Below are positions 1 to 37,868 of a DNA stretch of 37,868 bases, piece after piece; the stretch's first letter is position 1; the number at the start of each line of letters is the position of its first letter. This DNA is from Deferrisomatales bacterium (lineage in GTDB: Bacteria > Desulfobacterota > Deferrisomatia > Deferrisomatales > JACRMM01). The position numbers were made by a program, and so were the translations under genes. The stretch spans positions 1 to 37,868 of the forward strand of contig JAWSUI010000036.1 of the NCBI GenBank assembly GCA_033551855.1. The letters are read 5' to 3'. The notes under the pieces were generated by a model. The model was given only the letters and a program-made list of their open reading frames with translations, ran no database searches and was not told where the DNA came from.

Positions 1-252
1 TGCCTCACCGCAACCTTCACACGGCCATTTGGTGGCCTACCCGGGAATTGCTGCCCGCATCCGCACCTTCCGTTCTCAAGATCCGAAATTTTGCCGCGTG
101 GGGATTCCTATCGCCGTAGGCTCTCACCACTTCACAAAGAGAAGCAAAAAGCACAAAATGGGGTTGTGTTCTCTTTTCATCTCATGTAAATCCCCCCAAG
201 AGCCGATCGTGAAGAAATCTTCGACACCCGCGTCCTGGGAGGGACTCTCCTG

Positions 253-387
253 ATGCATCTGACACTCGTGGTATTCGGCCTGGCAACCCTGGCTCTCGCC
301 ATGTGGTCCTGGAACGAGGACGCGGACAACGGGAAGGTGGAGAAGGTCCCTTCTCCCACGAACGAGCCGGACAAGACCGCCCACTAG
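253..387 (+). CDS. Small putative membrane/secreted protein (44 aa, MHLTLVVFGLATLALAMWSWNEDADNGKVEKVPSPTNEPDKTAH)
   Basis: ATG at 253 with GGGAGGG about 10 nt upstream; hydrophobic N-terminal helix then charged tail; below the ORF-track size cutoff. Confidence 0.45.
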   Translation: MHLTLVVFGLATLALAMWSWNEDADNGKVEKVPSPTNEPDKTAH

Positions 388-433
388 CAACGGGCCTTCC
401 TGCTGCCCGACGGAATGGGCGCCAGGGCTCTTT

Positions 434-1285
434 TCAGGCTCTCCGCCTTCGTCCTCTGGGAATCCTCGCCTCACAGGGCACCCGGGTCTGGCACAGTCCG
501 CACCCGGCGATCTCCACCCCGTAATGCTCCCCCACCGCGTCCATGACCGTGCCGTAGGAATAGAGCCGGCACGCGTCCTTGTCGTGCCCGGCCTCCGAGA
601 TGGCCCCGGCGGGGCAGCGGGTGATGCAGACGCCGCAGTCCTCCCCCCGGCAGGAGAGGCAGTTCTCGCGATAGTCGAGAGCGGTGCGGGGGGTAGGTTC
701 GAGCACCGCGTCGGTCACGACGCTGCCGAGCCGGTGGGCGATGCCCCGGGGGCTGATGAGGGCGTCGTTGAGACTGAACGTCCCCAGTCCGGCTGCGTAG
801 GCGGCGTGACGCTCCGACCAGGTGGAGGCGATGCCGACGGGCGTGTCGTCGATCCGCTTCCAGCGGGGGCTCAGGTGGGGGGCCACCGCCCGGTGGCCGG
901 CCCGTTCCAGGAACGCGACCACCTGCCGCCGGAGCGCGTCGTTGAACTGCTCCCCGAAGTTGCGGGTGTGGGCCCAGTCCCGCGAAGGGAGGCGCTCCTC
1001 CCGACGGTTGCTCTCCCGCACCTCCCGGGCGACGGGCAGGACCCAGCACACCACCGTCCCCTCGGTGAGGGCGCCGGGCCCGAAGGCATCCTCGAAGACC
1101 TCCTCCGGGGTCAGGTGGAAACCGCCGATGATCTCCTTGTACTCGGCAAAGAGCGGGTCGCGGGCCGACGCAAAGCCAACCAGGGGTGCGTCGAAGTAGG
1201 GCCCGGGACCCGACTTCTTCCGGTTCTCGGGGCTCTCCCGGACGAACCGCTCGATCTCTTCCCGCAGGAGCGCCTCGAAGCCCAT
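434..1285 (-). CDS. QueG-like (epoxyqueuosine reductase family) 4Fe-4S protein
   Basis: PLVGFA..DPLF, WSERHAAYAAGLGTFSL, HRLGSVVTD, CxxC...CxxCxxxCP and GCGLCQxxVPC cysteine clusters; GAGGAGG RBS. Confidence 0.75.
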   Translation of the reverse strand: MGFEALLREEIERFVRESPENRKKSGPGPYFDAPLVGFASARDPLFAEYKEIIGGFHLTPEEVFEDAFGPGALTEGTVVCWVLPVAREVRESNRREERLPSRDWAHTRNFGEQFNDALRRQVVAFLERAGHRAVAPHLSPRWKRIDDTPVGIASTWSERHAAYAAGLGTFSLNDALISPRGIAHRLGSVVTDAVLEPTPRTALDYRENCLSCRGEDCGVCITRCPAGAISEAGHDKDACRLYSYGTVMDAVGEHYGVEIAGCGLCQTRVPCEARIPRGRRRRA

Positions 1286-1337
1286 CGCGTCCCTCCTCGT
1301 CTCTCGTGCGGCAACCGGGCCGGTCCCGGGCCGCGGT

Positions 1338-2147
1338 CTACGCCCCCGTCCCCCGCCGCACCTTGCGGGCCAGGTCTCCCAAAGCCCCGAGGTACGTTTC
1401 GAGGCCGTGGAGAAAGAGGCTGTTGTGGTCTGCCCCGGGGATCAGGACGAGCCTCTTGTCCTGCGCTGCGGAGGCATCGAAGAGCGCCCGTCCGTCCTCC
1501 GGCGGGATGAGCCGGTCCCGCGCGCCGTGGAGCACGAGAGTGGGCCCGCCGTACCGCCGGACCTTGTCCAGGTTTCGGAACCCGTCCGCCTCGGTCAGCC
1601 CGAGATCGGCTCCGTCGATTCCCAGGGCCTCGAGCAGCAGGAGCTCACGGGCAAAGGCGCTGTCCAGCACCAGGCCGGCGACGGCGGGCCAACCGAGCCC
1701 GGCGGCCAGCTCCAGGGCCGGGGCGCTCCCGAGGGAGCGTCCGAACACCGCGACCGACCCCGTGCAGCCCCGCTCGGCCAGCCAGGCCCGCACCCAGGGG
1801 AAGGCCGCCCGAGCGTCCGCCAGCAGGGCCGCCGCCGTGGGCCGCCCCGAGGAGCGGCCGTATCCCCGGTAGTCCAGGGCGACGAAGTTCCAGCCCGCCG
1901 AGGCGAAGAGCGGCCCCACGTCGTCGTAATCGGCGGCCACCTCGCCGTTGCCGTGGAAGAAGAGGAGGGAGGGCCGATCCGGCACGGAGGGGTGGAACCG
2001 GGCGCCGAGCACCTCCCCGTCCGCCAGGGGGATGGAGAGGTCCAGGGCCCCCTGCGGCGGGGGTCGGGCGTCCCGGCGCGGGTGGAAGAGCCGCGCCAGG
2101 ATCTCGGGCCGGTCCAGTGCGTCGGGCCCCCGGGCGCCGCCCCTCAC
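1338..2147 (-). CDS. Alpha/beta hydrolase (BEM46/ABHD-like)
   Basis: FFHGNGE, DYRGYGRS, GRSLG nucleophile motif, HGARD, GADHN; GTG start overlaps the rmuC stop (GTGA). Confidence 0.85.
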   Translation of the reverse strand: MRGGARGPDALDRPEILARLFHPRRDARPPPQGALDLSIPLADGEVLGARFHPSVPDRPSLLFFHGNGEVAADYDDVGPLFASAGWNFVALDYRGYGRSSGRPTAAALLADARAAFPWVRAWLAERGCTGSVAVFGRSLGSAPALELAAGLGWPAVAGLVLDSAFARELLLLEALGIDGADLGLTEADGFRNLDKVRRYGGPTLVLHGARDRLIPPEDGRALFDASAAQDKRLVLIPGADHNSLFLHGLETYLGALGDLARKVRRGTGA

Positions 2148-3436
2148 GGCTCCTCCTCCGGCCCCTCGGGCAGGAGGGCGCGGGCGTCCCCCTCCGGGAG
2201 GGACTCCACCTCCTTGAGGGTCCGCTGGAGCACCCGGGAGCGGCGCTCCGAGAAGTCGATCTTGTTGCCGGCCTCCTGGAGCTTCTTCCGCACCTCCGCC
2301 AGGGAGTCCCCGAACTTCTCGAACTCGCCCTTCACGGCCCCGAGGATTCGCCACACCTCTCCCGAGCGCTTCTCGATCGCGAGGGTCCGAAAGCCCATCT
2401 GCAAGCTGTTCAGGACGGCGTACAGGGTCGTGGGCCCCACCAGCACCACCTGGCTCTGCCGCTGTAGGGCCTCCACCAGGCCGGGCATGCGCAGGGCCTC
2501 GGCGTAGAGGCCCTCGGTCGGGACGAAGAGCAGCCCGAAGTCCGTGGTGTGGGGCGGCGCGAGGTACTTGGCGCGAATCGCGGCCCCCTCCGCCAGCAGG
2601 CGGCCCCGCAGGGCCCGCCGGGCCTCCTCGGCGGCGGCCCCGTCGCCGGCTTCGTACGCCTCCTGGAGGCGCAGGTAGTCCTCCTGGGGGAACTTGGCGT
2701 CGATGGGAAGGTAGACGACGGACCCGTCGTCGTCCCGCCCGGGGAGCCGCACCGCGAACTCCACCCGGTCCCGGCTCCCCGGCACCGTGGCCGCGTTCCG
2801 GTCGAATTGGGAGGGGCTGAGCACCTGCTCCAGCAGGGCCTCGAGCTGCACCTCCCCGAAGGTGCCCCGGGAGCGCACGTTCGTGAGCACCCTCTTCAGG
2901 TCCCCAACGCCGCTGGCCAGGGCCTGCATCTCCCCCAGACCCCGGTGCACCTGCTCGAGGCGCTCGCTCACCAGGCGGAACGACGCCCCCAGACGGGTCT
3001 CCAGGGTCGCGTGGAGCTTCTCCTCCACCGTGGCGCGGATCTTCTCGAGCTTGACCTCGCTGTCCCGGCGCAGGCGTTCCAGGTCCGCCGCCACCTGCCC
3101 CTGGAGGCGGTGCAGGGACTCCCCCTGGGCGTTCTGGAGCTGCTGGAAGCGGGTGGAGAGGTTCTCCAGCAGCGCGCTGCGGCTCTCCTCCAACCGCCCG
3201 GTCACCTGCAGCGCGAAATCCCCCTGGGCCCGGCCGGCCCCCTGCAGGCCCTCCCGCAGGGCCGTCTCCAGCGCCGAGCGCAGACGGTCCAACTCTGTCC
3301 CCAGCCGCTCCTCGAGCTCTGCCAGACGGCGGGACCCTCGCCGGGACGCCCGGGCCGCGGCGACCGCCACCGCCACGCCCAGGGGGACCAGGGCGAGGAC
3401 GAGAAGAAGGGACTCGGGGGTGAGGAGCTCCGGCAC
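2144..3436 (-). CDS. rmuC: DNA recombination protein RmuC
   Basis: N-terminal TM plus coiled coil, RGTFGEVQL, PIDAKFPQEDY, FVPTEGLYAE, LNSLQMGFRTLAIEKRS; GTG start at 3436 after GGAGAAG. Confidence 0.93.
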   Translation of the reverse strand: MPELLTPESLLLVLALVPLGVAVAVAAARASRRGSRRLAELEERLGTELDRLRSALETALREGLQGAGRAQGDFALQVTGRLEESRSALLENLSTRFQQLQNAQGESLHRLQGQVAADLERLRRDSEVKLEKIRATVEEKLHATLETRLGASFRLVSERLEQVHRGLGEMQALASGVGDLKRVLTNVRSRGTFGEVQLEALLEQVLSPSQFDRNAATVPGSRDRVEFAVRLPGRDDDGSVVYLPIDAKFPQEDYLRLQEAYEAGDGAAAEEARRALRGRLLAEGAAIRAKYLAPPHTTDFGLLFVPTEGLYAEALRMPGLVEALQRQSQVVLVGPTTLYAVLNSLQMGFRTLAIEKRSGEVWRILGAVKGEFEKFGDSLAEVRKKLQEAGNKIDFSERRSRVLQRTLKEVESLPEGDARALLPEGPEEEP

Positions 3437-3522
3437 GGGACTTCTCCGTTGAGGCGGGACGGCGGTACTCCCAGGGCCGGGCACTGGTCCGCCCGAAAGG
3501 TCGGTGAAGAGTAACGGGTGAG

Positions 3523-3569
3523 CGGTCCGCGGTCCGCGGTCCTCAGTCCGCGGTCCTCAGTCCTCAGTC
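3523..3569. repeat. Heptamer tandem repeat, about 6.5 units of C(G/A)GTCC(G/T)
   Basis: cggtccg cggtccg cggtcct cagtccg cggtcct cagtcct cagtc; overlaps the psd stop codon. Confidence 0.85.
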
Positions 3570-4465
3570 GTACCCTGCGGCCCGAGCTCCCCGATGTGCT
3601 CCCCCATCCGCACGCGCCTGTCGGGGTCGAGCCCCGGGTCCCAGCTCACCGCGTCCTTCCCGAACACCAGGATCACCGTGGACCCCATGTTGAAGCGGCC
3701 GAGCTCCTGCCCCCTTGCCAGGCGGACGTCCCCCGCGGGGTACTCCCAGCGCTGGACCTCCGGGCGCCGGGGGGGCGTCACCACCCCGTGCCAGACGGTC
3801 TCGATGCTCCCCACGAAGACCGCCCCGACGAGCACCAGCGCCAGGGGCCCCGCCTCGGTCTCGAACACGGCGACCACCCGTTCGTTCCGGGCGAAGAGCT
3901 CCGGGACGACCCGGGTCGTGGCGGGGCTCACGCTGAAGAGGCGGCCCGGGACGCAGACCATCTCCCGCAGGGTCCCCGCCACCGGCATGTGGATGCGGTG
4001 GTAGTCCCGGGGTGAAAGATAGAGGGTGGCGAAATTCCCGCCCCGAAAGGGAGCCGCGCGGTCCGCGCTCCCTCCGAGGAGGCGCACCAGGTCGAAGGTG
4101 CGCCCCTTGGCCTGGAGCAGGGTGCCGCCGTCCGCCCTCCCGGCCTGGCTCACCGCCGCGTCCACAGGGGAGACCACCGCGCCGGGCGCCGTGTCCACCG
4201 GCCGGGCGCCGGGCCGGAGCTCCCGGGTGAAGAAGGCGTTGAAGTCCGGATACGCCCCCGGCGAGCGGAACCGGGCCTCGTCCCAGTCGATCCGGTACGC
4301 CCGGGAGAACCAGCGGATCAGCGGGTCCTTGAACCACCGGGCCCGGGTCCGGGTGAGCCTCTCCATGGCGGCGGAGAGCAGGTGGTGGGGAAGGACGTAC
4401 TGGGGGGCGGCGCGAAGCGCGTCCCAAACCGAGAACAGCTCGCCGGTGTCACCGCGCTGGACCAT
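3557..4465 (-). CDS. psd: Phosphatidylserine decarboxylase proenzyme
   Basis: FNAFFTR, SPVD, YLSPRDYHRIHMP, LFARNER, GRFNMGSTV self-cleavage motif; ATG at 4465 after GGGAG. Confidence 0.93.
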   Translation of the reverse strand: MVQRGDTGELFSVWDALRAAPQYVLPHHLLSAAMERLTRTRARWFKDPLIRWFSRAYRIDWDEARFRSPGAYPDFNAFFTRELRPGARPVDTAPGAVVSPVDAAVSQAGRADGGTLLQAKGRTFDLVRLLGGSADRAAPFRGGNFATLYLSPRDYHRIHMPVAGTLREMVCVPGRLFSVSPATTRVVPELFARNERVVAVFETEAGPLALVLVGAVFVGSIETVWHGVVTPPRRPEVQRWEYPAGDVRLARGQELGRFNMGSTVILVFGKDAVSWDPGLDPDRRVRMGEHIGELGPQGTTED

Positions 4466-4617
4466 CGAAGCTCCCGAAGGGCCGGGGGGAAGAGAAGCGG
4501 CGGCAGGCGCCCGCCGGTCAGCCCTTTGTAGGCAACTCGGCGGGAAAGGGCAAGGCCCTCGGCGAGGAAACGTCTCGGCCTGCTCCCCACCGGCGCCCGA
4601 GGGGCCCCGAGGGGCCC

Positions 4618-4650
4618 TTGACGGCCGCCGACCCGCGCGGTAGCGTCTAC
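4618..4650 (+). promoter_or_regulatory. Sigma70-type promoter of vapBC with overlapping palindrome (candidate operator)
   Basis: TTGACG (4618-4623), 17 bp, TAGCGT (4641-4646); GTAG-N3-CTAC inverted repeat over the -10. Confidence 0.55.
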
Positions 4651-4674
4651 ACAACGACACAGGAGGAATGAAAG

Positions 4675-4929
4675 ATGGCCCTCAACATCCGAAACCCCGA
4701 GGCAGAGGAGCTGGCCGAGACGCTGGCCAGGCTCACCGGCGAGACCAAGACGGAAACGGTCACCCGCGCCCTGCGCGATCGGCTCGCCCGGCTTCGCCGG
4801 GAGCGGTCCCAGCTGCGGCTCGCCGACGAGCTCGACGAAATCGCCAAGCATTGCGCTCGACTTCCGGTGCAGGACAGGCGGACTCCGGACGAGATCCTGG
4901 GGTACGACGCCCACGGGCTGCCTCGCTGA
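4675..4929 (+). CDS. vapB: VapB-type antitoxin (Rv0623/PSK transcription factor family)
   Basis: MALNIRNPEAEELA..LA..TGETKT..V..AL...GYD..GLP family pattern; AGGAGG RBS; stop overlaps the toxin ATG. Confidence 0.88.
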   Translation: MALNIRNPEAEELAETLARLTGETKTETVTRALRDRLARLRRERSQLRLADELDEIAKHCARLPVQDRRTPDEILGYDAHGLPR

Positions 4930-5333
4930 TGGTCCTCGACACCTCGGCCCTGCTCGCCATCCTGCAGGACGAGCCCGAGCGCCGCGCCTTCAACGAGGCG
5001 ATCGAGAGTGCCGACGCCGTGCGGATGTCCGTGGCGACCCTTGTAGAGGCGTCGATCGTCATCGAAGTCCGCTACGGGGCCGAGGGGCTGAGAGATCTGG
5101 ATCGCTTCGTGGACCGCGCCGCGATCGAGCTGGCCCCGGTAGACGTCGCGCAGGCCCGCGAGGCGCGCCTCGCCTTCAGCCGGTTCGGCAAGGGCCGGCA
5201 CCCTGCCGGCCTGGACTTCGGCGACTGCTTCGCTTACGCCCTCGCCCGCGTTCTCGGGGAACCGCTCCTCTTCAAGGGTGACGACTTTTCGCAGACCGAC
5301 GTCGCCCCCTTTGCAGCCGCCCCGAACCAGTGA
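4929..5333 (+). CDS. vapC: VapC PIN-domain toxin
   Basis: MVLDTSALLAIL, GKGRHPAGLDFGDCFAYA, LLFKGDDF; TGATG coupling to the antitoxin. Confidence 0.92.
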   Translation: MVLDTSALLAILQDEPERRAFNEAIESADAVRMSVATLVEASIVIEVRYGAEGLRDLDRFVDRAAIELAPVDVAQAREARLAFSRFGKGRHPAGLDFGDCFAYALARVLGEPLLFKGDDFSQTDVAPFAAAPNQ

Positions 5334-5391
5334 GCCCAGGACACACCCGGGGCGCGGCGCGTGACCCGGGTCGCCGCCACGGGAGGTTGCC

Positions 5392-5997
5392 TCACTCCGA
5401 CGTGCCCTCTGGTGGAGGCGCCGGTTGGGCGGGGCGCTCCAGGACCAGCACGACGGTGTCCTCGTAGTCGCCGGGTCCATAAGTCTCGGTCTGCTCCTGC
5501 GCGGTCATGGGGACCAGGGTGAACCCGCCCTTCTGGTAGGCGCGGATCGCCCGCCGATTGCGTGCCGACGGGCGCAGCAGGAATGTCCCCACACCGAGCG
5601 TGGCGTGCAAGTGCGCGGCAAGCGCCGCGAGGGCATCGGGGCCGTACCCGTGCCCCGTGTCGCGCTCGGAGCGCAACCAGATGTCCAACTCCGCGTGACG
5701 GACGGGCGCATCACGGACCTCGTAGTTGACGTGGCCCACTGCCTCGCCCGCGGCCTCGATGATGTAGGAGGCCTCGAGCTCGGGTGCGGAGCCGTCGAAG
5801 AAGTGCGGTCCGTAGTCGGCACAGAACTCCTCCCAGGTCGGAGGCCGCAGTTCCGGGTACTCCGGCGGCCCCATCATCGAGGCCGTGAGGTCCGACTGCG
5901 CCAACCACGCGTACACCCGGCGCCGGTCGGACGGGCGCGCCGGGCGCAACTGCACGGTGCGGCCCTCGATCGTGGTCACACGATCATGGCCGAGCAA
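5392..5997 (-). CDS. GNAT N-acetyltransferase (RimJ/RimL-like)
   Basis: ELDIWL...TGHGYG acetyl-CoA-binding motif and N.RAIRAY.K.GF; start uncertain (TTG 5997 or GTG 5979). Confidence 0.8.
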   Translation of the reverse strand: MLGHDRVTTIEGRTVQLRPARPSDRRRVYAWLAQSDLTASMMGPPEYPELRPPTWEEFCADYGPHFFDGSAPELEASYIIEAAGEAVGHVNYEVRDAPVRHAELDIWLRSERDTGHGYGPDALAALAAHLHATLGVGTFLLRPSARNRRAIRAYQKGGFTLVPMTAQEQTETYGPGDYEDTVVLVLERPAQPAPPPEGTSE

Positions 5998-6139
5998 AGG
6001 GTTTCGGCAGCGCCCCCCGCGCGGGGCGGCCGCCGCATCGATTTTGTCGCGGGCATGTCAGTTGTCGGCATAGCCGTGGCCCCACGTCCGGGATGCATCG
6101 TGGTTGCGAAGATCCACCCCGTGGTCCACTGCGGCCTTC

Positions 6140-6657
6140 ATCGCGAGGAGCACTCCGGTCCTTCAGCCGCGACAGGCCTTCCTGTATCAGGGTCTTGCCG
6201 ATGCCTTGTCGCTGATGCCCCGGCAATACGGAAACGGGCCCAAATCCGTACCAGCTCGGGGTACCGTCCGAAATGGGGTTCTTCCGGCAAACGACCGGGT
6301 GGGCCCGCCCACTCCGGCAGACGAGGCCGGGCTGCACGGTAGGTGTTCTCCCCCGCCGCGTCCGGAATCCTCGCGACATCGCGACTCCCGAAGCGGCTGC
6401 TCACGTCGAGCGGCCGTCCGCCTACGTGGTCGGGCCCACCCGGTCGTCCCTGGACACGAGCACCCGGTCATTTACCGGATGATCCCGAAATGGCCCACCA
6501 CCCGGCCGTCCACCTCCGCCACCAGCGACAGGGTCAGAGCCCCCGCGGCGCGCAGCGCCTCGATGATGAACGGCTCCGAGTGGTTGCTGATCTCCAGGGT
6601 TGCGAACGCCGCCGTCGTCTCGTCCCGGATCACGATCTCTGGTGTCGTCATCGCCAT
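6140..6657 (-). pseudogene. Disrupted YhbS-like GNAT acetyltransferase
   Basis: N-part (EISNHSEPFIIEALRAAGALTLSLVAEVDGRVVGH, 6657-6490) and C-part (ISDGTPSWYGFGPVSVLPGHQRQGIGKTLIQEGLSRLK, from 6275) are split by a 211-bp insertion and are out of frame; C-terminus lost. Confidence 0.8.
6276..6486. mobile_element. MITE-like element, copy 1 (211 bp)
   Basis: 26-bp TIRs matching at 22/26 (GGGTTCTTCCGGCAAACGACCGGGTG vs GGGATCATCCGGTAAATGACCGGGTG); GAAATG duplicated at 6270-6275 and 6487-6492; no transposase; homologous copy at 32092-32302. Confidence 0.88.
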
Positions 6658-7136
6658 CTCACCTCAGGACCTTGCCAGTGTACCTGACCCCACTGCCTCC
6701 CTTGCCATATCACGGCGTTGTCTGGCCAACGCGACGCCACTATACCGCGAGGCGGGAACCGCGTCCGTGCAAGGACAGGAAAAGTAGCAGCGCCCGCCAA
6801 CCCGCTCTTCCCATAAGTGGCCGCCGGCATGTGGGGGCCTACGGTCCGTCACGGCGCGATGAAAGGGATCGCAAATCTGCCATGAAGAACGGCATAACCC
6901 GGGCAGTGAACGATTTGGAGGAACCTGTCTGATCTCACCCGGGGTGCACAGCCGCCGGGAAAGACACACAATTCCTCCGCATCCCAGCGACTCTGCGCGA
7001 GATCGTTCTTGCCCTTGACCCACTGAGTTTCCGGAAGGGCCAGATGAATCCCCGCTGCGCCTGGGCGTGCCTGGGAGGCGGAGCTCGGGTAAGATCGGGG
7101 GCGTTCTTACGTACCCGCCCACCTCGGAGTGCCGCC

Positions 7137-8618
<1,482 letters not shown>

Positions 8619-8624
8619 GCGGGC

Positions 8625-8713
8625 GGAGGACGGAGGGCAGAGGACCGAGGACGGAGGACCAGCCCCGTTCACCGTTCACGGGGTACCGATTACCCGTCAG
8701 GCGTCACCCGTCA
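8625..8713. repeat. Two opposed heptamer arrays (NGAGGRC x5, then CCGTTCA/CCCGTCA-like units) between convergent genes
   Basis: ggaggac ggagggc agaggac cgaggac ggaggac, followed by ccgttca ccgttca ... cccgtca ggcgtca cccgtca. Confidence 0.75.
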
Positions 8714-9672
8714 CGCCGCCCAGAGGGGTGCACGGTCCAAGGGCCGTCTTGGCCGTCGAAGGCAACCTCCCCCCTCTCGGCGAGCAGGTCCAGGTGGCCC
8801 ACGACCTCGCTCACGGCGAGGAAGGCCTGCTCGGCGGGGAGGGCGGGAAAGAGGCGCTGGGCCAGCTCCCAGGGGGTCGAGAGCCCCTGCCCTACCAGGG
8901 ATCGGAGACGGGCCGCGCGGCTCTCGTGGAGCGCCCGGCGGCGGCGGACGAGCTCGGCCACCCCCCCGAACGGCTCCCCGTGGCCGGGCAGGACCACCTC
9001 CGGCCCCAGGGCCGAGAGACGGTCCAGGGTCTCCCGGTACCGGAGCAGGGTCCTCTCCCGGAACGCCCCCTCCCCCCCTTCCAGGATGGCGTTGGACGAG
9101 ATGTGGGCCAGGAGGGTGTCACCCGAGAGGAGGACCCGCCCGTCGAAGTCCCACAGGCACAGGGCACCCCGCGCGTGGCCCGGGGTGTGGAGCACCGCGA
9201 GGGCGCGGTCCCCCTGGTGCAGGGAGTCGCCCTCCCCCAGGGTGAAGACCTCGTCCAGGGGCTCGGCGTAGGCCGGGAGCGCCGCGAAGCCGGCTTGCAG
9301 GTGCCCGAGGACCTCCGGCGGCGCCCCGGCCCGGCGGCACACCTCCACCAGGAACCCGGCGATCCGCTCCCACTCCCCCGGCTCGTCCAGGAGCCGGCCC
9401 CGGTCTGCCGGGTGGGCGTAAACCCGGCACCCCGAGGCATCCCGCACGCGCCGGGCCAAGCCTGCGTGGTCGTGGTGTGGATGGGTGAGAACGAGGCGCG
9501 CCACGCACTCGACCGGGCACCCGGCGGCCTCCAGGCCGGAGCACAGAGCGCCCCACGCCTCGTCGGTGCGCGGCCCGCAGTCCACCAACGTGACAGGCGA
9601 GGGACCCAGCAGGTAGGCGTTGACCGGGCCCACCGGGAACGGGGTGGGGACGGGGATGCGGTGAAAGGTCAT
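8704..9672 (-). CDS. Metallo-beta-lactamase-fold hydrolase
   Basis: PTPFPVGPVNAYL, LVDCG, THPHHDHAG (HxHxDH), HTPGHA, SGD, PGHG; C-terminal EVVGHLD helix. Confidence 0.9.
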   Translation of the reverse strand: MTFHRIPVPTPFPVGPVNAYLLGPSPVTLVDCGPRTDEAWGALCSGLEAAGCPVECVARLVLTHPHHDHAGLARRVRDASGCRVYAHPADRGRLLDEPGEWERIAGFLVEVCRRAGAPPEVLGHLQAGFAALPAYAEPLDEVFTLGEGDSLHQGDRALAVLHTPGHARGALCLWDFDGRVLLSGDTLLAHISSNAILEGGEGAFRERTLLRYRETLDRLSALGPEVVLPGHGEPFGGVAELVRRRRALHESRAARLRSLVGQGLSTPWELAQRLFPALPAEQAFLAVSEVVGHLDLLAERGEVAFDGQDGPWTVHPSGRRDG

Positions 9673-9680
9673 GGCGAGAA

Positions 9681-9823
9681 GGTCGGGGGTCGGGGGTCGG
9701 GTGAAGCGTCCGGCGTGGCGACGGGCCGGTCGAGGGCAAACGATCTGCGACTTCGCCCGCCATCTTCCGTCTTCCGCCCTCCGTCTTCCGCCCTCCGTCT
9801 TCCGCCCTCCGCCCTCCGTCCTC
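9681..9823. repeat. Heptamer arrays GGTCGGG x3 (9681-9701) and C(G/A)YCYTC x9 (9761-9823)
   Basis: Directly visible tandem 7-mers between the S1-like and MBL genes. Confidence 0.85.
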
Positions 9824-9886
9824 GCTCGCCGTCCAGCCGGCGCATCCGTGCGCCGGGGACCGCCCCCGGGGGCGGCCGCCGGGCGC

Positions 9887-11428
9887 TCACTTCTTCCGAG
9901 TGAGCTTGTCGCGGAAGAGATCCCCCAGGGTGCCCATGGAACCGCTCGCCTCGGGCTGGCTCGCCCGGTACTCCTGGGCAGCCTGGGCCTCGCGACCCTC
10001 GCCCACGGCCTTGCGGGAGAGGCGGATCCGCCGGCCGCCCTCCCCGACATCGAGGACCACGACCTCCATGGGGTCCTCGGCCCGGAAAGACCGGGAGTGA
10101 TCGGTCCCCCTCGGGGTCCCCATCTCCGCGTTCGGCACGAGCCCCGTGTGCCCGGAAGGAAGGCGGACGAAGACCCCGAAGTCCACCACCTTCTCCACGG
10201 AGCCCTCCACCACGGCCCCGGGAGCGGGCAGGCTCCCCAAGGACTCCTGGTGCCGGTACTCGAGGGAGAGGGAGAGTTTCCGGGCCCCTGCATCCACCCC
10301 CGCGACCTCGACCTCGACCTCCTCCCCCGGCTGGAGCACCTCCTTGGGGTGCTTCACACGCCGGCCCGCCCCCAGGGCGGAGATGTGGACCAGCCCGTCC
10401 ACCCCCGGCTCGAGGGTGACGAAGGCCCCGAAGTTGGTCAGCCGCGCCACCGTGCCGCGCACCCGCTGCCCGACCCGGTACTTCTCGGCGACGCCGTCCC
10501 AGGGGTCGCCACCCAGGGCCTTGAGCGACAGGCTGACCCGGTCGCGCTCCCACTCCACAGCGAGCACCTGGGCCGTGACGTCCTGACCCAGGGAGACCAC
10601 CTCCGCGGGCGACTCCACCCGGGCCCAGCTCATCTCCGAGATCGGGATCAGGGCATCGACGCCGCCCAGGTCCACGAAGGCCCCGAAGCTCTGGATGGAC
10701 CGCACGACCCCCGTCACCACGGCGCCGGGGACGAGCCGCTCCTTGAGCTCCTCCCGGGCCTTGGACCGCTCCTCCTCCAGGAGGGCCCGGCGCGAGACGA
10801 TGATGTTGCGGCCCTTTTCCTTGAACTCGAGCACCCGGAAGGGGAAGGTCTGCCCGGTGTACTCCTGGGCCTCCTTGGGCCAGCGCAGGTCGATCTGGCT
10901 CAGGGGGCAAAAGGCCCGCAACCCGGCGATGCGCACCTCGAACCCGCCCTTCACCGGCTGGGCGACGCGTCCCTCCACGGGGATGCCGCTGCGCCACGCC
11001 TCCTCCAGGGCGGCCAAGGAGGCGCCCCGGGCGCTGACCTTCGTGGTCAGGAGGACCTCTCCGCCCTCCGAGGACAGGACGAAAGCCTCGATCTCGTCGC
11101 CCTCCGCGGGAAGGGCTGCGGCGGGAGGCTGTCCCTCCTCGGCGGGGGGCGCCGTGAACTCCTCCGCCCGGATCCCCCCCTCCTGCTTGGCGCCCAGGCT
11201 CACGAAGACCCAGCCCCCGGAGACCCGGACGACCGTCACCTTGAGCTTCTCGCCCTTGCGCCACCGCACGGGCGTCTGACCCTCGGCGGCCTCCAGCATG
11301 ACGGCGAAGTCCTGGGCGCTCTCGGGCTCGGCTGCCTCTGCCGGACCGGGTTCCCGCCCCACCGACTCACCCGGGGGCAGGGGGGCCTCTTCCCCGGCCG
11401 CGGCCTCGGGCCGTTTCGTCTCGTCCAT
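9887..11428 (-). CDS. rpsA: 30S ribosomal protein S1-like protein (about 5 S1 domains; probable paralog)
   Basis: Repeated S1 motifs (KGGFEV..AFCPLSQID, FGAFVDLGGVDALIPISEMSW, NFGAFVTLEPGVDGLVHIS, DFGVFV), C-terminal GTLGDL; AAGGAGG RBS before ATG 11428. Confidence 0.82.
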   Translation of the reverse strand: MDETKRPEAAAGEEAPLPPGESVGREPGPAEAAEPESAQDFAVMLEAAEGQTPVRWRKGEKLKVTVVRVSGGWVFVSLGAKQEGGIRAEEFTAPPAEEGQPPAAALPAEGDEIEAFVLSSEGGEVLLTTKVSARGASLAALEEAWRSGIPVEGRVAQPVKGGFEVRIAGLRAFCPLSQIDLRWPKEAQEYTGQTFPFRVLEFKEKGRNIIVSRRALLEEERSKAREELKERLVPGAVVTGVVRSIQSFGAFVDLGGVDALIPISEMSWARVESPAEVVSLGQDVTAQVLAVEWERDRVSLSLKALGGDPWDGVAEKYRVGQRVRGTVARLTNFGAFVTLEPGVDGLVHISALGAGRRVKHPKEVLQPGEEVEVEVAGVDAGARKLSLSLEYRHQESLGSLPAPGAVVEGSVEKVVDFGVFVRLPSGHTGLVPNAEMGTPRGTDHSRSFRAEDPMEVVVLDVGEGGRRIRLSRKAVGEGREAQAAQEYRASQPEASGSMGTLGDLFRDKLTRKK

Positions 11429-11705
11429 CGGGGTTTTTCCTCCTTCGGGGCGAAAACTTGGCTGAGGATACACACCCCTTCCGGTGCGGCGCAAGGGCAA
11501 CCGCGCCCCGCCGGGGGTGCGAGGCACGCGGGAACCCGGGGAGTCGACAACCGGGGGACTTCCTCGGGACGAATTCGTCGCGGGCAGAGACGAAGCCGCC
11601 GCGGCGCCCGAGCTTCGAAGCCATCGGCGGAGGCAGGGCCACGCTGGACGGGAGGATTCTGCTGTGCCAACATCATGTGCCTACACTACACGCCGGAGGT
11701 GAACC

Positions 11706-11954
11706 ATGGTCAGAACGCAGATTCAGTTCACCGAAGCTCAGGCACGGAGATTGAAAATCGCCGCCCAGAGGGCCGGAACATCGGTTTCGGAGCTCGTGCG
11801 GCAGTGTGTGGAGCAGCGGCTCGCAGCAGAGCCCGAGGACCGGGCAGCGCTCTACGCGAGGGCAAGCCGGTTGATCGGCCGCTTCGAGGATGCCGAAGGG
11901 GCAACGGACCTATCGTCCCACCACGACCGATACGTCGAGGACGCCTATCGATGA
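11706..11954 (+). CDS. Ribbon-helix-helix (CopG-like) antitoxin
   Basis: MVRTQIQFTE...S.SELVR and C-terminal DLSSHHDRY; GGAGGT RBS; ATGA overlap with the PIN gene. Confidence 0.85.
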   Translation: MVRTQIQFTEAQARRLKIAAQRAGTSVSELVRQCVEQRLAAEPEDRAALYARASRLIGRFEDAEGATDLSSHHDRYVEDAYR

Positions 11955-12349
11955 GCCGCGTCTTCGTCGACACCTCCGCCATCGTCGCCCTCCTCGTCTC
12001 TTCCGACGAGGCCCATGAGAGGGCGGTGGCGGCCTTCGCCGGTCTTCGCCGCCGGTTGGCGTCCCTGGTGACGACGTCCTACGTGCTGGTCGAGACCTAT
12101 GCCCTCCTCGGCCGCCGCCTGGGGCCCGCTGCCGTGGCCTCGTTCCGCACGGACTTTGCACCGCTGCTGGAGGTCGTGTGGATCGGAGAGGAGCTCCACG
12201 ACCGGGGCCTCGACCTCCTGCTCGAGAAGAGCGCCCGCACGTTGAGCCTGGTCGACGCGGTGTCGTTCATCGTGCTCCGGGACCTCAACCTCAGGGAAGT
12301 CTTCGCGTACGACGCCCACTTCGCTTCCGAGGGTTACCCCGCGGCGTGA
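11951..12349 (+). CDS. PIN-domain (VapC-like) toxin
   Basis: VFVDTSAIVAL, TTSYVLVET, SLVDAVSF, FAYDAHF. Confidence 0.9.
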   Translation: MSRVFVDTSAIVALLVSSDEAHERAVAAFAGLRRRLASLVTTSYVLVETYALLGRRLGPAAVASFRTDFAPLLEVVWIGEELHDRGLDLLLEKSARTLSLVDAVSFIVLRDLNLREVFAYDAHFASEGYPAA

Positions 12350-12375
12350 TGGCGTCTCCAGGAACGGCCGCGGCC

Positions 12376-14022
12376 CTACCGAATGCCGAGACGCGCCATC
12401 TTCTTGTACAGGGCGGTGCGGTGGATCCCCAGGGACCGGGCGGCCTGGGCTCGGTTGCCGCCGGCGGCCTCCAGGGCCGCCTCTACTGCGCCGCGCTCGG
12501 CCCGGGCCAGTTCGTCCCCGAGGGTCCCCGGGGCGGCGGCGCCGCGGCTCTCGCTGAGGGCCGGCGGCAGATGGCGGGCCTCGATGGTCACCCCGGGTAC
12601 CTGCCAGGCGAGGCGCCGCATGAGACCCCGCAATTCCCGGATGTTGCCCGGCCAGGCGTAGCGCGCCATGGCGTCGAGGGCGTCGGGGGTGAGCCTCCGG
12701 CTGGGCAGCTTCTCGCGCTGACACACTTCGGCGAGAAAGTGCCGGGCCAGGAGCGGGATGTCACCGGGACGGTCCCGCAGGGGCGGGATCTCCAGGGGGA
12801 TCTCGTGGACCCGGTAGTAGAGGTCGCTGCGAAACTCGCCCCGGGCCACCATGGCACCGAGTTCCCGGTTGGTGGCCACCACCAGGCGGAAGTCGACGGC
12901 CACGGGCGCCGTTCCCCCCAGGCGCTCCACCGCGCGCTCCTCCAGCACCCGCAGCAGCTTGGCCTGGCTGTCCCGGGGCAGCTCACCGGCCTCGTCCAGG
13001 AACAAGGTCCCGCCCGTGGCGAGCTCGAACTTCCCCGGCTTGCCCCGGCGCCGCGCCCCGCTGAAGGCCCCCTCCTCGTACCCGAAGAGCTCGGCTTCGA
13101 TCAGGTCCCGGGGAATGGCGGCGCAGTTCACCGCCACGAAGGGGCCCTTGCGGCGGCGCGAGCCCTGGTGGAGCGCCTGGGCGAAGAGCTCCTTGCCGGT
13201 GCCGCTCTCCCCCAGGAGGAGCACGGTGGCCGAGGAGTCGGCAACGCGGCGGGCCTGCTCGATGCGCCCCAACATCGCCGCGTCGGCGGTGAGGATGTCG
13301 TCGAAGGACCACCGCCGGCCCCGCATCTCGTCCAGGAGCGTCTCGTAGCGCTCCATCTGCCGCTCCATGGCGCGCACGCGGCCGGCGAGCTCCTCCATCT
13401 GCTCCGGGCTCTGGAAGAGGATCCGGCCCACCGCACCCACCACCTGGCCGCCGCGCCGCACGGGCAGGTTGACCGTGACCTTGGTCTGCCCCGCCAGGTC
13501 CATGAGCTGGGCGTGGTCCGGCACCCCGGTGCGGGCGACCTCGGGCAGCCGGCTGCCCGGGGAGAGGTCCGAAAGGAGCAGGCCGGCCGCGGCTCCGCGC
13601 TCCAGCCCAAACCAGGCCTCGTTGCTGGGGCTGAGGAAGGTGACGCGCCCCTGGCCGTCCACGGCCGTGAGGCCCTCGTAGGGGTTGTCCAGTGCGAGGC
13701 GCACCATCTCCTCGTTGACGGCGCGGTCCCCGTAGGGTCCGAGGATGCGGTCGGCGGCGCGCACGGGCCGCACCACCAGTACCTCCACGTCGCCCCGCCC
13801 CTCGGCCTGCACGAACCACTCCTGCCCCCAGAATCGCCACTGCCCCGGCGCCAGATCCCCGAGCTCCTCGGGCAGCGGCGCCCCCGCCGCGAAGCCGAGG
13901 GTGGCGAAGGGGAAAGCGGCGGGGGCGAGGGCGGCCACGCGCCCCGCGCCGTCGAGGAGAGCGACCCCGCAGCGGCAGTACTCAGCGGTGCGGAGCGTAG
14001 GGGGAGCGAGGGGTGTCTCCAT
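12376..14022 (-). CDS. Sigma54-dependent transcriptional activator (PAS, AAA+, Fis-type HTH)
   Basis: GESGTGKELFA, NCAAIP, ELFGYEEGAFSGA, LFLDE, VVATNR, FRSDLYYR, WPGNIREL, AARSLGIHRTALYKK. Confidence 0.95.
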   Translation of the reverse strand: METPLAPPTLRTAEYCRCGVALLDGAGRVAALAPAAFPFATLGFAAGAPLPEELGDLAPGQWRFWGQEWFVQAEGRGDVEVLVVRPVRAADRILGPYGDRAVNEEMVRLALDNPYEGLTAVDGQGRVTFLSPSNEAWFGLERGAAAGLLLSDLSPGSRLPEVARTGVPDHAQLMDLAGQTKVTVNLPVRRGGQVVGAVGRILFQSPEQMEELAGRVRAMERQMERYETLLDEMRGRRWSFDDILTADAAMLGRIEQARRVADSSATVLLLGESGTGKELFAQALHQGSRRRKGPFVAVNCAAIPRDLIEAELFGYEEGAFSGARRRGKPGKFELATGGTLFLDEAGELPRDSQAKLLRVLEERAVERLGGTAPVAVDFRLVVATNRELGAMVARGEFRSDLYYRVHEIPLEIPPLRDRPGDIPLLARHFLAEVCQREKLPSRRLTPDALDAMARYAWPGNIRELRGLMRRLAWQVPGVTIEARHLPPALSESRGAAAPGTLGDELARAERGAVEAALEAAGGNRAQAARSLGIHRTALYKKMARLGIR

Positions 14023-14030
14023 GAGGGTTC

Positions 14031-14110
14031 ATGTCTCCGCAGGTCTACATTAAGGCGCAGACCCTTCCGGGCCACGACCTCTCGCAGGTTGGTGTATCCC
14101 AAGATCTACA
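14031..14110. promoter_or_regulatory. Two TGT-N12-ACA upstream activator sites
   Basis: TGTCTCCGCAGGTCTACA (14032-14049) and TGTATCCCAAGATCTACA (14093-14110), 100-180 bp upstream of the sigma54 promoter. Confidence 0.65.
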
Positions 14111-14208
14111 TGCGGCCATCTTAGCAGACGGGTCGGCCGGAGGCTATCCCCCGGTCCCAGGGCCGTCGTTGCTCGCCAGAAGCCGCGGAAGCACTTCCCG
14201 GCATCCGC

Positions 14209-14225
14209 TTGGCACGGCGTTTGTA
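14209..14225 (+). promoter_or_regulatory. Sigma54 -24/-12 promoter of the acyl-CoA catabolic operon
   Basis: TTGGCACGGCGTTTGTA matches YTGGCACG-N4-TTGC except for GT at -12; adjacent to the divergent activator gene. Confidence 0.75.
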
Positions 14226-14311
14226 AGGGCCCCCGGGCAAGGGGCCGAAGTCGGCGGGCTTCGGCGAGCCCTGGCCCCCCGGTTGCCATCCGAGAGACCA
14301 GGAGTAGAGCG

Positions 14312-15982
14312 ATGACGCACAACGGCAGCTTCACCTACGATACGACCATGTTTCGCGACACCTTCGAAAACGAGTTCACCTACTACGCCGGGTTCCTCCG
14401 CAATGCCCATCGGTACGCGGGCAACGTCGCCATCACCTGCCCCATCCGCGAGAGGGAGTGGACGTACCTGGACCTGGCGCAGGAGTGCAACCGCCTCGCC
14501 CACGCGCTGCGGCGGGACGACGTCGCCAAGCCCGACGTGGTCATGTACCAGATGTTCAACAGCGCCGAGTGGACGTTCCTGTACCTGGCGCCCCAGCAGC
14601 TCGGGGCCATCAACTGCCCGATCAACTTCCGGCTCTCCTACGGGGAGACCGCCTACACCATCGACGACAGCAAGCCGAAGGTCTTCTTCTACGACGCCGA
14701 GCTCTCCGTCATGGTCGAAAAGGCGCTCCGGACCGCCCGGCACAAACCCGACCGGGTGGTGATGGTCGACGGCGGCGGCGGCGCCGTGCCCATCGCCGGG
14801 GCGGTGCCCTACGGGGAGTACGTCGAGGGCTGCCCGGACACCGACGTCGGCATCCGCCGCCCCACCCACATCTACGACGAGACCACGCGGCTCTACACCT
14901 CGGGCACCACGGGGATGCCCAAGGGCGTGCCCTTGAACAACGTCAACGAGATCTTCAGCGCCCACGACGTGATCATGCACTTCCCCCTCTCCCCCGCGGA
15001 CAAGACCCTCAACATGACGCCTTGGTTCCACCGGGGCGGCCTCTACTCCGGCGGGCCGAACCCGACCCTCTACGTGGGCGCCGGGCTCATGCCCCTGCGG
15101 CAGTTCGACGCGGCGACGGTCTTGAACCTGGTGGAGCGCCACGGCCTGACGTTCCTCATCGGGGCGCCCGTGACCCTCCAGGCCCTCCACGACGAGCAGC
15201 TCAGGAAGCCCCGCGACCTCGGCCGCCTCAAGGGCATCGTCACTATGGGCGCGCCCTTGGATCGGGCGTCGTGCATCCGGTTCCAACAGGTGCTCACCCC
15301 CAACATCTTCAACGGCTACGGGTCGACCGAGGGGTTCTGGAACACCTTCCTTCGGCCCTTCGATCTGCCCGACATGGCAGGCGCCGCCGGCCGCTCCTGC
15401 ACCGACGACGACATGGCGGTCGTGAAGATGTATCCCGGCCGCTTGGCCGAGCCCGACGACCACGTCGCGAAGGACAACGAGGAGGTGGGGGAGATCATCG
15501 TCAAGCCGAGCGCCAAGTGCTCCTACACCTATATCAACAAGCCCGACGAGGCCAAGGCGAAGTACTACAAGGGCTGGCTCTACATCGGCGACCTCGGCAG
15601 GTGGAACGAGCAAGAGTACGTGACGGTCGTCGGCCGCAAGGACGACATGCTCATCAGCGGCGGCGAGAACATCCAGCCCCCCCAGGTCGAGGCCGCGCTC
15701 AAGGAGCATCCGGACGTCGCGGACAGCCTCGTGGTCGGCATGCCGGACGCCAAATGGGGACAGGTGGTGGTGGCCTACGTGCGGGCCCGGGACTCGGGGT
15801 TGACCGCCAAGGAGTTGGACGCGTTCCTCCTTCGGCACCCGATGCTCGCGAACTACAAGCGCCCCCGGTACTACCGCTTCGTGGATGCCCTGCCCCTGAC
15901 GGCCACCGGCAAGAAGATGCACTACAAGATCCGGCAGCAGGTCCACGACGACGATTGCGCGGGGCTGCTCACCAAGGTCTGA
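14312..15982 (+). CDS. AMP-forming acyl-CoA synthetase (candidate cyclohexanecarboxylate-CoA ligase)
   Basis: [12 protein letters not shown]-loop, [32 protein letters not shown]; substrate inferred from context. Confidence 0.9.
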
Positions 15983-16028
15983 CCCGAAAGAACGCCCGAG
16001 CCCGGGCCCCAACAGAACGGGAGTCGCC

Positions 16029-17177
16029 ATGTTCGCCACCACCGAAGAGCTGCGCATCCTGCGGGACACGGTCCGCCGAGCGGCCCGGGAGCGCATCGCG
16101 CCCCTGGCCCCGTCCATCGACGCCGCCGGGGAGTTCAACCGCGACGTAGAGGCCCTGTGCTGGGACCTGGGGCTCCTCACCCTCATCTTTCCGCCCCAGT
16201 ACGGCGGCGCCGAGCGGGACCAGGGCACGGCCCTGTGCATCGCGGTGGAGGAGATCGCCCGCCACTGCGCCTCCTCCGCGCTTCTCCTGATCATCCAGGC
16301 GGTTGGCAGCTTCCCCATCCTCCACGGCGCCCCGCCGGAGGTCCTGGAACGCGTGCTGCCCCGGATCGCCGAGAACCGGGAGCTCGCCGCCTACCTGGTC
16401 ACCGAGCCCTCGGCGGGCTCCGACGTGGGGGCCGTCCGCACCACGGCGGTCCGGGACGGGAGCGAGTACGTCCTCGCCGGAACCAAGTGCTTCGCCACCA
16501 ACGGCGGCGTGGCATCCGTCTACTCCTGCCTGGCGCGCACCTCGCACGCCCCGGGGCGCGACGGCCTCTCGTTCTTCCTGGTGGAGCGCGAACGTCCGGG
16601 CCTCAAGGTGGGCAAGGTGGAGAAGAAGCTGGGCCAGAAGGGCTCCAACACCACCGAGGTGATCCTCGACGAGGTCCGGGTGCCCGCCGAGAACCTCCTG
16701 GGCCAGGAAGGCAAGGGGTTCCTCCTGGCCATGAAGGACTTCGACATGTCCCGCCCGGCCATCGGCGCCCAGGCCCTGGGGATCGCCGAGGGGGCTTTGG
16801 CCGAGATGGTGACGTACACCTCCCAGCGAAAGACCTTCGGCAAGGCCCTGTGCGAGCACCAGATGATCCAGCAGATCCTCGCCGACAGCGCCACCCTGGT
16901 CGAGGCATCGAGGGGGCTCGTCTATCGGGCCGCGCGCCTCTTCGACGACGGGCAGCGCAACACCAAGCTCGCCTCCATGGCCAAGGTGTTCGCCTCGGAC
17001 GCGGCCATGAAGATCACCACCGACGCCGTCCAGGTGTTCGGGGGATACGGCTACATGCACGACTACCCGGTGGAGCGGATGTTCCGCGACGCCAAGCTCA
17101 CCCAGATCTTCGAGGGCGCCAACCAGATCCAGCGCCTGGTGATCGCGCGGGAGCTCTTGAAGGAAAGTCCTGCCTAG
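16029..17177 (+). CDS. Cyclohexanecarboxyl-CoA dehydrogenase (acyl-CoA dehydrogenase)
   Basis: ACAD motifs ([24 protein letters not shown]); [18 protein letters not shown] and [12 protein letters not shown] recall the Syntrophus/Geobacter enzyme (from memory). Confidence 0.82.
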
Positions 17178-17182
17178 ATCTT

Positions 17183-17211
17183 ATAGGTCCTATAGGACGT
17201 ATAGGACCTAT
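17183..17211. repeat. AT-rich 9-mer repeat forming a perfect 12-bp hairpin
   Basis: ATAGGTCCTATA-GGACG-TATAGGACCTAT; also reads as three TATAGGNNN units. Confidence 0.75.
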
Positions 17212-17238
17212 CTCAACAAGTCTTGTGGAGGTACTTCA

Positions 17239-18385
17239 ATGAACCGCCTGACCGAAGAACAGAAGATCGCTCTCGACATGGTGCGCAAGGTGGCCGACCG
17301 GGAGATCGCGCCCCTGGCCAAGGAACTGGACGAGAAGGGGCTGTTCCCCGAGCGCGCCCGCGACCTCTTCGCCGAGCTCGGCCTCCTGAATCCCCTTCTG
17401 CCCACCGAGTATGGCGGGCCCGGCATGGGGATCTCCACCATGGTCTTGATCCTGGAGGAGATCGCCCGCGTCTGCGCCGCCACCTCGCTGCTGCTCGTGG
17501 CCCAGGCCGACGGCATGCTGCCGATCCTCCACGGGGGCAGCGAGGAACTCAAGAGGAAGTATCTGTCCCGCCTGGGCGGCGATTCCAGGCTCCTCACGGC
17601 CCTGGCCGCCACCGAGCCTTCGGCCGGCTCGGACCTCCTGGCCATGAAGACCCGGGCCGTGCGCAAGGGAGACAGCTACGTCCTCAACGGGCAGAAGTGC
17701 TTCATCACCAACGGCTCGGTGGCCGACCTCCTCTCGGTCTACGCCTATACCGACCCTTCCAAGAGCGCCTGGGGCATCAGCGCCTTCGTCGTGGAGAAGG
17801 GGTCTCCGGGCCTGAAGTACGGGCGCAACGAATCCAAGATGGGAATGCGGGGGTCCGTCAACTCGGAGCTCTTCTTCGAGGACCTGGAAGTCCCGGCGGA
17901 GAACCGCATCGGGGACGAGGGCACCGGGTTTGCCAACCTCATGCAAACCCTCTCGGTGAACCGCCTCTTCTGCGCGGCCCAGGCCGTGGGCATCGCCCAG
18001 GGGGCCCTGGACGAGGCCACCCGCCACGCCCGGGAGCGCGTCCAGTTCGGCAAGTCGATCGCGCATCTCGCGCCCGTCGAGTTCATGATCGCGGACATGG
18101 CCACGGGCGCGGAAGCGGCCCGCCTCCTCACCCGCAAGGCCGCCGCCCTCTTCGACGCCGGCGAGCCCCGGCAGGCAGCCCTCTACGGCGGGATGGCCAA
18201 GACCCTGGCGAGCGACACCGCCATGCAGGTCACCACGGATGCGGTCCAGGTCATGGGCGGGTACGGGTACATGAAGGACAACGGGGTCGAGCGCATGATG
18301 CGCGACGCCAAGCTCCCCCCGGATCTACACCGGCACGAACCAGATCACCCGGCTCGTCACGGGCCGGGCGCTGCTGCTCGGGTGA
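17239..18385 (+). CDS. Cyclohex-1-ene-1-carboxyl-CoA dehydrogenase with +1 frameshift at about 18315-18322 (error or pseudogene)
   Basis: [48 protein letters not shown]; the native C-terminus IYTGTNQITRLVTGRALL (Thr in place of the catalytic Glu) lies in the shifted frame and ends at TGA 18385; as sequenced the ORF runs to 18405. Confidence 0.8.
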
Positions 18386-18422
18386 TCTGCTGCTGCCGAG
18401 AATAGGCGCGCGGCGCGACGAT

Positions 18423-18794
18423 CTCTCCCTCGCCCCCTTGGGGGAGAGGGTCGAGGTGAGGGGCTGGGGCTTCAGCCGCGGGGCGGGGACCCCCCCTCAC
18501 TCTGGCCCTCTCCCCCGGAGGGGAGTGGTAGGGCAGGCACAGCCCACCGGTTTCCCGTCGTGGCCGTGGCCAGAATCCACCACCAAATCTTTGGGGAGGG
18601 GTCCGGGAGCCCTGGAGCGGAAGGCCGTGCCGCCTCGACCGAACTGCGGCAGCTCGGCCGAAACCCGTGAGCTCGGCGCACCGGCTCCGTCGGAGACGCC
18701 GCCTCCGCCCATGGCGGATTGCGGGGAGGAGCGCAAGGGCTCCCGGACCCCGCTTGCCCCCCAGGCGGTGGCTCGTGGGTGGTGCCCACCCTTC
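18423..18794. repeat. Cluster of REP-like palindromes with nested inverted repeats
   Basis: CCCTC..CCCC/GGGGAGAGGG-type pair at 18423-18525; GTAG-type REP arms at 18528-18548 and 18775-18794; perfect 16-bp IR at 18598-18613/18736-18751. Confidence 0.7.
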
Positions 18795-18901
18795 TTTGTC
18801 GGGTCTGCCTGGGGTTCCCCGCGATCGTCATGCACCTCCCCAAGCTCTTGCGGTGAACGATGTCCGTACCAGCGGGCTCAGCCTGGCGATAGGAGACCAC
18901 C

Positions 18902-19696
18902 ATGACCTACTCCGAGATCCTTTACGACAAGACCGACGGTGTGGCGACCGTGACGATCAACCGGCCGCGGCAATACAACGCCTGCACCCCTGTGACCGTG
19001 TACGAGCGCACCCAGGCCCTGACCGACGCCTGGGTGGACCCCTCCGTGGGGGTGGTGGTGCTCACCGGCGCGGGCGACAAAGCGTTCTGCACCGGCGGGG
19101 ACCAGACCCTGCGGGACCGTGGCGGCTACGAGGGCACCGTGGCCGCCCTCCCCCTCGAGGTGGGCTGGCAGCAGGTCACGGGCCTCATCCGCAGCATCCC
19201 CAAGCCGGTGATCGCCCGCGTCAACGGCTACGCCATCGGCGGCGGCCACGTGTTCCACGTGGCGTGCGACCTCTCCATCGCCAGTGAGACCGCCCAGTTC
19301 GGGCAGGCCGGCCCCCGGGTGGGGAGCTTCGACCCGGGGTTCGGCACCGGCGACCTGGCCCGGGCCGTGGGCATGAAAAAGGCCAAGGAGATCTGGTTTC
19401 TGTGCCGTCGGTATACCGCCGGCCAGGCGCTGGAGATGGGCTCGGTGAACGCCGTGGTGCCGGCCGCCGAGCTCGACCGGGAGGTCGCGGGCTGGTGCCG
19501 AGAGCTCCTGGACAAGGGCCCCACGGCCCTCAAGATGCTCAAGCACGCCTTCCACGCCGAGACCGACGGCGTAGCCGGCATCACCAACCTCGGCGTGGGC
19601 GGCCTGAGCATGTACTACGGCACCGACGAAGCCCTGGAGGGCCGAAACGCCTTCGTGGAGAAGCGGCCCCCGGAGTTCGGGAAGTTTCGCAAGTAG
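18902..19696 (+). CDS. MenB/BadI-family crotonase (candidate 2-ketocyclohexanecarboxyl-CoA hydrolase)
   Basis: AFCTGGDQ, PKPVIARVNGYAIGGGH, FGQAGPRVGSFDPGFG, KKAKEIWFLCRRY, YYGTDEA.EGRNAF; no men genes nearby and the context is catabolic. Confidence 0.8.
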   Translation: MTYSEILYDKTDGVATVTINRPRQYNACTPVTVYERTQALTDAWVDPSVGVVVLTGAGDKAFCTGGDQTLRDRGGYEGTVAALPLEVGWQQVTGLIRSIPKPVIARVNGYAIGGGHVFHVACDLSIASETAQFGQAGPRVGSFDPGFGTGDLARAVGMKKAKEIWFLCRRYTAGQALEMGSVNAVVPAAELDREVAGWCRELLDKGPTALKMLKHAFHAETDGVAGITNLGVGGLSMYYGTDEALEGRNAFVEKRPPEFGKFRK

Positions 19697-19751
19697 AAGG
19701 TGCAGGCCGTTGCCCCGGCGGGGCCCCAGAGGAGGAAGAGGAGGACCGAGC

Positions 19752-20627
19752 ATGGCCGTTGAGAAGGTTCTGGTCACGGGCGCCGGGTTGATGGGAAGCG
19801 GGATCGCCCAGGTGTGCGCCCAGGCGGGGCTCCGGGTCTGGCTGCACGACGTGAGCCGGGGGGCCCTCGATCGGGCCCGGCAGGAGATCGGCCGGTCCGT
19901 GGGCAAGCTCGCCGAGAAGGGGCGGCTCGCCGAGCCGGCGGAGGCAGTGCTGGAACGCGTCTCCTTCGTCGGGGATCTGGAGGCCGGTGCCGGGGCCGAC
20001 CTCGCCGTGGAGGCGGTCTTCGAGGACCGGGAGGTAAAGCGCGAGGTCTTCCGCCGCCTGGCCGAGGTCTGCCGCCCCGAGGCTCTCCTGGCCACCAACA
20101 CCTCCGCCATCCCGGTGAGCGAGCTCGCCGCGGCCGCGTCCCGGCCCGAGCGGGTGCTGGGACTGCACTTCTTCAGCCCCGTACCCCTCATGCAGGCGGT
20201 GGAGGTGATCGCCGGCTACGCCACGAGCCCGGAGACCTTCGAGGCGGGCCGGCTCTTCGCGCTGCGCATCGGCAAGGAGCCCATCCTGGTGCGCCGGGAC
20301 GTTCCCGGCTTCGTGCTGAACCGGATCAACCTCCCCTCGACGATCGAGGCGATGCACCTGGTGGAAGAGGGCGTGGCCACCCCCGAAGACATCGACAAGG
20401 GGGTGCGCCTCGCCCTGGGGCGAAAGATGGGGATCTTCGAGACCGGCGACCTCGTGGGGCTCGACGTCACCTGCGGCGCGCTCAAGGCCCTGTACGAGGA
20501 GACGAAGGACCCCCGTTGGTACCCGCCCATGATCCTGCGGCGCAAGGTCGCGGCCGGTCACCTGGGGCGGAAGGCAGGCCGGGGCTGGTACGCCTACGAC
20601 GCCGGTGGCAACCGGGTGGAGGAGTGA
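19752..20627 (+). CDS. 3-hydroxyacyl-CoA dehydrogenase (Hbd/PaaH-like)
   Basis: GAGLMGSGIA, EAVFED, ATNTS, GLHFFSPVP, PGFVLNR, DLVGLD, LGRKAGRGWY. Confidence 0.93.
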   Translation: MAVEKVLVTGAGLMGSGIAQVCAQAGLRVWLHDVSRGALDRARQEIGRSVGKLAEKGRLAEPAEAVLERVSFVGDLEAGAGADLAVEAVFEDREVKREVFRRLAEVCRPEALLATNTSAIPVSELAAAASRPERVLGLHFFSPVPLMQAVEVIAGYATSPETFEAGRLFALRIGKEPILVRRDVPGFVLNRINLPSTIEAMHLVEEGVATPEDIDKGVRLALGRKMGIFETGDLVGLDVTCGALKALYEETKDPRWYPPMILRRKVAAGHLGRKAGRGWYAYDAGGNRVEE

Positions 20628-20629
20628 GC

Positions 20630-21412
20630 ATGTCGGCGCGGCGAGCACACTACGAGCTGGAGGACCGGGTGGCGGTGGTCACCCTGGACAACCCGCCCCT
20701 GAACGCCCTGAACGTGGACACCCGCGAGGCGTTGGCGGCGGTCTTCGCCGAGCTCCACGGCCGCCGGAACGAGATCCGGGCCGTCGTGCTCCGGGGAGGC
20801 GGGGACAAGGCCTTCGCGGCCGGGGCCGACATCAAGGGCTTCCTCGACCTCGACTGCGCCTCGGCCAGGCGTCAGCTGCTCCGAGCCCAAGAGATCAATG
20901 TCGCGGTCGAGAGCTTCCCCCGGCCGGTGCTGGCCGCGATTCACGGCTACTGCCTGGGCGGGGGCCTGGAGCTCGCCCTCTGCTGCGACTGCCGGTTCGC
21001 CTCGGAGGACGCCAAGTTCGGCTTTCCCGAAGTGAAGCTCTCCGTCTTCCCGGGCAACGGGGGCACCCAGCGGGCCCGCCGCCACCTGAGCCTCGGCCGG
21101 GTGAAGGAGCTCATGTTCACGGGCGACATGGTGGGCGCCCGCGAGGCCCTGGAGTACGGGCTCGTGGAGCGGGTGGTGCCGGCTGGGCAGGTGTTGGAGG
21201 CGACTCTGGCGGTGGCCGGGCGCATCGCCAGCCGAGGCCCCTTGGCCGTGGCCGCGGTCAAGGCGGTGCTCAACGCCACCCAGGGGGTCCCCCTGGCGGA
21301 GGGCCTGGAGGTGGAGGCCGACGCCTGGAGCCGGCTTGCCGAGACAGAGGACATGAAGGAGGGCGCGCGGGCGTTCCTCGAAAAGCGCGAACCCCTCTGG
21401 AAGGCAAAGTAG
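20630..21412 (+). CDS. Enoyl-CoA hydratase/isomerase
   Basis: LDNPPLNAL, AFAAGADI, GYCLGGGLELALCCD, FGFPEVKL..FPGNGGTQR, EGARAFLEKR. Confidence 0.92.
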   Translation: MSARRAHYELEDRVAVVTLDNPPLNALNVDTREALAAVFAELHGRRNEIRAVVLRGGGDKAFAAGADIKGFLDLDCASARRQLLRAQEINVAVESFPRPVLAAIHGYCLGGGLELALCCDCRFASEDAKFGFPEVKLSVFPGNGGTQRARRHLSLGRVKELMFTGDMVGAREALEYGLVERVVPAGQVLEATLAVAGRIASRGPLAVAAVKAVLNATQGVPLAEGLEVEADAWSRLAETEDMKEGARAFLEKREPLWKAK

Positions 21413-21440
21413 CCCCGGCGGCGTCAAGGAGGGTGCATCG

Positions 21441-23231
21441 ATGAGCCACTTCAAGGTCGAGGAGCGAGACCTCTTCTTCATCCTCAAAGAGCAGCTCGAC
21501 TACGGCAGCCTGTGCCGCCTCGAGCGGTACCGCGATCTGGACGAGGAGACCCTGGACCTCACCCTGACCGAGGCGGTCAAGTTCGCCCGGGGAGTCGTCG
21601 CCCCCCTCCAGGAGGTCGGCGAGCGCTGGGGAACCCCCTACGAGAAGGGCCGGGTGCGCTGCGCCCCGGAGTTCCGCGAGGCGCTGCGGCTCTATGGGGA
21701 GAACGGGTGGGTCGGCGCCTCCCGCGACCCGGCGTGGGGCGGGAGCGGCCTTCCCCACATGATGCGCTACGTCGTCAACGAGCTCATGTACGGGGCCTGC
21801 CAGGCCTTCAACAGCTGCCCCAGCCTCACCCACGGCGCGGGGCACCTGATCGAGACCTTCGGCACCGAGGATCTCAAGCGCCGGTTCGTTCCCCCCATGT
21901 ACGCCGCCCGGTGGACCGGCACGATGTGCCTCACGGAGCCCCAGGCCGGCTCGAACCTAGCCGCCGTGCGCACCCTGGCGGTGCCCGAGCCCGAGGGCGG
22001 CGCCTACCGGATCCGGGGGACCAAGATCTTCATCTCGTGGGGGGAGCACGACCTCACGGAGAACATCGTCCACCTGGTGCTTGCCCGCACCCCGGGCGCC
22101 CCCGAGGGGGTCAAGGGAATCTCCCTCTTCGTGGTCCCCAAGCTCCGGGTGGGCGCCGACGGCCGCCCCGGAGCCCCCAACGACGTCATCTGCACCGGCG
22201 TGGAGCGAAAGCTCGGCCTCCACGCCTCCCCCACCTGCACCCTGACCTTCGGGGATGAGGACGGGTGCGTCGGGTACCTGTGCGGCACGGAGAACCGGGG
22301 GCTCGCTCACATGTTCCAGATGATGAACTCCGCTCGAATCAACAGCGGGGTGAGCGGCATGGCGCTGGCCGGCTCCGCCTACCGCAATGCCCTGGAGTAC
22401 GCCCGGGGGCGGATCCAGGGCACCGACCTCGCCGGGCGCAAGAAGGGCTACGTCCCGATCACCGACCACCCGGACGTGCGCCGCATGCTCCTGTGGATGA
22501 AGGCCACGGTGGACGGCCTGCGCTCCCTCATCTACTCGGCCGCCTACTGGCACGACCTGGCCAGGGAGCTGCCCGAGGGCCCCGAGCGCACCCAGCGGCG
22601 CCACCTCACCGAATTCCTGACCCCCATCGTCAAGGCCTACGCCTCGGACCAGGGCTTCCGCGTCTGCGAGACGGCCATGCAGTGCCTGGGGGGCTACGGC
22701 TTCTGCGAGGACTACCCCCTGGAGCAGTACCTGCGGGACGCGAAGGTGCTCTCCCTCTACGAGGGCACCAACGGCATCCAGGCCATCGACCTCCTGGGCC
22801 GGAAGATGGAGCAGGACGGCGGCGCCCCCTACCGGGCCTGGCTCGCCGAGGTGGAGGGCTTCTGCACGGCCCACGGGGGCGACGAGGCTCTGGGGGGTGC
22901 CGTGCAGGACCTCGGCCGGGCGGTCGGGCGCCTGAAGCAGGTGGCCGAAGAGCTCGCCCAGCGCCGGCGCTCCGAGCCCCTGCGCTGGGGCTGCTCCACC
23001 TACCCCGCCCTCCTCTCCTTCGGCGATCTCACGGTGGCGTGGCGGCTCCTCGACCTGGGACTTGCCGCCGCCAAGACGCTCCGGGAAGGGCGTGGCTCTG
23101 ACTACCACCGGGGCAAGGTGCTCCAGGCCTCCTACTTCGCCAACGCCACCCTCCCGCCGGCGCTCGGGCGCCTCGAGAGCTCCCTCGCCGAGCGCGGCGA
23201 GCCGGTGGAGATGCCGGAGGAGGCCTTCTGA
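21441..23231 (+). CDS. Long-type acyl-CoA dehydrogenase (about 600 aa)
   Basis: GTMCLTEPQAGS, GTKIFISWGEHD, GISLFVVPK, MFQMMN.AR, GGYGF, YEGTNGIQAIDLLGRK. Confidence 0.93.
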   Translation: MSHFKVEERDLFFILKEQLDYGSLCRLERYRDLDEETLDLTLTEAVKFARGVVAPLQEVGERWGTPYEKGRVRCAPEFREALRLYGENGWVGASRDPAWGGSGLPHMMRYVVNELMYGACQAFNSCPSLTHGAGHLIETFGTEDLKRRFVPPMYAARWTGTMCLTEPQAGSNLAAVRTLAVPEPEGGAYRIRGTKIFISWGEHDLTENIVHLVLARTPGAPEGVKGISLFVVPKLRVGADGRPGAPNDVICTGVERKLGLHASPTCTLTFGDEDGCVGYLCGTENRGLAHMFQMMNSARINSGVSGMALAGSAYRNALEYARGRIQGTDLAGRKKGYVPITDHPDVRRMLLWMKATVDGLRSLIYSAAYWHDLARELPEGPERTQRRHLTEFLTPIVKAYASDQGFRVCETAMQCLGGYGFCEDYPLEQYLRDAKVLSLYEGTNGIQAIDLLGRKMEQDGGAPYRAWLAEVEGFCTAHGGDEALGGAVQDLGRAVGRLKQVAEELAQRRRSEPLRWGCSTYPALLSFGDLTVAWRLLDLGLAAAKTLREGRGSDYHRGKVLQASYFANATLPPALGRLESSLAERGEPVEMPEEAF

Positions 23232-23387
23232 CCAGGCTCCCTCCCATACGGTCGGGGGACACAGGGGGACCGGGGGCCGGCGGCGGAAGGAGGTTTCTGC
23301 TTCCCGTCCCTCGCGCTCCAACGCCCGACGCGCGGGCGGGTGAAGGTGGCGGGGGCAAACCCCGTCCAGGCGGGGATTTTCCCGTCG

Positions 23388-23499
23388 TCATGCCGCCGTT
23401 GTGTGGAGCTTGAGCCCGAGGGCCTTGATCACCTTCATCACCGTGGCGAACTCCGGGTTGCCGTCCGCGGACAGTGCCTTGTAGAGGCTCTCTCGCGCC
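23388..23499 (-). pseudogene. C-terminal remnant of an addiction-module antidote (HI1420-like HTH) gene
   Basis: ARESLYKALSADGNPEFATVMKVIKALGLKL; the upstream in-frame sequence is unrelated. Confidence 0.7.
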
Positions 23500-23636
23500 A
23501 GAAAGAAAGAAAAAGCAAGTGCGGCCCTCACGTCCAGGTGCCTCACCCCGGCAGCCATGGTACAGTTGACTCCAGCGGGTCCCGCGGAAGAATCGCGATC
23601 GCGGGGCAGGGCAATCGGCCATCGCCGGAGGCAGGC

Positions 23637-23891
23637 ATGGACCGACATCAGAAGCTCATGCGGCACATTCTGATGCGTCGGGGTGATGCAAACGTCCCGT
23701 TTGCGAGCCTATGCCGGCTGCTGCTTAGACTGGGCTTCGATGAGCGCGTCAAGGGAGACCACCACATCTTCACCCGACCGGACCTGACGGAGATCCTCAA
23801 CCTTCAGCCCGGGGGAACCGTCGCGAAGCCCTACCAGGTCAAACAGGTCCGCGATCTCATCCTCCGCTACGGCCTCACGCTTGGGGAGTAG
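23637..23891 (+). CDS. hicA: HicA-family toxin
   Basis: LGF.ERVKGDHHIF, EILNLQP, AKPYQVKQVR; GGAGG RBS. Confidence 0.88.
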   Translation: MDRHQKLMRHILMRRGDANVPFASLCRLLLRLGFDERVKGDHHIFTRPDLTEILNLQPGGTVAKPYQVKQVRDLILRYGLTLGE

Positions 23892-23895
23892 GACG

Positions 23896-24108
23896 ATGGA
23901 CTGGAAGTACGAGTTGATCATCTACTGGAGTCCGGAAGACCACGCGTACATTGCCGAGGTGCCGGAGTTGCCGGGATGCATGGCCGACGGGGAAACCTAC
24001 CAGGACGCCGTGGCCAGAGCCCAGGTGGTCATCGGTGAGTGGATCGAGACCGCCAAGGCACTGGGCAGGGACATTCCAGAGCCCCGCGGCCGGTTGATGT
24101 ATGCCTGA
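23896..24108 (+). CDS. hicB: HicB-family antitoxin (short, no DNA-binding domain)
   Basis: KYELIIYWS.ED..IAEVPELPGCMADGETY..A....IETAK.LGR.IPEP. Confidence 0.9.
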   Translation: MDWKYELIIYWSPEDHAYIAEVPELPGCMADGETYQDAVARAQVVIGEWIETAKALGRDIPEPRGRLMYA

Positions 24109-24299
24109 AGCCCCCCGGCCCGCCGCTGGGCTACGCACTTTTTCCGGTGCCAGGCCTGGCCGCCGCACCCGCCTCAGCTGCCACCCGGCCCTTGGGGCGC
24201 TCCAGGGGCTCGACGCGCGGGCTCCAAAAGGCCCCGCCCGTCGGGCACGAACCGACGGTCAAGACCCCCATGGTGCGCTGGCGGCTGGCTCAGTGAAGA

Positions 24300-24485
24300 A
24301 TGGAAATAGCTTATGACGAAAAGGACGACATCCTCTTCATCCGGTTCAGCAGAGAGCCGATCGTGGAAGAGGTCTCCCACGGCTGGAACGTCAACCTCGG
24401 CATGACGGCGCACGGCATTGGCCAGATCACGATCCTGGACGCCGGAGAAGCGAACCTCATGCCGATCCACATACCCCCGCCCTGA
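24300..24485 (+). CDS. DUF2283-like small protein (putative orphan antitoxin)
   Basis: I.YD...DILFIRF....EE and I.ILDA pattern. Confidence 0.6.
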   Translation: MEIAYDEKDDILFIRFSREPIVEEVSHGWNVNLGMTAHGIGQITILDAGEANLMPIHIPPP

Positions 24486-24739
24486 AACCGGCCCTCCTAT
24501 TCGACCGTCCGCCCCACGCGGCTTCTGGCTGACAGCAATCCTCACCCGCTGGCCCTTCCTCCGCAACCGGAGACCGGCGCTCGGTTGGGGTGACGAACCC
24601 AGCGGCGAGGGACCTTCGCCCTTGGGCTACCAGCCCCTCGCCGCCGCGCCCGGCCGGGCCGGGCCTCTTTTCGCCCCCGGGGTGCTGCCCGGGGGACGGG
24701 ACGGCGCCCTGTTCAGCAGGGAGGCGTCCGCCTTCTCCG

Positions 24740-24937
24740 TCCTGAGCTCAGGGCAGGCCACAAGAGGTGCAGGTGGTCGGGCAACAACACCCACGCGTCC
24801 ACCCGAAAAGGGTGAACATAGCGAACGTGGTGAATCGCCCTTCGCAAAGCAGCCCGCGCCACGTCCCCGCATAGCCAGGGCCGCCGGTCGAAGGTGACAA
24901 CCGTGAAGAAGTAGGTGCCACCGGAGAGGTAGAGGTA
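24740..24937 (-). pseudogene. Truncated REP-associated tyrosine transposase (RAYT/TnpA-REP)
   Basis: [15 protein letters not shown]...[15 protein letters not shown] (HUH motif); lacks the start and the C-terminal catalytic Tyr region. Confidence 0.82.
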
Positions 24938-24940
24938 CTT

Positions 24941-24970
24941 GGTGGGTCCGCTTCGCTCGACCCTCCCTAC
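24941..24970 (-). repeat. GTAG-type REP palindrome next to the RAYT remnant
   Basis: Minus strand GTAG-GGAGGGTC-GAGCGAAGCG-GACCCACC. Confidence 0.75.
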
Positions 24971-25179
24971 CACTCTCTTCCCCAGTGCGCACCACGATGT
25001 GGAAAGGGTTGGGGATCAGAGACCAGGCGAAAACCGACGCCCCACCCCGCGCATCGCGTTTCTACAACATTTTTTCGCTTTCTGGCCAGCCTTAGCCGCA
25101 GGCGCGGGCACAGGCTCGGGGACCGGCTGCGGCTGGGAGGGATCGGGGGGGTTGTGGACTCGGGTCCGGCAGGCCCCGT

Positions 25180-25208
25180 TTGACACCCCCGGGGCGCCGG
25201 GCTACGCT
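25180..25208 (+). promoter_or_regulatory. Sigma70-type promoter
   Basis: TTGACA, 17 bp, TACGCT, 30 bp upstream of the Sua5/YciO ATG. Confidence 0.6.
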
Positions 25209-25238
25209 TCGGGCCCCCCCCGCGTTCGAGGTGCGTCC

Positions 25239-25868
25239 ATGGCCGTCACCGTCTCCGTCTACCCCCAGAGCCCCCAGGGCCGCCACATCGCGCGGGCGGT
25301 GAGCGTGCTCCGGGACGACGGGGTGGTGGTCTACCCCACCGACACCGTGTACGGGCTGGGGTGCGACATCACGAGCAAGCAGGGGGTCGAGCGGATCGTG
25401 CGCATCAAGGGCCGCGACCCCAAGAAGCCGATGAGCTTCGTGTGCGCCGACCTGACCCACATCGCCCGCTACGCCCGGGTCTCGAACTTCGCCTACCGGA
25501 TCCTCAAGCGCTTCCTCCCCGGCTCCTACACCTTCGTCCTGGAGGCGAGCCGCGAGGTGCCCAAGATGCTCCTGACCAAGCAGAAGACGGTGGGCATCCG
25601 GGTGCCGGACCACCCCGTGGCGCTGACCCTCGTACGGGAGCTCGGCAACCCCGTGCTGTCGACGAGCGCCAACCGCGGAGGGGAGACGCCCATCAACAAC
25701 CCGGCCGAGATCGCGGAGATCCTGGGCAAGGATGTCGACCTGATCCTGGACTGCGGGGTGCTGCCCCAAGTCCCCTCCACCGTGATCTCCCTGGTGGGGG
25801 ACGAGATCCAGGTGCTCCGGGAAGGCGCCGGGGACGCGTCGTTCTTCCTGGCGGGCGGAGTCGGCTGA
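25239..25868 (+). CDS. Sua5/YciO/YrdC-family protein (L-threonylcarbamoyladenylate synthase family)
   Basis: VVYPTDTVYGLGC, IKGR, LPGSYTFVL, TVGIRVPD, STSAN, PSTVI, LREGAG. Confidence 0.92.
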   Translation: MAVTVSVYPQSPQGRHIARAVSVLRDDGVVVYPTDTVYGLGCDITSKQGVERIVRIKGRDPKKPMSFVCADLTHIARYARVSNFAYRILKRFLPGSYTFVLEASREVPKMLLTKQKTVGIRVPDHPVALTLVRELGNPVLSTSANRGGETPINNPAEIAEILGKDVDLILDCGVLPQVPSTVISLVGDEIQVLREGAGDASFFLAGGVG

Positions 25869-25907
25869 AACGAGCGGCAGCCCTACGCCACGCCGACGGA
25901 TGACGAG

Positions 25908-26720
25908 ATGACCCCAGCCCCCTCCCGTTCCCTGGCCCTCCAGGCCTTCTTCTACCCATACCGCGGCCTGAAGTTCCTGTTCGCGCACCCCCGCCTCCTG
26001 GGGTACGCGGCCGTTCCCTTCGCGATCAACACCCTGCTGTACGCCGGTGTCATCTGGTTCGCGGGCTCGCGCTTCGGCAGCTGGGTCACCGCCCTGATCC
26101 CCCAGGGGGAGGCGTGGTACTGGAGCGTCCTCTTCTATGCCCTGTGGGTCGTCTTCGCCGCCGTGCTCTTCCTCCTCGTCGCCTTCACCTTCGCCCTGCT
26201 GGGCAACCTGCTGCTCGAGCCCTTCAACGACCTGCTCTCGGAGCAGGTGGAGTGGGCCTACACCGGGGATCGGCGGGAGGAGCCCTTTCGGCTGGGCGTC
26301 TTCTGGGCCGACGCGGGGCGCTCCTTCGCCACGGGCCTGCGCCGGATAGCCCTCTGGGCCCCGGGGGCGCTCGTGCTCTGGGCGGGAAGCTTCCTCTTCT
26401 GGCCCCTGACCCCCCTGCTGGCCCTGTACACGGCCTTCTTCCTGGGGTGGGCCTACCTCGACTACTCCATGGACCGGTGGCGGTTCGGGTTCGCGGCCAA
26501 GCGCAGAACCGCACGGCAGAACCTCTCGGCCTTCCTCACCTTCGGCGCCGGTGCGGCGCTCCTGCTCCTCATCCCCCTCCTGAGCTTCCTGGCGATCCCG
26601 GTGTGCGTGACGGGAGCCACCCTGTTGTTCTGCGATCTGCGCTCCCGGGGCAAGCTGCCGCAGGCCACGGGAAGCGGGGTAGACGCCGAAGTGGCCCCGA
26701 AGGGAGCTCCCCCGCGATGA
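25908..26720 (+). CDS. EI24/CysZ-family membrane protein
   Basis: Several TM helices, PFNDLLSEQVE, YLDY...R, P.CVTGATL. Confidence 0.8.
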   Translation: MTPAPSRSLALQAFFYPYRGLKFLFAHPRLLGYAAVPFAINTLLYAGVIWFAGSRFGSWVTALIPQGEAWYWSVLFYALWVVFAAVLFLLVAFTFALLGNLLLEPFNDLLSEQVEWAYTGDRREEPFRLGVFWADAGRSFATGLRRIALWAPGALVLWAGSFLFWPLTPLLALYTAFFLGWAYLDYSMDRWRFGFAAKRRTARQNLSAFLTFGAGAALLLLIPLLSFLAIPVCVTGATLLFCDLRSRGKLPQATGSGVDAEVAPKGAPPR

Positions 26721-28591
26721 GCCGCGCCACCGAGAACGCGGCGGTGGACGCCGACTGGAAGAGCCGCTACGCGTCGCGGGTCGTCACCCGGGAGACCGCC
26801 CTCTCCCGCATCCAGCGCGGCGGCAAGATCTTCGTGGGGTCCGCCTGCGCCGAGCCCCAGTATCTGGTGGAGGGGCTCGCCCAGAGGGCAGCGAACCTCG
26901 CGGACTCGGAGATCCTCAGCATCCTGACCCTGGGCATCGCGCCCTACACGGACGAGAAGCTCGCCAAGATCTTTCGCCACAACGCGTTCTTCATCGGCGA
27001 CAACACCCGCCGGGCGGTCGCCGAGGGGCGGGCCGACTACACGCCGGTGTACCTCTCGGAGCTGCCGCAGCTCTTCCGGAGCCGGAGGACCCGTGTCGAT
27101 GCCGCGCTGATCCAGGTCACTCCCCCCGACCGCCACGGCTACGTCAGCCTGGGCGTCAGCGTCGATGTGACCAAGGCCGCCGTCGAGTCCGCCCGCGTCG
27201 TGATCGCCGAGGTCAACCCCCGCATGCCCCGCACCCTGGGGGACTCCTTCATCCCGGTCGACCGGATCGACTACCTGGTGGAGCACGCCGCCCCGGTGAT
27301 CGAGTACCTCCCCCCGACGCCGGACGACGTGGCCTCACGCATCGGCGGCAACATCGCCCGGCTGGTCAGCGACGGCGCCACGATCCAGATCGGCATCGGG
27401 TCCATCCCGAACGCGGCCGTCCACGCCCTGCGCGACAAGCGCGACCTCGGCGTCCACACGGAGATGTTCTCGGACTGGCTGCTGGACCTCGTTCGGGCGG
27501 GCGCGGTGACCAACCGCCGGAAGACGCTGCACCGGGGAAAGGCCGTCGCGTCGTTCTGCATGGGGACCCAGGACCTCTACGACTTCATCGACAACAACCC
27601 GATGGTGGAGCTCCACCCCAGCGAGTACACGAACGACCCCTACGTCATCGGCCAGAACGACAACATGGTCTCCATCAACACCGCCCTGGAAATCGACCTC
27701 ACCGGGCAGGTGTGCTCCGACTCCATCGGGCACCAGTTCTACAGCGGCATCGGGGGCCAGGTGGACTTCATCCGGGGCGCGGCCCGGAGCGCGGGCGGGA
27801 AGCCCATCATCGCCCTGCCCTCCACCGCCCGGGGCGACGCCGTGACCCGCATCGTGCCCCAGCTCTCACCCGGGGCCGGCGTGGTCACCACCCGGGCCTC
27901 GGCCCGCTACGTGGTCACGGAGTGGGGGTACACGGACCTCCACGGCAGGACGATTCGCGAGCGCGCCATGGCCCTGATCAACATCGCCCACCCCAAGTTC
28001 CGCAAGGAGCTTCTCGAGGCGGCCAAGCGGCTCCACTACGTCTACCCGGACCAGATCATCCCCACCTCCCTGGACCTCTACCCGGAGAAGTACGAGCAGC
28101 GCACCGTGCTCGCGGGGCGGGAGATTCTGGTGCGGCCGGTGCGGGCCACCGACGAGCCGCTGCTCAAGGACCTGTTCTACAGCCTCTCGGACGAGTCCGT
28201 CTACCGGCGCTACTTCAACGTCATCAAGTACATGCCCCACGAGCGCCTCCAGGAGGAGCTCGACCTGGACTACCAGAGCCGCATGGCCATCGCGGCGGTG
28301 GCGGAGCAGGGCGGCGTGGAGGAGATGGTGGGGCTGGCACAGTACGTGCTGGACGAGTCGACGAACTTCGCCGAGGCCGCCTTCCTGGTGCGCGACGAGT
28401 GGCAGGGCAAGGGGCTGGGCGGCCACCTGGTGCGAACCCTCGTGCGGATCGCCCAGGACAAGGGCGTCCGGGGCATCACCGCGGAGGTGATGCCGGGCAA
28501 CCGGGCCATGCTCCACCTCTTCTACAAACTGGGCTACACGGTGGAGAGCCGTCTCGAGGAGGGGGCCTACCATCTCGAGTTCCTGATTTGA
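26717..28591 (+). CDS. Acetyl-CoA hydrolase/transferase fused to a C-terminal GNAT domain
   Basis: SLGVSVD, DGATIQIGIG.IP, DLGVHTEM, EIDLTGQV, SGIGGQVDF, VVTEWG; then EAAFLVRDEWQGKGLG and N.AM..LF.KLG; ATGA overlap with the upstream gene. Confidence 0.92.
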   Translation: MSRATENAAVDADWKSRYASRVVTRETALSRIQRGGKIFVGSACAEPQYLVEGLAQRAANLADSEILSILTLGIAPYTDEKLAKIFRHNAFFIGDNTRRAVAEGRADYTPVYLSELPQLFRSRRTRVDAALIQVTPPDRHGYVSLGVSVDVTKAAVESARVVIAEVNPRMPRTLGDSFIPVDRIDYLVEHAAPVIEYLPPTPDDVASRIGGNIARLVSDGATIQIGIGSIPNAAVHALRDKRDLGVHTEMFSDWLLDLVRAGAVTNRRKTLHRGKAVASFCMGTQDLYDFIDNNPMVELHPSEYTNDPYVIGQNDNMVSINTALEIDLTGQVCSDSIGHQFYSGIGGQVDFIRGAARSAGGKPIIALPSTARGDAVTRIVPQLSPGAGVVTTRASARYVVTEWGYTDLHGRTIRERAMALINIAHPKFRKELLEAAKRLHYVYPDQIIPTSLDLYPEKYEQRTVLAGREILVRPVRATDEPLLKDLFYSLSDESVYRRYFNVIKYMPHERLQEELDLDYQSRMAIAAVAEQGGVEEMVGLAQYVLDESTNFAEAAFLVRDEWQGKGLGGHLVRTLVRIAQDKGVRGITAEVMPGNRAMLHLFYKLGYTVESRLEEGAYHLEFLI

Positions 28592-28595
28592 CGAA

Positions 28596-29531
28596 ATGAG
28601 TGGGGCTCCGCCGCCCCCCCAGCCCGACGGCTGGGAGGAGGCCCTCCCGTTCCCCGACGCCCCCGGGGCCGCCCGCGGCAAGGCGGCCGTCTGGTCCCTC
28701 GTCCTGCAAGCCCGCGGGGTCCCCCACCGGTTCGACTCCCGGGGCGGCCGCACCGCCCTCCTCGTTCCCCCGGCGCAGCGCCCCCGGGCCGAGGAAGAGA
28801 TCCGCCTGTACGAGGCCGAGAACCGGTTCTGGCCGCCGACGCGACCCCCGGAGCCCCCCACGGTGCGCAACGACCTGCGCACCTACGCGGTCCTGGTCGC
28901 TCTCGGGCTCTTCCACGACCTGACCTTCCAGGCCCCGGGACGGGTGCTCGGCATCGCCGTGGACTGGCACCGGGTGGGCCGGCTCGACGCCGCCCGGGTG
29001 CTCGAGGGAGAGTGGTGGCGGCTGGCGACGGCCCTCACCCTCCACGGGGACGGCCTGCACCTGGCGGGCAACCTCCTCCTGGGCGGGCTCCTCCTCGTCC
29101 ACTGGAACCGGCAAATGGGTGTGGGCCTGGGGATGGCGCTGGTCCTCGCCTCGGGGATCCTCGGGAACCTTACCAACGCCCTGGTCCGGCCCCCCGCCCA
29201 CCTGAGCGTCGGCAGCTCCACCGCGGTCTTCGGCGCCCTGGGGCTGCTGGTCGGCCGGGCCGCCGGGTTGGGGCTCGGCCGGGACTGGCGGCGCTGGGTC
29301 CTGCCCCTGGGGGCCGCCGGGGGAGTCCTGGCCCTCACCGGGGTGGGAGGGGAACGCACCGACTACCTGGCGCACCTCTTCGGCCTGGGGTGGGGGATCG
29401 TGGGCGGTCTCCTCACTGCGTGGCCGCGGCCCCTGCGGGGGGTTCCGGGGCGGCGCGTGTCCGGCCTCGCGGGACTGGCCGCCCTTGCCGCCCTGGTCGG
29501 AGCGTGGGCCCTGGCGCTGGGGCAGGGCTGA
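28596..29531 (+). CDS. Rhomboid-family intramembrane serine protease
   Basis: EWWRL, H....HLAGN, VGSSTAVFG catalytic Ser, TDYLAHLFG catalytic His. Confidence 0.9.
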   Translation: MSGAPPPPQPDGWEEALPFPDAPGAARGKAAVWSLVLQARGVPHRFDSRGGRTALLVPPAQRPRAEEEIRLYEAENRFWPPTRPPEPPTVRNDLRTYAVLVALGLFHDLTFQAPGRVLGIAVDWHRVGRLDAARVLEGEWWRLATALTLHGDGLHLAGNLLLGGLLLVHWNRQMGVGLGMALVLASGILGNLTNALVRPPAHLSVGSSTAVFGALGLLVGRAAGLGLGRDWRRWVLPLGAAGGVLALTGVGGERTDYLAHLFGLGWGIVGGLLTAWPRPLRGVPGRRVSGLAGLAALAALVGAWALALGQG

Positions 29532-29565
29532 GGCGCCGCACCTGCCCTCACCCCGGGATGGGCCG

Positions 29566-29952
29566 TCACCCCTCCAGCACGTGGCGCTCCAGGACGAAGG
29601 CCGTGAAGGTCCCCTCCAGCACCGGGACGCCGTCGGCCCGCACCGTCACCGGGACGACGTGCTTCTTCCCCTTGACTTCCGCCACCCGCGCCTCCGCCAC
29701 GACCCTCTGGCCCACCCGAACCGGCGCGAGGAACCGCACCTCCGCGGCGCCCAGGACCACGTGGGGATCGTTCACCGCGACCATCGCGGCGTAGTCGGCC
29801 AGGCCGAAGGTGAACCCCCCGTGTACCAGGCCGGTCCCGTCGGCAGCCATCTCCGGCAGGCAGCGAAGGCCGACCCGGCTCGTGCCCTCCCCGAGCTCCT
29901 CCACCTCCCCCACCAGGCGGGGGTCGATCCGGTCGTGGGTCCTCTGCTTCAC
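29566..29952 (-). CDS. PaaI-type hotdog thioesterase
   Basis: GLVHGGFTFGLADYAAM.AVN.P.VVL, FLAPVRVG; GTG start after AGGAGG. Confidence 0.85.
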   Translation of the reverse strand: MKQRTHDRIDPRLVGEVEELGEGTSRVGLRCLPEMAADGTGLVHGGFTFGLADYAAMVAVNDPHVVLGAAEVRFLAPVRVGQRVVAEARVAEVKGKKHVVPVTVRADGVPVLEGTFTAFVLERHVLEG

Positions 29953-29975
29953 GTTCGCCTCCTTTGGCGGGTTAC

Positions 29976-30003
29976 GGGTCTCGGTCCTCGGTCCTCCGGC
30001 CTC
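29976..30003. repeat. Short heptamer array (GGTCCTC-like x4)
   Basis: gggtctc ggtcctc ggtcctc cggcctc at the 3' end of the methionine synthase-like gene. Confidence 0.6.
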
Positions 30004-31081
30004 AGGCCTCGAAACGCGCCGAGACCTCCGCGAGGAGGTCGAGGATCCGCTCCGAGAGCGCCGGTTCCAGGCTGCCCATGCCGCAGGAGGGGGTGACCAG
30101 GCACTGCCGGCGCAGAAGACCCTCATCGACGCCCGCCTCGGCGAAGAGGGAAATCCCTTCGTCCAGCCGGCGCCCCAGGGACTCCGCCGTGAGCCTCGCG
30201 GCCTCTTCCGCCGTGGGGACGATCCCCCAGGCCAGCACGCCCCCCGCGCCCAGGTACCGGGCCAGGGCCTCGGGGTAGAGCAGCATCTTCTCGAGGAAGT
30301 GGAAGGCGTCGAAGTTGACGATGGACGTCCCGGACTCGAAGAGCACCGGCCAATCCGTGTTGCCGCAGCAGTGGATCCCCGTCAGGACCCCTTCGGCTGC
30401 AAGCCCCTCCAGGGCTGGGGCCCACAGGGCCTGCACCGCCTCCCGGCTCAGGGTCGAGTAGGCCGACCCGAAGACCTCCATGACGGGCTCGTCCAGGAAG
30501 AGGACCACCGGCGCCCCGAAGCGGGCCAGGCGCCGGGCCTGCCACAGGGCCTTCTGCGCCAGGTGGGCGCCGACCACCTCCCGGAAGGTGTCGTCGTGGA
30601 GGAGGTCCCGGCCGTCCAGGCCCTTCAGGGAGGTGGCCAGGGTGACCGGCCCGGTGACGTGCCCCTTCACGTAGCGAAGCCCCGGGGGGGCGGACTGGAC
30701 GAGGGCCGCCTCCAGTGCGTAGAATCCGGGGGCCCTCTCCCGGGAGAGGGCGAAGGGGGCCGGGTCGGCCTCCAGGACCCGGGCGTAGAAGGCCTCCACC
30801 TCGGCCAGCCCCTCCGGACCGGTGTCCACCGCGGGGTCCCTGCCTTCCCCCCGGCTGCGAAGCCCCGGGAAGCCCTCAAGGTACTGGAGGGTCATCCCCT
30901 CCAGGGGACTCCTCCGGGGGAGCTGGGGCCAGAACGGAAACCGCGGGAGCCGCAAGAGCACCGCGGCGGTCGCCTCCGCGGGGTCGCGGTGGGGGAGGCT
31001 TCCGATGCCCGTGGCGAGGCCCCGCGGCGAAAAGCCCGGGCACGGCCCGGTGGACGGGCGAACAGACTGGGGAGTGGGCAT
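30002..31081 (-). CDS. Core (single-barrel, MesB-like) methionine synthase
   Basis: TGIGSLPH, WPQLP, KGHVTGPVT, FLDEP, GIHCCGNTDW (HxC Zn ligands), AWGIVPT, TPSCG; only the C-terminal MetE barrel; start at 31081 or 31093. Confidence 0.8.
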   Translation of the reverse strand: MPTPQSVRPSTGPCPGFSPRGLATGIGSLPHRDPAEATAAVLLRLPRFPFWPQLPRRSPLEGMTLQYLEGFPGLRSRGEGRDPAVDTGPEGLAEVEAFYARVLEADPAPFALSRERAPGFYALEAALVQSAPPGLRYVKGHVTGPVTLATSLKGLDGRDLLHDDTFREVVGAHLAQKALWQARRLARFGAPVVLFLDEPVMEVFGSAYSTLSREAVQALWAPALEGLAAEGVLTGIHCCGNTDWPVLFESGTSIVNFDAFHFLEKMLLYPEALARYLGAGGVLAWGIVPTAEEAARLTAESLGRRLDEGISLFAEAGVDEGLLRRQCLVTPSCGMGSLEPALSERILDLLAEVSARFEA

Positions 31082-31352
31082 GGCGGGAGTCATCCTTTCG
31101 GGGCTCTTCTGGGCGGTGGCCCTGGGGCTCCAGGTCTACTCCGTGCGGGCCGGGGGATGGAGCCTCCTGGTGCCGGCGGCCGCCGCGGCCGCACTGGCGG
31201 CCGTGGGGCTGGACATGCTCGCCCACCGCCGGCTCGTGAAGCTCGACCGGGAGTTCGCCCGCACGCTCCTTCACGTGCTCTCCGCGGTCACCTTGGCCGC
31301 CTTTTCCCTCTTGTGGCTGGTGCGGCTCCTGGGGCACGCGCCCGGCCGCTGA
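31080..31352 (+). CDS. Small hypothetical membrane protein (3 TM, 90 aa)
   Basis: GGGAG RBS, ATG at 31080, three hydrophobic segments, GC-rich third codon positions. Confidence 0.55.
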   Translation: MAGVILSGLFWAVALGLQVYSVRAGGWSLLVPAAAAAALAAVGLDMLAHRRLVKLDREFARTLLHVLSAVTLAAFSLLWLVRLLGHAPGR

Positions 31353-31481
31353 GTGTAGACGGGGATCCGAGTCGGGGCAAGGCGCGGCCGTCCCGCCAGC
31401 AGGCCCCGCCTCGCCGGCAAGCGGGGTCCGGGAGTCCCTCCGTCCCGACCGGACATCGAAGGGGTCTTGGCGGGACCGGGC

Positions 31482-31997
31482 TCAGGAGGAGCCGCGGGGA
31501 GTGAGGAGGCCCGTCTCGTGCAGGACGTCCCGGGTCCGCGCCCTCTCCTCCCGGCGGCGGCGTCCGGCTTCGTTCCGCCGCCGGTCGTCCTCGGTGTCCA
31601 GGACGAGGGGCGCCACCGGCCGGGTCCGCCCGTCCTCTCCCAGCGCCACGAAGGTGAGGTACGCCGACGCCGTGTGCCGCACCCTTCCGGTCCGCAGGTC
31701 CTCTGCCTCCACCCGCACGCCCACCTCCATGCTCGACCGCCCCACGCAGTTCAGGGAGGCTTTGAGCACCACGAGGTTGCCCACGTAGACCGGGGCGTGG
31801 AAGTCGAGTCGGTCGATACTGGCCGTGACCACGTTGGAACGCGCGTGGCGGATGGCCACGACGCCGGCCGCGTCGTCGATCATTTTCATGATCTGGCCCC
31901 CGTGCACGTTGCCGGCCGGATTGGCGTGGTGGGGCTGCATCATCTCCGCCACCTCGACCCTCGTCTCCGAGACCCTGCGCCCTTCCAACTCCCTCAT
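31482..31997 (-). CDS. Acyl-CoA thioesterase (YciA-like hotdog)
   Basis: P.HANPAGNVHGG, VVTASID, G.SSMEVGV.V.AE, YLTFVAL; AAGGAG RBS. Confidence 0.92.
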   Translation of the reverse strand: MRELEGRRVSETRVEVAEMMQPHHANPAGNVHGGQIMKMIDDAAGVVAIRHARSNVVTASIDRLDFHAPVYVGNLVVLKASLNCVGRSSMEVGVRVEAEDLRTGRVRHTASAYLTFVALGEDGRTRPVAPLVLDTEDDRRRNEAGRRRREERARTRDVLHETGLLTPRGSS

Positions 31998-32091
31998 CCG
32001 ATAGCTCCTTTCGGTTCGGTTTCCGAACCGGCCCGTCAGCGGGGCCTCGTTTTTCGCGCTCCCGCGGACACCAGAATCCACCGTCAGATTC

Positions 32092-32302
32092 CGGCTCATC
32101 CGGGGAATGACCGGGTACTCGTCTCCAGGGACGATCGGGTGGGTCCGACCACGTAGGCGGACGGCCGCTCGACGGGTGCAACTGCTTCGGGAGCCGCAAT
32201 CTCGCGAGGATTCCGGATGCGGTGCGGGAGCGCTCCCACCGTGCAACCCGGCATCGTCTGCCGGAGTGGACGAGCCCACCCGGTCGTTTACCGGAGGAAC
32301 CC
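32092..32302. mobile_element. MITE-like element, copy 2 (211 bp, inverted relative to copy 1)
   Basis: Reverse complement aligns end to end with 6276-6486; AGATTC duplicated at 32086-32091 and 32303-32308. Confidence 0.88.
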
Positions 32303-32559
32303 AGATTCTGGGGTTCGATTCCGGATCGTGCGGGTTCACGCTTCCAGCGCTTTCCTTCCCGGCGCCCGGCTCCCCTCCCCTTCACCCCATCCCCCCCCTG
32401 ACCTCCCCCTGGAAGGGGGAGGAGCAGGAACGGGGGCGCGTGCCGCCCACACAGATCGCGACAGAACCAGAATATCGCGAATCGGGGGGCGGAGCGGAGG
32501 GGCTCCCCGACTCCGAGCCCGTGCCCGGGTCGCGGTCGGATTCAGGGACACCCCTGGCT

Positions 32560-32588
32560 TTGACGCCCCGTACCCCTTCCGTTAGCCT
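32560..32588 (+). promoter_or_regulatory. Sigma70-type promoter of the PP2C gene
   Basis: TTGACG, 17 bp, TAGCCT. Confidence 0.5.
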
Positions 32589-32668
32589 CGTGCGGTGAGC
32601 CGCGCGGCATAGCGCCGATGGGCCGGCAGCTTCCGGCCGAGGCGGCTCCGAGCCCGTCAGGGAGGGAG

Positions 32669-33400
32669 ATGAGCCACCGGTGTGAAGCGGGTTTCGCCAC
32701 CGAGACCGGGTCTCGCAGGAACAACCAGGACGCGGTGGCGGTGGACCCGGCCGAGGGCTACGCGGTGGTCGCCGACGGCATGGGCGGGGCCCCGGCCGGC
32801 GAGGTCGCAAGCCGGATCGCGGTGACCGCAGTCTCCGAGGTGCTCGCGGGCGAGCTCCCCAGGCCCCGGTCGGCGGAGGAACACCGGTTCGCCGTCCTGT
32901 GGGCGATCGCCGAGGCCAACCGGCACATCTACGAGGCCTCCCGGCGTGCACCGCACCTGCGGGGCATGGGCACCACCGTCGTCATCCTCCTCCTGCGCGA
33001 AGGCCGGTTCTGGACCGCGAACGTCGGCGACTCCCGCGCGTACCGGCTCCGGGACGGCTCCCTCACCCAGCTCAGCCGGGACCACTCCCTGGTCCAGAGG
33101 CGCCTGGAAGCGGGTCTGATCACCCCCGAGGAGGCCCGGTGGCAGCCGGACTGCAACGTGCTCACGCGGGTCCTGGGCACCGACCCCACCGTGGAGCCCG
33201 AGCTCCGGGAGGGGGAGGCGGCCCCCGGGGACGTGTTCGTCCTCACCTCCGACGGGGTCCACGGGGTCCTGACGGACGAGGCCATCCGCCGGGCCGTGGC
33301 GGGCAGGACGCCGGCGGCGGCCACCCGGGAGCTCGTGGGGAGGGCCCTGGCGGAGGGCGGCCGGGACAACGCCACCGCCGCCGTGCTCCGAACGGTCTAG
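32669..33400 (+). CDS. PP2C-family Ser/Thr protein phosphatase
   Basis: R.NNQD, VADGMGG, GMGTT, NVGDSRAY, TSDG, GGRDNAT; GGAGG RBS. Confidence 0.93.
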   Translation: MSHRCEAGFATETGSRRNNQDAVAVDPAEGYAVVADGMGGAPAGEVASRIAVTAVSEVLAGELPRPRSAEEHRFAVLWAIAEANRHIYEASRRAPHLRGMGTTVVILLLREGRFWTANVGDSRAYRLRDGSLTQLSRDHSLVQRRLEAGLITPEEARWQPDCNVLTRVLGTDPTVEPELREGEAAPGDVFVLTSDGVHGVLTDEAIRRAVAGRTPAAATRELVGRALAEGGRDNATAAVLRTV

Positions 33401-33464
33401 CCTTCTACCGGGTCTTCGCCAAACCACCGCGAAATCGGGGCAGCCGGCTCCAGGCCGGGGCCGC

Positions 33465-35126
33465 TCACCCCTCCTCCCACCGGTCCGGAGCCGGCTCTCC
33501 CGGCCAGAAACGCCGCTCCAGCGCCCCCAGGAGGGGGCCGAAGGTCTCCCGCCGCCGGGCACACAGGGGAATGCCGCCGTGGGCCGACGCCAGGGAGGCG
33601 CCCTCTCCTTCCGGGAGGAGGTCCGCCTTGTTGAACACCCGGAGCACCGGCTTCTCCCCGAGGTCGAGCTCCCCCAGGAGCTTCTCCACCGCCGCGATCT
33701 GCTCCTCGAAGGCCGGGTTGGCGGCGTCCACCACGTGCAGCAGCAGGTCCGCGTCCTGGAGCTCCTCGAGGGTGGCCCGGAAGGCGCCCACGAGGCCCTT
33801 GGGGAGGTCGCGGAGGAAGCCCACGGTGTCCGTGATGATCACCTCCCGCTCCCTCGGGAAGCGGAGGCGGCGGGTCGAGGTGTCCAGCGTGGCGAAGAGC
33901 AGGTCCTCGGTGAAGACCTCAGAGGCCGTCAGGGCATTGAGGAGGGTCGACTTGCCCGCGTTCGTGTAGCCGACGATGCTCACGATCGGCACGCCGGCCC
34001 GCACCCGGCGGTGCCGCCGCTGGGCCCGGCCCCGGGACAGGTCCTTGAGCTTCCGCTCGAGGGCGGCGATCCGGTCCCGGATGCGCCGCCGGTCCATCTC
34101 GAGCTTGGTCTCCCCCGGGCCGCGGCCCCCCACGCCCCCCATGAGCCGACTCATGGCGGTGCCCTTCCCCACGAGGCGGGGCATCAGGTACTTGAGCTGC
34201 GCGAGCTCCACCTGCACCTTGCCGTCCTGGGTTTGGGCCCGGCGGGCGAAGATGTCGAGGATGAGCTGGGTGCGGTCGATCACCCGCACGTCGGTGAGGT
34301 CCGAGATCGCGCGCACCTGCCCGGGGGAGAGCTCCTGGTCGAAGATGAGCAGGTCGGCACCCTTCTGGAGGGCCGACGCCACGACCTCGCGGATCTTTCC
34401 CTCCCCCATCAGGTACTTGGGGTTGAGCTGCCGCGGCCGCTGGACCACCGTATCGACCACCTCTACGGCCGCGGTGCGGGCGAGTTCCCGCAGCTCCTCG
34501 AGCCGTTCATCCACCTCGTGGCGGGGCGCCGTGCTCACGCTCACCAGGATCCCCCGGTCCTTCCCCGGGGCCCGCACGGCCAGGGACCGGGCCTGGCGCC
34601 CCGCAATTTCCTCCTCCAGCGCCGTTACGAAAGGGCCGAAGTCGACACGAAACGCGTAGAAGTCCGAGGGGGGCAGGAGCCGGCAGGGCTCCCCTGCCGG
34701 ATTGGGCGGCAGGAGGTGCGCCACGAACAGGGTGCCGGGCCGCCCCTCGGGGGTCACCCCCAGAGCCGCCATGGCATCCAGGCGCAGGAGCGCCAGGTCG
34801 GCCAGGTCGTCCTCGGAGAGCGGCTCCTGGCGCAGGTGGGTGTGCACGCAGCGCAGGCCCCGAAGCTTTCCTCTTCCCAGACCGTGGTCGGAGAGGTCGG
34901 GAATGACGATTTCCGTGTCGTCCCCCACGATGACGTGCACCACCTGGCCCTTGCGGTCCAGGATGAGGCCGATCTGACGACCCGTGTCCCGGCTCAAGCC
35001 CGTCACGTAGGCGGCGAGCTCAGCCGTGATGAGGTCCTCGGGCGGGACCCGGCGCCGGTAGATCCGCTCGAGGGCGCGGACCTGGCTCGTCTTGAGCCCG
35101 GTCAGGTTTCCGTGTACGTCGGCGAT
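33465..35126 (-). CDS. hflX: GTPase HflX (long form); probable ATC start
   Basis: DRTQLILDIFA.RA, GRGPGETKLE.DRR, VGYTNAGKST, LFATLD, DTVGF, NKAD; N-terminal HGNLTGLK.SQ follows ATC located 7 nt after AAAGGAGGTG. Confidence 0.92.
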   Translation of the reverse strand: MADVHGNLTGLKTSQVRALERIYRRRVPPEDLITAELAAYVTGLSRDTGRQIGLILDRKGQVVHVIVGDDTEIVIPDLSDHGLGRGKLRGLRCVHTHLRQEPLSEDDLADLALLRLDAMAALGVTPEGRPGTLFVAHLLPPNPAGEPCRLLPPSDFYAFRVDFGPFVTALEEEIAGRQARSLAVRAPGKDRGILVSVSTAPRHEVDERLEELRELARTAAVEVVDTVVQRPRQLNPKYLMGEGKIREVVASALQKGADLLIFDQELSPGQVRAISDLTDVRVIDRTQLILDIFARRAQTQDGKVQVELAQLKYLMPRLVGKGTAMSRLMGGVGGRGPGETKLEMDRRRIRDRIAALERKLKDLSRGRAQRRHRRVRAGVPIVSIVGYTNAGKSTLLNALTASEVFTEDLLFATLDTSTRRLRFPREREVIITDTVGFLRDLPKGLVGAFRATLEELQDADLLLHVVDAANPAFEEQIAAVEKLLGELDLGEKPVLRVFNKADLLPEGEGASLASAHGGIPLCARRRETFGPLLGALERRFWPGEPAPDRWEEG

Positions 35127-35821
35127 GGCCGAACACCTCCTTTGGGCTGGGCCTCGTCCGCCGCGTGCCCGGCCGCCTCCTCCAGGTAGGCGACCCACGC
35201 CCCGAGCCCCTCGCCGGTCCGCGCGCTCAGGGGGAAGACCCGCAGGTCCGGGTTTATGGAGCGCGCATTGCGCACGAGGGCCGGGAAGTCGAAGTCCAGG
35301 TGGGGGAGCAGGTCCGTCTTGGTCACCACCAGCAGGGACGCCGCACGAAAGAGCGCCGGGTACTTCAGGGGCTTGTCCTCCCCCTCGGTCACGCTCACCA
35401 GGGCCACCTTCTCGTCCTCCCCCAGGTCGCAGGCGACGGGGCAGACGAGGTTTCCCACGTTCTCGATGATCAGGAGGTCGAGCGCGCCCCCGGCCCGCGC
35501 CGCGAGGGCGTCGAAGGCCCGGCCCACCATGGCCGCGTCCAAGTGGCACGCCCCGCCGGTCACCACCGCCTCCACCGGCACTCCGGTGGCGGCGATGCGC
35601 CGCGCGTCGTTGTCGGTCTGTACGTCGCCCTCGACCACCCCGACCCGGAGCCGGCTCGCGAGCTTCCCCAGGGTGGCCTCCAGGAGCGCGGTCTTCCCAG
35701 TGCCCGGGCTGGAGATCAGGTTCACCGCGTAGGCCCCGGCCCGGCGGAACCGCTCCCGGTTCCCCTGGGCGAGGGCCTCGTTGCGCTCCAGCACCCGGCG
35801 CTCCACAGCGACCTCCCTCAC
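35102..35821 (-). CDS. hypB: Hydrogenase nickel-incorporation GTPase HypB
   Basis: NLISSPGTGKT, EGDVQTDND, CHLDA, IENVGNLVCP, SVTEGEDKPLKYP, TKTD; GTG start overlaps the hypA stop. Confidence 0.95.
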   Translation of the reverse strand: MREVAVERRVLERNEALAQGNRERFRRAGAYAVNLISSPGTGKTALLEATLGKLASRLRVGVVEGDVQTDNDARRIAATGVPVEAVVTGGACHLDAAMVGRAFDALAARAGGALDLLIIENVGNLVCPVACDLGEDEKVALVSVTEGEDKPLKYPALFRAASLLVVTKTDLLPHLDFDFPALVRNARSINPDLRVFPLSARTGEGLGAWVAYLEEAAGHAADEAQPKGGVRPSPTYTET

Positions 35822-36165
35822 GGGTCCTCCACCTGGATTTCCACCACGGTGAGCTCGTCCCCGGCCGCCAGCTCCGGCTCCAGGGCCCCGCAGACCGGGC
35901 AGGGGTCGAGCTGCCCATCGGCCGGGAGCTCCGACAGGCAGTTGCGGCAGGCGAAGGAGGGCTCCACGACGTCCACCTCCACCCGGCACCCCTCGAGGGG
36001 GGTGCCCTCCCCCACGACCCCGAGGGCGAACCGGAGGCTCTCCACCTCCACCCCGGACCATCGGCCCACCCGCAGGCGCAGACCCCTCACGCGCGCGGCT
36101 CCCACGGCCTCGGCCTCTTCCGCGGCGATCCGAGCGATCTCGGCGGCGATGCCGGTCTCGTGCAG
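35818..36165 (-). CDS. hypA: Hydrogenase maturation nickel metallochaperone HypA; probable CTG start
   Basis: (M)HETGIA N-terminus, VG..SGVE.ESL.FA, CxxC...CPxCG, GDEL.V; CTG 6 nt after AAGGAG. Confidence 0.92.
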   Translation of the reverse strand: MHETGIAAEIARIAAEEAEAVGAARVRGLRLRVGRWSGVEVESLRFALGVVGEGTPLEGCRVEVDVVEPSFACRNCLSELPADGQLDPCPVCGALEPELAAGDELTVVEIQVEDP

Positions 36166-36233
36166 GGGTGTCTCCTTGGGGATGCCTCGACGACTTGCCG
36201 CCCCGGTCGCCAGCGAAGCCGGACCTCGCCCGC

Positions 36234-36263
36234 CTTATAGGACCGCGGGCCGGGGGGTGTCAA
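36234..36263 (-). promoter_or_regulatory. Sigma70-type promoter of hypA-hypB-hflX
   Basis: Minus strand TTGACA, 18 bp, TATAAG. Confidence 0.6.
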
Positions 36264-36432
36264 CGACGGGGGCCGGGCGACAGCCGCCGGCCGGGACGCT
36301 TGGACGCGTCACGCTGGGACGCGGGAGACCGGGGAGACCAGGCAAACCAGACGCCTGCCGCGCCCGAGTCCTCCCCCCGCCCGGAGTCGCGGGCGACGGA
36401 GGAAGGTGCCCCTTGAGTTTCCGGAAGGGCCC

Positions 36433-36461
36433 TTCACCGGGCCGGGACCCTGTGGTATAGG
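36433..36461 (+). promoter_or_regulatory. Sigma70-type promoter of the purH-like gene
   Basis: TTCACC, 17 bp, extended -10 TGGTATAGG. Confidence 0.5.
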
Positions 36462-36525
36462 ACACCGGCCCGGCCGGCAGCCGCCGGGGGTGCAACGCCA
36501 GCCCACAGCACGGGAGGAGGCCCCG

Positions 36526-37806
36526 ATGGCCGAGCTCAAGCAGATGTACCGCACCGTGATGGACGACCACTTCCCCGACCGCCTGACGATCTCTTTCGGA
36601 GAGCAGACCCTGGTCTACCGGAAGCGCTCCTGGAAGCTCCCCGACGAGTCGGGGCTGGTGGAGAAGGGCCTGCGGTACGGGGAGAACCCCGGTCAGGAGG
36701 CCGCCCTCTACGAGCTTGTCCAGGGCAACCTCGCCCTGGGGGAGTGCCGGTTCATCGAGCCCGGGCTGGGGCTGGTGTCCGCCCTCGCGGAGGAGCACAT
36801 GCTCCAGGCCGGCAAGCACCCGGGCAAGACCAACCTCACCGACGTGGACAACGGCCTGAACATCCTCAAGTACCTGATGGATCGCCCGACCGCGGTGATC
36901 CTCAAGCACAACAACCCTAGCGGCGCCGCCGAGGCCGAGACCCTCGAAGAGGCCTACCGCCGGGCCAACCGGGCCGACCGGATCGCCGCCTTCGGCGGCG
37001 CCCTGGTGGTGAACCGGGCCCTCGACCGGGCCGCCGCCGAGGCCGTGGCCGAGAACTACCTGGAGGTCGTCGCGGCCCCCTCCTACGAGGAGGGCGCGGT
37101 GGAGATCCTCCGGCGCCGCAAGGACCTGAGGATCCTGGTCGTCCCCCGCCTGGACCGCCTGGCCGAGTACCGCGCCCGCCGCTTCGTCGAGTTCAAGTCC
37201 CTGCTGGACGGGGGTCTGATCGTGCAGCAATCCCCGCTCAACGCCGTCACCCGGGTGGAGGACTTCCGCCCGGCCACGGCCCGGGTGGACGGCACCGAGA
37301 TCGGCGTGGCGCGCCAGCCTACAGGGGCGGAGCTCGCCGACATGCTCTTCGGCTGGTGCGTAGAGCAGGGGGTGACCTCGAACTCGGTCCTGTACGTCAA
37401 GGACCGCTGCACCGTCGGGATCGGGACCGGTGAGCAGGACCGGGTCGGGGTGGCGGAGATCGCCGTGTACAAGGCCTACACCAAGTACGCCGACGCCCTG
37501 TGCTTCGACCGCCACGGAGTGCCCATGAAGGACCTCGAGTTGCGGGTGTCCCAAGGGGAGGCCGACGCCGAGGCCGTACACGCACTCCGCCGGGAGGCGG
37601 CCGACGCCAAGGGCGGGCTGATCGGCTCGGCCATGATCTCCGACGCCTTCTTCCCCTTCCGCGACGGGGTGGACGTGGGGCTCCGGGAGGGGGTGAGCGC
37701 CGTGTGCCAGCCGGGGGGCTCCAACCGGGACGCCGAGGTCATCCAGGCCGTCAACGAGGCCGGGGCGACCATGGTCTTCACCGGCCAGCGGTGCTTCAAG
37801 CATTAG
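36526..37806 (+). CDS. purH: PurH-like AICAR transformylase domain protein (no N-terminal MGS/IMP cyclohydrolase domain)
   Basis: LRYGENPGQ.AA, KHNNP, AAFGG, EVV.AP, SNSV, GEQDRV, SDAFFPFRDG, QPGGS.RD, FTG.RCFKH. Confidence 0.85.
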   Translation: MAELKQMYRTVMDDHFPDRLTISFGEQTLVYRKRSWKLPDESGLVEKGLRYGENPGQEAALYELVQGNLALGECRFIEPGLGLVSALAEEHMLQAGKHPGKTNLTDVDNGLNILKYLMDRPTAVILKHNNPSGAAEAETLEEAYRRANRADRIAAFGGALVVNRALDRAAAEAVAENYLEVVAAPSYEEGAVEILRRRKDLRILVVPRLDRLAEYRARRFVEFKSLLDGGLIVQQSPLNAVTRVEDFRPATARVDGTEIGVARQPTGAELADMLFGWCVEQGVTSNSVLYVKDRCTVGIGTGEQDRVGVAEIAVYKAYTKYADALCFDRHGVPMKDLELRVSQGEADAEAVHALRREAADAKGGLIGSAMISDAFFPFRDGVDVGLREGVSAVCQPGGSNRDAEVIQAVNEAGATMVFTGQRCFKH

Positions 37807-37813
37807 GAACCGT

Positions 37814-37868
37814 GGGGTTCGGGGTTCGGGGTTCGGGGTTCGGGGTTCGGGGTTCGGGGTTCGGGGTT
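37814..37868. repeat. Perfect GGGGTTC tandem repeat (at least 7.8 units, runs off the window)
   Basis: Directly visible, starting 8 nt after the purH-like stop. Confidence 0.95.

Follow-up and report, generated by a model that had tools for sequence, protein, structure and literature searches.

A two-block cyclohexanecarboxylate locus with a putative Bad-like bypass in an uncultured Deferrisomatales-like bacterium

We analyzed a window of 37,868 nucleotides (contig JAWSUI010000036.1 of assembly GCA_033551855.1) from an uncultured Deferrisomatales-like bacterium and found that the eight-gene locus at 12376-23231 is made of two joined blocks and is not one uniform set. The left block, comprising a sigma-54 activator, a CoA ligase and two short acyl-CoA dehydrogenases (ACAD1 and ACAD2), is the cyclohexanecarboxylate (CHC) module published for strict anaerobes. 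The right block joins a crotonase of an unnamed clade, here called clade X, to a 3-hydroxyacyl-CoA dehydrogenase (Hbd), an enoyl-CoA hydratase and a long acyl-CoA dehydrogenase (long ACAD) of a common beta-oxidation module. We give even chances to the reading that this is a composite or branched CHC locus with a putative Bad-like bypass.

All eight open reading frames of the initial annotation were present where it had placed them, and family matches agreed with its assignments. It had also pointed to the pairing of a diene-forming enzyme with a BadI-like gene, and the pairing was found at none of 70 other D91-bearing loci. A DNA search of 21 genomes of the order retrieved no second genome with the whole cluster. 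The cluster was likewise not found among 400 genomes of the phylum, which were surveyed with five ACAD2 candidates scored per genome; ten carried ACAD2 and 36 a MenB/BadI-like match, and the zero overlap between them carries little weight because only about one genome would be expected by chance. A literature search of main texts found no published description of clade X or of the cluster.

Regulation and enzymes of the left block

The activator (12376-14022, minus strand) contains an AAA+ domain with a GAFSGA motif and a Fis-type HTH, and its orthologues (63-81% identity) are divergent to CHC dehydrogenase genes at four other loci. The divergent sigma-54 activator proposed earlier was confirmed, but the PAS domain ascribed to it fell below the Pfam cut-off (PAS_4, E = 0.007; PAS, E = 0.03). 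Two TGT-N12-ACA palindromes (14032-14110, with starts at 14032 and 14093) are candidate activator-binding sites. Only 0.03 would be expected in the window (shuffle P ~0.001), and palindromes recur upstream of orthologous clusters, three each at four loci and one at a fifth. The predicted -24/-12 promoter was located at 14210-14224 (plus strand) and is kept along with the palindromes upstream of orthologous clusters, with equivalent sites at three of these five loci; the motif in its loose form occurs 74 times genome-wide. However, the -12 element of the window ends in a non-consensus base (14224), whereas a near-identical strain in run X1 carries the consensus base. Scanning the cluster for sigma-70 promoters and terminators gave nothing above shuffles.

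The AMP-forming acyl-CoA ligase (14312-15982, plus strand) is of the Desulfobacterota CHC module type and not of the AliA type. It scored 155 against TIGR03208 (cut-off 792) and is 27% identical to AliA of Aromatoleum (A. toluolicum), and its orthologues (65-84%) adjoin dehydrogenases at seven loci. In Desulfococcus multivorans a ligase lies next to both dehydrogenases (dmul_C00970-C00990), and the proteins were detected on CHC (PMC5109826). These scores and this published precedent rule out the import from the Bad route that the initial annotation had suggested.

ACAD1 (16029-17177, plus strand) exceeded the equivalog cut-off for CHC-CoA dehydrogenase (NF043006, 684.9 vs 650 bits) and retains a C-terminal catalytic Glu362, as befits a cyclohexane-1-carbonyl-CoA dehydrogenase. 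It is not of the AliB type (TIGR03207, 199 vs 575; 33% identity to the A. toluolicum protein). For ACAD2 (17239-18385, plus strand), the best PDB match was 7P98, the Geobacter metallireducens Ch1DH, at 606.7 bits, with the next match at 313.8. Both short dehydrogenases are thus what they had been predicted to be, a CHC-CoA dehydrogenase and a 1,4-dehydrogenating Ch1CoA dehydrogenase.

Ch1DH is recognised by the residues D91, G92 and N241 (PMC9293079), together with T363/G364 and an in-frame last helix. ACAD2 had been described as lacking the catalytic Glu and carrying AQADG and IYTGTNQ; AQADG (D91, G92) is indeed in frame, as is N241, but IYTGTNQ is encoded in the +1 frame. Because one extra base at ~18316-18322 shifts the frame, the protein as assembled lacks T363/G364 and its final helix. 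Assembled contigs from three runs come out one base shorter somewhere in the ACAD2 stretch, and the C-terminus is intact and in frame at another locus (L200). The frameshift is probably specific to the assembly or the strain. The initial annotation had overlooked it, along with the repeat-bearing gap after ACAD2 and the variable presence of this gene, both described below.

The left block resembles the chc (diene) pathway of G. metallireducens, Syntrophus aciditrophicus and D. multivorans, in which a CHC-CoA dehydrogenase is followed by a D91-type 1,4-dehydrogenase (PMC5109826; PMC9293079; PMC9795900), and, as in D. multivorans, an AMP-dependent ligase adjoins the dehydrogenases (PMC5109826). 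Functions downstream of the diene are also encoded elsewhere in the source genome: Oah and Had scored over their cut-offs on contig C1, near a Dch-like gene below the TIGR03189 cut-off (148 vs 292.5). Unlike the chc systems, the source cluster is ligase-first, contains no ETF or FeS oxidoreductase gene and continues into a BadI-like and beta-oxidation block, and its diene gene is frameshifted in the assembly and absent from some strains. The corresponding region of G. metallireducens holds an oah paralogue, Gmet_3305, and this organism relies on a CoA-transferase (PMC1924859).

The clade X crotonase

The crotonase gene (18902-19696, plus strand) encodes the sole MenB-like protein of the genome, and MenB supplies its top hits in both NCBIfam and the PDB. 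However, it scored below both close MenB cut-offs (328 vs 342.7 and 356 vs 380) as well as that for BadI (TIGR03210, 317.7 vs 467.6), and it is 59-60% identical to A. toluolicum BadI. An unrooted tree of 45 rows was built without outgroups, two loci (L083 and L202) and near-copies. In it, a 100/100 branch sets MenB apart from clade X and two BadI groups together, and clade X forms its own clade beside these BadI groups (support 100/99). This tree superseded an earlier one that contained outgroups and showed long-branch joins. At 13 diagnostic columns clade X is like BadI in six, like MenB in three and like neither in four. A clade-specific two-residue insertion with W89 follows the Tyr76 loop in at least 90% of 32 aligned members, and clade X carries NAC where MenB and BadI carry NAF.

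A structure model (pLDDT 88.8) has the MenB fold (TM 0.91 to 4I42), and a fold search with it returned MenB structures only; the functions are not separable by fold. Residues Y76, G137, S142, D144 and Y239 are conserved and align with Y97, G156, S161, D163 and Y258 of MenB, positions with assigned roles in that enzyme. We consider it extremely improbable that this gene is the menaquinone MenB of the organism, for all that it is the only MenB-like gene and finds MenB first in both databases. In addition to the tree and the sub-threshold scores, no MenD exceeded its cut-off in the source genome or in 14 other clade X genomes, MqnC of the futalosine pathway is present in the source genome, and the gene context is catabolic. 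These results largely refute a MenB role and uphold the placement of the crotonase on the BadI side. Judged by trees, residues and fold, the protein is a candidate 2-oxocyclohexane-1-carbonyl-CoA hydrolase that would yield pimeloyl-CoA.

A BadH-like SDR (275-320 bits) is encoded in 12 of the 14 other clade X genomes, which are drawn from three families and so are not independent, compared with 44 of the 386 remaining sampled genomes, and it is directly adjacent to the clade X gene at four loci. In one genome (G130), clade X occurs although a BadH-like SDR and a neighboring Hbd are both missing. A CHC-CoA dehydrogenase exceeded its cut-off in only one of the 14, and the clade X gene often stands alone amid unrelated genes, so context does not fix its substrate. 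One member (L005) lies, as read by eye, beside a B12-binding mutase-like gene.

It may be that the right block serves another alicyclic acid that Dch, Had and Oah refuse, such as methyl-CHC, a carboxylate with a cyclopentane or cycloheptane ring, or a cyclic acid set free by side-chain beta-oxidation. The W89 insertion, the NAC motif and the mutase-like neighbor of L005 would fit this reading. We rate it as rather improbable, since ACAD1 exceeds the equivalog cut-off for the unsubstituted substrate and the cluster holds no transporter, mutase or other substrate clue. We found no pointer to the substituted CHCs or naphthenic acids named in the initial annotation.

The beta-oxidation genes and the gap before the right block

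Between ACAD2 and the clade X gene lies a 516-bp gap (18386-18901) with a long GC-rich hairpin (18406-18545; -90.6 kcal/mol, computed without a shuffle control) and a dispersed repeat of ~205 bp (18570-18775). The repeat has 102 copies of at least 150 nt in the genome, the gap copy included, on 54 contigs with a mean identity of 71%. The gap may uncouple transcription of the two blocks, and the blocks could be adjacent by rearrangement only, without co-regulation, in a locus that is perhaps partly decaying. The frameshift, the -12 base change and the lack of a MenB/BadI-like gene at the 70 other D91 loci could all be taken this way. We nevertheless find this very unlikely: no separate sigma-54 site or TGT-N12-ACA palindrome was found in the gap, in the contigs of three runs the ACAD2 stretch is shorter by one base, and ACAD1 and clade X genes directly adjoin elsewhere, as described below.

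Hbd (19752-20627, plus strand) is 41% identical to Aromatoleum AabC, and its family occurs in 44 of 400 genomes. Of 20 loci with the family, 15 have an AabA-like ACAD, 16 a thiolase nearby and one a BadI-like neighbor, and in five genomes it co-occurs with BadH-like SDRs. Its breadth, the single BadI-like neighbor and this co-occurrence indicate that its usual job is ordinary chain beta-oxidation. The lack of an SDR BadH in the cluster, noted by the initial annotation, extends to the source genome, whose best SDR scored 161 bits, against 275-320 elsewhere and a cut-off of 431. That Hbd replaces BadH, as was also proposed, can only be inferred, because Hbd comes from this widespread ACAD-Hbd-thiolase module and coexists with BadH-like SDRs.

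The hydratase (20630-21412, plus strand) has both catalytic Glu residues (114 and 134) and is nearer AabB (42%) than two BadK proteins (34-38%; 59% identical to each other), although it is an orthologue of neither. Its relatives (55-62%) lie in four beta-oxidation clusters. The long ACAD (21441-23231, plus strand; 596 aa, Glu441) is by family, residues and synteny a candidate pimeloyl-CoA dehydrogenase. Orthologues at 57-61% adjoin Hbd at four loci, and a 60% orthologue lies downstream of badI-like, badH-like and ACAD genes at a further one (L206). No enzyme of the right block passed the BadI, BadH or BadK family tests.

Like the bad-ali-aab systems of Rhodopseudomonas palustris and Aromatoleum sp. 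CIB (PMC9795900), the source cluster groups a BadI-family crotonase with a ligase, CHC-CoA dehydrogenase, hydratase and hydroxyacyl-CoA dehydrogenase, and has a further ACAD in the aabA position. Unlike them, its ligase and dehydrogenase are not AliA and AliB (27% and 33%), it has no BadH SDR and no BadK orthologue, its hydrolase is a separate clade, and its regulator is a sigma-54 activator, where the bad-ali pathway has a MarR-type BadR, or TetR in Gram-positives (PMC9795900).

Relatives without ACAD2 and the proposed bypass

ACAD2 defines the known route, and it is variably present or missing in relatives and strains, a hint that strict anaerobes may have another route. A survey of relatives retrieved it in none of 40, having overlooked the gene of G004, which is split by contig ends. 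In run X1 an assembly bubble separates ACAD2-bearing contigs (depth 10.8-15.8) from a joint, 17164 to 18900, at which ACAD2 is skipped and ACAD1 abuts the clade X gene (depth 18.9), with flanks at 24-27. In the relative G005, ACAD1 is followed in succession by clade X, Hbd and an AabA-like ACAD (54% identical to Aromatoleum AabA), with only a few bases between the first two. Neither ACAD2 nor a BadH-like SDR was found in G005, leaving the ACAD1 product without another obvious exit. In the G005 cluster the ligase is missing and the activator is reduced to its 3' end, possible signs of decay. Its best hydratase match was 46%, with no close orthologue, and the contig ends inside the cluster; a link between contigs C96 and C25 that could supply the hydratase was tested and unsupported.

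Under the sigma-54 activator, the ligase makes CHC-CoA, which ACAD1 oxidises to cyclohex-1-ene-carbonyl-CoA, as orthology to characterised enzymes shows. An intact ACAD2 would convert this to the 1,5-diene for Dch, Had and Oah of the other contig, a step for which orthology is shown and flux is presumed. In the Bad-like alternative, the enoyl-CoA may be converted to 2-oxo-CHC-CoA by the hydratase and Hbd. Ring opening by the clade X crotonase would then give pimeloyl-CoA, and its C7 chain would undergo further beta-oxidation by the long ACAD together with the hydratase and Hbd. With no BadH-like SDR in the genome, the hydratase and Hbd would serve both ring and chain. Such a bypass would make ACAD2 dispensable, which would explain its absence from G005 and from part of the X1 population.

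Alternatively, the diene route alone may handle CHC, with Hbd, the hydratase and the long ACAD forming a lower pathway of the Aromatoleum aabABC kind that degrades (3-hydroxy)pimeloyl-CoA or different dicarboxylates, and with clade X idle or salvaging 2-oxo-CHC-CoA from elsewhere. In G004, of the same family, the same four left genes run directly into thiolase, SDR, dch and had, and the source genome encodes Oah and Had. The greater nearness of Hbd and the hydratase to AabC and AabB than to BadH and BadK, and the AabA-like ACADs and thiolases at most Hbd loci, also agree with this reading. However, it leaves unexplained the direct coupling of ACAD1 to clade X in the two cases that lack ACAD2, G005 and the X1 joint, and the association of clade X with BadH-like SDRs, and a pimeloyl-CoA dehydrogenase is required only after BadI-type cleavage (PMC9795900). 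We judge it unlikely, though well worth weighing.

The composite locus with its putative bypass may belong to a wider pattern, which we advance tentatively and consider possible but doubtful. Desulfobacterota strict anaerobes would harbor a hidden Bad-type ring opening through a third BadI clade, usually with a BadH-like SDR. In the Deferrisomatales lineage, this clade would be linked with the native CHC module as well as with a generic Hbd and hydratase acting on ring and chain, with the diene dehydrogenase gained or lost within one population and the two routes in exchange at one locus. PMC9795900 relays the postulate that CHC degraders among iron reducers, sulfate reducers and fermenters use the diene route, and the bad-ali survey given there lists only alpha-, beta- and gamma-proteobacteria and actinobacteria, with no strict anaerobes of Desulfobacterota. 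If true, a BadI-like clade that pairs with BadH-like SDRs across Desulfobacterota, and here occupies a CHC operon, would bring strict anaerobes into the range of Bad-type ring opening, and the use of a dehydrogenase outside the SDR family on 2-hydroxy-CHC-CoA would be a novel combination of enzymes. If the ring-opening role fails, the locus amounts to a CHC module and a beta-oxidation module, both ordinary, side by side. Clade X-type proteins are often labelled naphthoate synthase in genomes without the men pathway, and for that reason the annotation would need correcting.

The ligase and the two acyl-CoA dehydrogenases

All eight ORFs of the initial annotation were found in the window, contig C36 of a 4.24 Mb genome with 70% GC, at the positions it had assigned. 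The proposed -24/-12 promoter, with its site at 14210 and two TGT-N12-ACA palindromes nearby, is credible because orthologous clusters are preceded by the same elements. The divergent activator was also recovered, with weak support for its PAS domain. The two dehydrogenase assignments held: ACAD1 (16029..17177) scored above the cut-off for cyclohexanecarboxyl (CHC)-CoA dehydrogenase (NF043006; 684.9 vs 650), and the best solved relative of ACAD2 (from 17239), annotated as a cyclohexenecarboxyl-CoA dehydrogenase, was G. metallireducens Ch1DH (7P98; 606.7 bits, next 313.8). A short AT-rich word-repeat palindrome with matches on other contigs lies between them (17178-17215).

ACAD2 carries D91, G92 and N241, residues tied to 1,4-dehydrogenation in excerpts of PMC9293079. 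While D91 and G92 bear out part of the AQADG/IYTGTNQ signature claimed for it, IYTGTNQ lies in the +1 frame, after an extra base at ~18316-18322 that had been missed. Because contigs of three sequencing runs all lack one base relative to the window (somewhere in stretches that share 17881-18355) and the corresponding C-terminus is in frame in G004, a genome of the same family, the frame break is most likely an assembly error or strain-level mutation. We fetched 90 loci with ACAD2, 70 of which have D91 and G92. Residue 241 in these (among the ACAD2 relatives L099-L178) is Asn (14), Ser (47), Gly (8) or Ala (1); the same excerpts call N241 invariant. Those lacking Asn241 may form dienes from other substrates or with a different regioselectivity.

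Orthologues (at least 55% identity) of ACAD1 and the ligase occurred in 27 and 7 of the 70 D91/G92 loci, respectively, and one locus, L169, matches the activator (68%), ACAD1 (76%), ACAD2 (76%) and ligase (73%). In D. multivorans, according to parts of PMC5109826, both dehydrogenases directly adjoin an AMP-dependent synthetase, and all were detected on CHC, feeding Dch/Oah. In G004 the equivalents of the activator, ligase, ACAD1 and ACAD2 genes, the last interrupted by a contig break, are followed by thiolase, SDR, dch and had, and contig C1 of the source genome encodes Oah and Had above cut-offs plus a Dch-like gene. Therefore, this half of the finding corresponds to a module already in the literature, and its combination of ligase and diene-forming enzyme is not new. 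The ligase, which had been read as a Bad-route component, is not of the AliA type. Orthology shows a diene route from CHC via CHC-CoA, cyclohex-1-ene-carbonyl-CoA and the 1,5-diene to Dch/Had/Oah. At ~81586-83273 on C1, upstream of the thiolase-SDR-dch-had-oah cluster, lie bzdQ, which exceeds its cut-off, and a gene resembling bzdP; no BzdO exceeded its cut-off in the source genome.

The crotonase and its clade

The crotonase encoded at 18902..19696, 96% identical to an NCBI protein labelled Deferrisomatales, is the only one of its kind in the source genome. It fell below the cut-offs of the MenB (328 vs 342.7; 356 vs 380) and BadI (318 vs 468) models. A careful 45-row tree, with BadI and MenB rows labelled by gene context or position in a first tree, placed it in its own clade (100/99), clade X, which a 100/100 split sets apart from MenB and on the side of BadI, in agreement with the annotated BadI-like ring opener. 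Clade X keeps the positions aligned with the E. coli MenB functional residues Y97, G156, S161, D163 and Y258, and carries in addition an insertion of two residues that includes W89. The source genome has MqnC and no MenD over cut-off, and MenD was absent from all 14 clade X carriers among 400 phylum genomes (13 placed in the first tree, one a partial 74% match). That the gene is a MenB is hardly credible.

Besides Desulfobacterota, clade X has members in a MAG labelled Myxococcota and in an Asgard archaeon. The latter, a Promethearchaeota MAG (L007:10001-10786), encodes a 72% identical protein, and the adjacent gene, on the other strand, is of the Hbd type. A BadH-like SDR at 275-320 bits, never over cut-off, was found in 12 of the 14 carriers (from three families) and in 44 of 386 other genomes sampled, and clade X directly adjoins such an SDR in separate lineages (L006, L181, L188/L189). 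Only one carrier has Oah, and one a CHC-CoA dehydrogenase over cut-off. These data fit a BadI-type ring hydrolase with a putative substrate.

Hbd, hydratase and long ACAD

Hbd (19752..20627) may stand in place of a BadH-like SDR. The source genome and a relative, G005, have no such SDR, and Hbd directly follows clade X in both; in a third genome (L005), where a hydratase and an Hbd-type gene likewise accompany clade X, no SDR scores above 198 bits. However, the Hbd family is widespread (44/400 genomes), and only one of 20 Hbd loci examined (19 genomes) has a BadI-like gene nearby. AabA-like ACADs (15/20) and thiolases (16/20) are the usual neighbours, with relatives of the hydratase (20630..21412; 55-62%) in four and of the long ACAD (21441..23231; 57-59%) in three. 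The block therefore looks like the Aromatoleum aab lower pathway, as described in parts of PMC9795900, bolted to a ring hydrolase. That it is purely a lower-pathway block, with the diene route alone acting on the ring, is possible though doubtful; that it acts on a different ring substrate is unlikely.

We favour, at roughly an even chance, a diene route plus a Bad-like bypass at one locus. In the bypass, hydratase and Hbd would turn the ring enoyl-CoA into 2-oxo-CHC-CoA, the clade X enzyme would open it to pimeloyl-CoA, and long ACAD, hydratase and Hbd would carry on with beta-oxidation, helped by a thiolase encoded elsewhere. The long ACAD is a candidate pimeloyl-CoA dehydrogenase, a role suited by L206, where its 60% orthologue follows badI-like, badH-like and ACAD genes. 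Loci L216-L235 share an ACAD-Hbd-thiolase(s) module, conserved, uncharacterised and common across the phylum, with sigma-54 or TetR-like control; through the G005 copy, its ACAD is related to Aromatoleum AabA at 54% identity.

Presence and absence of the diene-forming gene

Because a MenB/BadI-like gene is missing from all 70 D91 loci, 41 of which extend at least 2.5 kb downstream, the mix of diene enzyme and BadI-like gene is rare. Many clade X members lie alone among unrelated genes, and a 516-bp gap with a long hairpin directly follows ACAD2. The gap also holds a dispersed intergenic repeat of ~205 bp (18570-18775), whose 102 long copies, some of them tandem, are spread over 54 contigs; another genome (G001) has copies at 85-88% identity. 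Four genes are consecutive in G005: ACAD1 (80%), clade X (88%), Hbd (68-74%) and an AabA-like ACAD, the first two separated by only a few bases. That the two blocks are chance neighbours is very unlikely.

ACAD2 was not found in G005. There the promoter and one palindrome are retained, the ligase is gone and so is most of the activator. Contigs of the metagenome run X1 differ from the window by ~1%. Those on either side have a depth of 24-27 and split in two: one path contains ACAD2 (10.8-15.8), and in the other (18.9) 17164 is joined to 18900 with 10 letters between; these are assembled contigs from one study, matched at 85% likeness, and may come from another close species. Read by eye, the joined form overlaps the ACAD1 stop with the crotonase start, and its purine-rich ribosome site resembles the G005 junction. 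The diene gene is optional, whether by gain or loss. This half of the finding is a real arrangement centred on a distinct BadI-side clade, in which a route-defining gene is present or absent, and is apparently undescribed: literature searches, which did not reach several key Syntrophus studies, found no published description of the clade or cluster.

Of three toxin-antitoxin-like pairs, at 4675-5333, 11706-12349 and 23340-24105, two have a PIN domain and one is HicA-like; two of the three flank the cluster. At 26717-28591, 3.5 kb downstream of the cluster, an acetyl-CoA hydrolase/transferase carries a GNAT domain fused to its C-terminus.
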